Below, one piece after another: positions 1-64,000 of a DNA stretch of 64,000 nucleotides. The stretch spans positions 128,663 to 192,662 of the forward strand of contig CAZJEO010000001.1 of NCBI GenBank assembly GCA_964545065.1, written 5' to 3'. Origin of the DNA: Candidatus Woesearchaeota archaeon (lineage in GTDB: Archaea > Nanobdellota > Nanobdellia > Pacearchaeales > GW2011-AR1). Position 1 is the stretch's first letter. Each line of letters begins with the position of its first letter. Below the pieces are notes generated by a model that ran no database searches, was not told the origin of the DNA, and worked only from the letters and a program-made list of their open reading frames with translations. The translations under genes and the position numbers were made by a program.

Positions 1-1
1 T

Positions 2-328
2 AATTTAAATTCAAATAAGGGGACTGATAAAAGCGCAGATGTTTGGAATGGTGATGTTGTTGAAGTAGAAATTAAAGCTTCTAATTGGAAATTTGAACCA
101 GAATTAGTTGAAGTTAATTTTGGGGATAAGGTTGAATTACATTTGGAAAGTACTGAAGGGACACATGGGTTTGTTTTATCTCAATTTAAGGTTAGTGAAA
201 CCTTGATTCCTGGAAAAGATGTGCATTTTGAATTTATTGCAGATAAAAAAGGGACTTTTAGTTTTTATTGTAGTGTTCCTTGTGGAAGTGGACATTCAGG
301 AATGAATGGGATTTTTGTTGTTAAATAA
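2..328 (+). CDS. CuA-type cupredoxin domain protein (5' end truncated by the window edge)
   Basis: The frame is open from nt 2. C-terminal FYCSVPCGSGHSGM fits the CuA ligand spacing C-x3-C-x3-H-x2-M. An upstream HGF His and a beta-rich cupredoxin-like sequence are present. Confidence 0.6.
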   Translation, partial: NLNSNKGTDKSADVWNGDVVEVEIKASNWKFEPELVEVNFGDKVELHLESTEGTHGFVLSQFKVSETLIPGKDVHFEFIADKKGTFSFYCSVPCGSGHSGMNGIFVVK

Positions 329-357
329 GATAGTTGATCTTAAAAATAAATTAGAAA

Positions 358-678
358 ATGGTAAAGAAAGAATGTTGCGATATACTAGGAAATGAATTAA
401 ATCTAAATAAAAATTGGTTTAAATCTAAAAAAGCAAATGGCGATGAGTGGGTACCTGCTTTTGTTCAAAAAGTTGATGAGCAAAAATGTATTGGTTGCGG
501 TATGTGTGTTAAGATTTGTTTAGGGGATTGTTATCAATTGAAAAAAGTAAATAGAAAAGTAGTGAGTGTTGTTGTTAATCCTCAAAATTGTTATGGAGAT
601 TGTCATTGTCATAAAATATGTCCTGTAAAAGGTGGAGCAATGATTTGTAAACCAAAATCAATAGAAAAAATAAAATGA
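358..678 (+). CDS. 4Fe-4S ferredoxin-like protein
   Basis: CIGCGMCVKIC (CxxCxxCxxxC) plus a second cluster CYGDCHCHKICP. ATG start at 358. Confidence 0.55.
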   Translation: MVKKECCDILGNELNLNKNWFKSKKANGDEWVPAFVQKVDEQKCIGCGMCVKICLGDCYQLKKVNRKVVSVVVNPQNCYGDCHCHKICPVKGGAMICKPKSIEKIK

Positions 679-1652
679 GAAAATTATATTTACTTATTAT
701 AGCATTTATTCTAATCTTAGTTGCGCCGATGATTTTAGCTCATAGTGGCGAAGCTATAGATCCCAATTTGCCGGAAAATATTCAGAAATCAATAGAATAT
801 AAACATGAACAAGCTGATTTTTATCTTAGAAATTTATCTTTTATCATTGCTTTTTTAGCAGGAATTTTAGGTATTTTGACTCCTTGTAGTCTTGCAATAC
901 TTCCTGCTTTTTTTGCTTATAGTTTTGAAGGAAAGAAACAAATAACTAAAATGACTTCTATATTCTTTCTTGGATTTGCTCCTGTTTTTATTCTTTTTGG
1001 ATTATTGGCAACTCTTTTAGGAAAAACTTTAGCAATGTTTCAACAAGCTAATAAAACTCTTGTAATAGTTGCAGGAATCTTTCTAATAGTTTTCGGATTA
1101 ATGATTTTGTTTGGCAAAGGGTTTTCAGGAATTAAATTTAAGAGAAAAACAAAGAAAACACCTTTTGGAATCTTCTTATTTGGAATCTTTTTTGCAATTG
1201 GATTTACAGCTTGTATGGGACCTATTTTAGTTGGAATATTATTAATTGCAGGCACTTTACAAAATTATGTTTACGCAGGAATTTTAATGATTTTTTATTC
1301 TCTTGGATTATTTGTGCCTTTATTTTTAATTTCAATGACTTTTGATAAATTTAATTTTACGAAAAAAATTAATAATATGAATAAGAAAATAGGATTTCCT
1401 ATAAGTGAGTTAATTGCTGGAATATTGTTATTAGCTCTAGGAATTGCATTTATTGTATTTGGTGGGACTAATTTTTTCAATTTCCTTGGTTTTGGCAATG
1501 TAACTGTATTTATTTATTCTTTACAAGAAAAATTAATTGACCTAAAATTTATAAATTATCTTGGTTTTGTTATATTAGCTATATTTGGATTTTTATTATT
1601 TAAATTTTTGAGAAAAAAGAAAAATAAAGAGATTCAACAAGATGAAAAATAA
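675..1652 (+). CDS. CcdA/DsbD-family thiol-disulfide transporter (cytochrome c biogenesis-type membrane protein)
   Basis: Polytopic membrane protein with Cys in TM1 (LTPCSLAILP) and TM4 (TACMGPIL), typical of the CcdA/DsbD core. Confidence 0.6.
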   Translation: MRKLYLLIIAFILILVAPMILAHSGEAIDPNLPENIQKSIEYKHEQADFYLRNLSFIIAFLAGILGILTPCSLAILPAFFAYSFEGKKQITKMTSIFFLGFAPVFILFGLLATLLGKTLAMFQQANKTLVIVAGIFLIVFGLMILFGKGFSGIKFKRKTKKTPFGIFLFGIFFAIGFTACMGPILVGILLIAGTLQNYVYAGILMIFYSLGLFVPLFLISMTFDKFNFTKKINNMNKKIGFPISELIAGILLLALGIAFIVFGGTNFFNFLGFGNVTVFIYSLQEKLIDLKFINYLGFVILAIFGFLLFKFLRKKKNKEIQQDEK

Positions 1653-2133
1653 AAGTTTGATTATTTTGGGAATTGTCGTCGTTCTTGTGGTTTGGTTAGG
1701 ATATTCTGTACTTAATGATTCGAATATAGGTGCTGTTGGTTCTGATCATAGTCATGCTAATTTTATGGTTTTTATTAACGGGGAGCAAATAAATTTTGCT
1801 TTGCCACAATATATGGTTAAAGTTCAAGAGGTTCATATTGAAAATATGAATGGAGTTACAATACATAAACATGCAATAGGAGTTACTCTTGGATATTTCT
1901 TTAAAACATTGGGATTTAAATTTAATGAAGAATGTTTTGTTACAGATAAAAAAGAAAAGTTTTGTAGTGAAGGAGATAAAAAATTAAATTTTTATGTTAA
2001 TGGAAATAAGAACTTGGTATATGGAGATTATGAAATAGTAGATGGTGATAAATATTTAATTAGTTATGGTAGTTCAAATGAGAACATTCAAGAACAACTT
2101 GATGAATTGAATGAAATAGAAATTGAAGAATAA
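1642..2133 (+). CDS. N-terminally anchored exported hypothetical protein (His-containing)
   Basis: N-terminal TM helix. No recognisable family. Overlaps the upstream gene by 11 nt, so operon-like. Confidence 0.35.
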   Translation: MKNKSLIILGIVVVLVVWLGYSVLNDSNIGAVGSDHSHANFMVFINGEQINFALPQYMVKVQEVHIENMNGVTIHKHAIGVTLGYFFKTLGFKFNEECFVTDKKEKFCSEGDKKLNFYVNGNKNLVYGDYEIVDGDKYLISYGSSNENIQEQLDELNEIEIEE

Positions 2134-2314
2134 AATGTTAAAAGAGATATTATTTATGGATGGGCATGCTGTTACTCTGAACAATCCTGGTTGGGAAAGT
2201 GTTTCTGCAGGACTCGGTTCCATTGAACAATATAGCATAATCCTTATTGTTTTAATTATTATTGGAATTATTCTTTTAATAAAGTGGATGAAGGGTAGGC
2301 GGATTGTTAATTAG
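2123..2314 (+). CDS. small membrane protein
   Basis: 63 aa with one hydrophobic helix. Tightly packed in the operon. Confidence 0.2.
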   Translation: MKNKMLKEILFMDGHAVTLNNPGWESVSAGLGSIEQYSIILIVLIIIGIILLIKWMKGRRIVN

Positions 2315-2824
2315 ATGGAAATTAGAAAAGTATTTAGTATATTGAAAGAAATTTATAAGAATAAAAAATATTTTTACTTGACTTTTATTTCTGCTATTGT
2401 TTTATTTATTGTATTGTATAAATTAACTCTTGCGACAATTGCAGACAATAGTTTGAAGATTTTTATTATGATGTCTGGATATAATTATACTTATTTTACT
2501 TTGCTTAGTTTTGTTGTAATTTCTGTTTTATTTGGAATTTATTTGAGTGTTTTTATTTATCGGTTTAAATTGATTAAACTTATGCGAAAGAAGAAAGGAA
2601 CTTCTATTGGTTTTATTGGATATCTTGGTTTGATTGCAGGAGTTTTTGGTGCTGGGTGTCCAACATGTGGTTCTGTAATCTTTGCTCTTGTCGGAGCACC
2701 TTTGGCTTTGATGTATTTTCCATTTAGAGGATTGGAATTAAGATTGTTGTCAATAATTATTTTAGGGATTTCTATTTATATTTTAACTAGGAGTTTATAT
2801 AAGTGTGGAGCTTGCAAAAAATGA
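2315..2824 (+). CDS. membrane protein with CPTCG and C-terminal CGACKK cysteine motifs
   Basis: 4-5 predicted TM helices. CxxC motifs at a membrane boundary suggest thiol/metal handling. Confidence 0.35.
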   Translation: MEIRKVFSILKEIYKNKKYFYLTFISAIVLFIVLYKLTLATIADNSLKIFIMMSGYNYTYFTLLSFVVISVLFGIYLSVFIYRFKLIKLMRKKKGTSIGFIGYLGLIAGVFGAGCPTCGSVIFALVGAPLALMYFPFRGLELRLLSIIILGISIYILTRSLYKCGACKK

Positions 2825-2853
2825 AACACACCCACCAAATAGGTCTAAAAAAA

Positions 2854-2882
2854 GGGCGTACCCAAAGAGGGCACGAGAACCT
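2854..2882. repeat. 29-nt repeat GGGCGTACCCAAAGAGGGCACGAGAACCT (second copy at 33371-33399 inside nusA)
   Basis: 27/29 identity between the two copies. GC-rich in an AT-rich genome. Confidence 0.6.
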
Positions 2883-2965
2883 GCAAGCAGGTACCCCGAA
2901 AGATTTTGAAAAAAAATCTTTACAAGGGGCAACATTTAAATATCATATATGTATTCGATTATCAT
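2883..2965 (+). promoter_or_regulatory. arsR promoter region: A-rich inverted repeat, TTTAAATA box and palindromic CATATATG/ATCATAT elements
   Basis: AAAGATTTT-gaaaa-AAAATCTTT inverted repeat. TTTAAATA sits about 30 nt upstream of the ATG at 2966. ATCATAT direct repeats overlap the start. Confidence 0.35.
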
Positions 2966-3316
2966 ATGATTAATGAGTACATATCTGAAAAAGAATTGCA
3001 TAAAGCATACAAAATCTTTTTTGGAACCTTGGTTTCTGAATCTAGGTTAAAGATAATTAATTTGCTTAGAAAAGGAAAGAAAAATGTTTCTCAGATTATT
3101 AAAGAATTAAAGATGAATCAGAGTGCTGTTTCTCATGATTTAGCTAGGTTGAAAGATTGTGGATTTGTTTTAGTAGAAGCAAAGGGAAAATTTAGATATT
3201 ATAAATTAAATGAGAAAACAATTCAACCATTAATGGGAATTATTGATAAGCATATGAAGGGAAATTGTATTCATATTTTAAGAAAAGAAAAAGGGAGGGG
3301 TAAGGATGAAAATTAA
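2966..3316 (+). CDS. ArsR/SmtB-family metal-responsive transcriptional regulator
   Basis: Winged HTH LKIINLLRKGKKNVSQIIKELKMNQSAVSHDLARLKDCGFV. The ORF track starts at a TTG. The ATG at 2966 gives 116 aa. Confidence 0.7.
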   Translation: MINEYISEKELHKAYKIFFGTLVSESRLKIINLLRKGKKNVSQIIKELKMNQSAVSHDLARLKDCGFVLVEAKGKFRYYKLNEKTIQPLMGIIDKHMKGNCIHILRKEKGRGKDEN

Positions 3317-3755
3317 AACAAAAGCTTGGATGCGTGGAATATTAGCTATTTTAATTGTTGTTGCTATTAATTTAATTGTGTTAAGTTTATTGGATTTTCC
3401 ACTTATGGCTAGGGAGATAATTGGAAAATATTGGATATTAATTGTATTACTTATTGGGGGTTTTGGGCTTCAGATTGGATTGTTTACTTATTTTAAGGCT
3501 TTGAATGCTATAAGTTGCACAACCACTGTTGCTTCGGGAGGAATTTCTGCAATAAGTATGATATTATGTTGTAGTCATTATTTGTTGAACATATTGCCAT
3601 TCTTGGGAGCAGTCGTTGGAATCTCTGGATTAGCAGCGTTATCAAGATATACTGTTTATTTTTTGATGGGCGGAGTAATTTCAAATGTTATTGGAATTGG
3701 GATAATGTATTATCAAACTAAAAAATTTACTAAAAAGATAAAACATGGGACATAA
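3306..3755 (+). CDS. membrane protein (4 TM), hypothetical
   Basis: Hydrophobic throughout. Overlaps arsR by 11 nt. Confidence 0.4.
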   Translation: MKIKTKAWMRGILAILIVVAINLIVLSLLDFPLMAREIIGKYWILIVLLIGGFGLQIGLFTYFKALNAISCTTTVASGGISAISMILCCSHYLLNILPFLGAVVGISGLAALSRYTVYFLMGGVISNVIGIGIMYYQTKKFTKKIKHGT

Positions 3756-4101
3756 AGTTTTAGCGTATGTGGGGTTAGGAGTTGTACTATTATTCTTGAT
3801 TGGGACATTTGCAATGGGGGGTAGAGGTATGAGTGGAAAAAGTGTTAGTAACACGGATGATATGGCTGGACATCATGGTGGAGGACAAGTTGTTGGGAAT
3901 ATGGACGGCCATCATGGAGGCGGCGAACAATTTATCATAAGCAGTGAAGAGCTGGCTAAATACCGCTCTGAAGACATCCCAGCAGATTGCAGACTTCCAG
4001 ATTATGAAAATGATTTGGATTCTTGGAAAGAACATTTAGGTCATCATGAGAACACTTTATATTGTTTGGATTATTATGAACTAGAAGGGGGTGGGAAATG
4101 A
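3745..4101 (+). CDS. His-rich putative metal-binding protein
   Basis: N-terminal TM helix followed by HHGGGQ and HHGGGE repeats and acidic stretches. Confidence 0.5.
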   Translation: MGHKVLAYVGLGVVLLFLIGTFAMGGRGMSGKSVSNTDDMAGHHGGGQVVGNMDGHHGGGEQFIISSEELAKYRSEDIPADCRLPDYENDLDSWKEHLGHHENTLYCLDYYELEGGGK

Positions 4102-4316
4102 AAAAAGAAATTTTAATATCTTTGATGTTAATTGCCTTGCTTGGATTTGTCTCTGCACATACTGGAGAAGAATTAGGACATCATAGTATGATGGATGGGA
4201 TGATGGGAAGTTATGGAACTGGCTGGTGGATATTTGGTTGGTTGTTTATGGTAGCTGTTTTTGTTGCAATTATACTATTGATTGTTTGGTTAATTAAACA
4301 GATACAAAAGAAATGA
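4098..4316 (+). CDS. small Met/His-rich membrane protein (putative Cu-binding)
   Basis: HHSMMDGMMGSYG motif between a signal peptide and a C-terminal TM helix. Met-rich motifs are typical of Cu(I) binders. Confidence 0.45.
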   Translation: MKKEILISLMLIALLGFVSAHTGEELGHHSMMDGMMGSYGTGWWIFGWLFMVAVFVAIILLIVWLIKQIQKK

Positions 4317-4322
4317 AACAAA

Positions 4323-4514
4323 ATGAGTTTATTTAATAAGAAATGTGAATATTGTAAAAGAAAGATAGAAAAAGGAAAAGAGACTCTAAGGAATGTGAAA
4401 GACCCTGCATTTGTAGGAACAAAAGAAAAAGCCTTTTGTTGTTCAGAGCATGCGGATGATTATGAAAAAGAGGTACTTAATGCAAAGAAAAGTGGTGGAG
4501 GATGTTGTGGTTAG
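4323..4514 (+). CDS. TRASH/YHS-domain metal-binding protein
   Basis: CEYC...FCCSEHADDYEK matches the YHS/TRASH pattern. C-terminal GGGCCG. Confidence 0.5.
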   Translation: MSLFNKKCEYCKRKIEKGKETLRNVKDPAFVGTKEKAFCCSEHADDYEKEVLNAKKSGGGCCG

Positions 4515-4676
4515 ATGGTAAAAGAAATAGAAAAACACGGCGAGAAATTTTATCAGTGTGGAGAATGTAAATTTATTTACAAAGATAAAAGTTGGGCTGA
4601 AAAATGTGAAGAGTGGTGTAAAAAGACTAAGAGTTGTAATCTTGATATAACTAAACATGCTATAAATAAAAAATAG
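4515..4676 (+). CDS. small Cys-rich zinc-ribbon-like protein (53 aa, below the ORF-track cutoff)
   Basis: ATG at 4515 immediately after the upstream stop. CGEC...C..WC...C pattern. Confidence 0.35.
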   Translation: MVKEIEKHGEKFYQCGECKFIYKDKSWAEKCEEWCKKTKSCNLDITKHAINKK

Positions 4677-4686
4677 TAAAACTAAA

Positions 4687-5049
4687 ATGTTAGACATGAA
4701 ATTAAGAAAAAGGAAATTAAAAATTGAAGGTATGACCTGTTCTGGATGTGAACAAAAAATTGAAGAAGCATTGCAAGAATTAAAGGGGGTTAAAAGTGTA
4801 AATGCGAATCATGAAACAGGAAAACTTATTTTGGAGTACGACATTGTGGAAACTGCATTAAAAGAGATAGAACCTCACATTGAAGATTTAGGTTATCATT
4901 TTTCATCTGGATTTTTTGGTAAAATGAAACGAGCATCTATTTATGACGCAGATAAAACAGCAAGAGAAAATTATTCAGCGAACATGACTCAAGGTAGCAG
5001 ACTTAATTGCTGTGATTTAAATCAAGATAAAACTTTGAAAAGGAGGTGA
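4687..5049 (+). CDS. HMA-domain copper chaperone (CopZ-like with C-terminal extension)
   Basis: GMTCSGCEQKIEEAL heavy-metal-associated motif. Confidence 0.7.
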   Translation: MLDMKLRKRKLKIEGMTCSGCEQKIEEALQELKGVKSVNANHETGKLILEYDIVETALKEIEPHIEDLGYHFSSGFFGKMKRASIYDADKTARENYSANMTQGSRLNCCDLNQDKTLKRR

Positions 5050-5055
5050 AACTAA

Positions 5056-5250
5056 ATGAAAAAATTGTTTAAAGTTCTTGCATGGATTTCAATAGCTTGC
5101 GGATTACTTGCTTATTTAGTAGGTTGGATTGCTTTATTTACAAAATCGGTTTTTTGGGGAGTTCCAAACGAATTTTGGTTTTATGATGCAATTGCTACAG
5201 GAATGTTTGGTGTATTTTTCCTAATATATTCTGTGCATATGAAGAAATAA
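5056..5250 (+). CDS. small membrane protein
   Basis: Two hydrophobic helices. Within the operon. Confidence 0.3.
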   Translation: MKKLFKVLAWISIACGLLAYLVGWIALFTKSVFWGVPNEFWFYDAIATGMFGVFFLIYSVHMKK

Positions 5251-5253
5251 AAG

Positions 5254-7743
5254 ATGAAAAAAATATATAAAATAGAAGGAATTACTTGTGCTAGTTGTGC
5301 TGGGCATATAGAAAGGGCCGTGAAGAAAATTAAAGGTGTAACAAATGCAAGTGTGAATTTTGCTAACAAAAAAGCATATATTGAAGGAGATTTTAATGAT
5401 AATGAGATAAAAGAATCTGTTTCTAAAATTGGTAATTATAAAGCAATATCAGAAGATGAAAAAGATAGTGAGGTTAAAAAAGAAGGAAAAGATTCTGGAA
5501 AAGAACAAACAACGACTTTTACTGTTAAAGGTTTAGATAATCCTCATTGTAGTATGACTGTTGAAAAAGCTGTTAAAAAATTGAAAGGTATTGGTAAGGT
5601 TGATATTAATATTAATACTCACAAGGCTAAAATTACTCATTCAATTCCTAAAGAGGAAATAATCAAAGCAATAAATGATGCAGGTTATGAAGTTTTGAAA
5701 GAAAGTGAAGATGAAAAAGATTCGGAAATTAAAGAGATGAACAAGGCTAAAAAAAGAATGTGGTATGCTTGGATATTTGCTTTGCCTGTTGGTATATTAA
5801 TGATTTTGGAAATGTTCACTAAATTGGAAGTTCCTTATATTGATTATATTTTTGTTTTAGCTGCTATCCCTGTTTTGTTTATTTTTGGTTGGAAGACTTA
5901 TGTTTCTGGGTTGAAGTCTGCAAGGTATCTTGCATTTAATATGGACTTCTTAATTATGCTTGGAACATTTGCAGCATTTATTACTGGGATAATCGGGTTT
6001 TTTCTTCCTATAGAAAATTATGCTGCAATAGCCGCAATGATTATGGCTTTTCATTTGACAGGGAGATATGTTGAAGCTAAGGCAAGAGGGAAAGCATCTG
6101 AAGCTATAAAAAAATTACTTGAGTTGGGTGTAAAAACTGCGGTGGTTATTAGAAATAATTCCCCAAGGGATGACTCCTCAAAGGATGACTCTGGTGAGCC
6201 GTCTGGTGAGCCTAAGGAAATTGAAATTCCTATTTCTGAAGTTAAGATTGGAGATGTGATGATTGTTAAACCAGGAGAAAAGATTCCTACAGATGGTATT
6301 GTTATTAAGGGTGAATCTGCGGTTGATGAATCAATGGTGAGTGGAGAGAGTATGCCTGTTGAAAAAATGAAGAATTCAAAAGTTATTGGAGCTACAGTTA
6401 ATCAAGATGGTGTTTTATATGTTAAGGCGGAGAAGATTGGTAAGGATACTTTTTTGTCTCAGGTTGTTAAGTTAGTTGAAGAGGCTCAAGGAAGTAAGAT
6501 TCCAATACAGGAATTTGCAGATAAGATTACTCGGTACTTTGTTCCTGTTGTTATTGTGGTAGCTGTTTTAACGATTTTCATCTGGCTTGTTTTTCCAGAA
6601 GTAATGCAAAGTATAGCTGGTTTTTTTGACTTTCTCCCTTGGATTAATTTTAATGTTGGGCATGTTGCTCTTGCATTATTTGCTGCAATAGCTGTTTTAG
6701 TTATTGCTTGTCCTTGTGCCTTGGGTCTTGCTACACCAACTGCATTAATGGTTGGTTCTGGTTTAGGAGCTGGGAAAGGTATCTTCATTAGAAGGGGGGA
6801 AGCTATTCAAACAATGAAGGAAATTAAGACTATTATGTTTGATAAAACTGGAACAATAACGAAAGGGAAACCAGAAGTTACAGATATTATTGGAGATGAA
6901 AAGCAGATCTTAAAGATAGCAGGTTCTGTTGAGAGTGTTTCAGAGCACCCTCTTTCTAAGGCAATTGTAAAAAGAGCTAAGGAAAAGAGAATTAAATTGT
7001 TAGAAGTTAAGAACTTTAAAGCTAAGAGAGGTAGAGGAATTGAAGCTAGTTTAGGAAGAAATAAAATTCTTATTGGAAATAGAAAATTAATGACTGAGAA
7101 TAAAATTAGTTTTGAAGGTTATGAAGATAGAATTATAGAACTTGAAAATGATGGTAAGACTGTTATGATTTTATCTGATAATGGCAAAGTTTTAGGGCTC
7201 ATAGCTGTTGCAGATACTTTGAAACAAGATGCTAAAAAAACTATTTCTGAATTAAAAGAAATGGGTCTTAAGACTGTTATAATTACAGGAGATAATGAAA
7301 GAACTGCTAAGGCCATTGCAAAGCAAGTTGGTATTGATTCTGTTTTAGCAGATGTGTTACCTGATGAAAAAATGAAGAAAGTTATGGAGCTTCAGAAGAC
7401 AGGAATGGTGGCTTTTGTTGGCGATGGTATTAATGATGCTCCTGCTTTGAAGCAGGCAAATGTTGGAATTGCGATTGGAACTGGAACAGATATTGCAATT
7501 GAATCGGGAGATATAATTCTTGCTAAGGGTGATTTGCAGGGAGTTGTTTCTGCAATTAAGTTAAGCAAGGAAACATTCAAGAAAATAAAACAAAACTTGT
7601 TCTGGGCTTTTGGTTATAATATTGTAGCTATCCCTCTTGCGATAATTGGAGTTTTGCATCCTGTGATTGCTGAGATAGCAATGGCGACTTCTTCATTGAC
7701 TGTTGTGGGGAATGCTAATCTTTTGAGAAGGAAGAAGATTTAG
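5254..7743 (+). CDS. copA: copper-translocating P1B-type ATPase with two N-terminal HMA domains
   Basis: [13 protein letters not shown] motif, [19 protein letters not shown] and GDGINDAP motifs. 829 aa. Confidence 0.9.
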
Positions 7744-7923
7744 GAAGAGAAGGGAATTTTAATTTGTTGGGAAGGGAGAGGATATAGGAAGAGAGGGAGA
7801 GGGGAATTTATGGATACCAAAATCTTTAATAAATCCTTAAAATAGCAGTTTTAAATTGATTTTATGCGGTTTATCTACAAAAGATAACGATAAATTTATA
7901 AATGCCCTTATCATGAATAATTT

Positions 7924-9162
7924 ATGATAATTGAAACATCTGTGGAAAATTATTTATCGATTAAAGAAAAAGTTACACTTAGCCTTGACTCTGGTTCTAG
8001 CAAAAAACTTTCAAATAATTTAGTAGAAATGCCTAAAAACGAAAGATTGCTCAAGTCTGCAGTAATTTACGGAGCAAATGCATCAGGAAAATCTAACATA
8101 ATAAAATCGGTCTTTTTTATTTGGAACATGGTTAAAAACTCTCACTTATTTAATGTTGATGTAAAAATTCCCCGAGTTCCCTTTAAATTAGAAGAAAGCT
8201 ATCTAAAAAAACCAAGTAAATTTGAGATAATATTTATTCATAATAAAATAAAATACAAATATGGTTTTTCATGTGATAATGATAAATTCATTGAAGAATA
8301 TTTATATTACTGGCCTCAAGGAAGAGAGTCTAAAATTTTTAGTAGAAAAAACTCAAAAGAATTTGATTTCACAATTGATAGAAAACAACAACAATTAATT
8401 AAATCGCAAACAAATGAAAATGTGCTATATCTTTCGAGAGCAACTCAATTAGGATATCAAGGAACCAAAGAAGCTTATGATTTTATAATAAATAATCTTG
8501 TTATAAATTATAGTCCCATGTGGGAAGAGATTACAATTAAAAAAATATATGAAGATAATAAATTAAAAAATAAGATTATTGAAATACTTCAAAAAGCAGA
8601 TTTTGGTGGCATAACAGACATTAAAGTTATCAAAGATAAAAGAAAAGTTGGAGGAATTGAGTTTAAATTTGAAAAAGAAAAGATACTATCCAATCCATTA
8701 AAACCAGAAGAACAAGAATTCTATGATTTCAAATTTGTTCATAAGACTAAAAGTGGAAAATTAATTGATTTTGCATTCAATGAAGAATCTAATGGTACGA
8801 GAAGGACACTCTCCATGCTTGGGCCAATATTTGAAATATTAGAACTAGGAAAAGTCGCATTCATTGATGAATTTGAATTAAATTTGCATTCCAACATTAC
8901 AAAGTTTTTAATAAAACTTTTTAATAGTAAATTAAATAAAAAAAATGCTCAATTAATTTTTACAACTCACGACACAACTTTGTTAGATAATGAAATATTT
9001 AGAAGAGATCAAATATATATTTGTTCAAAAGATAAAAATAACTCAAGTAAATTAAATTCTTATATCGATTACAATCTTAGAGAAGATTCTGACTTTGAAA
9101 GAGCTTATTTAAATGGAAGAGTGGGAGGACTTCCTTTTATAGATGAAACTTTATTCAATTAA
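7924..9162 (+). CDS. AAA_21-type ATPase (AbiLi/RloA-like) of a two-gene module
   Basis: Walker A VIYGANASGKSNIIKS. ABC-like Walker B/D-loop LIFTTHDTTLLD. About 400 aa, the typical partner of RloB proteins. Confidence 0.7.
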   Translation: MIIETSVENYLSIKEKVTLSLDSGSSKKLSNNLVEMPKNERLLKSAVIYGANASGKSNIIKSVFFIWNMVKNSHLFNVDVKIPRVPFKLEESYLKKPSKFEIIFIHNKIKYKYGFSCDNDKFIEEYLYYWPQGRESKIFSRKNSKEFDFTIDRKQQQLIKSQTNENVLYLSRATQLGYQGTKEAYDFIINNLVINYSPMWEEITIKKIYEDNKLKNKIIEILQKADFGGITDIKVIKDKRKVGGIEFKFEKEKILSNPLKPEEQEFYDFKFVHKTKSGKLIDFAFNEESNGTRRTLSMLGPIFEILELGKVAFIDEFELNLHSNITKFLIKLFNSKLNKKNAQLIFTTHDTTLLDNEIFRRDQIYICSKDKNNSSKLNSYIDYNLREDSDFERAYLNGRVGGLPFIDETLFN

Positions 9163-9164
9163 AA

Positions 9165-9770
9165 ATGGTGAGGAAAAGAGGGAGAAAACCCACAAACAAT
9201 CTTTGGATATTTTGTGAAGGTGAAAAAACAGAAATTAATTATTTTAGTAAATTAAAAACGCATGAAAGAATTTCTAGAATTAATATAAAAGTCAAGAGTG
9301 CAGATAAAATTACTGATGCTATTGGAGTTGTAAAATATGCCATTAGTTTTCTTCAAAATAAAAAAAGAGATTTTGAACCTGGTGATTTGATCTATTGCGT
9401 GCTTGATAGAGATGCTAACACAAATCAACATCTAGAAAAGGCATTAAAATTAGCAAACGAGAATGGTATCCTAATTATATTTTCTAACCCTTGTTTTGAA
9501 TATTGGATTCTTTGCCATTTTGAATATTTCATCACAACCTGTAATCCAGATGATATGATTAGAAAATTAAAGAAAAATTTAGGAATATATAGAAAGAATG
9601 ATTCGGATATTTACAAAAAGACGCAAGATAAAATAGCAATTGCGATAAGTAATGCTAAAAAAATTAAAGATACTCATGAAAAAAATGGGATCAAATTAAT
9701 TAGCCGAGAAAGTAATCCTTCAACATATGTTTTTGAATTGATTGAAAAGATTGAAGAATTAAGAGATTAA
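9165..9770 (+). CDS. RloB-like (AbiLii-like, TOPRIM/OLD-related) protein
   Basis: N-terminus WIFCEGEKTEINYF matches the RloB signature (CEGEKTEPNYF). Begins 3 nt after the ATPase stop. Confidence 0.7.
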   Translation: MVRKRGRKPTNNLWIFCEGEKTEINYFSKLKTHERISRINIKVKSADKITDAIGVVKYAISFLQNKKRDFEPGDLIYCVLDRDANTNQHLEKALKLANENGILIIFSNPCFEYWILCHFEYFITTCNPDDMIRKLKKNLGIYRKNDSDIYKKTQDKIAIAISNAKKIKDTHEKNGIKLISRESNPSTYVFELIEKIEELRD

Positions 9771-9797
9771 ATCTCAACACATCTTTTGATCTGCCTT

Positions 9798-11525
9798 TTA
9801 TAAAAAATCTATAAACTTTTTCAATCTAGACCTAATCGCATTTGGTTGCCTCTTAAATATTCTTGCTAATGTTTGAATTGGAACGTTTTTAGAAAACAAT
9901 TTTTTCAATTTTTCATCTTCTTCTTCATTCCAAGGTTCGTAAGCATTTGGAAATTCTTCTTTAATTTGATTTAATCTTTTATGATAATCTGTTTTTATGT
10001 TAAATTTCTTATCCACTATTCTTTTCTTAGCAGGAGTTATTATAGAATCAAGATTATTCTCTTGTGCATGTTTTTTAATAACTTCTAAAAATAAATCTCC
10101 AAATTTTTCTAACTTCTCTTCTCCAACTCCCCAAATTTCTAATAAAGTATCTTTATTTTTTGGGAAACAAGATGCCATTTCTTGTAAAGACTTATTTTGA
10201 AATATTGTATAAACTGGATTTCCATTGGCAAGATCTTTTCTTAAATTGCTTAATTTATTAAATAAATTTTGATCATAATCCCAAGTCATGATCTTTTCTT
10301 TTTCTTTAGTTTTCAGAAAATTGTCTCTCTCTATTTCTGGGAGTTCTAAACAGATATCACAGCCTTCACAATTATTCTCTAAAAAGTTTTCACCAAAATA
10401 TTCTAAGATATACTTTCTTCTACAAAAATTATGTTCGCAATAATCCATCATTTTTCTCAATTGATCTCTGCTCTTCTTTTGAGCAAATTCATCCATGATT
10501 TGTTTAATGAAAAATTCATGTTTCCTTTTATCTCCCCTTGAATAGAATAAAACGCAATCACTTGTAAGACCATCACGCCCAGCCCTACCAATCTCTTGAT
10601 AATAACTTTCAAGTGTTCTTGAAAAAGTATGATGAATAATCAACCTAACATCTGGCTTATCAATTCCCATTCCAAATGCAATTGTAGCCACAATAATATT
10701 TACTTTATTTTTAATAAATGATTCTTGATTCTGTTTTCTTGTTTCATTATTAAGTCCTGCATGGTATGGAAGAGCATTAAATCCATGTTCATTTAACTTT
10801 TGGGCAATATTTTCAGAATCTTTACGAGAAAAACAATAAATAATTATTGATCCATCTTTTTGTTTATTAATTAAATTTAAAATTTTATAGAATGTATCCT
10901 TTTTCTCCGTGACAATTAAATTAAGATTTTTTCTGTTAAAACTTGAAACAAATATTGCTGGATTTTTTAGAGATAATTGTTTTAATATATCTTTTCTTAC
11001 TTTTTCTGTGGCTGTTGCAGTTAAAGCAATTATAGGAATTTTTGGAAAAATTATTTTCAGAAATTTTAAATTTCTATATTCTTGTCTAAAATCATGCCCC
11101 CATTCAGAAATACAATGAGCTTCATCAATAGCAATTAAATTTATTTCCAACCTTAATAAAAATAATTTGAATTCTTCTAAAGCTAATCTTTCAGGAGCAA
11201 TATAAAGAATCTTTGTTTCTTTCTTTTCTATTTTTTCTTGGATATTCTGCATTTCTTCAGGTGATAGTGAGGAGTTAATATATTCAGCATTAATTCCTTT
11301 TATCTTGAGAGCGTCTACTTGATCTTTCATAAGAGAAATAAGAGGAGATATAACAAGTGTAAGTCCTTCAAATTTTAATGCGGGAAGTTGATAACAAAGA
11401 GATTTTCCTCCCCCAGTTGACATAAGGACAAACGTATCTTTCTTTTTGAGAACATTTTTTATAATATCTTCTTGCATTGGTTTAAAGTCATCATGGCCAA
11501 AATATTTCTTTAGTAATGTCCTCAT
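9798..11525 (-). CDS. recQ: RecQ-family ATP-dependent DNA helicase
   Basis: Helicase motifs (GGGKS, DEAH as IAIDEAHCISEWGHDFR). Zn-binding and RQC region (CRRK...CDIC). C-terminal HRDC-like segment. Confidence 0.85.
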   Translation of the reverse strand: MRTLLKKYFGHDDFKPMQEDIIKNVLKKKDTFVLMSTGGGKSLCYQLPALKFEGLTLVISPLISLMKDQVDALKIKGINAEYINSSLSPEEMQNIQEKIEKKETKILYIAPERLALEEFKLFLLRLEINLIAIDEAHCISEWGHDFRQEYRNLKFLKIIFPKIPIIALTATATEKVRKDILKQLSLKNPAIFVSSFNRKNLNLIVTEKKDTFYKILNLINKQKDGSIIIYCFSRKDSENIAQKLNEHGFNALPYHAGLNNETRKQNQESFIKNKVNIIVATIAFGMGIDKPDVRLIIHHTFSRTLESYYQEIGRAGRDGLTSDCVLFYSRGDKRKHEFFIKQIMDEFAQKKSRDQLRKMMDYCEHNFCRRKYILEYFGENFLENNCEGCDICLELPEIERDNFLKTKEKEKIMTWDYDQNLFNKLSNLRKDLANGNPVYTIFQNKSLQEMASCFPKNKDTLLEIWGVGEEKLEKFGDLFLEVIKKHAQENNLDSIITPAKKRIVDKKFNIKTDYHKRLNQIKEEFPNAYEPWNEEEDEKLKKLFSKNVPIQTLARIFKRQPNAIRSRLKKFIDFL

Positions 11526-11547
11526 TAATTTCTAATAATCTCTTCCA

Positions 11548-11565
11548 TTTATACGCTTTTCGATT
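11548..11565. repeat. 18-nt direct repeat TTTATACGCTTTTCGATT (left copy) flanking the HU-like cassette
   Basis: Exact copy at 12625-12642. Confidence 0.6.
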
Positions 11566-11621
11566 CAACCAAAAGTTTTAAATAAGTGGAAGATAAATCT
11601 ATTATCTAGGAAGTATAAAAT

Positions 11622-12521
11622 ATGCTAAGAAAAATACTGCTAATGGGAATTATTGTGATATTTCTCATGTCAATAGTGCCAATAGTATCGGCAATGGAGC
11701 TTACAGGATATTGTGTTAAGTGTAAAGAAAAGACAGAAATGAACAAGGCAGAACTGGTTGAAGGCATAGCCTCGGATGCAGGGTTAACAAAAGCCGATGC
11801 AAGAAGATCCAAATATTCAAATATTGTACTTAAACGAGGCTCAGTTTTTTCTCCTGATAACGGGGAAGACATCCCACAAATGAACAAGGCAGAACTAATT
11901 GAAGCAATTGCTTCATCTGCGAATCTTCCAGAAGCTGATACCGAAAGAGCTTTAGACGCCTTTGTCGGCGCCACTACTAAATCGCTAAGGGGCGGTAATA
12001 GAGTAGCTTTAGTCGGATTCGGTTCTTTCTCAATTTCTAAGCGTAAAGCAAGGACCGGAAGAAATCCTCAAGCAGTTGTAAATGGAGCCGTTAACCCAGG
12101 AATAGAACTTGTAAGAGGAGTTGTAGAATTCAAAGCTGGCGACAGACCTTTTCTGCCTAATGTGGAATATACTACAACAGAAGATATTGCAACAGAAATG
12201 GTCAGTATGAGTCTTAGTGGAGATATCGGCGAACAACAAGGTCTCACCGAAGAACAAGCGAGGCAGTTCATGGACAGTTTCGTAAATGTGACCCTGAGCA
12301 CACTCCAAACAGGAATAGCAGTAAATGTGGGTGAGGATTTTGGAACATTTAGTGTTACATTGAGCAATGCTAAAATTCATGAAACAAAAAATGGAAAAAC
12401 AATTCGGACGCCACCAATAGGACATGTTGACCATGGGAAAGACATACCACTTATAGGTGATAAACTTCAAAAGGTGGTTAAATTCAAAGCTGGCGCAGAT
12501 CTTGCCAAGACGGTGGCTTAG
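11622..12521 (+). CDS. exported tandem HU/IHF-like (DNABII) DNA-binding protein with an N-terminal signal peptide
   Basis: Signal peptide [25 protein letters not shown] truncated HU N-segment ([12 protein letters not shown]) is followed by a full HU domain ([12 protein letters not shown]...LVGFGSF...RTGRNPQ) and a second HU-like domain ([13 protein letters not shown]...GEDFGTFSV...VKFKAGADL). Local GC is clearly higher than in neighbouring genes. Confidence 0.6.
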
Positions 12522-12624
12522 AAGATTTTACTTAAACTCTCACTCTTTCTCCAGTATCAATATCAATTGTATCATAATAAATGCCCAAATTCTTTTGTGC
12601 ATAAATTTCGTAAGCCCAAAAACC

Positions 12625-12642
12625 TTTATACGCTTTTCGATT
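12625..12642. repeat. 18-nt direct repeat (right copy) flanking the HU-like cassette
   Basis: Exact match to 11548-11565. Followed by TCCCCAAGGAATAG, which resembles the mini-element core. Confidence 0.6.
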
Positions 12643-12708
12643 TCAAAGAAAAATCCCCAAGGAATAGAAATAATTTTTTAACTCCCTACTATTTTAACGA
12701 AAGTCTAA

Positions 12709-13077
12709 TTAGTGCATGCTTACACTTACGTTTTTCATAAATCTCACTTGATCATTTTCAAGAATTTGATATTTCTTTTCCCAGCTTGGCCCTGATGTTT
12801 GTATGTATATTATTAATTCATCAGCAGTAAGAGGTATAATTTTATGATCAGAAGGTCCCAATTTATAATTACTAATCCTGGTTACATCTCCCTCTATTCT
12901 TACATATTTATCAAAAAGATCATCTATAGTAGCAACTCTAAGATAGGCTGATTCATCATCACTATCACTAATGCTAAGAAGGACATTTCTGAATACTGCT
13001 TCACGAAAAGTTGCATCTTTATGCATTCTTTGAATTTTATCCTCAGGCAATTTTCTTAAATATTCTGCCACTACCAT
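12709..13077 (-). CDS. hypothetical protein
   Basis: 122-aa ORF. No recognisable motifs. Confidence 0.4.
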   Translation of the reverse strand: MVVAEYLRKLPEDKIQRMHKDATFREAVFRNVLLSISDSDDESAYLRVATIDDLFDKYVRIEGDVTRISNYKLGPSDHKIIPLTADELIIYIQTSGPSWEKKYQILENDQVRFMKNVSVSMH

Positions 13078-13112
13078 AATTTCGGATTATCGTAGTAGAT
13101 TTATAAATCTTT

Positions 13113-13225
13113 TGAGGAAACCCTTCCCTTCCCAAAACCCTTAAATATCCCCTTCCCCTAAAACAATCATGGCAGAGGCGAAGCTCAATGCATTAAAACT
13201 TGGTTTAGCTGGAGGAATAGTTGGA
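13113..13225. repeat. ~110-nt direct repeat (left copy): CT-rich promoter-like tract plus the first ~19 codons of the 14023 gene
   Basis: About 85% identical to 13966-14082, including ATGGCAGAGGCGAAGCT...GGAATAGTTGGAG. Confidence 0.6.
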
Positions 13226-13309
13226 GTATTACTTCTTTCTACAAATAAACATCGCTCTTCTTTTTTTATCAAAAAAGACGGTTTCAAGAACCTTGAAATC
13301 CTTAGATAA
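13169..13309 (+). pseudogene. truncated duplicate (46 codons) of the small membrane-protein gene at 14023
   Basis: Encodes MAEAKLNALKLGLAGGIVG then diverges to a stop. Its 3' part overlaps the antisense methyltransferase gene. Confidence 0.45.
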
Positions 13310-13921
13310 ACTCTTTTTTATCTTTTCAACAGGATAAATGAACTCATCATATCTATCTTTTTCAATTTGATAAAGACCGCTTTTTACTTTCTTAAAATAT
13401 GTTGTATCCCATGTTAATTTATTTCCATTAACAATCATATTGTCATAAACATATCCTGTTGGAGTTTCTTCAAGTTTTACTGTCTGTTTTTTCATGTCTT
13501 CCAAATGCTTCTGGGTGCGCATATCAAAGATGAATAATCCATTATCGTTAAGATGGTCATAAGAATGTTTGAATGTTGACTCCCAATTTTTGAATGGTTT
13601 AACCTCATTAATACATTCGTGCACTGAAAAAATTACATCAAATTTCTCGTTGATTTTGAAACTATCCATGTTTTGAACAACAAGATTAGCATTAGGGGTT
13701 ATCTTTTTTGCAGTTTTAATGTATTCTTTGTTAAGATCTAATCCAACTTTCTTAAATTTTTTGAAATGAAAAAGTACAACACCTAATCCAACACCGAGCT
13801 CTAAAACTGTTTTGGATTTTGGATGATATTTCCTAATAGCGTTAAGAACTCTATCAGCTCTTACTTTAGCTGCTTTCTTGTCAATATTCTTCTCCCATAT
13901 TTTAGTCAAGTCAGATACCAT
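13229..13921 (-). CDS. class I SAM-dependent methyltransferase
   Basis: Motif I VLELGVGLGVV. About 230 aa with a Rossmann-fold MTase layout. Confidence 0.65.
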   Translation of the reverse strand: MVSDLTKIWEKNIDKKAAKVRADRVLNAIRKYHPKSKTVLELGVGLGVVLFHFKKFKKVGLDLNKEYIKTAKKITPNANLVVQNMDSFKINEKFDVIFSVHECINEVKPFKNWESTFKHSYDHLNDNGLFIFDMRTQKHLEDMKKQTVKLEETPTGYVYDNMIVNGNKLTWDTTYFKKVKSGLYQIEKDRYDEFIYPVEKIKKSLSKDFKVLETVFFDKKRRAMFICRKK

Positions 13922-13965
13922 ATTTTAATATTACTTCTAGATTAATTAAATCTTTCTCCTTAATC

Positions 13966-14082
13966 TTTCCTACCCTCTCCTCTCCCAAAACTCTTAAATA
14001 TCCCCTTCCCCATAACATAAACATGGCAGAGGCGAAGCTTAATGCATTAAAACTTGGTTTAGCTGGCGGGATAGTTGGAGCC
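13966..14082. repeat. ~110-nt direct repeat (right copy), the promoter and 5' end of the intact gene
   Basis: See the left copy. Confidence 0.6.
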
Positions 14083-14286
14083 ATCGTGGTCTTTTGTTCT
14101 ACTCTTTTGGGCGTCTATGGATTTTCTCAAGCGGCTGATTCTATGGCTAACACAATGTGGGCGAATTATGGCTATAGTGTAACATGGGGCGGTGCTTTTA
14201 TTGGATTAATAATTGGATTTGCATATGCTTTTGTTTTAGTATGGGTTGTTGCAATGATTTATAATCGGCTTTTGAAGAAGAAATAA
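14023..14286 (+). CDS. small two-TM membrane protein
   Basis: 87 aa. Gly-zipper-like hydrophobic segments. Confidence 0.5.
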   Translation: MAEAKLNALKLGLAGGIVGAIVVFCSTLLGVYGFSQAADSMANTMWANYGYSVTWGGAFIGLIIGFAYAFVLVWVVAMIYNRLLKKK

Positions 14287-14342
14287 TTATTGAGGCGGAA
14301 AAGAATATAAATTAATTTAAATTACATTTTTCTTTATTAGAT

Positions 14343-14984
14343 ATGAAACTAGAAAAAATTAATTCCAGACTAAAACAAAAAGATACATTGGATATTATAA
14401 AATGGTCTTATGATACATTTAAAGATTCGTTGATTATGACATCAAGTTTTGGGAAATACTCTGCTGTAATGTTGCACTTGGTTAAACAAATTGTTCCAGA
14501 CATTCCTGTTATTTTTATAGATACAGGATATTTAACTCAAGAGACTTATTTTTTTGCTGAAAAACTCAGGAAGGATATGGATTTGAATCTTTATGTTTAT
14601 AGCTCAAAGAGAACAACTGCTATGCAAGAGTGTGTTGAAGGGTTGCGGTGGAAGGATGAAAAAAGTAAAGAATTTATGGAATTCAAATATGAGGTAAAAG
14701 TTGAACCATTAGAGAGAGCATTAGTTGATTTAGATGTAAAAGCATGGCTGTCAGGAGTAAAAAAAGTTGATAGTGAATATAGAAATAATTTTAACATAGT
14801 TATGAAGGATAAAAGCTTGTATGAAATTCGCCCAATATTTTATTGGACTAAAGAAGAAGTAAAAAAATATGTGTCAAAAAATAATCTTGTGATTAATGAA
14901 AATTATTTTGATATTTGTAAGGGGAAAAAACAGGAAGAGGAATGTGGAATTCATTGTATGAGAGGTAATGGTGAAGGAATATGA
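14343..14984 (+). CDS. PAPS reductase-family (PP-loop superfamily) protein
   Basis: IFIDTGYLTQETYFF and the overall CysH-like layout. Confidence 0.55.
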   Translation: MKLEKINSRLKQKDTLDIIKWSYDTFKDSLIMTSSFGKYSAVMLHLVKQIVPDIPVIFIDTGYLTQETYFFAEKLRKDMDLNLYVYSSKRTTAMQECVEGLRWKDEKSKEFMEFKYEVKVEPLERALVDLDVKAWLSGVKKVDSEYRNNFNIVMKDKSLYEIRPIFYWTKEEVKKYVSKNNLVINENYFDICKGKKQEEECGIHCMRGNGEGI

Positions 14985-15024
14985 TTTGGATAACATTTAA
15001 TAATTAATTATTTCTTCTCTTTTC

Positions 15025-15837
15025 ATGCAAATAGAAAACAAAGTAACCCAAACCCTCTCTAAAATAAAATTGTCCAAAAAAGAAAAGATAGTTGTAGCTT
15101 TGTCTGGAGGAAAGGATTCTGCTGTGACTTGTTATGTTTTGAAGAAGGCTGGATATAATATTGAAGGATTTCATATTAATCTTAGTATGGGGGAGTATAG
15201 TGAGAAATGTTTGAAAGCTGTACAGGATTTGTGTAAGCAGTTGGGAATAAAACTTCATGTTTATGATATTAAAAAAGAGATGGGAAGTGGGATGTGTTAT
15301 CTTCGAAGTGCGATTCAATCCGGGCATGGGAAGGGGTTGAAGAATTGCGCGATTTGTGGTGTGATAAAAAAATGGATTATGAATCGGGAGGCGCGAAGAT
15401 TAAAAGCTAGTAAAATTGCTACAGGGCATAATCTTGATGATGAAGCGCAAACATTTTTGATTAATATTCTGAAAGGTTCTCCTGAATTGAGTTTAAATTC
15501 TGGAGCAATTAGTAAAAATAATGAAGACAAAAAGTTTATTCCAAGAATAAAACCTTTGTTTTATATTCCTGAAGAAGGAGTTCGAAAATATTCAAAAAAA
15601 GAAAAGTTACCTGTTGTTTATGATAAGTGTCCTTGTGCTTTAGATTCTTATAGGATACAAGTTAGGAAATTTATGAACACCATGCCAGACAAAGACAAGT
15701 TGAATATTTTGAAAAATGCTGAAAGAGTTTTGGGTAGAATAAAGAAAGAGGAAAAAGAGGTTAGTTATTGCAAGACTTGTGGAGAACCTGCTCGGAAAGA
15801 AATTTGTAAAATGTGTGAGTTGATGCAGTTGAAATAA
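15025..15837 (+). CDS. PP-loop ATPase of the TtcA/NcsA tRNA-thiolation family
   Basis: SGGKDS PP-loop. CAICG and C-terminal CKTCGEP...CKMCE zinc-finger pairs. Confidence 0.65.
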   Translation: MQIENKVTQTLSKIKLSKKEKIVVALSGGKDSAVTCYVLKKAGYNIEGFHINLSMGEYSEKCLKAVQDLCKQLGIKLHVYDIKKEMGSGMCYLRSAIQSGHGKGLKNCAICGVIKKWIMNREARRLKASKIATGHNLDDEAQTFLINILKGSPELSLNSGAISKNNEDKKFIPRIKPLFYIPEEGVRKYSKKEKLPVVYDKCPCALDSYRIQVRKFMNTMPDKDKLNILKNAERVLGRIKKEEKEVSYCKTCGEPARKEICKMCELMQLK

Positions 15838-16134
15838 TTATTTCTTACCATTAAGAGCCAATTTCCAAAGATTTTCAGCTCTAGTATTCCTAGATAATGT
15901 AATTGCATATCCAATTTCTTCAATTCGTTCATAACTGTATGCCTCTCTAATTCTGTCCCCAATTGAAAGACCATTACCAACTTCTGGATCAGAATTATTC
16001 ACTCGAGATATAACTGGGAGCATTATCCTTAACTCTTCATTTATCCTTACATTACGATCATTACTCTTTACGATATAAGAAACCTCATCAATACCTTGAA
16101 ATGTAACTACTTTTGTTTGAATTCCTTGACTCAT
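15838..16134 (-). CDS. hypothetical protein
   Basis: 98-aa ORF. Confidence 0.35.
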   Translation of the reverse strand: MSQGIQTKVVTFQGIDEVSYIVKSNDRNVRINEELRIMLPVISRVNNSDPEVGNGLSIGDRIREAYSYERIEEIGYAITLSRNTRAENLWKLALNGKK

Positions 16135-16187
16135 TTAATTAAAACATAAAACTCATATATAAACATTTTTGCTTTCTACCATCTATG

Positions 16188-16463
16188 TTATTTTTTCTTC
16201 TTAGATTTTTTCTTAGCTGGTTTGTTTTTGTTTTTCACAACTGGCGCAGGCTTCATGTGTGAGAACACAAAGATGTAAAGTATTGGAAGCACACCAACTG
16301 TGTTAAATAACGCTAAGATAATAAACCAAACTATGGAACCTTTTCTTGCTGATTTCCATAATGCGAGAAGTTTCCAAGTCAGAGTCCAAGCTAGGATTAC
16401 TACAAGCAACCAAATTGACATTCCAATTTCTTCTGCAATTAAGTTAAAATATTCTGATGCCAT
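16188..16463 (-). CDS. small membrane protein with Lys-rich C-terminal tail
   Basis: Two TM helices and KNKNKPAKKKSKKKK. Confidence 0.4.
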   Translation of the reverse strand: MASEYFNLIAEEIGMSIWLLVVILAWTLTWKLLALWKSARKGSIVWFIILALFNTVGVLPILYIFVFSHMKPAPVVKNKNKPAKKKSKKKK

Positions 16464-16577
16464 CTCTTTTAATAATTAAGAAAGGGAAAATGAGTTTAAA
16501 AAAGTTTTTATAAATATTTTAGATTGTCATCCTCATGAAGTAGAGATAAAAGTTTAAATAGTAGTTATTCTATATTT

Positions 16578-16624
16578 TTGTTACGATACAACTTATTGTA
16601 ACTAAATGTTACAGATATACAACA
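16578..16624 (+). promoter_or_regulatory. two NrdR-box-like repeats (TGTTACGATACAAC / TGTTACAGATATACAACA) upstream of nrdR
   Basis: Two related repeats with a partially palindromic GTTAC...ACAAC core, start-to-start spacing 29 nt, 30-75 nt upstream of nrdR. Confidence 0.35.
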
Positions 16625-16653
16625 TCTTGTATGTTTGATAGTATCTTAAAAAG

Positions 16654-17088
16654 ATGGATTGTCCATATTGTGAGGACAGCAAATCCAAAGTGACGAACAA
16701 ACGTAAGTCGCTCGATTCCATAAGACGAAGAAGAGAATGTCTAAAATGTGGAAAGAGATTCACGACTTATGAAACAATCGCCAGAGAAGATTTGTATGTT
16801 GTCAAAAAAGATAAGAGCAGAGAAAAGTTTAGTGTGGAAAAACTTGCTGCTGGAATAGAAAAGGCGTTTGAGAAACGTCCGGTTGCAAAAGAGGAAATTG
16901 ACAAAATGATACATGAGATTGAAGAACAATTGAGGAAAAAGGGGAAGGAAGTTAAGAGTTCTGTTATCGGAGAGTTGATTATGCGAAAGATTAAGAAGCT
17001 TGACAATGTTGCGTTCATTAGATTTGCTTCTGTTTATAGAGATTTTCAAGATGTTAAAGATTTTAGAAAGGAGTTGAAGGAGTTATAA
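16654..17088 (+). CDS. nrdR: transcriptional repressor NrdR (zinc ribbon + ATP-cone)
   Basis: MDCPYCEDSKSKVTNKR...RRRECLKCGKRFTTYE followed by an ATP-cone. Confidence 0.85.
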   Translation: MDCPYCEDSKSKVTNKRKSLDSIRRRRECLKCGKRFTTYETIAREDLYVVKKDKSREKFSVEKLAAGIEKAFEKRPVAKEEIDKMIHEIEEQLRKKGKEVKSSVIGELIMRKIKKLDNVAFIRFASVYRDFQDVKDFRKELKEL

Positions 17089-19124
17089 TGGTAGGAAAAG
17101 TGAGGAAGAGGGATGGGAGTGTTGTTCTTTTTCAGCATGAGAAAATTACAGAAGCGATCTGGAAAGCTGTAAAGGCTGTTGGGGGGCATGACAGAGAAAA
17201 GGCAGAATACTTGTCTAATTTAGTAACAAGTAATCTTGGAAAAAAGCATGGGGATTTAGAGATTCCTGAAGTAGAAGAAGTCCAGGATATGGTTGAAAAA
17301 ACTTTAATTGAAGAGGGGCATGCAAAGGTAGCTAAAGCGTATATTCTTTATCGTAAGAGTCATGAAGAACTCAGGCAGGTTAAAGGATTGTTTGATACAA
17401 TTGAAGCTGTTGACGATTATATAGGATTAAATGATTGGATGGTGAAAGAGAATTCAAACATGGCTTTTTCCTTGCAGGGTTTAAACAATTATGTTGCTAC
17501 TAAGATTATAAGTAATTACTGGATTAGAAGAATTTATCCGGAAGCCATAAGAGAGGCACATGAAAACACTGATTTTCATATACATGATTTAGGAACTCTC
17601 GGGGCTTATTGTGTTGGGTGGGACTTAAAAGATTTATTAATTACTGGGTTTAAGGGTGTGCCTGGAAAGCTAGCGTGCAAGCCTCCAAAACATTTCAGTG
17701 CTGCCTTGGGCCAAATCGTTAATTTCTTTTACACATTGCAAGGAGAAAGTGCAGGAGCCCAAGCATTTTCAAATTTTGATACTCTTTTAGCTCCTTTTGT
17801 AAGGTATGATAATTTAGATTATCAGCAAGTTAAAAAACTTATCAAATCTTTTTTATTTAATATGGCTGTTCCCACAAGGGTTGGATTCCAGACACCTTTT
17901 ACAAATCTTACAATGGATTTGAAAGTTCCAGGATACATGAAAGATGAACCAGTTATTGTTGATGGAAAAATCCAAAAAGAAACATACAAAGAATTTGAAA
18001 CAGAAATGGACATGATTAACAGAGGTTTTGCAGAAGCTATGTTGGAAGGAGATTCTGAGGGAAGGGTCTTTACTTTTCCTATTCCGACTTATAATATTAC
18101 AAAAGATTTTGACTGGGATAATCCAATTTATGAACCACTCTGGGAGATGACTGCAAAATATGGTATACCTTATTTTTCTAATTTTATTAATTCAGATATG
18201 AAACCAGAAGATGCGAGAAGTATGTGTTGTAGATTAAGAATCGACAATACTGAATTAAGAAAAAGGGGAGGGGGGCTTTTTGGAAGTAATCCTTTGACAG
18301 GTTCAATAGGAGTTGTTACAATAAATATGGCTAGAATAGGATTTACTTCCATAGATGAAAAGATTTTCTTAGAAAAACTTTCAAATTTAATGGAACTTGC
18401 GAAAGAAAGTTTAGAGATAAAGAGAAAAGCACTGGAAAAATTTACAGAGATTGGATTATATCCTTATTCTCAGTTTTATTTAAGGAATTTAAAAAAAGCA
18501 TTTGGAGAATATTGGAAAAATCATTTTTCTACAATTGGGTTATTAGGAATGAACGAGGCAATTGTTAATTTTATGCCTGGGGAAAATATAGCCACAGAAA
18601 AAGGAAAAGGGTTTACAATGAAAGTTCTGGAATTTATGAGAGAAAAATTAGAAGAATATCAGAAAGAGACAGGAAATATATATAATCTTGAAGCGACTCC
18701 TGGGGAAGGAACAGCGTATAGATTTGCGAGAAATGATAAAAAAAGATTTGGGAGAATTATTGTGGCTAATGAGAAAATGGTAAGGAGCAATGAAGCGAAA
18801 CCTTATTATACGAATTCGACGCAACTTCCTGTGAATTATACTGATGATTTATTTGAAGCATTAGAATTACAGGATGACTTGCAAACACAATATACCGGGG
18901 GAACAGTTCTTCATAGTTTTGTTGGTGAAAAACTAGATAAAGAAGGAGTAAAATTATTGATTAAAAAAATTGCAGAAAGTTTCAAACTTCCTTATTTTAC
19001 ACTAACTCCAACTTTTTCAATCTGTCCTAAACATGGCTATCTTCATGGGGAGCATGAATATTGTCCTAAGTGTGATCAAGAAAATGGATATGTTGAAAAA
19101 CAGATTGAAACTAAATTTAAATAG
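17088..19124 (+). CDS. nrdD: anaerobic (class III) ribonucleoside-triphosphate reductase large protein, lacking the glycyl-radical C-terminus
   Basis: N-terminal ATP-cone (VRKRDGSVVLFQHEKI). Class III core. C-terminal Cys/His zinc-binding segment CPKHG...CPKCD. The ORF ends just before the expected glycyl-radical motif. Confidence 0.85.
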   Translation: MVGKVRKRDGSVVLFQHEKITEAIWKAVKAVGGHDREKAEYLSNLVTSNLGKKHGDLEIPEVEEVQDMVEKTLIEEGHAKVAKAYILYRKSHEELRQVKGLFDTIEAVDDYIGLNDWMVKENSNMAFSLQGLNNYVATKIISNYWIRRIYPEAIREAHENTDFHIHDLGTLGAYCVGWDLKDLLITGFKGVPGKLACKPPKHFSAALGQIVNFFYTLQGESAGAQAFSNFDTLLAPFVRYDNLDYQQVKKLIKSFLFNMAVPTRVGFQTPFTNLTMDLKVPGYMKDEPVIVDGKIQKETYKEFETEMDMINRGFAEAMLEGDSEGRVFTFPIPTYNITKDFDWDNPIYEPLWEMTAKYGIPYFSNFINSDMKPEDARSMCCRLRIDNTELRKRGGGLFGSNPLTGSIGVVTINMARIGFTSIDEKIFLEKLSNLMELAKESLEIKRKALEKFTEIGLYPYSQFYLRNLKKAFGEYWKNHFSTIGLLGMNEAIVNFMPGENIATEKGKGFTMKVLEFMREKLEEYQKETGNIYNLEATPGEGTAYRFARNDKKRFGRIIVANEKMVRSNEAKPYYTNSTQLPVNYTDDLFEALELQDDLQTQYTGGTVLHSFVGEKLDKEGVKLLIKKIAESFKLPYFTLTPTFSICPKHGYLHGEHEYCPKCDQENGYVEKQIETKFK

Positions 19125-19132
19125 GAGGAAAA

Positions 19133-19261
19133 ATGGAAGAAAAAAAGAGACAAAAATGCGAAGTTTTTTCAAGAGTTGTGGGTTATTTAAGACCAATAGT
19201 GCAGTGGAATGAGGGGAAACAGGCAGAATGGAAAGATAGAAAAACCTTTATATTAAGATAA
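19133..19261 (+). CDS. stand-alone glycyl-radical peptide of class III RNR (42 aa), in a different frame from nrdD
   Basis: MEEKKRQKCEVFSRVVGYLRPIVQWNEGKQAEWKDRK matches the NrdD C-terminal glycyl-radical region (R-V-x-G-Y...GKQ.E). AGGAGG lies 5 nt upstream of the ATG. Confidence 0.5.
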   Translation: MEEKKRQKCEVFSRVVGYLRPIVQWNEGKQAEWKDRKTFILR

Positions 19262-19268
19262 CCTTGCT

Positions 19269-19967
19269 ATGAAAATCATAGGATTACAAAAACTAACTTT
19301 GATAGATTATCCTAACAAAATAGCATGCACCTTGTTTCTTCATGGCTGTAATTTTAGATGCGGGTTTTGCTATAATCCAGAACTTGTTTTAGAAAACAAC
19401 GAAGAAGGGTATTCTAAAGAAGGGGTATTAAACTTTTTGAAAGAAAGACAGGCTTACCTTGATGGCGTGTGTATTACAGGGGGGGAACCTTTATTGACCT
19501 TGGACTTAGAATTTTTAAGGCAGATAAAAGATTTGGGATATGATATTAAAATTGACACAAACGGGAGTTTTCCTGAAAAGTTAAAGGAGGTTATTGAAAG
19601 CGGGTTGGTGGATTATATTGCAATGGATATCAAATCCAGCAAGGAAAAATATAAGGAACTTGCAAATTCAGATGTTGATATGAATAAGATTGAAGAGAGC
19701 ATAAGATTGATTTCTAAGTTAGAGGACTATGAATTTCGGACAACTGTTGTCAAAAGATATCATGATGCTGAAAAAATTAAATCTATTGCAGAGTGGCTGA
19801 ATTCTTTAATAGGTAAACCAAAAAAGTTTTGCTTACAAGGTTTCAAGAATAACGAAAAGTTCATTGATGATTCATTCATGACAGAAAAAGATGTTGAAAA
19901 AGATTATTTGATTGAATTGAAAAAAATTGCTGAGCCTTATTTTGAAAATGTGGATGTTCGAGTGTAA
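19269..19967 (+). CDS. nrdG: anaerobic RNR activating radical-SAM protein
   Basis: CNFRCGFCYNP (CxxxCxxC radical SAM). Confidence 0.8.
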   Translation: MKIIGLQKLTLIDYPNKIACTLFLHGCNFRCGFCYNPELVLENNEEGYSKEGVLNFLKERQAYLDGVCITGGEPLLTLDLEFLRQIKDLGYDIKIDTNGSFPEKLKEVIESGLVDYIAMDIKSSKEKYKELANSDVDMNKIEESIRLISKLEDYEFRTTVVKRYHDAEKIKSIAEWLNSLIGKPKKFCLQGFKNNEKFIDDSFMTEKDVEKDYLIELKKIAEPYFENVDVRV

Positions 19968-20001
19968 TAAACAATATAAAAGCTAAAAAACTAGTCACAA
20001 A

Positions 20002-22209
20002 ATGATTCAAAAAAATGAGGGGATGATCTCATTGATAAAGGGACAGATTGGTTCTAATGGAAAAGGAGGTTGGCCTGTTGCTGTTAGAGATAGAATTGCT
20101 TTTCCTAAATCTACTGAATTAAAAGTGACAGATGCTAATGTTGCTGTAACTTTTTTATGGACAATGCGAGATGCAGTACTGCCAAATCTTGAAAAGGAAA
20201 ACTTGGCAATAGCTACTAATTTCTATACTCCGGCAGGATTGCAAGGAATGATAAGAAACATTTTGGGAAATCCATTCATTAGATATATTATAATGATGGG
20301 AGAAGAGTATTCCTCAAAAACTGAAGGAGATAAAATATCTGAGTTAACAAGTGGGAATGCTATACGGGCTTTTTTTGCAAAAGGCGTAAATGAGGATAGA
20401 AAAATAGAGGGTTTTGAAAGTGCTGTTTATTTTGATAAAAATATTCCTTTGGAACTTCTAAAGGAGATTAGAAAAAATGTGGAATTGATTGACTTAAATA
20501 AAACAATGCCTGGTGCTAACTTGGATGAAAAAATTCAAGAAGCTAATAGATTAATTAAAACATTAGAGAGAAAAGAACCTTTTTTAGAACAGCCATTGAT
20601 CTTTGATTATGAATCTGTAGAAGAATCTTTCCCTTATGAAGGGGGTCCGATAATTGTTCATGGCAGTAATATTCCTGATGCATGGATAAAAATGATATAC
20701 AACATAAATAGATATGGCAGGCAAAATTTAATGAATGCTAATACAGATAGGTGGGTTAAGGAAATTAATGACATGGTGGTTGTAATTCATAACCCTCAAG
20801 ATAGAGATCTTTCTGTTAATCCTTTTTTAGTGCCTTTAACAATAGGAAAAATTGAAGCATATGAAAAAGAGATTTTATCCCCTATATTGCCAGAAGGAAA
20901 AGCATACACTTATGGAAATGAACTTAGAGCATATCATTATCCTTCTGCAAAAGAAATTAAAGAATTAGTTAATTCACAGGATTATAAGGATTTTGAATTT
21001 GGTCAGGGAGATTGGTTAGATAAAAATGTTTCTTACAAAGAAGATTTTTGTGAAATTAATCAGATTGAAGATCTTATTGATGTATTAAAAAGAGACCCAT
21101 ATTCAAAAGCATGTGTTGCAATAACATGGCATTCTTCTAAAGAATTAATGAGAAAACACAAAAGCAGTCCATGTCTTGTTTTTTTGCAGGCGCTTATTCA
21201 AGATGAAAAATTAAATTTAACTGTTTTTTTTAGAAGCCATGATATGACTCAGGGATGGCCTGAAAATGCCTATGGTTGTGCAGCTATACAAGAAGAAATT
21301 GCAAAAGCAGTTGGAGTTGACTCTGGAATATTAACTATAATTTCTGGTAGTGCACAAATTTACAATAATTATTATCAGCAGGTTGAAGAAATGCTTAGCA
21401 AATATGATAATGTTTTAAATTGTAATGATTCACGAGGAAATTATCAAATCAAAATTCATGATGATGAAATTATCCTGACACTATTACATCCTGAGACAGG
21501 AAAAATATTAGAAGAAATTAAAGGGAAATCTGCGTATGAAATAAAAGATAAAATATCAATGCATGGTTTGGAGACAGGTCACGCAATTTATATTGGGACT
21601 GAACTTGCCATGGCAGAGGTGGCGATTAAGATGGGAACAGATTATGAACAAGATGAAACAATAGGAAAACCAAATGATACTTTGACACAAAATAAAATTC
21701 CTGAAGATAAATTAGGTGAGAGGCCCAATTGGGAGGAGTTTTTTATGGGCTCTGCACTTCTTGCTGCATCAAGGTCAAGTTGTAGGTATTTGCATACTGG
21801 TGCAGTAATTGTTAAAGATAAAAGAATTTTATCAACTGGTTATAATGGAGCTCCTCCAGGAATAACTAATTGTCTTGATAGGGGTTGTAGAAAAGAAAGA
21901 GAAGGTATTGGCTTTGATGAGAAAGGTAAAGCAGTTTGCAGGGGAATTCACGCAGAAATAAATGCCTTGAGTCAAATTGCACGCCAAGATCTTAAAGGAT
22001 CTCAAATGTATACTATTTATCTCCCTTGTTCTGCATGCGCCAAAGCTATTGCAGGTTCTGGAATTGATGAAGTAATATATCTTAAAATGTATAATGAACC
22101 TGATTCATTAACAAGAGAAATTTTTGCTGAATCTGGAATAAAGTTAAGAAAACTGGATATTAATTTTGATAAGATATTTAATAAAAAGATTATGTTCTAT
22201 GACAAATAA
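20002..22209 (+). CDS. multidomain protein: unknown N-terminal domain + thymidylate-synthase-like (ThyA fold) domain + dCMP/cytidine deaminase domain
   Basis: ThyA-like SPCLVFLQALIQDEKLNLTVFFRSHDMTQGWPENAYG (catalytic Cys plus RSxD). C-terminal HAEINAL...PCSACA zinc deaminase motifs. Confidence 0.6.
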   Translation: MIQKNEGMISLIKGQIGSNGKGGWPVAVRDRIAFPKSTELKVTDANVAVTFLWTMRDAVLPNLEKENLAIATNFYTPAGLQGMIRNILGNPFIRYIIMMGEEYSSKTEGDKISELTSGNAIRAFFAKGVNEDRKIEGFESAVYFDKNIPLELLKEIRKNVELIDLNKTMPGANLDEKIQEANRLIKTLERKEPFLEQPLIFDYESVEESFPYEGGPIIVHGSNIPDAWIKMIYNINRYGRQNLMNANTDRWVKEINDMVVVIHNPQDRDLSVNPFLVPLTIGKIEAYEKEILSPILPEGKAYTYGNELRAYHYPSAKEIKELVNSQDYKDFEFGQGDWLDKNVSYKEDFCEINQIEDLIDVLKRDPYSKACVAITWHSSKELMRKHKSSPCLVFLQALIQDEKLNLTVFFRSHDMTQGWPENAYGCAAIQEEIAKAVGVDSGILTIISGSAQIYNNYYQQVEEMLSKYDNVLNCNDSRGNYQIKIHDDEIILTLLHPETGKILEEIKGKSAYEIKDKISMHGLETGHAIYIGTELAMAEVAIKMGTDYEQDETIGKPNDTLTQNKIPEDKLGERPNWEEFFMGSALLAASRSSCRYLHTGAVIVKDKRILSTGYNGAPPGITNCLDRGCRKEREGIGFDEKGKAVCRGIHAEINALSQIARQDLKGSQMYTIYLPCSACAKAIAGSGIDEVIYLKMYNEPDSLTREIFAESGIKLRKLDINFDKIFNKKIMFYDK

Positions 22210-22221
22210 GAAAACTTTTAT

Positions 22222-22857
22222 ATGGAAATTCCTCAACACAATTATCGACTAAAATTTCAACAATCAGAAGAATTAATTAGAACATTTTCTAAAGAGGATA
22301 GAATAAAAAAATACTTAAAAGAATTACAAGGTCATAGTTCCCATACTCTTACACATAGTTTTCGAGTAGCACTATTATGTGTTGATCTTGGTTTGGAAAA
22401 TGAATTTGAAGAAAAAGAGATGCGGCTATTAGGATATTCTGGATTACTTCATGATATTGGAAAAGTTCAAATCCCATTAGGAGTATTAAACAAAGCTTCT
22501 ATTTTAACTTCTTTTGAAAGAGAACTAATAAATAATCATTCTCGGTTAGGATCACAAGATGTACATGGATTTGGAAATGACCTAAGAGAAATTATAATAG
22601 GACATCACGAATATCAAAGATGCTCATATCCACGAAAAGGGGAAAGAAGGCTTGTTGGAAGAGAAGAAAAAGATAGAAGGAAAAGAGACTCTTTAGTTGA
22701 AAGTCTGACTAAAATTTTAGCAGCATCAGATCCATATGATGCGTTGAGGAGCGAGAGAGTTTACAAATCTCCAAAAAGTAAAGCTGAGACAAGGAGAATC
22801 ATGCTAAATAAATATATTGGAGATTCCAAATATATAGAGCAATTACTTTCAAGATAG
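22222..22857 (+). CDS. HD-domain phosphohydrolase
   Basis: HSFRVALL...LLHDIGK metal-binding HD motifs. Confidence 0.6.
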   Translation: MEIPQHNYRLKFQQSEELIRTFSKEDRIKKYLKELQGHSSHTLTHSFRVALLCVDLGLENEFEEKEMRLLGYSGLLHDIGKVQIPLGVLNKASILTSFERELINNHSRLGSQDVHGFGNDLREIIIGHHEYQRCSYPRKGERRLVGREEKDRRKRDSLVESLTKILAASDPYDALRSERVYKSPKSKAETRRIMLNKYIGDSKYIEQLLSR

Positions 22858-22946
22858 AGTTGTCTAAAATCTATTATGATGCAAATATTAGAATTAATTT
22901 GAGGGAATAACCAAAATTTTATAAATCTCAGACATTCATTAAAATC

Positions 22947-23273
22947 ATGGCAGACAATGATAAAGTACCTGAATTGACAAATGGTGAGTTTGAGGATTTT
23001 GTGAAAGAGGGAACTGTTGTTGTTGATTTTTTTGCAGAGTGGTGTATGCCGTGTTTGATGATGGCACCTGTGATTGATGAACTTGCTGAAAAGTTTAAGG
23101 GAAAAATTAATTTTGGAAAAGTTAATGTTGAGGACAATCAAGAGATTGCGAAGAAGTTTGAAATTAGTTCTATTCCTCACCTGATTTTGTTCAAGGATGG
23201 AAAACCAACAGAACATTTTGTTGGTTCTGTGAGTTCTGAAGAATTGGAAGGGAAGTTGGGGAATTCTTTGTAA
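22947..23273 (+). CDS. trxA: thioredoxin (WCMPC active site)
   Basis: DFFAEWCMPCLMMAPV and thioredoxin-fold length (108 aa). Confidence 0.8.
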   Translation: MADNDKVPELTNGEFEDFVKEGTVVVDFFAEWCMPCLMMAPVIDELAEKFKGKINFGKVNVEDNQEIAKKFEISSIPHLILFKDGKPTEHFVGSVSSEELEGKLGNSL

Positions 23274-23311
23274 CAAAGCTTTTTTAAATCTAAATTTATT
23301 TAGTGAGCTAT

Positions 23312-23383
23312 GGCTCCATAGCTTCCCAAGGGATGACCTCTTCGAGGCCTCAGCCTTTTTCGGTTGCTTCGCAGTCACCATAC
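23312..23383 (+). mobile_element. mini-element copy A: a 12-nt duplicate of the tRNA-Lys 5' end plus a 60-nt GC-rich insert with the TCCCAAGGGATGACC core
   Basis: GGCTCCATAGCT at 23312-23323 repeats the start of the tRNA at 23384. Core at 23324-23338. Together with the preceding AGCTATGG the 5' duplicate forms an 8-bp perfect inverted repeat. Confidence 0.55.
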
Positions 23384-23457
23384 GGCTCCATAGCTCAGCC
23401 TGGCAGAGCACTGGACTTTTAATCCAGGTGTCGGGGGTTCAAATCCCTCTGGGGCCA
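23384..23457 (+). tRNA. tRNA-Lys (anticodon TTT)
   Basis: Cloverleaf: acceptor GGCTCCA/TGGGGCC, D-arm GCTCAGCCTGGCAGAGC, anticodon stem CTGGA/TCCAG with loop CTTTTAA, T-arm GGGGGTTCAAATCCCTC. Confidence 0.8.
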
Positions 23458-23583
23458 TCCAAATTTAATTTATGTATAATTAGAAAGAATCTTTCCCTTT
23501 TTTCTTTTTAAAAACAGAATGTGAAAAATTGGTAATGTGTTCGCTTTAGAAAGATTTAAAATTGGTTAAAACTCGCATATATT

Positions 23584-25848
23584 ATGGATATGAAAACACC
23601 AAACCAAAATAGCAAACATGTAAAATTGACTAATATGCTTAAGAAATTAAGAATAATTGGTAATTCAGAAACCTATGAAAATATGAAAGACCGTGTTTTT
23701 AGTATCGTTACTAGCGAAGAAATTAAGTACGGGTCTAGTAAACAACAAATACAAGAATACAAACAAAAAATGATGAATCGATTGGAAAGTCAAGAATTTG
23801 TGCCTAGTTCAATTATCCTTACTAATGCTGGAAGATACGAAGATAAACCTTTAGCAGCATGTTCTGTGCCTCCAATAAATTTAAAGGAGGATTATTCAAA
23901 AATAAAACAAATCGTTGACATTTATCATGAAAAGGGAATGGGAACTGGTTTTAACTTTGATGAAACAGAAGATCCTGTTGAAATGCTAGAATTTTTAAAC
24001 GATATCGCAATAGAAGGCCAAAACAATGGCTTGCAAGACAGACCTGTGGGAAATATGGGAATTATTTCTAGTGATCATCCCAAGATATATAACCTAATCA
24101 AATACAAGGATGGGAAGAATAAAAATCGGGAATGGATTTTTAATATTTCTGTTAACTTAAAAGAAGATTTTATGGCTGCATTGCAAAATGGAGAAGATTA
24201 TCGGCTTAAAGATGGTACGATAATAAATCCAAATGATTTGTTTAATGAAATTTCAAAATCTGCTTGTTCCTGTGGAGATCCTGGAATATTTTTCATGAAG
24301 AGATTTAATCAAGATAACCCTGCTCCAAAATTAGGGGAATATAAGTCACTTGCTCCGTGCGGAGAAGTTGCACTTGCTGAAGGTGAAACGTGTCAATTTT
24401 CTTATATTAATATATCCAAGTTTGTTAAAAATAAAAAAATAGATTACGACTCTCTAAAAGATGTAATCTATGATGGAGTAAGATTTTTAGATGATACCTT
24501 GGATATAAGTATTAGCAGATATGGTAATAGAAAAAGTGAAAATATAATGAACCAAAAAAGAAAAATTGGATTAGGTATTTGTGGTCTTGCTGATGTGTTT
24601 ATTAAATGCGGGATTCCTTATGATTCCGAAGAAGCCTTAGACCTAAGTGCTGATTTAATGAGTTTTATTACTTATAATTCAAAAAAAGCGTCTATTAAAC
24701 TAGGTAAAGAAAGAGGTATTGCGCCTGCTTTTGAAAAATCTAAATTAAAACAAGATTTTATTGAAAAAAAATATGGTAAATATGCAACAAATACTGTGGG
24801 TAAACAAGACTGGAAAAATTTAAGTGAGGAAATTAAAGCAAAAGGTATCAGAAATATGATTACTACTATTCTACCACCAACAGGAAGAAGCTCCATGATA
24901 ATTTATGCTTCTCCTGCGATTGAGCCAATCTTTTCTTTAGAATTAAATGATGAAATGCGAAGAGATTTGATGAATAAGTTAAAGAAAAGAGGGCTGCCTT
25001 TTGAAAATTTACCAACTACCATCAATAAAAAAGACCTCCCTTCTGATTTAAAGGAGATATATAAAACTTGTTTAGAAATTGACCCAATTTCTCAGATAAA
25101 AATATGCTCTGCTCTTCAGAAATTCACCGACGGAGCAATTTCTAAAACCATAAACATTAATTCTACGTCTACTCCTAATGACATAAGAAAGATTTATCTA
25201 CAAGCATATGAAATGGGATTAAAAGGCATTACTATTTATCGGGATGGCAGTAAAAATCTTCAACCAATGAAATTGCAAAAAGGAGGTAAAATGGAAATTG
25301 AATTAAGGGCTTTTGTTAAAGATTTTGATCCTGTTAAAAATTGTTTGAAAGAAATTGGTGCACATAAAACTGACGAAACAGAAATTGAAGATATTTGGAT
25401 TTGTGACAAAAATATAACAAATTATGAAGATGCAAAGATGAATAAGGTTGGTTCTTATGGTCTTAGATTTAGGATTCAAAAAGGTAGGGCAAATGAAATT
25501 TGTATTAAAACTATCATCAACGAAAAGGATCACCAGATTTTTAGCGAATATGAAACAAGTTTTGATGATCTTGAACAAATGAAAAATATATTTAAGATTC
25601 TTGGCTTTAAGATATTTTGTGTGTTAAAGAAAAAGCGAGAAACATATTCTTTTAAAAATATGAAAATTAACTTGGAAGATATTGAAGGATTTAAATCTTG
25701 TATTGAAATTGAAATCTTAGGAGAAGATAATTTTGAAGAAAAGAAGAAGAAACTACATGAGATAATGGATATTTTAAAAATAAATAAGGAAGACAGAATT
25801 AATACAAGTATTACATCCCTATTTATGGAAGAAAATTCTTTCAAATAA
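23584..25848 (+). CDS. nrdJ: class II (B12-dependent-type) ribonucleotide reductase fused to a C-terminal CYTH (CyaB-like triphosphate tunnel) domain
   Basis: RNR active-site region LAPCGEVAL and TTILPPTGRSS. C-terminal ~190 aa starting MEIELRAFVKDFD with EIEIL match the CYTH domain pattern. No nrdB nearby. Confidence 0.65.
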   Translation: MDMKTPNQNSKHVKLTNMLKKLRIIGNSETYENMKDRVFSIVTSEEIKYGSSKQQIQEYKQKMMNRLESQEFVPSSIILTNAGRYEDKPLAACSVPPINLKEDYSKIKQIVDIYHEKGMGTGFNFDETEDPVEMLEFLNDIAIEGQNNGLQDRPVGNMGIISSDHPKIYNLIKYKDGKNKNREWIFNISVNLKEDFMAALQNGEDYRLKDGTIINPNDLFNEISKSACSCGDPGIFFMKRFNQDNPAPKLGEYKSLAPCGEVALAEGETCQFSYINISKFVKNKKIDYDSLKDVIYDGVRFLDDTLDISISRYGNRKSENIMNQKRKIGLGICGLADVFIKCGIPYDSEEALDLSADLMSFITYNSKKASIKLGKERGIAPAFEKSKLKQDFIEKKYGKYATNTVGKQDWKNLSEEIKAKGIRNMITTILPPTGRSSMIIYASPAIEPIFSLELNDEMRRDLMNKLKKRGLPFENLPTTINKKDLPSDLKEIYKTCLEIDPISQIKICSALQKFTDGAISKTININSTSTPNDIRKIYLQAYEMGLKGITIYRDGSKNLQPMKLQKGGKMEIELRAFVKDFDPVKNCLKEIGAHKTDETEIEDIWICDKNITNYEDAKMNKVGSYGLRFRIQKGRANEICIKTIINEKDHQIFSEYETSFDDLEQMKNIFKILGFKIFCVLKKKRETYSFKNMKINLEDIEGFKSCIEIEILGEDNFEEKKKKLHEIMDILKINKEDRINTSITSLFMEENSFK

Positions 25849-26004
25849 AATGATTGTGGCGAAATATGCTTTTGAGCGAAGGACTTTGAAACAAATCCCA
25901 AAACCATAACATTTTTAAACCAAAAATCGTTATTTTTTATTATTGTTAAGTTGTTAAATTCCCTGGCAATTTTATCAAACAAAAATCCCAACAAACTCCC
26001 AAAA

Positions 26005-26199
26005 ATGCATATTCTACAACCAAAACACCTCAAGCTTAGTGACAAAGATACTGAAGAGCTCTTAAACAAATTGAATATTTCTAAATCACAAATACCAAAG
26101 ATTTTCTCTACTGATTCTGCGTTGCCAGAGGGTTGTGAAATTGGTGATATAATTAAAATTGAGAGGCGGGATGGAGAGTATTTCCGGGTTGTTGTATGA
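26005..26199 (+). CDS. rpoH: RNA polymerase subunit H (Rpb5-like)
   Basis: MHILQPKHLKLSDKDTEELL...GDIIKIERRDGEYFRVV matches the RpoH pattern. Likely start is the ATG at 26005 within the longer track ORF. Confidence 0.7.
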   Translation: MHILQPKHLKLSDKDTEELLNKLNISKSQIPKIFSTDSALPEGCEIGDIIKIERRDGEYFRVVV

Positions 26200-29100
26200 T
26201 GGCAAAGAATGATAACCATTTAGTTGTGAAAAAGTATCTTGATGAACACTCTTTAGTTGAATCAAATTTGATTTCTTTTGATGATTTTATTGAGAATCGG
26301 ATGCAAGAGATTGTTAGTGAGATTTCAGATGGTATTGAGAGTGATGATTTTGAGATAACGCTTGGGAAGATAAAGGTTGGGAAGCCAAAGATTATCGAGG
26401 CTGACGGGAGTTCTTCTCCTATTCTGCCTTATGATGCGAGGATTAGAAATCTTACTTATTCTGCTCCGATAACACTTGAAATAACTGTAAAAAAAGGAGA
26501 CCAGATTGATTCTGAGGTTGTTGAAATTGGAAAGATTCCAATTATGGTTAAAAGTAAAGCATGTAATACTCACGGTATGTCAAAGGAAGACCTTGTCAAA
26601 AATTATTCTGATCCCTTAGACCCTGGAGGATATTTTATTATTAACGGGAACGAGAGAGTTATGATTATGGCTGAAGACCTTTCTGAAAACCAGCCGTTTA
26701 TTGAAACAGATTCTAAAGGGAATTTAAATTTGCGGCTTTTTTCATTGAAAGGTACATACAGGATTCCTGTGACAGTTTCTGAAAATAAAGAAGGGTTATT
26801 GGATGTTTCTTTCAGTAGGTTCAGAGATTTGCCAGCGATTGTTATTCTGAAGGCTCTTGGTTTGACTAAAGAATCTGATATTGCGAAGTATATTGGTAAG
26901 GAGACAGACAGCGTGATTGTGAACTTATATGAATTTGCTAATCTGGCTACTAAAGAAGATGCGATGATGTATATTGCAGAGAAGACGAATTTGCAGGGAA
27001 CAAAAAAAGAAATTCTTGATAGAGTTAAACAGAGAATTGATTCATATCTTTTTCCCCACATTGGGCAGAATAAAGAGGACAGAATGAGGAAAGCAATTAC
27101 GCTTTGTAAACTAATAAAACAATTTTTGATTGTGAAAGAAAATCCAGATTTGCAAACAGATAAAGACCATTATGCTAACAAACGAGTAAGATTATCTGGA
27201 GATTTATTAGCAACCCTATTCAGAGTTAATCTTGGGATTCTTATTCGTGATATCCAATACTCACTTCAGAAATCTTCAAAGAGGAAGAAGTTTTTTTCTA
27301 TTCGAATAATTGCAAAGTCAACTTTTTTCTCGCACAGAGTTGAATCAGCAATTGCTACTGGTAGCTGGACAGGGGAGAGAAGCGGAATCACGCAGAATAT
27401 GGACAAGACAAACTATCTTGCTATAATGTCCCAGCTTCAGAGAGTTTCAAGTATGCTGCCAAGCGATCAAGAAAATTTCCTTGCTCGTGCATTACATCCA
27501 ACTAACTATGGAAGATTCTGTCCTATTGAAACTCCAGAAGGAACAGAGATTGGATTAAGAAAAAATCTTGCTATCTTAAGTAAAGTTTCTACAAGGGTTG
27601 AACTTGATGAAGAAACATTTCTCAAGGAACTAGAATCAATGGGATTGGACCGAGAAGGTGTTGGAGGAACTGATATTTTTTTCAATGGAATATTTATTGG
27701 GAATATGAAAAATCCAGAAGAATTTATAGTAAAAATAAGAGAGAAAAGAAGGGACGGCAAACTTCCAATTCAGTTGAATATCAGAGACAATCGCAATTTT
27801 GAAATTATTTCTATTTCAATAGAATCAGGAAGAGTTTTAAGACCTTTGATTATTGTTGAGCAGGGGACACCAAAACTAAAGAATGAGCATTTGATTCAAC
27901 TTGAGCAAGGGGAATTGAAATGGAATGACTTATTGAAACAGGGGATAATTGAATATCTCGATGCTGCAGAAGAAGAGAATGCGCTTGTTGCGCTTTACGA
28001 GGAAGAGTTGACTCCAGAACATACTCATCTAGAGATAGATAATATTGATTTATTTGGGGTTATAACAAGTTTGGTTCCTTATGGAAATCATGACCAGAGC
28101 TCAAGACTGAACAGGGGAAGTAAGACGCAAAAGCAGGCACTTGGTTTGTATGCTGCTAATTATCATTGTAGGCTGGACACAGATGTTTCAATTCTACAGT
28201 ACCCGCAGAAACCAATTGTTCAAAGTTTTGTTTATGATACTCTTGATATTTATCCTGCTGGGCAGAATCTTACAGTAGCTATTATGACTTATGAAGGGTA
28301 TAACATGGAAGACGCTTTAGTTTTTAACAAAGGTTCTTTGGATCGGGGTGTTGGAAGAAGTTTTTATTTTCGTCCTTATAGCGCAGTTGAAATGAATTAT
28401 GCTGGAGGATTGAAAGACGAGATAGCTATTCCAGAGAAAGATGCTTCTGGTTACAAGATGGAATCTAGTTATAGGCTTTTGGAAAATGATGGGATCATTT
28501 ATCCAGAGGCAAATATTGATGAGGGAGATGTGCTTATTGGAAAAATGTCGCCACCGAAGTTTCTTTCAGAAGTGAGGGAAATTTCTGTTAAGACAAAAAA
28601 GGAATCAAGCGTTACTATGAGACAAGAGGAAAAGGGAATTGTCGATGCTGTTTTTGTTACAGAAGATAGCGAGGGAAACAAAATTGTGCAGGTTAAAACG
28701 AGAGATTTAAGGATCCCTGAATTAGGAGATAAATTTGCTACTTCACACGGACAGAAGGGTGTTATTGGACTGATAGTTCCAGAGAGTGATGTTCCATTTA
28801 CCTCAAGAGGAGTCAAGCCAGATATTCTCTTTAATCCGCATGGACTTCCAAGCAGGATGACTGTGGGGTATTTGCTTGAGCTTTTAGCTGGGAAGGTTGG
28901 ATGTTTGAAAGGAGAAATAGTTGATGGAACTTCGTTTTCTGGGAAAGGAAAAAGAGAACTTGAAGACCAGCTTAAGCAACTTGGATTCAGTTATGATGGA
29001 AAGGAAACAATGTATAATGGGATTACTGGCAAAAGAATGCAAGCGAAAATATTTGTGGGAAATCTTTATTATCTGAAATTGAAGTATATGGTTGGAAACA

Positions 29101-29456
29101 AAATGCACGGAAGGGCATCTGGAAAGGTTGCGCTTTTGACAAGGCAGCCAATTGAAGGTCGATCAAGAGGTGGAGCATTGCGATTAGGAGAAATGGAACA
29201 GCAAGCATTAGTTGCCCACGGTGCTTCGTTGCTTTTGAAAGAAAGATATGATTCGGACAAGGTTGTTCTTCCGATTTGTACTGAATGTGGAAGCATTGGT
29301 ATTGACGATAATATTCGAGATAAAGTAATTTGTCCTGTCTGCAACAGCGAAGACATTGAACCAGTTGAAGTTTCATATGCTTTCAAGTTACTCTTAGAAG
29401 AATTGCAAGGATTGCATATTCATACTGATTTAAAATTGAAGAATAAATATGAATAA
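26196..29456 (+). CDS. rpoB: DNA-directed RNA polymerase subunit B (unsplit)
   Basis: 1086 aa with conserved Rpb2 motifs including a C-terminal zinc ribbon (CTECG...CPVC). Confidence 0.95.
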   Translation: MMAKNDNHLVVKKYLDEHSLVESNLISFDDFIENRMQEIVSEISDGIESDDFEITLGKIKVGKPKIIEADGSSSPILPYDARIRNLTYSAPITLEITVKKGDQIDSEVVEIGKIPIMVKSKACNTHGMSKEDLVKNYSDPLDPGGYFIINGNERVMIMAEDLSENQPFIETDSKGNLNLRLFSLKGTYRIPVTVSENKEGLLDVSFSRFRDLPAIVILKALGLTKESDIAKYIGKETDSVIVNLYEFANLATKEDAMMYIAEKTNLQGTKKEILDRVKQRIDSYLFPHIGQNKEDRMRKAITLCKLIKQFLIVKENPDLQTDKDHYANKRVRLSGDLLATLFRVNLGILIRDIQYSLQKSSKRKKFFSIRIIAKSTFFSHRVESAIATGSWTGERSGITQNMDKTNYLAIMSQLQRVSSMLPSDQENFLARALHPTNYGRFCPIETPEGTEIGLRKNLAILSKVSTRVELDEETFLKELESMGLDREGVGGTDIFFNGIFIGNMKNPEEFIVKIREKRRDGKLPIQLNIRDNRNFEIISISIESGRVLRPLIIVEQGTPKLKNEHLIQLEQGELKWNDLLKQGIIEYLDAAEEENALVALYEEELTPEHTHLEIDNIDLFGVITSLVPYGNHDQSSRLNRGSKTQKQALGLYAANYHCRLDTDVSILQYPQKPIVQSFVYDTLDIYPAGQNLTVAIMTYEGYNMEDALVFNKGSLDRGVGRSFYFRPYSAVEMNYAGGLKDEIAIPEKDASGYKMESSYRLLENDGIIYPEANIDEGDVLIGKMSPPKFLSEVREISVKTKKESSVTMRQEEKGIVDAVFVTEDSEGNKIVQVKTRDLRIPELGDKFATSHGQKGVIGLIVPESDVPFTSRGVKPDILFNPHGLPSRMTVGYLLELLAGKVGCLKGEIVDGTSFSGKGKRELEDQLKQLGFSYDGKETMYNGITGKRMQAKIFVGNLYYLKLKYMVGNKMHGRASGKVALLTRQPIEGRSRGGALRLGEMEQQALVAHGASLLLKERYDSDKVVLPICTECGSIGIDDNIRDKVICPVCNSEDIEPVEVSYAFKLLLEELQGLHIHTDLKLKNKYE

Positions 29457-29472
29457 CCAGAGGTCATAAATA

Positions 29473-32400
29473 ATGGAACATAAACCAATTAGAAAAAAAA
29501 TCGGGGAAATAGGATTTTCATTGCTTAGTCCGGAGATTGTTAAGAAAATTTCTGTTGCAAAGATTGTGACACCTGAGTTGTATAATATTGATGGCTACCC
29601 TGTTGATGGTGGATTGATGGATTTACGATTAGGTGCAATTGACCCAGGGGTTAGATGTAGGACTTGTGGTGGAAGACTGAAAGAGTGTTTGGGGCATCCT
29701 GGAAGCATTGACTTGGCTCGTTCAATAATCCATCTAAAATATGTTCCTCTTATTGAACTTGGGCTTAGGTGCTTCTGTAAAGAATGTGGAAAGCTTATGC
29801 TAACTGATAAATTTTTAGAAAAATATTTGCCTAGTGAAAGAGCAAAAAAAGCTAAGGATGCACGAAAATGTCCGCATTGTGGTATTGCTAATGAGAAAGT
29901 AAAATTAGACAAGCCGACAAGTTTTTTTGTTGGAAAGAAAAGGCTTTTTCCGACGGAAATTAGAGAAATTCTTGCAAAGATTCCTGATGAAGAATTTAAA
30001 AAAATCGGTGTTGATCCTCAGACATGCAGACCAGAATGGGCGATTCTTACTGTGCTTTTAGTTCCTCCTGTAACTGTCAGACCCAGTATTATCCTTGAAA
30101 CAGGGGAGAGGAGCGAGGATGACTTAACACATAAGCTTTCTGATATAATTAGAGCTAACCAGAGACTTTGGGAAAATTTAAATGCAGGTGCACCAGAAGT
30201 CATTATTGAAGACTTGTGGGATTTATTGCAATTTCACATTACAACTTTCTTTGATAACACTGTTACAAGAATTCCTCCAGCTAGGCATCGTTCAGGACAG
30301 CCGCTTAAAACAATTACAGAAAGAATTAAGGGTAAGGAAGGTAGGATTAGGAAGAACTTGGCAGGTAAAAGAGTTAATTATTCTGGTAGAACTGTTATTT
30401 CGCCTGACCCCTCAATACAACTTAATGAAGTTGGAATCCCGTATGAGATTGCGAAAGTTGTTACTGTCTCTGAAAGTGTTACTGATCTGAATCTTAAAAG
30501 ATTGAAGAAACTAGTTGAGAAAGGAGAAGAATATCCTGGTGCGAATTATATTATTCGGTCTGATGGGAAGAGAAAGAAAATTACTCCTGAACTTAAAGAA
30601 GAGATAATTAATGAACTTATTCCTGGTTATAAGATTGAACGACATTTGCAAGATGGGGACATTGTGCTTTTCAATCGGCATCCAAGTCTTCACAGGGGAA
30701 GTTTGATGGCGCACTTTGTTAGAGTTCTTCCTGGAAGGACTTTTAGATTACATCCTTCTGTTTGCATCCCCTATAATGCTGACTTTGACGGGGATGAGAT
30801 GAATATTCACTCTCCGCAGAATGAGGAAGCACGGGCAGAGGCGAAGATTCTTTTGGATGTGAAAGAAAATATTATTTCACCCAAGAATAATTCTAATCTT
30901 ATTGGATGTATTGCTGATGCAATTACTGGAAATTATCTTTTAGGAGAAGATGAAATTATTGGAGATTATGCGAATCAACTATTTTTCAAATCAGGAATAA
31001 AAGCGCACACTACAAAAAAGACAATTACTGGATTGGAAATTCTTTCAGAGATTTTGCCAAAGATTAATTTTTCAAATGGTTCTATTTCAATTAAAGATGG
31101 GAAAATTATTAAGGGTAAGGTTGATAAAAGTGTTTTTGCTGCTGAAGATGGTGAATTAATTAAGGAATTGGACAAGGTTGTTGGAAGGGATGAAACTTTT
31201 GATACAATAAAGAAGGCCTTTAATCTTGGAACTAACTATCTTTCTGATAGGGGTATTACAATTTCTCTTGAAGATTTGGATCTTGATCAGAGTGTTGTTG
31301 ACGAGGGATATGAGATTGTTAAAAAAGCCGAGAAGAAAACAGAAGAAATAATTGAATTATATGAGAAAGGGGAGCTTGAAAGGATTCCTGGAAAAAGTGA
31401 AGAAGAATCTCGGGAAATTGGAATTCTTCAGATTTTAAATGAAGTCAGGACAAAGATTGGGGAGATTGTTAAGGAGAAGTTCCCTAAAAATAATCCTGTA
31501 AGTTATATGATAAAATCTGGGGGTGGAGGAAATATTTTGAATATTACACAAATGGCTTGTTGTGTTGGACAGCAGGCGATGGGAGGTAAGAGAATTGAAA
31601 TTGGTTATAATGATAGAACTTTATCCTTCTTCAAGAAAAAAGATTTATCTCCAAAAGCAAGAGGATTTATTAAAAGTTCTTTTATCCGTGGCTTGAGACC
31701 TGATGAATTTTTCTTTGGTGCAATAACAGGAAGAGATAGTCTTATGGATACTGCGTTGAGAACTCCGAAGTCAGGATATTTGTATAGAAGACTTGCAAAT
31801 GCATTACAGGATTTGAGAGTTGAATATGATGGAACAATAAGAGATAGTAATAATAATATAATTCAGTTTATTTATGGGGACGACGGATTAGATGTTTCTA
31901 GGTTACATACTAAAAAGAAACTTGATGCAGGTGAATCTATTGGGATTATTACTGCGCAGTCTTTTGGTGAACCTTCAACACAGATGGCATTGAATGTTTT
32001 CCACTTTGCTGGTGTTCAAGAAATGCAGGTTACTATGGGTCTTCCGAGATTAATTGAGGTTTTTGATGCAAGGAAAAAGCCTTCTTCTCCGAAGATGGAA
32101 ATTTATTTGAATAAGAATTATGATAATGAAAAAGAAGCCAGGATTCTTGCTGAGAAAATTAAGGAAGTTACATTGAAGGAAATAGCGTCGGAGATTAACC
32201 TTGACTTTAGCAGCAAGTCAATTGAAATTAAGATTGACAAAAAAGGCCTTAAACAAACTCACACTTCAGTAAAGAAAGTTGTTGAAAGATTAAATGATCT
32301 TGGTTTTTCAGCTAAAGAAAAAGTAGATGCTATCACTTTGAATGCTGCTGAATTTAATTTTAAGGAGATTTATCAGCTTAAGGAAAAGTTGAAGAAAACA

Positions 32401-32964
32401 ATTATTTCGGGGGTTAAGGGTGTCCAACAAGTTTTGATTGTTAAGAGAGATAAGAATTTCGTGATTATTACTCTTGGTACAAATTTGAAAGAGCTTATTT
32501 TGTTTAAGGAAGTTGATCCAGACAAAACTATTTCAAATGACTTGTATGAAGTTGCGAAGGTTTTTGGAATTGAGGTTGCACGGCAGTTGATAATCGATGA
32601 GATTTATACTGTTATTAATACTCAAGGATTGGACATTGACATAAGGCACTTGAAGTTGGTTTCTGATGCCATGACTAACACGGGGGATATTAAGGGTGTG
32701 ACAAGGATGGGAATTATCTCTCAGAAGTCTTCGATTTTAGCCAGGGCGACTTTTGAAACTCCTGAAAAACAATTTGTTAATGCTACAATAAAAGGAAGCC
32801 GGGATAAATTGGCTAGTGTTATTGAAAATATAATTTTGAATCAACCTATACCTGTTGGAACTGGACTTCCTGGTTTGTTGGTTAAAGTTGTTGGTGATTT
32901 GACTAAGAAAGATTCTGAAAAGAAAACAGCTGAGAAGAAAGTTGTTGAGAAAGCTAATAAATAA
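29473..32964 (+). CDS. rpoA: DNA-directed RNA polymerase subunit A, apparently unsplit (A' and A'' regions in one ORF)
   Basis: N-terminal zinc ribbons, NADFDGDEMN catalytic loop, bridge helix (SGYLYRRLANALQDL) and trigger loop (GEPSTQMALNVFHFAG) are contiguous with no stop. Confidence 0.9.
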   Translation: MEHKPIRKKIGEIGFSLLSPEIVKKISVAKIVTPELYNIDGYPVDGGLMDLRLGAIDPGVRCRTCGGRLKECLGHPGSIDLARSIIHLKYVPLIELGLRCFCKECGKLMLTDKFLEKYLPSERAKKAKDARKCPHCGIANEKVKLDKPTSFFVGKKRLFPTEIREILAKIPDEEFKKIGVDPQTCRPEWAILTVLLVPPVTVRPSIILETGERSEDDLTHKLSDIIRANQRLWENLNAGAPEVIIEDLWDLLQFHITTFFDNTVTRIPPARHRSGQPLKTITERIKGKEGRIRKNLAGKRVNYSGRTVISPDPSIQLNEVGIPYEIAKVVTVSESVTDLNLKRLKKLVEKGEEYPGANYIIRSDGKRKKITPELKEEIINELIPGYKIERHLQDGDIVLFNRHPSLHRGSLMAHFVRVLPGRTFRLHPSVCIPYNADFDGDEMNIHSPQNEEARAEAKILLDVKENIISPKNNSNLIGCIADAITGNYLLGEDEIIGDYANQLFFKSGIKAHTTKKTITGLEILSEILPKINFSNGSISIKDGKIIKGKVDKSVFAAEDGELIKELDKVVGRDETFDTIKKAFNLGTNYLSDRGITISLEDLDLDQSVVDEGYEIVKKAEKKTEEIIELYEKGELERIPGKSEEESREIGILQILNEVRTKIGEIVKEKFPKNNPVSYMIKSGGGGNILNITQMACCVGQQAMGGKRIEIGYNDRTLSFFKKKDLSPKARGFIKSSFIRGLRPDEFFFGAITGRDSLMDTALRTPKSGYLYRRLANALQDLRVEYDGTIRDSNNNIIQFIYGDDGLDVSRLHTKKKLDAGESIGIITAQSFGEPSTQMALNVFHFAGVQEMQVTMGLPRLIEVFDARKKPSSPKMEIYLNKNYDNEKEARILAEKIKEVTLKEIASEINLDFSSKSIEIKIDKKGLKQTHTSVKKVVERLNDLGFSAKEKVDAITLNAAEFNFKEIYQLKEKLKKTIISGVKGVQQVLIVKRDKNFVIITLGTNLKELILFKEVDPDKTISNDLYEVAKVFGIEVARQLIIDEIYTVINTQGLDIDIRHLKLVSDAMTNTGDIKGVTRMGIISQKSSILARATFETPEKQFVNATIKGSRDKLASVIENIILNQPIPVGTGLPGLLVKVVGDLTKKDSEKKTAEKKVVEKANK

Positions 32965-33086
32965 ATCCCCAATAAGTTTATAAAATGATTAATTCTTCAA
33001 GAAATATAAAAGATGGAAATGAAAAATAGGAAATTTTGCATGGATACAAAATCAGGAGATTTTGCATAATGGTGAACACGATAAAC

Positions 33087-33536
33087 ATGCAGGACATGAG
33101 ATACCTTAATTTATTTGGTAGGGTTACTCAAGTTAATACGCGGTTTTGTTTTAAGTACAATGAGGGACTTGTTTTTTGTGTTCCAAAGCCAATGATTTTC
33201 AAAGCTGTTGGAAAAGGTGCAAGCAATATTAGAAAATTAAATGAAATTCTCGGAAAGAAAATAAAAATTATTGCAAGTCCGCGAGGAATTGAAGATGCTA
33301 AATCTTTTATTGAAAGTATTGTAAAACCAGTTACATTTAAGGGTTTGGAAGTTAAGGATAATACCCAAACGGGCATACCCAAGGAGGGCACGAGAACCTC
33401 TAACGAGGCAAGTGAAATTGTACTTACTGCAGGAATGCAGAGTAAGGCGGCTTTGATTGGCAGGAATAAGAGAAGGCTTTTAGAGATGCAAAAAATTGTT
33501 CATGATTTTTTTGGGAAAGAGTTTCGGATTATTTAG
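33087..33536 (+). CDS. nusA: archaeal NusA-like KH-domain transcription factor
   Basis: Two KH-type GxxG regions (AVGKGASNIRKL, ALIGRNKRRL) and the conserved position after rpoA. Exact start uncertain (candidate ATGs at 33069 and 33087). Confidence 0.6.
   Translation: MQDMRYLNLFGRVTQVNTRFCFKYNEGLVFCVPKPMIFKAVGKGASNIRKLNEILGKKIKIIASPRGIEDAKSFIESIVKPVTFKGLEVKDNTQTGIPKEGTRTSNEASEIVLTAGMQSKAALIGRNKRRLLEMQKIVHDFFGKEFRII
33371..33399. repeat. 29-nt repeat copy inside nusA (GGGCATACCCAAGGAGGGCACGAGAACCT)
   Basis: 27/29 match to 2854-2882. In-frame, encoding GIPKEGTRTS in the inter-KH region. Confidence 0.6.
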
Positions 33537-33585
33537 ATAGCAGGAAACATTTAAAAATCAATTTTTCAATTAGTTTATATCAAAC

Positions 33586-34008
33586 ATGGGATTAAAATCT
33601 GCTAAAAGTTTAGCGAACAAAAGGAAAAAGTTTAGATGGAAAAGTAAGAAGTATAAAGTGAGAGCTTTGGGTCTTTATGCTAAATCTGATCCGTTGGAAG
33701 GTGCTAATCAAGCGAAAGGAATTGTTTTACAAAAAGTTCAAAAAGAAGCAAAGCAGCCAAACTCTGCTATGAGAAAATGTTGCAGGGTTCAGTTGACAAA
33801 AAATGGGAAGCAGGTTACTGCGTTTATTCCTGGAAATCTTGCGCAGAAATTTATTGATGAGCACGATGAAGTCATGATTGAAAGAATTGGTGGTAAACAA
33901 GGAAAGAGTATGGGAGATATTCCTGGTGTGAGATTCAAAGTCCTTAAAGTAAATGATCAACCTTTAGCTAGACTTGTTAAAGGAAAGATTGAGAAGGGAA
34001 GAAGATAA
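33586..34008 (+). CDS. rps12: ribosomal protein uS12
   Basis: [18 protein letters not shown] motif. Confidence 0.9.
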
Positions 34009-34622
34009 TGGTAGAAGAAAATAAAATAAACAACTTCAAGATATTTGACTTGTATGATATTTCAGAGATTGTTGTGAAAGACCCTGCTTTGAAGACTATT
34101 ATAAATCTTCAGCCTAAATTGATTTTGAAAAGTCATGGACGATATGCTCAAAAGTTTGGTTCTGTGAAAGTTAATATTGTTGAGAGATTGATGAATAGGA
34201 TTGGAATTTCTGGGCATCGAGGAAAGAAACATAAGATTGCAAAAGGAAGAGCGACAGGAAAATATTCAAAGAACATGAAAATTGTTTTAGATGCATTTAA
34301 GATTATTGAAAAGAAAACAGAAAAGAATCCTGTTGAGGTTTTTGTTCAAGCAATTGAAAGTACTGCACCGAGAGATGAGATTACTGTTATTGAATATGGT
34401 GGAGCAAGATATCCTCAGGCTGTTGATGTATCCCCCTTGAGAAGGGTTAATTTGGCTTTGAGATGGATTACTCAAGGTGCATCTGATAAATCTTTTAATA
34501 AAAAGAAAAACATTGTTGAAGCACTTGCCGAGGAAATAATGTTGGCAGCAGAAAGCAATGGTGAAAGTTTTGCGTATAAGAAAAAGAACGAATCAGAGAA
34601 GCAGGCTGATAGTGCTCGATAG
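34008..34622 (+). CDS. rps7: ribosomal protein uS7
   Basis: Conserved S7 sequence and position after S12. Confidence 0.9.
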   Translation: MVEENKINNFKIFDLYDISEIVVKDPALKTIINLQPKLILKSHGRYAQKFGSVKVNIVERLMNRIGISGHRGKKHKIAKGRATGKYSKNMKIVLDAFKIIEKKTEKNPVEVFVQAIESTAPRDEITVIEYGGARYPQAVDVSPLRRVNLALRWITQGASDKSFNKKKNIVEALAEEIMLAAESNGESFAYKKKNESEKQADSAR

Positions 34623-34676
34623 TTCTATATATTAAATTGTAATTAAATTTAAATAAGGTTCTTAAGATAAAAACAT

Positions 34677-34895
34677 ATGTCAAAACTTCAGAAAAGGTTT
34701 GCAAGTGAACTTGCTAAAGAAAAATTAAGGCAAAGAATTGTTAATCAGGAGCAAAGATTTCATGATGCTATGTTTTTATATCCTGATGAAGAACTACAAG
34801 AACAAAGGAAGAGGGACCAAATAAAAAGAGAAAAAGAAAAGGGAAAATATGATATAAGAAATGGACCGCGCCAACCTTACCATTATTTGCATTAA
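34677..34895 (+). CDS. small basic hypothetical protein
   Basis: 72-aa ORF between S7 and EF-2. Confidence 0.3.
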   Translation: MSKLQKRFASELAKEKLRQRIVNQEQRFHDAMFLYPDEELQEQRKRDQIKREKEKGKYDIRNGPRQPYHYLH

Positions 34896-34955
34896 TTCTA
34901 AGATAATAGTCTCCAGAAGTTTTAAAAACTAATTTCATTATGATTAATTATTCTA

Positions 34956-37121
34956 TTGTTAAAGATGGCAGAAAAAGATATAGCTAAATTAATGAAACAG
35001 CAAGATCATATTAGAAATATAGCGATTGCTGCGCACATTGACCACGGTAAAACAACTTTCTCAGATAACTTGCTTGCTGGTGCTGGAATGCTTTCTGAAG
35101 AGATTGCAGGAAAACAAAGGGCTTTGGATTTTCACGAAGATGAAGCTACTCGAGGAATTACAATTGATTCTGCTTCTGTTTCAATGATTCACAATATTGG
35201 TGGAGAAGATTACTTGATTAATTTAATTGATACTCCTGGACACGTGGACTTTGGGGGAGACGTTACAAGGGCCATGAGGGCTGTTGATGGCTGTGTTATC
35301 TTGACTTGTGCTGTTGAAGGGGTTATGCCTCAAACAGAAACTGTTGTTAGACAAGCGTTGAAAGAATTAGTGAAGCCCGTTCTTTTCATAAACAAAGTTG
35401 ACAGATTGATTAAGGAAGTTAAGTTGACTCCAGAAGAAATGGAAAAGAAATTTGTGAAAATTATAAATCATGTTAATGAACTTATTGAGAACATTGCGCC
35501 AGAAGGTTACAAAGAAAAATGGAAGGTTGGTGTAGGCGAGGGGACAGTTGCATTTGGAAGTGCTTTTCATAATTGGGCTTTGAGTTTTCCTTGGATGAAG
35601 GAAAAAGGTTTGACTTTCAAAGATGTTATTGATGCTTATCAAAATGATACTTACAAAGAACTTGCAAAAAAAGCTCCATTGCACGAAGTTATTTTGGCTA
35701 TGAGTGTTGAACATCATCCGAATCCTGTTGATGCTCAGAAGTACAGGATTCCAAAAATCTGGCATGGAGAAATTGATTCTGAATTGGGAAAAGATTTGAC
35801 ATCTTGTAATCCAAAAGGACAACCTGCTTTTGTTCCGATTAAAATTGTCGTTGACAAACACGCTGGAGAAGTTGCGGGTGGAAGATTATTTTCTGGAACT
35901 TTGAAACAAGGCGATGAAGTTTATATGAATCTTTCAAAAAAGACTGTGAGAGTTCAGCAAGTTTCTGTTTACAAGGGTGCGCAGAGAGTAATTGTCGATG
36001 AGGTTTCTGCAGGAAATATTATTGGAGTTGTAGGTTTGAAAGATGTGTTCACAGGAGAAACTGTGAGTAGAACTCCAATAGAACCTTTTGAAGCAATCAA
36101 GCATCTTTTTGATCCTGTTGTTACAAAATCAATTGAGACTAAAAAAGCTGCAGACTTGCCAAAGCTTGTAGAAGTCCTGAAACAAATTGGTAAGGAAGAT
36201 CCTTCTATCAAAGTTGAAATTAATGAGCAGACAGGGGAGAGTTTGATTTCTGGAATGGGAGAGTTGCATTTAGAAATTATAGAAAATAGAATTAAGACCG
36301 AAAAGGAATTGGATGTTAATACTTCTGCTCCGATTATTGTTTATCGAGAAACTGTGAATAAAGAATCTGATGTTTTTGAAGGAAGAAGTCCAAATAAACA
36401 TAATAGTTTTTTCATTAGGGTTGAACCTTTGGAAGATGATGTTTACAATGCGATTAAAGAAGGTAACATACCTGAAATTAGAATTAAAAAGAAAAATGAA
36501 GAAGTTGCTAAGAGATTTGCTGAGTTAGGATGGAGTGGTGATGATATTAGAAATATTCGAGATATTTACCAGGGAAATGTTTTCATGGATGAGACTCGGG
36601 GGGAAGTTCATATGGTTGAAGTAATTGAAATGATATTGGATGCTTTTGAAATGGTGATGAAAGCAGGTCCTTTAGCTAGAGAACCGTGTACAAAAATGAA
36701 AATTTCGATAGAAGATATTAAACTTCACGAAGATGCGATTCATCGTGGTCCTGCTCAGGTTTATCCTGCTGTTAGAGAAGCGATTACAGGTGCTATGCAT
36801 AAAGCAAATGCTTCACTTTTAGAACCCTTGCAAATTCATGTTATTGAATCTCCTGAGAAGTTTATGAGTGCTGTTACAAAACTTGTTGGTGGAAAGCGAG
36901 GACAGTTACTTGAAGTTAAACAAGAATCTGGAAGTTCAGAAGTTAGGGCAAAGCTTCCTGTTGCAGAAATGATTGGATGGAGTAATGATTTGCGTTCAGC
37001 GACAGAAGGTCGAGGTGTAAGCTCATTAGCTGATCAGCTTTTTGAAAAAGTTCCTACAAGTTTACAAGAAGATATTATTAGGAAGATTAGAGAGAGGAAG
37101 GGTTTGGCGGAGAATCAGTAA
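34956..37121 (+). CDS. fusA: elongation factor 2 (aEF-2)
   Basis: AHIDHGKTT G-domain. Diphthamide-region His in AIHRGPAQ. Confidence 0.95.
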   Translation: MLKMAEKDIAKLMKQQDHIRNIAIAAHIDHGKTTFSDNLLAGAGMLSEEIAGKQRALDFHEDEATRGITIDSASVSMIHNIGGEDYLINLIDTPGHVDFGGDVTRAMRAVDGCVILTCAVEGVMPQTETVVRQALKELVKPVLFINKVDRLIKEVKLTPEEMEKKFVKIINHVNELIENIAPEGYKEKWKVGVGEGTVAFGSAFHNWALSFPWMKEKGLTFKDVIDAYQNDTYKELAKKAPLHEVILAMSVEHHPNPVDAQKYRIPKIWHGEIDSELGKDLTSCNPKGQPAFVPIKIVVDKHAGEVAGGRLFSGTLKQGDEVYMNLSKKTVRVQQVSVYKGAQRVIVDEVSAGNIIGVVGLKDVFTGETVSRTPIEPFEAIKHLFDPVVTKSIETKKAADLPKLVEVLKQIGKEDPSIKVEINEQTGESLISGMGELHLEIIENRIKTEKELDVNTSAPIIVYRETVNKESDVFEGRSPNKHNSFFIRVEPLEDDVYNAIKEGNIPEIRIKKKNEEVAKRFAELGWSGDDIRNIRDIYQGNVFMDETRGEVHMVEVIEMILDAFEMVMKAGPLAREPCTKMKISIEDIKLHEDAIHRGPAQVYPAVREAITGAMHKANASLLEPLQIHVIESPEKFMSAVTKLVGGKRGQLLEVKQESGSSEVRAKLPVAEMIGWSNDLRSATEGRGVSSLADQLFEKVPTSLQEDIIRKIRERKGLAENQ

Positions 37122-37130
37122 TTTTATCTG

Positions 37131-37556
37131 TCATTTCACAAAATCTCCCACAGAGTAACACAGTATATTATCCCAGGGAGGGAATTTCCTATATGATCTA
37201 AAAACAAAATAATCTATTCTTTTTTGATTTAGTTGAGTAAAAGCATTCTCAAGCTCTTTCCTATGCTTCTCAAAAAGCTCTCTTGTTCCTGCTGAAACAC
37301 CTCTCGCTTGAAAATAAGCTATCCCTCCATTACCTTTTACTATTTTTTGTCTTATTTGAATTAAATCAATCTCATATTCTTTTTTAAATCCTGCTTCTTC
37401 AAGGCGAAACCTAGGAGTCCAACCGTGAATTACTGGAAATGACTCATCAACAGAATGTTGTCCTAATTCAAATTCACAAAGGGGAGATTCTTTTAATTCA
37501 TCTTTCTCTGTATAAAAACTATATTTATTTTCTTCTTCAAACATATATATTTTCAT
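37131..37556 (-). CDS. hypothetical protein
   Basis: 141-aa ORF. No clear family. Confidence 0.4.
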   Translation of the reverse strand: MKIYMFEEENKYSFYTEKDELKESPLCEFELGQHSVDESFPVIHGWTPRFRLEEAGFKKEYEIDLIQIRQKIVKGNGGIAYFQARGVSAGTRELFEKHRKELENAFTQLNQKRIDYFVFRSYRKFPPWDNILCYSVGDFVK

Positions 37557-37627
37557 AAGAAATCTAATTTCTTTCTCTTTAAATAAAATTCTGATAATAA
37601 TATTCTTATAGGAATATTTATAAGGAG

Positions 37628-38188
37628 ATGATTATTCCATCTGTTATGGTCTTTGATATAAGTCAATTAAAAAATATTAGAAAACAATTAGGACTAACTC
37701 AGCATCAATTTGCTAGAGAAGCTGGAATCAGCCAAAGTATGCTTGCTAAAATAGAAGCTGGAAGACTTGATCCAACTTATTCTAAAGTCAAACAAATTGA
37801 AAAGGCATTAGAAAATTTAACAAAAGATTATGAGAAAAATGCTGAAGAGATTATGAATAAAAAGATTATCTCTGTTAGTCCAGATGAAAAAGTTTCGGGA
37901 ATAATAAAAATCATGAATAAAAAAGCGATCTCACAGATTCCAATTATAGATAAGTCAAAAGTAGTTGGAATGGTTTCTGAATCCACTATTTTATTAAAAG
38001 ATGTTAATGAATTAAACTCCTTAAATGCAGAAGAAGTCATGGATATTGCTCCACCAATAATTAATAAAAATGCAAAGATATTAGTAATCAAACAATTACT
38101 GAAATTTTACCCTCTTTTATTGATTGAGGAAAAAGGAAAATTAATTGGGTTAATCACTAAGGTTGATTTGATTAATAGTTTGATTTAA
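37628..38188 (+). CDS. XRE-family HTH regulator fused to tandem CBS domains
   Basis: LGLTQHQFAREAGISQSMLAKIE HTH followed by two CBS-like repeats. Confidence 0.6.
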   Translation: MIIPSVMVFDISQLKNIRKQLGLTQHQFAREAGISQSMLAKIEAGRLDPTYSKVKQIEKALENLTKDYEKNAEEIMNKKIISVSPDEKVSGIIKIMNKKAISQIPIIDKSKVVGMVSESTILLKDVNELNSLNAEEVMDIAPPIINKNAKILVIKQLLKFYPLLLIEEKGKLIGLITKVDLINSLI

Positions 38189-38202
38189 AGGAGAATCAGT
38201 AA

Positions 38203-38469
38203 TTATCCAAATATTTTTTCTATCTTATTATTTGCTGCTTGAGATTTAAGCATTTTATACAACGCCATTAAGTGAGTTTTAACACGTGTCTCATATTCTG
38301 GAGGATAAGATTTAGAACTTATTAGAATAGAATAAGCTACAAAACGATTTTCCTTTTCTATCTCATTATACCATTCATTAAGGTCGAGTTCTTTTAAATC
38401 TTGAATATATCCATTCAAGGTATTTTCATCAACAACAGGCAAACCTTCTCGGGTGGTTTTTTCTTTCAT
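38203..38469 (-). CDS. hypothetical protein
   Basis: 88-aa ORF. Confidence 0.3.
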   Translation of the reverse strand: MKEKTTREGLPVVDENTLNGYIQDLKELDLNEWYNEIEKENRFVAYSILISSKSYPPEYETRVKTHLMALYKMLKSQAANNKIEKIFG

Positions 38470-38524
38470 TAAAACAGAGAAGGTATTTTCTTTATAAATT
38501 TTATCTATTATGGGAGATTGGTAG

Positions 38525-38559
38525 AGTGCAATAATTCTTTTAAAGAATCTTTCTAATTA
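38525..38559 (+). promoter_or_regulatory. 35-nt promoter-like repeat AGTGCAATAATTCTTTTAAAGAATCTTTCTAATTA (copy 1)
   Basis: Exact second copy at 38962-38996, with a partial copy (TAGTGCAATAAT) at 39329-39340. Contains a palindromic TTCTTTTAAAGAA around a TATA-like centre, just upstream of the starts at 38565 and 39004. Confidence 0.5.
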
Positions 38560-38564
38560 TTTTT

Positions 38565-38963
38565 ATGGCGAAAAAAAGTTTTTCATTATCTAAAGACCAA
38601 GTTCCGCTAGGAGTAAAAGTTCATGTCCCTGGAAATTCAAGAGGGATTGTTAAGTTAATTAAAGATTATATTGAATTTGTTTCATTCTATTATGCAGACG
38701 ATGGAGAAAAATTTAATCCTCCAGAAAATGCTAGGTTCTTGCCAAGTGAACAAATTGATTTAGAAGATACTCGAGATAATACAACATATGTCTTGTTGAG
38801 AAGAGGCCTAAAACGAGTAATAAGTATGCATGGCAAATTGCTTGATGATGGTTCTAAATCAAAGAAATTTAGAGAACCAATTTACCCTCGGGGCAAAGTA
38901 AAACTTGCTCAAGTTGGTGGAACATTTTATAGTAGCTATGAATTTGGGCAACCAAAACATTAG
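38565..38963 (+). CDS. hypothetical protein
   Basis: 132-aa ORF preceded by the 35-nt repeat. Confidence 0.4.
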   Translation: MAKKSFSLSKDQVPLGVKVHVPGNSRGIVKLIKDYIEFVSFYYADDGEKFNPPENARFLPSEQIDLEDTRDNTTYVLLRRGLKRVISMHGKLLDDGSKSKKFREPIYPRGKVKLAQVGGTFYSSYEFGQPKH

Positions 38964-38996
38964 TGCAATAATTCTTTTAAAGAATCTTTCTAATTA
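38962..38996 (+). promoter_or_regulatory. 35-nt promoter-like repeat (copy 2)
   Basis: Exact duplicate of 38525-38559. Confidence 0.5.
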
Positions 38997-39003
38997 AATT
39001 AAT

Positions 39004-39309
39004 ATGATAAGCTGGGAAGGATATGCTTTAAGCCTCTGCGAATTTGAGGTTTTAGTAACAGATAAATCTCATAAAAGATATGGGCAGAGAGGAAGGATAA
39101 CAGCACACCATGGTTGTAGGGGAAAAGGAAGTTATGATATTAAATTTGTGGACGACGAGGGAATAGAAGTTGAAGAAGAATTTTCTGGGAAATATGGTGA
39201 TGATCCACAAGGTACAAAAATGTTTTATAGGTATGATAATGATTTGGGAGCGATTTTTGATAAAGAGGGTCGAGGACCAAATAGTTTGGCTAGAGAGCTG
39301 TTGAGGTAA
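39004..39309 (+). CDS. hypothetical protein
   Basis: 101-aa ORF preceded by the 35-nt repeat. Confidence 0.4.
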   Translation: MISWEGYALSLCEFEVLVTDKSHKRYGQRGRITAHHGCRGKGSYDIKFVDDEGIEVEEEFSGKYGDDPQGTKMFYRYDNDLGAIFDKEGRGPNSLARELLR

Positions 39310-39417
39310 TAGAAGAAAAAGAATTAGTATAGTGCAATAATCATAACCAAAACATTTTTAAATCTAAATTATCATTAAATTATATCAAATTTTCTGTTTG
39401 AAAATTTATATATTAAC

Positions 39418-40704
39418 ATGGCAAAAGAAAAACCAAACATGAACGTTGTGTTCGTAGGGCACGTTGACGCTGGAAAGTCAACTTGTGTAGGTAGACTTTT
39501 GTTCGATAGTGGTGCTGTTTCTGAACAGGAAATGAAAAAGTTAAAGGAAGAGGCTGAAAAGCATGGTAAAGTAGGTTTTGAATTCGCTTATGTTATGGAT
39601 AAAATTAAAGAAGAAAGAGAAAGAGGGGTTACAATTGACTTAGCTTATAGGAAGATTTTAACTGATAAATTCCAAATCACAATTATTGACGCTCCAGGTC
39701 ACAGAGACTTTGTTAAGAATATGATTACTGGTGCTTCACAAGCTGACGCTGCATTCTTAGTTATTGCTGCTAAATCTGGTGTTCAACCGCAAACAACAGA
39801 ACACTTATGGTTATTGAGAACAATGGGTGTTCAAAATGTTGTAGTTGCTATTAACAAAATGGATGAAGTTGAATATAAAGAAGAAACATTCAACAAAGTT
39901 AAAGAAGATGTTTCTAAATTATTGAATCAGGTTGGTATAAAATCTGAGAACACAGAGTTCTTAGCTGTTAGTGGTTTACAAGGAGATAATGTTGCTAAGA
40001 AATCAGACAAGATGGCTTGGTATAAAGGACCAACAATTCTTGAACAATTTGATAAATTTCCACGACCAGAATTACCTACTAACTTGTCAATGAGAATGCC
40101 TGTACAGGATGTTTATGAAATTACTGGTATTGGTACTGTTCCTGTCGGAAAAATTGAAACAGGTATTATGAAAGTTGGACAAAAAGTTAAAGTACTTCCT
40201 GGAAGAACTGGAAAAGGAATTGACGGTGAAGTTAAGACAATAGAAATGCACCATGAAACACTTTCACAAGCAGATGCAGGAGATAATGTTGGAATAAATG
40301 TTAGAGGGGTAGGAAAGAAAGACATAGCGAGAGGAGATGTTATCTGTGACGCTGCTCATCCGATTCCTGTTGTTGAAGAATTCATTGCTCAAATTGCAGT
40401 AATAAATCATCCAACTGTTTTAGCTAAAGGTTATACACCTGTATTTCATGTTCACACAGCTCAAGTTCCTTGTCAATTTGTTGAACTTATTTCTCAAATT
40501 GATCCAAAGACAGGAGAAGTTATAAAAGAAAATCCAGACTTTTTGAAGAATGGAGATGTTGCTAAGGTTAGACTTAAACCTGCAGGAAACTTATGCTTAG
40601 AAACACAAAAAGACAATCCATTTATGTCAAGATTCGCTATAAGAGACGCAGGTCAAACTGTGGCTGCTGGAATGTGTATGGAAATTGTTAAGACTAAGGA
40701 ATGA
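39418..40704 (+). CDS. tuf: elongation factor 1-alpha (aEF-1A)
   Basis: [17 protein letters not shown] and NKMD G-motifs. Confidence 0.95.
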
Positions 40705-40907
40705 TTCTTGGAGATAAAATGGAACAAATAAATTCAAACAATCAATTAGATACATATATGGGATTAGATAGTGGGAGATTAGAAGGACTTTCTGGAGAAG
40801 AGTTGGATGGAGTGGTTTTACAGACAGGTCATTTTGAATCGGTTTCAGAAAAAAGGTATGGTTTTTGGCAGTATGGTTCTTTTGAAGAATATCCAAAAAA
40901 AGGGTAA
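40701..40907 (+). CDS. hypothetical small protein (not S10)
   Basis: 68-aa ORF overlapping the tuf stop. Confidence 0.3.
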
Positions 40908-40976
40908 GACTGAGGAGTAAGTAAGTATATTTTTTACTGCAATTATATTTTTAAATAATTAATTTAGATTATTAAT

Positions 40977-41270
40977 ATGAGACAGATGAATCCTATTTTT
41001 ATACCAGAAAGTTATGAAAAAACTAACAATGGTGAGATGACATTCTATGGTCATCGATTGATACAAGGAAAAGATATTAGACTTATAGAGCATTTTGATG
41101 AAGAAGGGTTCATGCGGGCAGTTAATGTTTGGGGAATTTGTAGACCCTTAAAAAAATCTAATGGTGGTTTTGTTGCCTTGGACGAGAATATTGATATGGA
41201 AACTATGAGAGAATTAAGAGAACCTATTGAAGCCATGTATCCTAAACAAATTAATATAACCTTTTATTAA
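40977..41270 (+). CDS. hypothetical protein
   Basis: 97-aa ORF. Confidence 0.35.
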   Translation: MRQMNPIFIPESYEKTNNGEMTFYGHRLIQGKDIRLIEHFDEEGFMRAVNVWGICRPLKKSNGGFVALDENIDMETMRELREPIEAMYPKQINITFY

Positions 41271-41445
41271 TCAAAACTTTTAAAAACCAACTTCTACATT
41301 AAATTATACTAGGAAAGTATCACGTTGATATTATTATCACATTCACATTCAGTTTATTTTCATGAAGTAGTGAGAGAAAGAAGTATGAGATATTTTTCTA
41401 TATGAAATCATAAGATTTTGTAAAATTAAATACGGAGAAAAAAAC

Positions 41446-42573
41446 ATGGCAAAAATAAGTCCAGCATCGATCAAGTATATGATACATGCTCTTTTTATGG
41501 CTGAAGGTGCCTTAGAAAAACCTGACGTAATCGGAGCTCTATTCGGGCAAACAGAAGGTTTGTTAGGTTCTGACCTTGAAATGCGAGATTTGCAGAAAGA
41601 AGGAAAGATTGGAAGAATCGAAGTTGATTTGCAAAGAGAAGGTAAGAGAACAACTGGCGTTATCAAGATTCCTACTGCATTGGATCAATCAGAAACAACT
41701 CTAATTGGCGCGGCTATAGAAACTATTGAAAGAATAGGTCCTTGCGATTCTCAAATCGAAGTTGAAAGAATTGAAGATGTTAGAGGAAGCAAGAGAGATT
41801 ATATCCTTGAAAGAGCTAAAAAATTGATGCAAGAAATTTCAGGTTCTACAAATTCAAGAGAGATTTCTGAAGAGATTAAAGGTTCTTCAAGAATGAACGA
41901 TTTAACAGAGTATGGAAAGTCAAAACTTCCTTGTGGAGATTTATATGGAAACGAAGTTATAGTTGTTGAAGGAAGAGCAGATGTCTTGAATTTAATCAGA
42001 AATGGCGTTAAGAATGTAATTGCAATGAACGGGACAAAACTTCCTGATGAAATCAGAGAACTTGGTGAGAAGAAAGAACTCACTTTATTTGTTGATGGAG
42101 ATAGGGGAGGAAAGTTGATTACTCAAAATGTCCTTGACAATACGCGAGTTGCTTATATTGCAACAGCTCCTGATGGAAAAGAAGTTGAAGAGCTTACTGG
42201 AAAGGAAATTTTAATGGCTTTGAGAAAGAAAACTCTTGTTAAAGGATTTTCAAAAAGCGAAGCTAAAGTTGAATCTTCTGAAAGTTTTGAATTAAGTGAA
42301 GAAGATAAAGCTAAGCTTAAAGAAATCTCAGAGGCAAACGAAGGAACTGAAAAAGCAATTCTTTTGGATGGATCTTTAAACGAGATTAAGAAAGTTTCTG
42401 TGAAGAGTTTGAATGGCACTTTGAGAAGAACAAAAGAAGATGCTTTGATTCTTGTGATTGATGGAACTGTTACTAGTTCAACAATTAGTGCAGCTGAAGA
42501 AGCTAAGTGTAAAGTTATTGCGGCTAAAAACTTCGCGACAACTGATACAAATATTCAATTATTAAGTTTTTAA
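41446..42573 (+). CDS. dnaG: archaeal DnaG-type primase (TOPRIM)
   Basis: N-terminus ALFMAEGALEKPDVIGALFGQTEGLLGSDLEMRDLQKEGKIGRIEV matches archaeal DnaG. TOPRIM segment VIVVEGRADVLNL...FVDGDRGG. Confidence 0.75.
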   Translation: MAKISPASIKYMIHALFMAEGALEKPDVIGALFGQTEGLLGSDLEMRDLQKEGKIGRIEVDLQREGKRTTGVIKIPTALDQSETTLIGAAIETIERIGPCDSQIEVERIEDVRGSKRDYILERAKKLMQEISGSTNSREISEEIKGSSRMNDLTEYGKSKLPCGDLYGNEVIVVEGRADVLNLIRNGVKNVIAMNGTKLPDEIRELGEKKELTLFVDGDRGGKLITQNVLDNTRVAYIATAPDGKEVEELTGKEILMALRKKTLVKGFSKSEAKVESSESFELSEEDKAKLKEISEANEGTEKAILLDGSLNEIKKVSVKSLNGTLRRTKEDALILVIDGTVTSSTISAAEEAKCKVIAAKNFATTDTNIQLLSF

Positions 42574-42582
42574 TTTTCTAAT

Positions 42583-42616
42583 AGCCCCTTCGGGGGCTTT
42601 TTTTATTTTTTTATTT
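42583..42616 (+). terminator. GC hairpin AGCCCC-TTCG-GGGGCT followed by a T-run
   Basis: Perfect 6-bp stem with a tetraloop, followed by TTTTTTTATTTTTTTATTTT, 10 nt after the dnaG stop. Confidence 0.5.
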
Positions 42617-42841
42617 TAGCTGCTCGCCGAAGGCTTCGCAGATATGGAGGAAGAGATAATGTGGAAACGCTGGGTTAACTATTGAATGCGGATTTAGATT
42701 ATCAGTTTTATTTCAAGCGAGTTTATGAGCGAGCAAACATCCAAGTGAACATCCCGAAATAAATTCACTCCATGTTCCTCACATTTAGTACTATAGAATA
42801 ACCATATTTTGTTGTCACCATAAAGTTTATAAAACAATTTT

Positions 42842-44029
42842 ATGTATGCAGATTACAGAAAACTAAGCTTTTCTGCAATTAAATACAAAATGAGAAAAAA
42901 AATGCAAACTAAAAAAGTTTTAATTTCTTTTTTAGCAATCGCAACTCTTTTATTCGCAGTAGCTATGGTTAGTGCTGCAGAAATAACTACAAACGCAGCT
43001 GTTGAAATCAATGGTGTTGATGTTGCAACTCATAACCTCAGTGTTATTGCTGGGGAAACAATTTCTGTGAAAGTTTCTTTTACATCTGATGTGGATGCAT
43101 CTAATGTAAGAATTGAAGCAGATCTTGAAGCTGACAAGGAAAGTGTTGATGCTGTAACTACTTCTTTTGATGTTAAAGTCGGAAAAAGATATGTTAAAAC
43201 ATTGACTCTTGTTGTTCCTTATGAGCTTAATGATGAAGTTAGTGATGATGTAACTCTTGACCTTAAGATTTTGAATGGAGATGACGAAACTGATTTAGCA
43301 GATATTGTTTTAACAACTCAAAGACCTTCATACAATACAGATATTGAAATACTTGCAGGCAACACACTTGAAGCTGGAAGAATTTCACCAATAGGTATTG
43401 TTTTGAAAAATGTTGGTTATAATGACTTAGAAGGCCTTAAGGTTACTGTTAGAATTTCTGAATTAGATGATATTTCTAACACAGTTTACTTTGGAGACTT
43501 AGTAGCAATTGGAGATGAAGATTATGAGGATACTATAAGTGACACAATTTACTTAACAATTCCTTATGATGTTACAGCTGGAGTTTACACTCTTGAAGTA
43601 GAAGTTGAAAACGACGATGGTTTACTCGGAACTGACGAAAGATCAGTTGCTGTGCAAAACGGTTTTCCTGAAGTTGGTATAAAATCTGGAGATAATTTAT
43701 TGGTTCTGAACCCTAGTAACCAATTGAGATATTACAGAGTAGTTTATCCGGCAGAAGAAGTAATCGTTGTTGTTCAACCACAATCAAGCAAGATAGTTCC
43801 AATAGAAACTCAAAGCGGAGAATACAATTTCGATGTTTTGATCTTTTCTGGAGATAAACTTGTCGGAACAGTTAATTTCAGTGGAGTTGAAGATGCAGAA
43901 TTAGCAAGCCCAATTGTCTTATTGACAGTTATCTTAGGAATAATCTTCCTAGTATTGTTAGTTGTGTTGATTGTTTTAATAACAAAGAAACCCCAAAAAA
44001 CTGAAGAGTTCGGCGAAAGCTACTACTAA
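42842..44029 (+). CDS. secreted surface protein with C-terminal TM anchor
   Basis: N-terminal signal/TM region, Thr/Val/Asp-rich beta-type repeats, C-terminal hydrophobic anchor followed by KKPQK. Confidence 0.5.
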   Translation: MYADYRKLSFSAIKYKMRKKMQTKKVLISFLAIATLLFAVAMVSAAEITTNAAVEINGVDVATHNLSVIAGETISVKVSFTSDVDASNVRIEADLEADKESVDAVTTSFDVKVGKRYVKTLTLVVPYELNDEVSDDVTLDLKILNGDDETDLADIVLTTQRPSYNTDIEILAGNTLEAGRISPIGIVLKNVGYNDLEGLKVTVRISELDDISNTVYFGDLVAIGDEDYEDTISDTIYLTIPYDVTAGVYTLEVEVENDDGLLGTDERSVAVQNGFPEVGIKSGDNLLVLNPSNQLRYYRVVYPAEEVIVVVQPQSSKIVPIETQSGEYNFDVLIFSGDKLVGTVNFSGVEDAELASPIVLLTVILGIIFLVLLVVLIVLITKKPQKTEEFGESYY

Positions 44030-44142
44030 ATAAATTTTTATTTTTTTTATTTTTTTATTATATTAATAAAAAAGAGAGGTGATTTTTTTTATTATACTCT
44101 AGTTGGTACTGTGTTTAAATATGAAAAGATTGGGATAGAAAT

Positions 44143-44586
44143 ATGAAAGACTTGGTTAAGAAAGTTTTGAATGGGGGGAAGAAATCTGTGAAGGAAAGAT
44201 TTAATTATCAAAATCTAAAAGAAACCTTGGTTAATGTTGGCCTTGTGTGGTCTGGGTTTAAGGTTTCTAGTGTTACTTGTGCTTTTTTTGGGGGAGAATT
44301 AAACAGGTATAATACTGATGAACATCTTATGGCAGGAGCGGGAATTGGAACATTATTTGGGGGAGGAGTATATGGATTTCTTGTGAGCACAGCAGGTAAT
44401 ATTCTTTGGGAAGTTCTTGAAAACAAGCGAGATTTATATGGGGCTAAAGATTCACCAGTTAATTTGATTACAGATGTTATGGCGATTTATGTTGGTACCA
44501 TGATTCTTGCTCCTTTGATTGAGAAGGGTAAGGAAGCTATCGAATATAGAATGGAAAGAGGAAAAGAGGGGTTACTTAGGAAATAA
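44143..44586 (+). CDS. Gly-rich membrane protein, hypothetical
   Basis: 147-aa ORF with glycine-zipper-like segments. Confidence 0.4.
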   Translation: MKDLVKKVLNGGKKSVKERFNYQNLKETLVNVGLVWSGFKVSSVTCAFFGGELNRYNTDEHLMAGAGIGTLFGGGVYGFLVSTAGNILWEVLENKRDLYGAKDSPVNLITDVMAIYVGTMILAPLIEKGKEAIEYRMERGKEGLLRK

Positions 44587-44745
44587 TTACTGCTTCGCAA
44601 ATTATCTGGCTCACAATTAACTCTATCTAATCGTTCGCTAAAAAAATTCTATTAATCCAATATCAGAATTATTATGAAGAACCTTGATGAAGTCTGGTTC
44701 TGAATTTTATCAATAAGCCGAGCGACTTTGGAGCGAAGCGAATTC

Positions 44746-45360
44746 TCAATCATCCAAAAGAGGCACAAATACAAAACCAGGAAATTCTTTTTTTAAGGTT
44801 AACTTGTTGTTTATTTTCTTGAATGATGTTAATGATTTATCTTGGCCAATCCCCAAGGGTGCGACAATGATTCCATTGTTTTTTAGCTGTGAAATAAGTT
44901 TGGGAGGAATTTCTTGATATCCTGCACTAATAATTATTCTATCAAAAGGGGCTTGCTCTGGTAAACCTTGCATTCCATTTTTATTGTAAACTTTGACATT
45001 GTTGTAGTTGGCTAAGGACTTTCTTGAGTGCTCTGCCAGTTGTTTTATTCTTTCAATTCCATAAACTTTTCCCTTATTTCCTATTATTTCTGAAATTAGG
45101 GCTAAAACATAACCGCTTCCAGAACCTATCTCTAAAACTTTCTGTCCTTTTTTTAAATCAAGGAGCGAGAGCATCATTGCGATTGTGTATGGTTGAGAAA
45201 TTGTTTGAGTTTGTGCTATTGGTAATGCAATATCTTCATAAGCATGTTTTTTTAATTCATTAGGTAAAAAATCTTCTCTTTTAACTTTTTCAAAAGCTGC
45301 CAGGATTTGGGCTGAAAAACCCCTTTGTTTTAGGGATTGGATGAGTTGGGTTTTGTTCAT
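44746..45360 (-). CDS. pcm: protein-L-isoaspartate O-methyltransferase
   Basis: VLEIGSGSGYVLALISE motif I and PIMT family length. Confidence 0.85.
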   Translation of the reverse strand: MNKTQLIQSLKQRGFSAQILAAFEKVKREDFLPNELKKHAYEDIALPIAQTQTISQPYTIAMMLSLLDLKKGQKVLEIGSGSGYVLALISEIIGNKGKVYGIERIKQLAEHSRKSLANYNNVKVYNKNGMQGLPEQAPFDRIIISAGYQEIPPKLISQLKNNGIIVAPLGIGQDKSLTSFKKINNKLTLKKEFPGFVFVPLLDD

Positions 45361-45556
45361 GTAATTGATAGGAAAAGGAGATAGATAAATTTATTGGATA
45401 TTAGCTGCTTCTAAGATTAATGGCTCAACATCGGCTTTCAGACACGATGTTTCGCTAAGAATATAATTAATGTGAAAGAAATTTATTACGCTGATTATTA
45501 GATTATCAGTTTATTAATTTGCGAATGTTAATGAGCAAGAATTTTTTATTATCAAA

Positions 45557-45804
45557 CCTTCAAACTAACTATCTTACTAATTCCATCATGCATTTGCAGA
45601 CAACCCGCTGGTTTTCTTTACTCAAGCCCACACTCGTTTCTGTGGATTAGACTCGTGTAAACTCTCGGACTTTCCTCCCCCCAAGGGATGATTCTGGTGA
45701 ACCTCAAAGCATTGAACCCGATTTCTAATGCAATCCGGTGAAATCGCGAGCATGATGGGAATTTATACCTTTAAACTAACTATTTTTGAGATGCCATCAT
45801 GCAT
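45557..45804. mobile_element. mini-element copy B at the smc 3' end: a 37-nt direct duplication encoding the smc C-terminus, flanking a ~174-nt insert with the CCCCAAGGGATGA core
   Basis: DR1 45557-45593 and DR2 45768-45804 (28/37 nt identical). Both translate on the minus strand to MHDGISKIVSLKV-stop. The insert shares GCCCACACTC, CGTGTAAACTCT and the core with copy C. Confidence 0.65.
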
Positions 45805-48618
45805 GCTAACACCATAAAGATTTGTAGCGTTTGAGATAATTTGGTCGTTGTGAGATATTATGATATATTGTCCTTTTTGCATGTATTTATTTAGGAGATT
45901 TGCAAGGCGTTCTGAGTTTCGCTTGTCCAGAGCTGCGTCAATTTCATCAAGTACATAAAAATAATATGGATTTAATTCTTGTATTGCAAAAATAAGTGAT
46001 AAAGCGACAAGGGTTTGTTCTCCTCCTGAAAGTGATTTGACATCAAAGTATTTTCCGTGTCCTGTTTTGACTGTTATGTTGATTCCTGCGACAAAAGGAT
46101 CTTTTCTATCTTCTATTTCAAGATATACTTGTCCTTTTTCACTTAATTGAGAAAAGATGCGAGAGAAGTTTTCATTGAGTGCTGTTAGTGTTTTGACAAA
46201 TGTCTTTTTCTTTTTTATATCAATTTCATGAATTATTTTCAAGATGCTCTCTTTTTCTTTTGCTATGATTTCTGTTTTCTCTTTTATTAAATCATATTCT
46301 TTTTTTACATGGTCATAAACCTCCAGAGAACGCATATTTACAGAACCGATTCGCGACATTATTTCTTGAGCTTTAGTTAGTTTTATTAAAAGTGCATCTT
46401 TTCCTGCTTTTATTATTTCAATGTTCGGGAAGCCGAGCATTTCTGTTTCAAGATTTTCCACTTCTGCATTAACTCTTGCTCTATCTATCTTTAAATTGTT
46501 CATTTGTTGTTCAATATTATAAATTGAATTTTTATTTGTAGAAAGAGTTGATTCACTTTCACGGATGTTTTTTTGTAGGGCGTCTCTTTCTGAAATTAAT
46601 TTCTGGAACTTCTTAATAAGCTCTTGCTCTTGTGCTTTCTTTTTTTCAAGTGATTCTTCTTTTTCGTTCATTTCGCTATTTAGCGCTTTAAGTTCTTGAA
46701 TTAAATCTTCTTCTTCTCTATTTAATTGCTTCAAGGAAATCTTTGAACGGTCAAATTCTCTTTGCTTAAATGAAATTTCTGAATTAATGTTTTCTTTTGT
46801 TCTCAAGGAAATCTCTTGAATCTCTATACGCGCTGTTTCATATTTCTGTTCTATGTTTGAAGTCTCATCAAAGTTTATCTCAAGGTTCTTTTTTCTTTTT
46901 GATAATTCTGTAAGTTCTCCTTTCAATATATCTATTTTTTCCTGAAGAGCTTTAATCTGATTTTTCTTTTCGTCTATGTTTAAAAGATTGATCAAATCTA
47001 ACTCTCTTTTTGAAACTTCTGAAGTGATTTGTTCTACTTGTTCTTTTATGATATCTCTTTGAGAATACAACTCGCTCAATTTTTTATCTGAATCCTCTAT
47101 CTCTTGTTTTAGATTTTCAATTTTTGGCAGTGTTTCTTTATGGATTGATTCAATATGTCCAGAAGTTATTTTACTTTTACAAATAGGGCAAACATCCATC
47201 TTAGCTATTTTTTCAATTAATTTGTTTTGTTTGTCGATTTCATATTCGTTTGCCGCAGAAATTTTTTCCATCTGAATTTCTTTTTTAGCCAGTGAATCCA
47301 AAAGGTCTTTTCTTTCTGCCAGCGAAACCTTTAGAGAGTGGAGTTTTTCTTCATTAGTGTTTCTATCAAATAAATCTTTTGAAAAAGACCTTATTTGCTT
47401 TAGAAGAAATTCTGATTCATTTGTATAATTTTGTAAGAGAATAGTTTTGTCGCTGATTCGTTCTTTGATTGATTTGAATTCTGATTTTATTGTATAGAAC
47501 TTTTTTCTTTGATCTTCTAATTCCTCTAGCTGTTTTTTCTTGTCTTCGATTTGCTTCTGGGTTTTTGAAGTGCTGGGGGAACTATTTAATTCTTTTATTG
47601 CTAATTCATTCTCATTTAAGGTTTGTGAGAACTCTTGTTTTTGCCTAGAGATTTCTGTAAGTTTTGATTCATAATTTTCAATTCTTACATTTATTCCTGC
47701 GAGTTCTGCTCTTATGTTTGCTATTTCCTGGTTGAGTTTTTCTTGTTCTAAGCCAGTTGATTTTTGGATTGTAGAATTTATTGAATTTATTTTTGATTCT
47801 GTTGTATCAATGGTAGTTTGTATTCCAAGATTTGTTTTTTTTATTTTTTCTATATTCTTGTTCTTTTTTGCTATTTCTTCTTCTATGGAAAGCGACTCTT
47901 TTTTCTTTTTGACTAAATCGTGGTAGATTATGCTTGCCTTATATCTCTTGATATCTTTTTCAAGTTTTTTGAATCTCAAGGCTTGCTGTCGTTCTTTTTC
48001 TAAATTATTCAAATAGCTTGTCCGTTCTCGTAAAATCGCAAGGGCTTCTTTTATTTTTTCTTCTGTTTTATCTAGTTCTTTTAGTGATCTTGTTTTACGG
48101 GTTTCATAGATTGCAATTCCTGAAACTTCTTCGATTATTTTTCTTCGTTCTTCTGACTGCATTCTTACTAAATTTTGGATTTCTCCCTGAAGGATTATGT
48201 TAAACCCATTAGGGTCTATACCTGCTTGAGCTAATAATGCCAAAACTTCTTGCCGTGTTTTTGTTTCTCCATTGATCTTGTAAATGCTCTGGCCATTTCT
48301 TCTTACGATTCTTTTTATTGAGATTTCGTTTTGGTCTATTGAAAAGGTTTTATCAGAATTGTCAAATGTCATTTCAACTGCTGCTTCTTTTGCTGGAGAG
48401 GCGGCTTTTGTTCCTAGGAAGATTAGGTTTTTTGCTTTGGCTGCCCGCATTGACTTTATGCTCAGTCTCCCCAACACAAAACACAGGGCATCTGAGATAT
48501 TGCTTTTTCCGTTTCCGTTTGGACCGAGGATGACATTTATTCCTGGTGTGAAAGGCACTTCTGTTTTTTTTACAAAGCTCTTGAATCCGTGCATCACTAA
48601 TCTTTTTATGTGGGTCAT
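45763..48618 (-). CDS. smc: SMC-family chromosome segregation ATPase
   Basis: N-terminal Walker A GPNGNGKSNISDAL. Long coiled coils. C-terminal LSGGEQTLVALSLIFAIQ...VLDEIDAALD. Confidence 0.85.
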   Translation of the reverse strand: MTHIKRLVMHGFKSFVKKTEVPFTPGINVILGPNGNGKSNISDALCFVLGRLSIKSMRAAKAKNLIFLGTKAASPAKEAAVEMTFDNSDKTFSIDQNEISIKRIVRRNGQSIYKINGETKTRQEVLALLAQAGIDPNGFNIILQGEIQNLVRMQSEERRKIIEEVSGIAIYETRKTRSLKELDKTEEKIKEALAILRERTSYLNNLEKERQQALRFKKLEKDIKRYKASIIYHDLVKKKKESLSIEEEIAKKNKNIEKIKKTNLGIQTTIDTTESKINSINSTIQKSTGLEQEKLNQEIANIRAELAGINVRIENYESKLTEISRQKQEFSQTLNENELAIKELNSSPSTSKTQKQIEDKKKQLEELEDQRKKFYTIKSEFKSIKERISDKTILLQNYTNESEFLLKQIRSFSKDLFDRNTNEEKLHSLKVSLAERKDLLDSLAKKEIQMEKISAANEYEIDKQNKLIEKIAKMDVCPICKSKITSGHIESIHKETLPKIENLKQEIEDSDKKLSELYSQRDIIKEQVEQITSEVSKRELDLINLLNIDEKKNQIKALQEKIDILKGELTELSKRKKNLEINFDETSNIEQKYETARIEIQEISLRTKENINSEISFKQREFDRSKISLKQLNREEEDLIQELKALNSEMNEKEESLEKKKAQEQELIKKFQKLISERDALQKNIRESESTLSTNKNSIYNIEQQMNNLKIDRARVNAEVENLETEMLGFPNIEIIKAGKDALLIKLTKAQEIMSRIGSVNMRSLEVYDHVKKEYDLIKEKTEIIAKEKESILKIIHEIDIKKKKTFVKTLTALNENFSRIFSQLSEKGQVYLEIEDRKDPFVAGINITVKTGHGKYFDVKSLSGGEQTLVALSLIFAIQELNPYYFYVLDEIDAALDKRNSERLANLLNKYMQKGQYIIISHNDQIISNATNLYGVSMHDGISKIVSLKV

Positions 48619-48663
48619 TAGTAAAAGAAAGAAAGGAGATTTTTAAAGTTTTATCGGATTTGA

Positions 48664-49332
48664 TTAAGAAAATAATTTTCTCTGCTTGTTTGCTGAAATT
48701 GCTCGTTTCCATGTTGACCATGTTTTTCTGAATATGCCTTTGTCTTCATATTTATGGGCGTGTTTTTCAAGAAATTTACAAGTTAAGGGGTCAGAGCAAT
48801 AACCAGAGCCAATGCTTTCGCCGTAAACTTTTTTTAATTTTGTCATTTCTTTTTCTCTTAAACACTTTGCTAAGATTGACGCAGCTGAAACAACTACATG
48901 ATTTTTATCTGCTTTGTGTTCGCAGGAAATTTCTAAATTAGATAGATTTTTTATTTTGGTTTTTAATAAGTCTTGCCATTTTTCTATACTGACTGAAGGA
49001 CAATCGATGACTACTTTTATTTTTTTAAAACCGCGGTTTATTTTGTTGATTATTTCTGCAGTTTTTATTGCCTCTAACTCATTTAGATTAATTCCATCAT
49101 GATTTGTTTGGTCGATTTCTTTTGGAAATGCCAAGGCCACTTCGAAAGTTTCTGCCTTTTCTTTTATTTTTTCAGAAAGAAATTCTCGTCTTTTTTGAGT
49201 TAATTGCTTGCTGTCTTTAATTCCTAATTTTTTGAATTCTTTTTCTGTTTTTTCATCTATTAAACAACCTGCGAGAATCATTGGTCCAATAACTGGACCG
49301 CGTCCTGCATCATCAATTCCTAGTGTTAACAT
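48664..49332 (-). CDS. rnhB: ribonuclease HII
   Basis: LGIDDAGRGPVIGPM catalytic motif. Likely start is the ATG at 49332 within the longer track ORF. Confidence 0.85.
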   Translation of the reverse strand: MLTLGIDDAGRGPVIGPMILAGCLIDEKTEKEFKKLGIKDSKQLTQKRREFLSEKIKEKAETFEVALAFPKEIDQTNHDGINLNELEAIKTAEIINKINRGFKKIKVVIDCPSVSIEKWQDLLKTKIKNLSNLEISCEHKADKNHVVVSAASILAKCLREKEMTKLKKVYGESIGSGYCSDPLTCKFLEKHAHKYEDKGIFRKTWSTWKRAISANKQRKLFS

Positions 49333-49437
49333 CGGGAACCTCCAGCGGGTTCTTCGCAACTCCAGCTACCCAGCAGGAAGCTGACGAATTTAATTTCAAA
49401 CATTAAGATAAAAAATCAGAGAGGTTTTTAAGGTTTG

Positions 49438-49743
49438 CTAGAATTTGTACAAATATTTTTTCACATTTTGAACTTTTCCGAATTTTATAGGAATTCCTTC
49501 TTTTTTTAAGAACGCTATTTTATTTTTTGTTCCAGAAGCAAAACCTCCGACTTCTCCATTTGAATTTATGACCCTATGACATGGCACTTGTGGGGCGTAG
49601 GGGTTTTTGTTCATTGCTGTTCCTACGGCTTGATATGCTTTTGTGTTTAGTGCTTGAGCAAGAGCTTTGTAGGTTGTGATTTTTCCTTTTGGAACTTGCC
49701 TTAACAAGGCGTAACATTTTTCTGAGAATGATTTTTGTGGCAT
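49438..49743 (-). CDS. ogt: methylated-DNA-protein-cysteine methyltransferase-like protein (C-terminal domain only)
   Basis: PCHRVINSNG active-site motif. ATG at 49743-49741 gives 101 aa (the track's longer ORF uses a GTG start). Confidence 0.7.
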   Translation of the reverse strand: MPQKSFSEKCYALLRQVPKGKITTYKALAQALNTKAYQAVGTAMNKNPYAPQVPCHRVINSNGEVGGFASGTKNKIAFLKKEGIPIKFGKVQNVKKYLYKF

Positions 49744-49895
49744 TTTGAAAATAGCGGGGGCTGCTCGAGCCCACACTCAGAGTTATTAATTGTAATTTTC
49801 TCTCTTCGTGTAAACTCTTCCCAAGGGATGACCCAAGAAGGGCCTCGGAATTTGAGTTCAAATCCCTTATTGATTTCATTTTAAAAATAGCGGGG
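49741..49895. mobile_element. mini-element copy C between tRNA-iMet and ogt: a 21-nt direct duplication (tRNA 3' end plus ogt start) flanking a 113-nt insert with the TCCCAAGGGATGACC core
   Basis: CATTTTGAAAATAGCGGGGGC at 49741-49761 and CATTTTAAAAATAGCGGGGGC at 49875-49895. Core at 49819-49833. Also contains GCCCACACTC, CGTGTAAACTCT and a T-loop-like GTTCAAATCCC. Confidence 0.65.
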
Positions 49896-49963
49896 GCGGG
49901 ATTTGAACCACGCGACCTCCGGGTTATGGGCCCGACGAGCACTCCAGACTGCTCCACCCCGCT
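49889..49963 (-). tRNA. tRNA-Met (CAT), initiator-like (A1:U72, AGCGGGG start)
   Basis: Reverse complement reads AGCGGGGTGGAGC...TCGGGCCCATAACCCGG...TTCAAATCCCGCCCCCGCT. Anticodon loop CCCATAA. Confidence 0.75.
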
Positions 49964-50047
49964 AATAATTGGTGTGTCAGATGACTTTTAAAGTTTTCTT
50001 AATCAAATAATAAAGCTTATAAGTTTAAGATTATATTCTAAAAGTAT

Positions 50048-50129
50048 GCCCAGATGGCGGAGTGGTTAACGCACTAGATTGCTAATCTAGACCCTTCGGG
50101 GTGCGTAGGTTCGAATCCTGCTCTGGGCG
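50048..50129 (+). tRNA. tRNA-Ser (anticodon GCT), type II with long variable arm
   Basis: Acceptor GCCCAGA/TCTGGGC. Anticodon stem-loop CTAGA-TTGCTAA-TCTAG. Variable arm CCCTTCGGGGTGC. T-arm GTAGGTTCGAATCCTGC. Confidence 0.8.
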
Positions 50130-50138
50130 TATATTAAA

Positions 50139-50705
50139 ATGAAATTCATTATTATTCACGGATGTCCTTCAAATGCAGAGAAAGCTATGAGCCCTGAAAC
50201 AAGGACTTATGATAAACATTGGATTCCTTGGACTAAAAGAGAATTGTCTTCAAAAGGAATTGAAGTAGAAACACCCCTTATGCCTGAACCTTGGAAACCA
50301 GATTATAATAAATTTAAAGAGGAATTTGAAAAATATAGTGTTGGAGAAGATAGTGTATTAATTGGTCATAGTTGTGGATGTTCTTTTTTAGTTAGATGGC
50401 TTGGAGAAACAAAACAAAAAATAAATAAATTGATTCTTGTGGCACCGTGGAAAATTGAAGAAGGGGCTAGTGAATCTAAAAAAGCATTTTATGAATTCTC
50501 GATTGATACAACTATCAAAGATAGAGTTAAAGAAATCACAATGTTTACTGCTAATGATGAAGATGAAGATGGGAAGAAAGGTTTGAAAATGTTTCACGAA
50601 GCTTTTGGAGGGAAAATTATTGAACTTCAAGGAAGAGGACATTACACACTGGGGGACATGGGAACAGAAGAGTTTCCCGAATTAATCAAAGAAGCAACCC
50701 AATAA
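50139..50705 (+). CDS. small alpha/beta serine hydrolase (RBBP9/YdeN-like)
   Basis: IIIHGCPS near the N-terminus and LIGHSCGCSF (GxSxG nucleophile elbow). 188 aa. Confidence 0.6.
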   Translation: MKFIIIHGCPSNAEKAMSPETRTYDKHWIPWTKRELSSKGIEVETPLMPEPWKPDYNKFKEEFEKYSVGEDSVLIGHSCGCSFLVRWLGETKQKINKLILVAPWKIEEGASESKKAFYEFSIDTTIKDRVKEITMFTANDEDEDGKKGLKMFHEAFGGKIIELQGRGHYTLGDMGTEEFPELIKEATQ

Positions 50706-50735
50706 ATCAAACTTTAATATAAAATTATATATAAT

Positions 50736-50822
50736 ATTGCTAATCTAGACCCTTCGGGGTGCCCACGGTTTCCCAAGGAGGGATGACCTCGCTTTGCTCA
50801 GCCTCGAATCCTGCTCTGGACG
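50736..50822 (+). pseudogene. partial tRNA-Ser copy (anticodon loop to 3' end) with mini-element copy D (41 nt, core TCCCAAGGAGGGATGACC) replacing the 5' T-stem
   Basis: ATTGCTAATCTAGACCCTTCGGGGTGC and TCGAATCCTGCTCTGGACG match the tRNA-Ser at 50048 (1 mismatch). The insert at 50763-50803 replaces GTAGGT. Confidence 0.65.
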
Positions 50823-50910
50823 TTTTTTTAATAATTCTCATTTAATTAAATTTATAAATAATAATTACTTATCATATTATATAAAAAAGAGTTGAAAGGG
50901 GGGTGATGAA

Positions 50911-51291
50911 ATGAAATTACAAGAGTTTGGGAAGTGGGCTTTTTTAGTTGGAATCGTTCTTTCCATAGCTTCAGCATTTACTGCTAATCAAATAGCACCT
51001 GCCACAATGACCTTATTCCTTTTCATAGTGGGTATGTTGGTAGGAATATTAAACGTAACTAAGAAAAATTCTATGACTTTCTTGATGGGAGTTTTAGTAT
51101 TGTTGATATTAGGTGTTGGAGGAATTAGTGCTCTAGCGAATATTTCCTGGTTAGGAATTTACACTCGTTTAGCATCTATGTTTGGTAGTTTCCTAACATT
51201 TGTTGGTGCTGCTGCATTGGTTATTGCTATAAGAGCTATAATTGATACTACTGAAAGTCCGAGAATAATTAGGAGGAAAAAGAAACGATAA
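50911..51291 (+). CDS. membrane protein, hypothetical
   Basis: 126 aa, about 4 TM helices. Confidence 0.4.
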   Translation: MKLQEFGKWAFLVGIVLSIASAFTANQIAPATMTLFLFIVGMLVGILNVTKKNSMTFLMGVLVLLILGVGGISALANISWLGIYTRLASMFGSFLTFVGAAALVIAIRAIIDTTESPRIIRRKKKR

Positions 51292-51311
51292 TTTTTTATT
51301 TTTATTTTTTA

Positions 51312-52145
51312 TTATTTTTCAATCTCAGTTGTTCTCTTATACCTAATATAATTTTTATCTAAAATTTCTAATAACGGTTTTCTTTGCTCTTCGTTGCCGA
51401 TTCCTTTCCAATCTAGAACTACGAAATCAACTTCTTCTTCTGTTTTGTTTATGGCTTCTTGAATCATTTCTTCTTTAAATGGTAAAACATATTTTGGAAT
51501 GATGTGAGAAAAAGCTATGTTTGAGTTTAGCTGGAGTTTGTTGAAGTTGGGGCAGTAGTGTGGGCCACCTATTCCTACGGCAACTTCATTGTAAGGGTTT
51601 TCCTTGAATTCTGTTATTGTATCTGAAATTGTTTTTGCAATTACAAATCCTGCTCGTCTGTCTTGCCATTCTGTTTCTGTTGAACCTATTTCTATGAATA
51701 CGCAAGGTTTGTTTATGAGCGGACCGTGATGGGTTGCTTCTAAAGTTATTTTGTAATCTTGCAACTCGTATTTTTCTGTATTTTCATTTAGTTTTTCAAA
51801 CATTTGTTTTTGGAATAAAGCAGAAGTCTTACAAGCTTTTTCGGGTTTTCCTCCCATCTCTGGTTTTGTTGATAACCAATTTCCAGGAGCATGGATTGAA
51901 AGTGATTTTTCTTTTTTTTCTGATTGGTGTTTTGAAGCAAAGATGATAAAATCATATTGATTTATTTTTTCTTGGTCGATTCCTTTGTCATCTATAATTT
52001 CTGTATCAATTAAGTAAAAATCAAATGAGGGAGAATCTTTCATTGCAGATATGACTGGGTTTTGTTGGAATTGTGAAAGCTGTGTTGTAATATTTGTTCC
52101 TGCCAAATCTTTTTTACTGGCTACTATGAGATATTTTTTATACAT
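51312..52145 (-). CDS. dtdA: archaeal-type D-aminoacyl-tRNA deacylase (DTD2 family)
   Basis: N-terminus LIVASKKDLAGTNI. EATHHGP and GGPHY motifs. About 275 aa. Confidence 0.6.
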   Translation of the reverse strand: MYKKYLIVASKKDLAGTNITTQLSQFQQNPVISAMKDSPSFDFYLIDTEIIDDKGIDQEKINQYDFIIFASKHQSEKKEKSLSIHAPGNWLSTKPEMGGKPEKACKTSALFQKQMFEKLNENTEKYELQDYKITLEATHHGPLINKPCVFIEIGSTETEWQDRRAGFVIAKTISDTITEFKENPYNEVAVGIGGPHYCPNFNKLQLNSNIAFSHIIPKYVLPFKEEMIQEAINKTEEEVDFVVLDWKGIGNEEQRKPLLEILDKNYIRYKRTTEIEK

Positions 52146-52203
52146 AATTAAAGAATAAATATGGGGAATTTAAAGTTTTGGGAAGGAAAGATAAACTTTA
52201 TAA

Positions 52204-52854
52204 ATGGCTTATTTTTGCAAGAGTATGCTAAAAGAATGTTATGAAAGAACAATACCCGGAAAGCTATTTAAACAGTTGAGACTCTCTGAAAAACTTAGAG
52301 ATATATTAATATTTGGTTGTGGATATGATCCCTTACCTAGATTTTTAGCAGCTTATACTAGAGATTTTCATATTGATTCAAGTATTCTTGGTTATGATAA
52401 GGATAGAGTTAAAATTGGGCAACATCTTGATTATGAAAGAAATGAATTTCCTAATTTAAGCTTTAGTTTTGAAATTCCTAAACGACAGTTTGAAACTGTG
52501 CTTGCAATAAATGTATTACACGAAAATCCAGAGAGATTATGTGAAGAGGTTAAAGATTTTACTCTGCCTGGAGGATTCATTGGAGTTTTGGATTATGATA
52601 TGAAAGAATATTCTAAATCTAGGGTAGATTTTTTTCAGAGATGGGGAAGACAGATTGATGAAAAAACAGAAAGAGAAAAAATAGGAAATGATGAAGCTTT
52701 TGCGATGCACACAAAATTTGGTCTAGAAGATTGCATAAAAATCTTTAATTCTCTCGGAACTGAAAAGGTAGCTTCAGAAGGCAAGATTAAAAGAACAGTT
52801 CGAGGAGATGTACTTCCCACTGAGCATTTTATATATGTTGGTAGAAAAGATTAA
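52204..52854 (+). CDS. putative SAM-dependent methyltransferase-like protein
   Basis: ILIFGCGYD (motif I-like) and VLAINVLHE (motif II-like). Confidence 0.4.
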   Translation: MAYFCKSMLKECYERTIPGKLFKQLRLSEKLRDILIFGCGYDPLPRFLAAYTRDFHIDSSILGYDKDRVKIGQHLDYERNEFPNLSFSFEIPKRQFETVLAINVLHENPERLCEEVKDFTLPGGFIGVLDYDMKEYSKSRVDFFQRWGRQIDEKTEREKIGNDEAFAMHTKFGLEDCIKIFNSLGTEKVASEGKIKRTVRGDVLPTEHFIYVGRKD

Positions 52855-52865
52855 TTACGAAATTC

Positions 52866-53378
52866 TTATCTCTTTATTTCTTTACCATCTTTTATTAATG
52901 TTGACGGTTTCCCATTTAGTTCTCCTCTATCTATGATGATATCTGCTTTCTCTAAAATTTGCTTTGGAATTTCTTTTATAGTTGTTGCAAAAGCCTCTCC
53001 TGCAAGATTAACAGAAGTTGTTATAAACGGAACTCCAGATTGTTCTACTTGTTTTGAAAAATCGCAATCAGGAATTCTTATTCCGATGAATTCTGTGGGA
53101 GAAATATGATTGAGAAAATTTGGATTTTTCTTTTTGAGAATTAAAGTGTATGGTCCTGGAAGATATTTATCTAATTCTACATCAACCATACAATTCTTTT
53201 TTATCCATTCTTTGCTTGGAGCAATTATTGAAAGAGGTTTGTCTCTATCTCTTGCTTTTATTTGTTTTATTTTCTCAACTGCTTGTTTATCTTCTGCATT
53301 ACATCCTATGCCATAAAGAGTATCTGTTGGGTAGATGAATATTTTTCCTGTAAGGATGGATTTGGTGTGGTTTTCCAT
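52866..53378 (-). CDS. tsaC: L-threonylcarbamoyladenylate synthase (YrdC/Sua5 domain)
   Basis: IFIYPTDTLYGIGCNA...DKPLSII YrdC signature. Confidence 0.75.
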   Translation of the reverse strand: MENHTKSILTGKIFIYPTDTLYGIGCNAEDKQAVEKIKQIKARDRDKPLSIIAPSKEWIKKNCMVDVELDKYLPGPYTLILKKKNPNFLNHISPTEFIGIRIPDCDFSKQVEQSGVPFITTSVNLAGEAFATTIKEIPKQILEKADIIIDRGELNGKPSTLIKDGKEIKR

Positions 53379-53452
53379 ATTAGAGTGAAGAAAAGAGGAG
53401 TTAAAAAAATTTGTGTTGAAAAGATTACCATAAGGTTTATTAAGGAGTTTGA

Positions 53453-53692
53453 GTGATTTGGTTCATGGCAGAGATAGAAAATATTTTATCTGACGCTGGA
53501 ATTCGTGCTGGAATTTTGGCAGGAATTACATTTGTTGTAGCAGGTTGTGATATTACATCAAAAGCCAAAGAAGAGTATCTAACACTAAGAAAGAAATATT
53601 TTAGTGGGAGAAGACCCCAAGAACCTTGTTTTTGGAATATTTTAGTGGATAGATTATGTCCTCGAGATAGATATAAAAAGTATGTGTTATAA
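53453..53692 (+). CDS. small hypothetical protein
   Basis: 79-aa ORF. Confidence 0.25.
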   Translation: MIWFMAEIENILSDAGIRAGILAGITFVVAGCDITSKAKEEYLTLRKKYFSGRRPQEPCFWNILVDRLCPRDRYKKYVL

Positions 53693-53700
53693 TTCAGGTT

Positions 53701-53940
53701 ATGCAAGAGGCGATAAAAATAGTTATTGGTGTTGTTCTTGTAATTCTTGGATTTCCAATAGGTAATTTGCTTGCTCGAATGACTAAAGAAGAGTTGAAAT
53801 CTGGGCAAAAATGGTTTAAGATTCTAATAATATTTAGTTTACTTGGAGGAATTGTGAGTTTGATTCTTGGGAAGGATGTTTTGCTCTTTAGTTTTTTATT
53901 TATAGCGATTGTTACTAGTAGAAGCTTGAAACATAGATGA
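53701..53940 (+). CDS. small membrane protein
   Basis: 79 aa, two TM helices. Confidence 0.3.
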   Translation: MQEAIKIVIGVVLVILGFPIGNLLARMTKEELKSGQKWFKILIIFSLLGGIVSLILGKDVLLFSFLFIAIVTSRSLKHR

Positions 53941-53974
53941 AAAGTCTTATAAAAGAGAAAATATCGTTAATAAT

Positions 53975-54646
53975 ATGGTAAATGTGGAACAAGCAGAAAG
54001 AAAAAGAATTTTGAATTTTGTGAGGGGTAGCTCTGTTTATCCTTTAGGTTATACAACAGAAGGAAATTTAGCGTTGAGGGAACAAACAAGTGGGGAGGAA
54101 TTATACACTAGTGATGTTAATTTTGCATTAGGAAACCCAGAAAAAGCATTTTTGGAAGCAGAAGAAGAACTTTATCCTGATAAATCATTAGTTCGGAAGA
54201 TTGTTGGAAGATGGCTAGAAAGACCGATGTACAATCAGGAGAGGAGAATTTTATCTTGGCAAGCAATAAGAAAATTTGCACAACCAAAATATCTTGAAGA
54301 TGGGAGAGTGAATGAGAATTACATTAATCTCGAGGAAGATAATGACACGACAAAAAGAATTCTAAACTCATGTGGAGCAAGAACATTAGAAATGTTCAAA
54401 AATGTTCAAAAATATATTCAGATAAGAGGAAATAAAAAAGGAGATTTGGTTTCTGAAATTGGGAAAAAGTATTTCAAAGAACTTCAAAAGGAATTGGCGC
54501 CTTATATTGACTCTATAAGGGTTTTGCAGGAACTTGAAAATCTAAGATTGATGGGGAGAAGAAGGATTCTATTAGAGGCTGTTAAAAAAATGGAAAATTC
54601 TAAATTAGTTAAAGAAGCAGAGGAAGCAGAATATTCTGGGTACTAA
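53975..54646 (+). CDS. hypothetical protein
   Basis: 223-aa ORF with no recognisable motif. Confidence 0.4.
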   Translation: MVNVEQAERKRILNFVRGSSVYPLGYTTEGNLALREQTSGEELYTSDVNFALGNPEKAFLEAEEELYPDKSLVRKIVGRWLERPMYNQERRILSWQAIRKFAQPKYLEDGRVNENYINLEEDNDTTKRILNSCGARTLEMFKNVQKYIQIRGNKKGDLVSEIGKKYFKELQKELAPYIDSIRVLQELENLRLMGRRRILLEAVKKMENSKLVKEAEEAEYSGY

Positions 54647-54652
54647 AATAAA

Positions 54653-55363
54653 ATGTTATACATAATTGGCTTAGGATTAAATCTTGGTGGAATTTCGCAG
54701 TTTGGACTTTCTGTTGTGAAGAAGTGTAAGAAAGTTTATCTCGAAAATTATACTGTTGAATTTAATTATTCAAAAGGTCAGTTGGAAGAAGCACTTGATA
54801 AAAAAATAATTGAAGCTGATAGGGAATTTGTTGAAGGTTTGGAAATTGTGGATGAGGCGAAAAAAATGGATGTTGCTTTACTTGTTTATGGTTCTCCGCT
54901 TACTGCTACGACTCATATTTCTTTAATTCAAGAAGCAAAAAGATTAGGAATTAAATACCAAGTGATTCATAATGCTTCTATCTTGGATGCGGTTGCTGAA
55001 ACTGGTTTACAACTTTACAAGTTTGGGAAAATTGCAAGTATGCCGGATTTTGAAGCAGACAGTTTTATGGATATTGTGAAAGAAAACCAATCTATTGGAG
55101 CGCATAGTTTAATTTTAATTGACATTGGATTGGAATTTAAAAAAGCAATTGAAAGATTGGAGAAAGTTGCTAATGAAAAAAATATTGAGATAGATAAATT
55201 AGTTGTTTGTTCAAAACTTGGAGCAAATGGAAAAAGAATACTTTATAATAAAATCAAAGATTTGCAGGATGAAGAAATTAGAGCTCCATTTTGTTTTGTG
55301 ATTCCTGGTAAATTGCATTTTGTTGAGAAAGAAGTTTTGGAAGGTTTTAATTCACAATTCTAA
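54653..55363 (+). CDS. dph5: diphthine synthase
   Basis: MLYIIGLGL N-terminus and tetrapyrrole-methylase-like layout typical of Dph5. Confidence 0.8.
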   Translation: MLYIIGLGLNLGGISQFGLSVVKKCKKVYLENYTVEFNYSKGQLEEALDKKIIEADREFVEGLEIVDEAKKMDVALLVYGSPLTATTHISLIQEAKRLGIKYQVIHNASILDAVAETGLQLYKFGKIASMPDFEADSFMDIVKENQSIGAHSLILIDIGLEFKKAIERLEKVANEKNIEIDKLVVCSKLGANGKRILYNKIKDLQDEEIRAPFCFVIPGKLHFVEKEVLEGFNSQF

Positions 55364-55865
55364 TAGGAAAATTCTTCTGCAGAAAAGGTCTAATTTCATC
55401 TGTATATTCACAAGATTCCATAATTTTAAAATCCAAGATTCTTCCTTTAGGGTCATTGTTTCCAAGAAAAGATAATGGATATTGTTTACAAACCTGAGGT
55501 CTTCTTGGATCTTCATGTATTTCACAACCTTTATTCTGTTCATAAAAAGGACAACTATCAGCACACAAATACATTCCTTGCTGAAACAATTTTAGCTGAA
55601 CAAGAGAGGGTTTTTGGACCTCAGAGCCATTTTTTAAAAGTAATTTAGGACTAGTTCTTTTTTTATAATCCCTTAAAGACGATTTATCTAATTGTTTTCT
55701 TTTAATAATAGGACTTCCTTTTTTCTGAAAAAGACTTAAAGAATTTTCATCTATCAAAATTTTGTATCTTTGAGTATCACAACAAGTTCCTGAGCATTCA
55801 CTACAAAATTTATCTGAAATAGATTTTGACATCCTTGCATGTATTTTTTCATCTAAGTAACCCAT
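55347..55865 (-). CDS. YkgJ/UPF0153-like Cys-cluster protein
   Basis: CSECSGTCC (CxxCxxCC) motif. Confidence 0.45.
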   Translation of the reverse strand: MGYLDEKIHARMSKSISDKFCSECSGTCCDTQRYKILIDENSLSLFQKKGSPIIKRKQLDKSSLRDYKKRTSPKLLLKNGSEVQKPSLVQLKLFQQGMYLCADSCPFYEQNKGCEIHEDPRRPQVCKQYPLSFLGNNDPKGRILDFKIMESCEYTDEIRPFLQKNFPIRIVN

Positions 55866-56038
55866 ATTTTCTAGGATGTCATAAGATTTAAAAAGTTATT
55901 GTTTTTATATAAAACATGGCTATGAAATCAATAAGTGATATTGAAATTTCTATCATAGCTAGCATTATAATTAAATAAGCAAACTGGCTTTTGGTTTGCA
56001 TCAATCATTTTAAAAATATTAAATACCATATAATAATT

Positions 56039-58861
56039 ATGTCTACAATTGATGAACAAGAATTGGAAATTTTAGAATTTTGGAAAAAAAATAAGACTTT
56101 TGAGAAATCGCTCAAGAAAACTAAGAGTAAAAAGCCGTATGTTTTTTATGATGGTCCTCCTTTTGCTACTGGGCTTCCGCATTATGGCCATATTCTTGCT
56201 TCTGTTTTAAAAGACGCAATTCCCAGATTTTGGACAATGAATGGAAGATATGTAAAAAGGATTTGGGGATGGGACTGTCATGGATTGCCTATTGAAAATA
56301 TTGCTGAAGCTGAATTAGGAATTGTTTCAAAAGATGAAATTGAAAAAATGGGTGTTAAAAAATTCAATGATTTTTGTAGGAGCAAGGTTTTGACTTATGC
56401 TTCTGAATGGAAAAAAACAGTGGAAAGAATTGCGAGATGGACTGAATTTGATAATTCTTATAAAACAATGGATAACGATTATATTGAAAGCGTGTGGTGG
56501 GCATTTAAACAATTATATGATAAAGACTTGGTCTATGAAGGTGAAAAAATATTAATGTACTGTCCAAGATGTGAAACGCCGCTTTCTAAATCAGAAATTG
56601 CCATGGATAATTCATATAAAAATGTGAAAGATAATTCAATTACAGTTAAATTTAAACTAGTTGGAGAAGAAGTATATGCTTTGGCATGGACTACGACTCC
56701 GTGGACACTTCCAAGTAATTTGGCTTTGACTGTTAATCCCAAATTAAAATATCAATATGTGAAAGATAAATCTGATGGAACAATTTATATTCTTGCCAAG
56801 GATTTAGTTGGAAAATATTTCAAGGAAAAGAGCGAATATACTCTTGTAAAAGAAGTTTCTGGCAAAGACTTAGTTGGGAAAAAATATGAACCATTGTTTC
56901 CTTATTTTGAAGATATTAAAACCGCGTTTAAAATTGTTCCTGGAGATTTTGTGACGGCTGAAGATGGAACTGGAATAGTTCATACTGCTCCTGCTTTTGG
57001 GGAAGAAGATTATAATATTTCTAAAGAGCATGGAATTGGTTTGGTTCAACCGGTTGATGATCAGGGAAAATTTACAGAAGATATCGTTGATTTTGCTGGA
57101 GATTATGTTTTTGATGTAAATAATAAAATAATAGATTTTCTTAAAAAAGATGGGAAAATTGTCAAAGTAGAAAGTACTGAACATGAATATCCTTTTTGCT
57201 ATAGATGTGAAACGCCTTTAATGTATCGGGCTATTCCTTCTTTATTTGTAAATATTCAAAAAGTAAAATCTTTGCTTTTGAAATTAAATAAAAATATTAA
57301 TTGGTATCCTGAATTTTTAAAAGAAGGGCGGGTAAAGCATAATCTTGAATCTGCTCCTGATTGGAATATTTCTAGGAACAGGTATTGGGCTAGTGCTATT
57401 CCTATGTGGAAATGTGAATGTGGAGAAATCAAAGTTATTGGGAGTATTAAAGATTTAAAAAAAGCCTCTGTTAAATCTCTTAAGGGAAAAATTGATTTGC
57501 ATAAAGATTACTTGGATAATGTTCAACTGAAATGTAAGTGTGGTAAAAAAATGAATCGTGTTTCAGAAGTAATGGATTGCTGGTTTGAATCTGGTTCTAT
57601 GCCTTTTGCTCAGTATCATTATCCTTTTGAGAACAAGAAAGAATTCGAAAGAAATTTCCCTTCGCAATTTGTTGCCGAATATATTGGACAAACTCGTGCT
57701 TGGTTTTATTACATGAATGTCATGTCTGCAATTTTATTTGAGAAAATTCCTTTTGAAAATGTTCTAACTACTGGAACTATTCTTACAGAAAACGGGATGA
57801 AAATGTCAAAAAGTAAAAAGAATTTCCCAGATCCTTGGTTAATTTTTGAAAAATACGGTGTTGATGCATTGAGATTTTACTTATTGGCTTCTCCAGTAAT
57901 GAATGCTGATAATCTTAATTTTTTAGAAAAAGGTGTTGAAGAAATTTACAAAAAAGTTATTCTTCTTTTGAATAATGTTAATAATTTTTATTTGATATAC
58001 AAATCTAATGTTGCTGCTAGTGCTAATTCAAAAAATATTTTAGATAAATGGATTATTTCAAGATTAAATCATACAATTGAAGAAGTTACTCAAAATATGA
58101 GGAATTATAATACTGTAAAAACTTGTTCAGAGATAAGAAGTTTTATTGAAGATTTATCTACTTGGTATTTACGAAGGAGCAGAAATAGATTTAATGGGGG
58201 AAAAGATGCAGAAAAAACTTTGAAGTTTGTTTTGAATGAATTTTCTAAAATTATTGCTCCAATACTTCCATTTATTTCTGAAAAAATTTATCTGGCAATA
58301 AATTCAAAAGAATCTGTTCATTTACAAAATTGGCCAAAAGAAAATAAAAAAAGAATAAATAAAAAATTAGAAAAAGATATGGCTTTGACTAGGGAAATTG
58401 TATCTCTTGCATTAAAGGAAAGAGAAATTTCTAAAATCTCGTTAAAGCAACCCCTTGCAGAATTAAAAATTTCTGGGGCAGATTTATCCAAAGAGTATTT
58501 AGAATTAATTAAGGAAGAAGTTAATATTAAAAATGTTAAAATAAAAAAAGGAAAAGAAATTTCTGTTGAGCTCGACACAGCAATGACACCCGAACTTGAG
58601 GCTGAAGGTTATGCTCGAGAGTTGTCGAGGCAGATTCAGTCGTTTAGAAAAAATCTTGGTTTGCAAAAAAAAGATAGAGTTGAAACTTTTGTAATTGTCG
58701 ACGACGAATTCAAAAATATTCTTGAAAAGCAAAAAAAGTTTATTAAAGAAAGAACTAATTCTAAAAAACTTGGATTTGTTACAACTGGCAAGGAAAGATT
58801 TAAAAACAAAACCGACTTTAGAATTAAAGAGAAGAAAGGTTGTATAGCTATTGTAAAATAA
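56039..58861 (+). CDS. ileS: isoleucyl-tRNA synthetase
   Basis: Class I HYGH (PPFATGLPHYGH), WNISRNRYWASAIP, KMSKS (GMKMSKSKKN). ATG at 56039. Confidence 0.85.
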   Translation: MSTIDEQELEILEFWKKNKTFEKSLKKTKSKKPYVFYDGPPFATGLPHYGHILASVLKDAIPRFWTMNGRYVKRIWGWDCHGLPIENIAEAELGIVSKDEIEKMGVKKFNDFCRSKVLTYASEWKKTVERIARWTEFDNSYKTMDNDYIESVWWAFKQLYDKDLVYEGEKILMYCPRCETPLSKSEIAMDNSYKNVKDNSITVKFKLVGEEVYALAWTTTPWTLPSNLALTVNPKLKYQYVKDKSDGTIYILAKDLVGKYFKEKSEYTLVKEVSGKDLVGKKYEPLFPYFEDIKTAFKIVPGDFVTAEDGTGIVHTAPAFGEEDYNISKEHGIGLVQPVDDQGKFTEDIVDFAGDYVFDVNNKIIDFLKKDGKIVKVESTEHEYPFCYRCETPLMYRAIPSLFVNIQKVKSLLLKLNKNINWYPEFLKEGRVKHNLESAPDWNISRNRYWASAIPMWKCECGEIKVIGSIKDLKKASVKSLKGKIDLHKDYLDNVQLKCKCGKKMNRVSEVMDCWFESGSMPFAQYHYPFENKKEFERNFPSQFVAEYIGQTRAWFYYMNVMSAILFEKIPFENVLTTGTILTENGMKMSKSKKNFPDPWLIFEKYGVDALRFYLLASPVMNADNLNFLEKGVEEIYKKVILLLNNVNNFYLIYKSNVAASANSKNILDKWIISRLNHTIEEVTQNMRNYNTVKTCSEIRSFIEDLSTWYLRRSRNRFNGGKDAEKTLKFVLNEFSKIIAPILPFISEKIYLAINSKESVHLQNWPKENKKRINKKLEKDMALTREIVSLALKEREISKISLKQPLAELKISGADLSKEYLELIKEEVNIKNVKIKKGKEISVELDTAMTPELEAEGYARELSRQIQSFRKNLGLQKKDRVETFVIVDDEFKNILEKQKKFIKERTNSKKLGFVTTGKERFKNKTDFRIKEKKGCIAIVK

Positions 58862-58980
58862 TCACTGGTGGGTGATTCAGAAGCCTTATGTTTTGTAAGA
58901 ACTTTTGAATTATAACAATCTTTAAAAAGAAAAAGGGGCAATAAGAAATAACATGATAAAATATTTCGGGGGGTTGATTA

Positions 58981-59787
58981 ATGATAGTCAAAGATGAATT
59001 TTTGAGTCGGTTGAGAAAGATTTTTGATTTGAATCTATATGAAGTGAAAGTTTGGGCTGCGTTGCTTTCTCGAGGGACTTCGACTGCAGGAGAGTTAAGT
59101 AATATTTCTGATGTTCCTAGAAGTCGAACTTATGATATTTTAGAAAGTTTAGAAAAGAAAGGATTTATTATTATGAAACTTGGTAAGCCAATAAAATTTG
59201 TTGCTCTGAAACCTGGAGAAGTTGTTGAGAGGGTTAAGAAAAATTTGGTAAGGTATGCGAATGAGAAAGTTGATAGGCTTGAGAAATTGAAGGATGATGA
59301 GGTGCTTGAAGAATTGAATAGTTTGTTTACAAAAGGTATTAAATTTGTGGAGCCGTCTGATTTATCTGGAAGTTTGAAAGGAAGACAGAATTTGTATAAT
59401 CATTTGGATATGATGGTTAGGGATGCAGAGAAAACAATTACGATTGTTACAACAAATGAGGGGCTTAATAGGAAGTTGGAAGCGTTGATGCCGAGTTTGG
59501 AAAAGTGCAAGAAGCGAGGAATAAAGGTGAGAATTGCTGCTCCGATTGATTCGAACAATATAAAAGTTGCTCGGGAATTGAAGAAAGTTGCAGAAGTAAA
59601 GAAACTAGAAAATATGAAAGCAAGGTTTATTATTATTGATTCTAACCAGGTTATGTTTATGCTTCTTGATGATGAGAAGTTTCATCCTAATTATGATATT
59701 GGTGTTTGGGTTAATACAGAATTCTTTGCTCAAGCATTAGAGCAGATGTTTGAACTTGTATGGAAAGACATGAAAGCTGTTAAATAA
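58981..59787 (+). CDS. TrmB-family transcriptional regulator
   Basis: N-terminal wHTH VWAALLSRGTSTAGELSNISDVPRSRTYDILESLEKKGF. Confidence 0.65.
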   Translation: MIVKDEFLSRLRKIFDLNLYEVKVWAALLSRGTSTAGELSNISDVPRSRTYDILESLEKKGFIIMKLGKPIKFVALKPGEVVERVKKNLVRYANEKVDRLEKLKDDEVLEELNSLFTKGIKFVEPSDLSGSLKGRQNLYNHLDMMVRDAEKTITIVTTNEGLNRKLEALMPSLEKCKKRGIKVRIAAPIDSNNIKVARELKKVAEVKKLENMKARFIIIDSNQVMFMLLDDEKFHPNYDIGVWVNTEFFAQALEQMFELVWKDMKAVK

Positions 59788-60081
59788 AAGAGTATAGATG
59801 GTAATAAAAAAAGTTAAAAAAAGGAGCCAAATTATATTTTATGGTATATAATCTCATTAGCAGTTACTTTATTATTTCATTATCTTGTTCTCTCTAGATT
59901 AGAATTGTATTCAACACTCCATGTGTTTTTCTCTTCCCTCTTTTTCACTGTTTTTAATGGGGGTTCTTATGAGCTTCGTTGATAAAGACAGTAAATAAAA
60001 GGGAATTTATTTGCAATTATACCTGTTAAGAATTTATTGAGAAAATAATTCTAAAATATAAAATAAAAAAATTAAGCAAAT

Positions 60082-60288
60082 TTATTGCTTAAGAATTGCC
60101 AAAACTGCGCTTAGTGCTGTTGTTACTACAACTATCCAACCAGCAATCTTTGCAACTATGTCACCACCAAGCCAAATAGGTAATGTTAATGTTCCTCCAA
60201 TCATAGCAAAACCTACTGCTAATGCTACGATAACTCCTGTTAACCAAGCAACAAAGTTCAGTACACCTTTTACGTTTTTTCCTACCAT
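60082..60288 (-). CDS. small two-TM membrane protein
   Basis: 68 aa, hydrophobic. Confidence 0.3.
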   Translation of the reverse strand: MVGKNVKGVLNFVAWLTGVIVALAVGFAMIGGTLTLPIWLGGDIVAKIAGWIVVVTTALSAVLAILKQ

Positions 60289-60364
60289 TTCTACCTCCTT
60301 TTTATTTAATTATCATTATACTAAATAAAAATAGTTTATAAGTTTTATTAAAAATAAAAAATAA

Positions 60365-60814
60365 TTATTTTTTCTTCTTAGTTGATTTCTTTGATGTAGG
60401 TTTTTTCCTTACAACTTTCTTTTTTACAGCAGGTTTTTTCTTTGCAACAGGTTTCCTCTTCACTGATTTTTTCTTGTTTCCAGGACCTGTTATTCCGGAA
60501 AGGGTTGCTCTAAAACCAATTGGTGCTTGTGCTGATGTAAGTCTTGCTGCTTTCTCTGCTAATACTCTTGCCCGTGCAATATTCCTTCTTATCTCTGTAT
60601 CTAATCTGTGAAGTTCGGCATTAGCTTTTCTCGTAGAGGACATTAAAGCTCTCTCTGAAATCTTACCAAAGAAAAATCTTTTACATTCACCAGTAAAATC
60701 ATCTAGAAGCCCTTGCTTTTCATCTTGTCGTGCTCGAATTGTTTCTCCTGCAACATTAAAATCTTTTAAAAGTTGTGCGAAAAAAGATTCATTCATCTTT
60801 TTTGATTGAGCCAT
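60365..60814 (-). CDS. protein with Lys/Pro/Ala-rich histone-H1-like C-terminal tail
   Basis: C-terminal KKKSVKRKPVAKKKPAVKKKVVRKKPTSKKSTKKKK. Confidence 0.4.
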   Translation of the reverse strand: MAQSKKMNESFFAQLLKDFNVAGETIRARQDEKQGLLDDFTGECKRFFFGKISERALMSSTRKANAELHRLDTEIRRNIARARVLAEKAARLTSAQAPIGFRATLSGITGPGNKKKSVKRKPVAKKKPAVKKKVVRKKPTSKKSTKKKK

Positions 60815-60874
60815 TTAAATTTCTTTTTAACCTCCTTTTAATTTGAAAGAAAAAAGGGTTTAAATAAATTTTGA

Positions 60875-62575
60875 TTACATCTTTTCGATTGCATCAATAC
60901 CAAGAAGTTGCAGAGAGTTTTTCAAGATCTGCCTGAATGCTTGAACCAATGCTAATCTGAATGCTTCTTGTTTTGAACCGATTACAGGACAAGCGTGATA
61001 GAATTCATTGAATATCTGAGCTAGTTGGTAAGAATAATTTGCAAGAACAGATGGAGCTAAATTTTTGTAAGAATTCATAACAATGTCGGGGAACTCTGCA
61101 AGTTTTTTTACTAATTCTAATTCTTTTGGTTCTAAATTATAGACTTTGAATTTGTCTTGGTTTTTTGTTTTTTTGAGAATGGAACTTGCTCTTGCATAAC
61201 TGTATTGGATGTATGGTCCGGTGTCTCCTTCGAAATTGATTGATTCTTTTGGATTAAAGACCATGTCTTTTTTTACATCTATTTTAAGAAGCATGTATTT
61301 TATAGCCGCTAATGCTATTTTCAAACTTCTTTTTTCTAACTCTGTTTTGGGCAATTTACTTCTTGAGTTTAATTCTTTTTTTACTAACTCTTGAGTCTCT
61401 TCAATAATATCATCTGCGTCAACGACATTCCCCTCACGTGATTTCATTTTTCCTTCAGGAAGATTTACCATCCCGTGAGAAAGATGTATGAGTTTATCTT
61501 TGGAGTGGCCTAACTTTTCTAAAATTGAAAATAATATTCTGAAATAATATTCTTGTTCATTTCCTACGACATAGATTGATTTATCTAGCCTGTAATTTTT
61601 AAATTTTAATTCTGCGAGTGCTATGTCTTGAGTTACATAAACAGAAGTTCCATCATTTCTCAACAGAACTTTTTCTCCTAATCCTTCGTCCTCTAAATTA
61701 ATAATTACTTTTCCTTCTTTTGTCTTTTGGAAGATCCCTTCTTTCACAGCATTTAAGATTGTTTTCTTTCCTCTTTTGTAAATTTTACTTTCATAATATT
61801 CTATATCAAATTTTATTCCTAATTTTTTGTAAGTTTCTTTAAAACCATTCAATGCCCAATTATTCATTAATCTCCATAACAAAAGAGTGTTTTGGTCTTT
61901 ATCTTCCCACTTCTTTAATAATTCCTGTGCTTCTTTTTCTAATTTTTTAGTTTTCTTTTTATTGAACATTGTGTAGAATTCTCCGACAAAATGATCTGAT
62001 TTGATTTTTTTATCTGTCGGTGTTTTTTCTCTTCCCCATTTTTGATATGCGAGCATTGATTTGCAAATATGGATGCCCCGATCATTATTTATATTTGCTC
62101 TGACAATTTTTTCCCCGTTAAATTCAGAGATTCTTGAAACTGATTCTCCAATTGAAATATTTCTCAAGTGTCCTAAGTGGAGGGGCTTATTTGTATTTGG
62201 TTGTGCAAACTCAACCATTGTGTGTTTTTTTGCACCCTCTTTACTCTTTCCGTATTTTTCCTTCTGCGTCAAAATTTCCCAGACTGTTTTTCTTGCAAGG
62301 TTTTTTCTGTTTAAGAAAAAATTAACATAGGGTCCAGAAGTTTGGATGTCGTTAAAATCCATTATAGGATGATTCCCGATATGAGATCTTATTTGTAAAG
62401 CGATTTGGTTTGGTGTTTGTTTGAGTTTATCTGCCAGGAAAAAACAAGGAAAAGCATAATCTCCCATTTCTTGGTTTGGCGGGACTTCTAATAGGTTGTT
62501 AATTTCTTCATCTTTTAATTCAATTTTCTCTTTTTTTAATGCTTTTTTGAGAACTTTTATGACTAGCTCTTTCAT
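60875..62575 (-). CDS. argS: arginyl-tRNA synthetase
   Basis: PNTNKPLHLGHLRN (class I HIGH variant typical of ArgRS). 566 aa. Confidence 0.85.
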   Translation of the reverse strand: MKELVIKVLKKALKKEKIELKDEEINNLLEVPPNQEMGDYAFPCFFLADKLKQTPNQIALQIRSHIGNHPIMDFNDIQTSGPYVNFFLNRKNLARKTVWEILTQKEKYGKSKEGAKKHTMVEFAQPNTNKPLHLGHLRNISIGESVSRISEFNGEKIVRANINNDRGIHICKSMLAYQKWGREKTPTDKKIKSDHFVGEFYTMFNKKKTKKLEKEAQELLKKWEDKDQNTLLLWRLMNNWALNGFKETYKKLGIKFDIEYYESKIYKRGKKTILNAVKEGIFQKTKEGKVIINLEDEGLGEKVLLRNDGTSVYVTQDIALAELKFKNYRLDKSIYVVGNEQEYYFRILFSILEKLGHSKDKLIHLSHGMVNLPEGKMKSREGNVVDADDIIEETQELVKKELNSRSKLPKTELEKRSLKIALAAIKYMLLKIDVKKDMVFNPKESINFEGDTGPYIQYSYARASSILKKTKNQDKFKVYNLEPKELELVKKLAEFPDIVMNSYKNLAPSVLANYSYQLAQIFNEFYHACPVIGSKQEAFRLALVQAFRQILKNSLQLLGIDAIEKM

Positions 62576-62678
62576 AAAACCTATAGTTCATCTTCATTTT
62601 TATATGTTATGTAATTCGTAGCAAATAACACAAAAAATAGGACATAAAATTTATATAACCGATTTATCTAAGTACATC

Positions 62679-63575
62679 ATGAAATATGATGTTGTTATTA
62701 TTGGAGCAGGTCCGGCGGGATTGACTGCAGGACTTTATGCTGTAAGGAGTGGTTTGAAAACATGTGTTGTGTCAAAAGATATTGGAGGGACTGCGAATTC
62801 TATCTTGATGCTGGATAATTGGCCTGGTTTTAGTGGCAAGGGTGTAGATCTGATGAAACAGTTTTATGAACAGTTGAAAAAATATGATGTTGATTTTATT
62901 ATGGGGGATGTCAATAAAATTGAAAAAAAGGGTGAAGAATTTTCTGTGAATGTTGGAAAGCAAGAAATAGAAAGTAAGGTTATGATTTTAGCAACAGGAA
63001 CAGAAAGAAGAAAATTGAAAATTCCGGGCGAGGAGAAGTTTAAAGGAAAGGGTGTGAGTTATTGCGTGACGTGTGATGCTTTCTTTTTTAAGGATAAAAT
63101 AGTCGCGGTTATTGGGGGGAGTGACTGTGCTGCGACATCTGCTTTAGCTCTGACAGACTTGGCTAAAAAAGTGTATGTTATTTACAGAGGGGAAAAACTG
63201 CGATGTGAAGATATTAATTCAAAAAGATTAGAAAAGAAAAAAAATGTGGAAATAATTTATAACTCAATCCCACGAGAAATTAAAGGTGGCACAAAAGTTG
63301 AGAGTTTTATTTTAGAAGATGGGAAGGAAATCTCAGTTGATGGGATATTTATTGAGATAGGTTCTGTGGCGTTAACAAAAATTTTCAATAATTTGGGTTT
63401 AAAACTTGACAAAGAAAAATATATTGTTGTCGACGAGAAAATGGCAACATCTGTTGAAGGAATTTTTGCAGCAGGAGATGTGACAAATTTCAAACTAAAC
63501 CAAATTGTTGTTGCTGCAAGCCAGGGTGCGATTGCTGCGAAGAGTGCTTATGAACAGATTAAGGAGAGAAAATAA
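62679..63575 (+). CDS. trxB: thioredoxin reductase
   Basis: GAGPAG FAD motif and CVTCD redox-active disulfide. Confidence 0.85.
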   Translation: MKYDVVIIGAGPAGLTAGLYAVRSGLKTCVVSKDIGGTANSILMLDNWPGFSGKGVDLMKQFYEQLKKYDVDFIMGDVNKIEKKGEEFSVNVGKQEIESKVMILATGTERRKLKIPGEEKFKGKGVSYCVTCDAFFFKDKIVAVIGGSDCAATSALALTDLAKKVYVIYRGEKLRCEDINSKRLEKKKNVEIIYNSIPREIKGGTKVESFILEDGKEISVDGIFIEIGSVALTKIFNNLGLKLDKEKYIVVDEKMATSVEGIFAAGDVTNFKLNQIVVAASQGAIAAKSAYEQIKERK

Positions 63576-64000
63576 ATGTCTGTATTTGATAATATTGAAA
63601 AAAATTTAAAAAAAGTACCAAATCTGACAGATGCAGAAAAAAAAATATTATTAAATTATAAAGCTATTAACAAAGCAGAACTAAGTGTTAATGGAAAAGC
63701 ATATGAAGCATTTAGAATTATTCATAATAATTCTCTCGGGCCAGGAAAAGGAGGCATAAGATTTCATCCTGATGTTTCAGAAGATGAAGTTAAATCATTG
63801 GCTTTTTGGATGAGTTTAAAAAATTCTTTGGTGGATTTGCCTTTTGGCGGTGCTAAGGGGGGTGTGAAAATCAATCCAAAAGAATTAGGCAACCAAGATA
63901 TTGAAAAAGTGAGCAGAGCTTACATACAAGCTTTCCATGAATGGCTTGGGGAGAACAAAGATATTCCTGCTCCAGATGTTTATACCAATGCACAAGTGAT
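63576..64000 (+). CDS. gdhA: glutamate dehydrogenase (3' end truncated by the window edge)
   Basis: GGIRFHPDV and GGAKGG motifs. Confidence 0.85.
   Translation, partial: MSVFDNIEKNLKKVPNLTDAEKKILLNYKAINKAELSVNGKAYEAFRIIHNNSLGPGKGGIRFHPDVSEDEVKSLAFWMSLKNSLVDLPFGGAKGGVKINPKELGNQDIEKVSRAYIQAFHEWLGENKDIPAPDVYTNAQV

Follow-up and report, generated by a model that had tools for sequence, protein, structure and literature searches.

The question raised by this locus is how an intact tRNA-Ser gene came to be followed by a single small gene and by a broken second copy of its own 3' portion. The tRNA-Ser(GCU) gene lies at 50047–50130 on the plus strand of the window (the whole stretch of DNA analyzed, 64,000 nt, to which all positions refer unless stated otherwise), where ARAGORN and Rfam agreed on a tRNA-Ser(GCT) call at 50047/8–50129/30 (Rfam tRNA, 65.9 bits); it represents the putative attL side of an insertion. 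The partial copy is located on the same strand at 50736–50822 and consists of 27 nt identical to the tRNA (27/27), 41 foreign nt, and a second tRNA-derived block matching at 18/19 positions. The first segment (50736–50762, plus strand) comprises the anticodon loop, the 3' anticodon stem, and the variable arm (tRNA positions ~31–48), and was recovered by repeat search as an exact 27-nt repeat of 50078–50104; since the window has only 64 kb and a G + C content of 32.6%, an exact 27-mer is not a chance match. The second segment (50804–50822, plus strand) contains the T-loop, the 3' T-stem, the 3' acceptor strand, and the discriminator, and its sequence TCGAATCCTGCTCTGG[G/A]CG corresponds to 50111–50129. 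Between the two blocks the tRNA gene has 6 nt (GTAGGT), as opposed to the 41 nt (50763–50803) of the copy. The downstream repeat of the 3' part of tRNA-Ser reported in an earlier note on this DNA is thus real, but its extent was given too generously as two-thirds: it spans A31/T32 to the discriminator, a bit more than half of the tRNA. Integration remnants at tRNA genes are recognized by such an arrangement, in which the 3' portion of an intact gene recurs further downstream as a direct repeat. Directly behind the copy, a T7 run (50823–50829, plus strand) presumably represents the original oligo-T terminator of tRNA-Ser, now displaced ~690 nt further downstream: a T-run is found behind the native tRNA-Ser of most relatives, directly adjoining the gene where no insert is present, and in the insert-bearing loci L026 and L003 a T-rich tract sits after the distal tRNA-Ser copy.

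The only open reading frame of at least 60 amino acids located wholly between the copies encodes, on the strand of the tRNA, an alpha/beta serine hydrolase of 188 amino acids (PF06821; 50139–50705, plus strand) with the nucleophile elbow GHSCG, which bears out the earlier description of a one-gene islet with a small hydrolase of this type. Its ATG is found 8 nt past the discriminator base of tRNA-Ser; as this spacing is too short to accommodate a separate promoter, the hydrolase probably uses the tRNA promoter, and tRNA-Ser(GCU) would probably be its promoter-bearing first cistron. The box AAAGCTTATAAGTTTA upstream of tRNA-Ser is common to the window and to L070, the one compared locus with the same islet. 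A scan for bacterial-type promoters and terminators was uninformative, the models being bacterial and the host archaeal. The base composition of the gene (33.9% G + C) did not deviate from that of the host (32.6%). Of 1876 hydrolase homologs in all, the best 120, which included Patescibacteria, shared 68–79% identity with the query when its own protein and one homolog at 94% were excluded. Homologs with 72–78% identity were encoded in unrelated, partly bacterial contexts with RecO, YkuD, or peptidase M23 genes as neighbors; one homolog context carries a source annotation naming Patescibacteria, and a tyrosine integrase gene (PF00589) was found near one distant homolog (L071). Since none of the other homolog contexts (L071–L074, L080–L083) contained an adjacent tRNA gene, the linkage of hydrolase and tRNA-Ser appears specific to the lineage of the window and L070. 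The predicted circular-form junction of the islet would join TATATAAT to ATTGCTAATCT; the element was not encountered in free or circular form.

The history of the islet was assessed by comparison with a synteny set of 28 related SMC-anchored loci, among which L026 is the closest syntenic relative. L026 is collinear with the window from SMC to DTD2 and lacks the hydrolase, which was absent at this site from L026 and 27 other Pacearchaeota syntenic loci, with DTD2 present in 17 of these loci. The presence check proposed by the earlier note gave absence in 28 syntenic loci and presence in L070. The left junction, at which tRNA-Ser passes into GTATATTAAAATG and the hydrolase, is identical in the window and L070, and so is the right junction between AAAATTATATAT.ATA and TGCTAATCT. 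The cargo content of the two islets differs, because L070 carries an acetyltransferase gene in addition to the hydrolase; the AT-rich right end of the islet (50706–50735, plus strand) is common to both and follows the extra gene in L070. The islet block shows 91.2% identity over 674 nt between the window and L070, compared to 79.6% in the adjacent RNase HII region. The partial tRNA copy of L070 starts at the same place as that of the window, is uninterrupted between the anticodon loop and the 3' end, contains no mini-element, and differs from the window copy in the variable arm. Moreover, the acceptor stem of the resident tRNA-Ser of L070 differs from the acceptor in the attR of the same locus. 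Across the compared loci, repeats that begin in the anticodon loop or the T-loop and reach the 3' end were detected at many tRNA genes, and L007 contains a tRNA remnant with a foreign acceptor.

A partial copy of this kind could also be a functional RNA, either as the 3' half of a split tRNA-Ser, as an intron-containing remnant that is still spliced, or as a selected tRNA-like processing or stability element or leader. An archaeal TATA box could be seen in the AT-rich sequence 5' of the copy, and the T7 terminator directly succeeds the copy; T-loop-interrupted partial tRNA-Ser copies occur in three lineages (window, L026, and L003), and the insert positions 12/13, 55/56, and 58–60 resemble non-canonical archaeal intron positions (PMC4090602). 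However, the copy received no ARAGORN or Rfam call even at E-values up to 10, the 5' strand of its T-stem is destroyed by the replacement, its upstream region is AT-rich with neither a 5' half nor a GC-rich complementary leader, and it folds no better than shuffled sequences (z = +0.7). A split-tRNA half or second tRNA was rejected on these grounds, and a conserved leader was rejected because sequence and cargo vary among the relatives (L026, L070), L026 having a different gene downstream. The second functional tRNA and the conserved regulatory leader were the two outcomes that the earlier note had named as fatal to its own reading, and ARAGORN, Rfam, folding, and the L026 comparison revealed neither. 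A systematic search with an enumeration script, in which each of the two junctions had to show 3-nt bulges with 4 bp between them, found zero strict bulge-helix-bulge (BHB) motifs in the E, B, L026, L076-Leu, NusA, and CopA copies of the mini-elements described below, and the counts of relaxed motifs in these copies were near or below the shuffle means. The tRNA-Met copy alone had an excess of relaxed motifs (5 vs. 0.2). A box C/D or K-turn sRNA was also considered owing to a box C-like GGGAUGA and rejected, as no box D, guide logic, or Rfam match was present. A functional role of the partial copy as RNA is therefore regarded as highly improbable.

The locus is best explained, with reasonable if far from complete confidence, as a decayed insertion scar in the tRNA-Ser(GCU) gene of a Pacearchaeota-type DPANN archaeon that was later struck by an unrelated mini-element. 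The attL–cargo–attR remnant postulated by the earlier note is upheld by the absence of the islet from L026, by the junctions shared with L070, and by the contrast of 91% vs. 80% identity; that the DNA integrated into tRNA-Ser agrees with the start of the repeat exactly at the anticodon loop and with the position of the native T-run after the distal copy. Anticodon-loop and T-loop starts are reportedly the classical crossover sublocations of tyrosine integrases. As to the mechanism, the architecture suggests that a mobile DNA with its own version of the 3' half of tRNA-Ser crossed over with the gene in the anticodon loop, presumably by means of an enzyme, whereby the imported 3' half would have completed a working tRNA (attL) and the original 3' half would have been displaced downstream together with the oligo-T terminator (attR). 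Comparison of the related loci shows that the element has been reduced to its cargo, leaving the hydrolase in the window, the hydrolase and the acetyltransferase in L070, and nothing in L026. The hydrolase would probably be transcribed from the tRNA promoter, freed by tRNA 3' processing, and terminated at the displaced T7 run, with the dead half-tRNA serving as its 3' UTR. Finally, a GC-rich element of 33–41 nt entered the T-loop of the dead copy; such mini-elements seem to spread in these genomes, both to loops in the redundant end-copies of tRNAs and, with the reading frame kept, to surface loops of proteins. Because the partial copy of L070 has no mini-element, the 41 nt are a later, independent insertion into the remnant T-loop, and the family core is not part of the integration junction where the earlier note had placed it.

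No gene of an integrase, transposase, other recombinase, or Cas1 was detected in the islet, the 64-kb window, or 10 kb on either side. The region is therefore classified as a remnant and not as an element, and, no recombinase gene being left, it is from the architecture that we infer integrase-mediated integration. The identity of 27/27 in the first segment despite 9% divergence of the islet from L070 can be explained only by gene conversion or a more complex history, and the difference between the tRNA-Ser acceptor of L070 and its own attR implies that a single simple integration event is insufficient. In addition, long direct repeats at non-tRNA sites hint at a general process that is not specific to tRNAs. 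An alternative is Campbell-type integration by ordinary homologous recombination, in which a circular foreign DPANN fragment with a tRNA-Ser 3' half beside the hydrolase entered by one crossover, the segment common to both became duplicated, and no dedicated integrase took part. The lack of a recombinase gene in the islet, window, and flanks would be accounted for; the 3' half of tRNA-Ser hardly varies across lineages, in contrast to its 5' half, and a single crossover would fall into the tRNA because no other stretch is sufficiently conserved from one lineage to another. Direct repeats of 38 and 104 nt flank inserts at the ends of protein genes in the same genome, and the islet looks exchanged between lineages according to its identity of 91% compared to 80% in its surroundings. 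Random end-points of homology would, however, not be expected exactly at the anticodon loop, where the repeats begin in both the window and L070, nor within the T-loop, where they start in a dozen other cases, and a homology of 45 nt is short for efficient recombination. Recombination of this type is thus an unlikely, albeit credible, origin of the islet.

A local process that duplicates its target was considered as a further explanation, either by a transposase- or casposase-like integrase producing target-site duplications of 17–22 bp or longer or by replication template switching (MMBIR/FoSTeS type), copying mini-elements and cargo into tRNA ends and producing both direct and inverted duplications of the target. 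Consistent with such a process, the F-type mini-element is bracketed by host-specific repeats of 17–22 nt at tRNA-Ser (L026), tRNA-Gln (L043), tRNA-Lys (L044), and tRNA-Leu (L076), the inserts typically start with a 9–13-nt antisense copy of the host T-loop, and GAT may represent microhomology at the junctions. The 3' side of the tRNA-Lys of the window also resembles an empty site relative to the filled site of L044, a flank homology seen by eye in which the MAFFT gap placement is unclean. Neither the repeat in the window (~45 nt plus insert) nor the attR of L070 behaves as a duplication of the resident gene, though: the acceptor of the L070 attR differs from the L070 tRNA, and the L007 remnant has a foreign acceptor; furthermore, no flanking duplication exists at the copies embedded in open reading frames, and no terminal inverted repeats, cas1, or transposase gene were seen. 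For the islet, target duplication is accordingly thought to be rather improbable, and the decayed insertion scar is retained as the preferred reading.

The insertion in the scar is an E-type mini-element of 41 nt (50763–50803, plus strand), which occupies the place of GTAGGT in the T-arm and contains the core TTCCCAAGGAGGGATGACC at 50770–50788. The replacement in the T-stem described by the earlier note is confirmed with the caveat that GGTT (50767–50770) is arguably residual T-arm sequence; the true insert may comprise ~33 nt placed after T55. The suggested search for similar sequence at other tRNA genes was successful: a near-identical element, matching at 27/29 nt by base count on the alignment, occupies the corresponding place in the T-loop of a tRNA-Leu 3' copy in L076 (14360–14400 of that locus), which belongs to the same genome. 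An assignment of the core to a tRNA T-arm (TTCCCAAG, as in the tRNA-Ser of L022) was discarded because the positions do not fit.

The 41-nt piece belongs to a modular family of GC-rich hairpin elements of 27–50 nt. The window contains four copies of the core CCCAAGGGATGA and one of the variant CCCAAGGAGGGATGA, all on the plus strand, and a related sixth copy at 33378; a 19-mer core with up to three mismatches would be expected 0.02 times in the window. Hairpins of the forms CCC-AAGGA-GGG and CCUC-N4-GAGG were noted among the family members. Two kinds of sites are occupied, namely loops within the duplicated end of a tRNA gene (Ser, Lys, Met, Leu, and Gln) and in-frame positions in CopA, NusA, PolD, and a nuclease, and the elements were co-directional with the host gene in all 8–10 cases seen, including PolD, the nuclease, and other open reading frames. 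The core was absent from the 28 SMC-anchored relatives except L026, which indicates that the family is lineage-restricted. Matches of TTCCCAAGGGATGACC to viral contigs (L053–L069) were dismissed as chance, since all occurred in unrelated contexts that were mostly of high G + C content.

Three further sites in the window combine the core with a duplicated gene end. At tRNA-Met (49741–49897, minus strand; core copy at 49818), the 3' end of the tRNA and its flank form a direct repeat of 21 nt (49877–49897 and 49741–49761) around a 115-nt insert, in which an antisense T-loop of 11 nt, the core, and a hairpin of 10 bp are found; nothing in L026 corresponds to 49333–49885, which includes this insert. 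At tRNA-Lys (23312–23355, plus strand), the 5' end of the tRNA is repeated over 12 nt, followed by a B-type element of 26 nt and then CTCAGCC; this block is located 28 nt upstream of the real tRNA-Lys (23384–23457), and L044 has the same upstream flank with another insert. At the 3' end of SMC (45556–45804, minus strand; core copy at 45680), a 38-nt direct repeat re-encoding MHDGISKIVSLKV* encloses a 173-nt insert, whereas in L026 the SMC 3' end occurs once and the insert is missing. An RNase P RNA was considered for this last copy and rejected, as the only indication was a CR-I-like 13-mer (GGGAGGAAAGUCC, minus strand), 45594–45766 gave no Rfam covariance-model match at E-values up to 10, and the sequence is absent from L026. 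A 104-nt direct repeat surrounds a methyltransferase gene in the window.

Within protein genes, an A-type element causes an in-frame insertion of 18 amino acids in the P-type ATPase CopA (6161–6212, plus strand), which appears as an 18-residue gap in the comparison with PDB 3j08 and 7r0g; the A-type module is also present behind tRNA-Lys in L044. An F-type element inserts 11 amino acids (33 nt; IPKEGTRTSNE) in frame into the archaeal NusA (33376–33408, plus strand) and is absent from nearly all homologs, which have 138 amino acids; a DNA alignment with L079 and L078 revealed a nested insertion at NusA. An origin of the F-type element from tRNA-Ser was rejected, because the consensus did not exceed shuffles (z = 0.4) despite a tempting gapped alignment. 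The L076 variant alone reached z = 3.9 against tRNA-Ser shuffles, probably owing to local patchwork. In PolD orthologs the mini-element is 100% identical over 35 nt, whereas its flanks have diverged with indels. If the elements are in general more conserved than the surrounding coding sequence, this would speak against inert junk and might reflect a life cycle or function at the RNA level, such as removal in the manner of introns, binding of a protein to the hairpin, or copying from an RNA template, or else a new integrase that measures with a long molecular ruler. Characteristics of MITEs were not found, since the E, B, F, and A types have no terminal inverted repeats and the copies in open reading frames have no duplication; the repeats at the tRNA copies vary in length from 11 to 45 nt. 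Nothing specific was found in the literature on DPANN repeat elements or in-frame archaeal repeats. We tentatively consider it possible, while regarding it as doubtful, that the mini-elements constitute an undescribed class of very small (27–50 nt; E/B, A, D/C, and F types), sequence-constrained, and strand-specific DPANN insertions, which enter tRNA D- and T-loops at non-canonical intron positions and the coding strand of essential genes, with a duplication of 17–22 nt at tRNAs keeping the gene intact.

The islet itself is ordinary and the mini-element family is the unusual part, so that the family matters more than the islet. The latter nevertheless offers a clean, dated case of the gain or loss of a single accessory gene at tRNA genes of ultra-small archaeal genomes, involves a hydrolase family that also occurs in CPR bacteria, and suggests a way in which a cargo gene may borrow the promoter and terminator of a tRNA. 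If truly mobile or RNA-active, the mini-elements would be an archaeal counterpart of the in-frame selfish repeats of Rickettsia and possibly a living model for the origin of short insertions, perhaps including non-canonical tRNA introns and fragments (PMC4090602, PMC3293823). Together with the tRNA end-copies, they are bound to mislead the annotation of tRNAs and genes in DPANN MAGs.

Among known systems, the archaeal integrative plasmids and viruses with tyrosine integrases of the SSV, pNOB8, and pTN3 types share with the islet the intact tRNA, the foreign DNA, and the direct repeat of the 3' part from the anticodon loop. In archaea, integrating elements are documented to leave behind partial tRNA genes (van der Gulik et al., 2023, PMC9897764; Sugahara et al., 2012, PMC3293823), and these fragments resemble the present case in their lineage-specific cargo and non-working tRNA fragment. 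Unlike such integration scars, the islet has no integrase, its cargo is one gene of 0.57 kb that apparently depends on the tRNA promoter and a displaced terminator, and its remnant bears a secondary insertion. Casposons insert at tRNA or EF-2 genes with duplication of the 3' end. They and similar elements resemble the sites described here in that a tRNA or protein gene acquires a second 3' end and is itself left intact, but their repeats have a fixed length of 14–15 bp, whereas those found here range from 11 to 45 nt with neither cas1 nor terminal inverted repeats.

For the mini-elements, the transposed BHB introns of Thermoproteales tRNAs provide a parallel (Fujishima et al., 2010, as summarized in PMC4090602), with near-identical short sequences in different tRNAs at non-canonical intron positions of the D- and T-loops. 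Unlike in those introns, no BHB can be drawn here, the hosts are dead partial copies, and the elements are translated in open reading frames. Rickettsia palindromic elements (RPEs) are reportedly ~100–150 nt long and situated in frame inside protein genes. The family shares with them short multi-copy hairpin repeats, a reduced AT-rich genome, the occurrence in RNA-gene contexts, and in-frame positions in hydrophilic loops of essential proteins (here CopA, NusA, PolD DP2, and the nuclease); the CopA and NusA insertions, seen by comparison with orthologs, are in-frame repeats of the RPE kind, and the copy at 50763 is not. RPEs are also mentioned in a review on MITEs (PMC10969869). In contrast to RPEs, the elements described here have only 27–50 nt, are modular, archaeal, and co-directional, and are strongly tied to duplicated tRNA ends.

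Three tRNA genes were called in the window by ARAGORN and Rfam, including a tRNA-Ser(GCT) gene on the forward strand (50047–50130) that was detected by both. Its 3′ portion is repeated 658 nt downstream in two blocks, the first spanning anticodon loop to variable arm (50736–50762, identical to 50078–50104 at 27/27 nt) and the second from the T-loop to the discriminator (50804–50822 versus 50111–50129; 18/19 nt identical). The blocks are separated by GTAGGT in the working gene and by 41 nt in the partial copy (CCACGGTTTCCCAAGGAGGGATGACCTCGCTTTGCTCAGCC; 50763–50803), and a T7 run follows directly 3′ of the latter. The working tRNA-Ser is followed by TATATTAAAATG, whose ATG opens the sole ORF between the copies, a 188-aa serine hydrolase (PF06821); repeat, single ORF and interruption are all as described in the earlier note. 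A role of the partial copy as a tRNA or half of a split tRNA was ruled out by fold analysis and the lack of an ARAGORN or Rfam call.

With the SMC protein encoded 1.4 kb upstream as query, 28 related loci of Pacearchaeota, Woesearchaeota, and Nanoarchaeota were retrieved, of which the nearest (L026; 85% SMC identity) is collinear with the window across SMC, RNase HII, tRNA-Met, tRNA-Ser, and DTD2. The hydrolase is absent from L026 and every other syntenic locus, 17 of which contain DTD2. A protein search revealed a 94%-identical hydrolase on contig L070, where it follows tRNA-Ser via the same GTATATTAAAATG junction. There an extra acetyltransferase gene lies 3′ of the hydrolase, followed by an AT-rich junction as in the window (AAAATTATATAT.ATA/TGCTAATCT) and a partial tRNA-Ser that is uninterrupted from anticodon loop to 3′ end. 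Window and L070 are 91.2% identical over the block that spans the tRNA promoter and the hydrolase, compared with only 79.6% over the adjacent RNase HII region. Insert-free relatives usually have a T-run directly behind tRNA-Ser. Since the window, like L026 and the distant relative L003 (70% SMC identity), has a T-rich tract behind the distal partial copy, this copy is the displaced original 3′ end of tRNA-Ser. Taken together, these features are what is expected of an attL-cargo-attR scar whose cargo varies and decays, and the earlier proposal of such a remnant is largely right. The GC content of the hydrolase gene is host-like. It belongs to a very large, well-conserved family (1876 matches, the best 120 listed mostly 68–79% identical), and because homologues occur in bacterial (CPR) neighborhoods, in other contexts without tRNAs and, in one case, beside a tyrosine integrase, it appears to be a widely exchanged accessory gene.

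As for the enzyme that placed the hydrolase, we infer a site-specific recombinase because, in both the window and L070, the start of the repeat coincides exactly with the anticodon loop. The start lies inside the T-loop in a dozen further repeats of these genomes; anticodon loop and T-loop are what Williams in 2002 is said to have described as classical crossover sublocations of tyrosine integrases. A serious rival is one homologous crossover with a foreign circle bearing the conserved 3′ half of tRNA-Ser, which agrees with the lack of any integrase, transposase, or Cas1 in the islet, the window, or 10 kb on either side, but is at odds with the exact repeat start that favors the recombinase. 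Although the islet is ~9% diverged from L070, whose partial copy deviates in the variable arm, the first repeat segment has retained full identity to the adjacent tRNA, for which gene conversion over 658 nt seems the likeliest reason. The tRNA-Ser of the window has an L003-like 5′ half, with the D-arm and acceptor of L003 rather than those of its closest relatives L026 and L070. These two have another D-arm in common, and the attR of L070 bears the window-type acceptor; the tRNA genes themselves therefore seem to have been exchanged, suggesting replacement or horizontal exchange of the tRNA-Ser gene or its 5′ half. The neighboring tRNA-Met (49887–49964) has the opposite orientation to tRNA-Ser in the window and L026, whereas L070 (431–508) and most relatives (L010, L011, L013, L016, and L024 were compared) have the two genes in tandem on one strand; this is a local inversion adjoining inverted T-loop copies.

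Only 8 nt separate tRNA-Ser from the hydrolase ATG, a junction conserved in L070, and the displaced oligo-T terminator lies just beyond the partial copy. The hydrolase is probably expressed from the tRNA promoter, with termination at this displaced signal. In the simplest reading, transcription would start at the tRNA promoter, tRNA 3′ processing would free an almost leaderless hydrolase mRNA, and the transcript would end at 50823–50829, so that the dead half-tRNA and the mini-element would form its 3′ UTR.

The 41-nt piece is missing from the partial copy in L070 and therefore is not the integration junction, at which the earlier note had placed a mini-element core; it is an independent, later insertion. 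A close homolog (27/29 nt by base count on the alignment; CCTACGGTTTCCCCAGGAGGGATGAC...) lies elsewhere in this genome, just beyond the window, after the T-loop GGTT of a duplicated tRNA-Leu(TAA) 3′ end and thus in the same place. The window contains six family members: an in-frame insertion of 54 nt (18 aa) in CopA at 6161, one within a 12-nt copy of the tRNA-Lys 5′ end shortly upstream of that gene (23323), a 33-nt insertion in NusA (33378), one in a 173-nt insert flanked by a duplicated 38-nt SMC 3′ end (45680), one in a 115-nt insert flanked by a duplicated 21-nt tRNA-Met 3′ end (49818), and that in the partial tRNA-Ser copy (50770). NusA homologs are nearly all 138 aa long without the insertion, which is nested according to a DNA alignment with two of them. 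Family modules are CCC-AAGGA-GGG, CCUC-N4-GAGG, CUCCC-AGAAGAA-GGGAG, and a 10-bp GAGUUUACAC/GUGUGGGCUC hairpin, and the family is confined to a few lineages.

In the SMC-linked region (45556–45804, minus strand), the insert is non-coding and absent in L026; its flanking repeat encodes the last 13 codons and the stop twice, with synonymous differences. At the start of the insert, 9 nt copy the repeat in antisense (CCATCATGC), and it also contains ACAGAAA...GGGCUU and a CR-I-like GGGAGGAAAGUCC, but as an insertion relative to L026 without a match to the RNase P model it was rejected as RNase P RNA. The insert in the tRNA-Met region (49741–49897) is homologous to it, and the 21-nt repeat around it comprises the tRNA 3′ end and flank.

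A metagenome scan with the F-type sequence, that found in NusA, yielded 16 loci, all AT-rich and DPANN-like. Copies within ORFs invariably run in the direction of the gene and are read in two frames (IPKEGTRTSNE or TQGGHENLSRG). The element occupies the same site, fully conserved between flanks diverged with indels, in PolD DP2 orthologs, and two genomes likewise have it at matching positions in a nuclease. Behind tRNA-Ser (L026), tRNA-Gln (L043), tRNA-Lys (L044), and tRNA-Leu (L076, in the genome of the window), it lies between the tRNA and a 17–22-nt copy of its T-loop-to-3′-end segment, usually preceded by a 9–13-nt antisense T-loop copy. The 3′ side of tRNA-Lys in the window appears to be the matching empty site, its flank homology being judged by eye with a MAFFT gap that was not cleanly placed. 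Partial internal or tandem duplications within F-type elements (CCCAAGGGTGTACCCAAGGAGGG and CCCAAGGAGGGCACGAGAATCCCAAGGAGGGACAAG; L042, ~5035, minus strand, and L076, 15676–15730) suggest slippage or that one site was hit repeatedly. An origin of the F-type in tRNA-Ser had no statistical support. The regular order of tRNA, antisense T-loop, element, and direct repeat could result from site-specific recombination with secondary hits, from a long-ruler integrase, or from replication template switching, each of which is possible.

Partial duplications of tRNA ends are common in Pacearchaeota loci (L043 1100–1300, L022, L003, L007, L008, L011, L015, and L070), affecting the 5′ (positions 1 to 11–15) or 3′ end (T-loop to end) with 50–80-nt inserts. 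In L043, tRNA-Gln carries three 3′ ends in tandem, an AT-rich insert family of its own occurs in L003 at two tRNA-Ser genes, and in L022 a cold-shock gene forms a one-gene islet behind tRNA-Ser. Away from tRNAs, a 104-nt direct repeat (80% identity; 13123–13226 and 13977–14080), comprising a promoter-like region and the start of a small gene (~24 codons, MAEAKLNALKLGLAGG...), flanks a methyltransferase gene on the opposite strand, which is thus a further one-gene islet between two copies of a gene end. A 44-nt tandem duplication (7708–7795; 80% identity) spans the CopA stop-codon region and is followed by purine-rich GGGA/GAGG repeats. A 42-nt repeat (93% identical; 38525–38566 and 38962–39003) immediately upstream of consecutive small ORFs (38565–38963 and 39004–39309) is probably a duplicated promoter or cassette boundary. 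Two fusion ORFs are unusual: 20002–22209 (735 aa) combines MtrA-like, thymidylate synthase, pterin-binding, and dCMP deaminase domains, and 23584–25848 (754 aa) ribonucleotide reductase and CYTH domains.

As a feature, the islet is of an ordinary kind. Element integration in archaea is documented to leave such tRNA fragments behind (PMC9897764; PMC3293823). The mini-elements had no Rfam match at gathering thresholds or E up to 10, have neither terminal inverted repeats nor a fixed target duplication, and were matched to no described family. BHB introns were rejected, as a systematic bulge-helix-bulge search found no motif at the E-type (41-nt), B-type (23323), F-type, or A-type (6161) copies; the tRNA-Met insert showed an excess of BHB-like pairings (5 versus 0.2 in shuffles). 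The mini-elements form an unusual DPANN family of very small, GC-rich repeats that are tolerated in frame, and their insert positions resemble non-canonical intron sites (PMC4090602).
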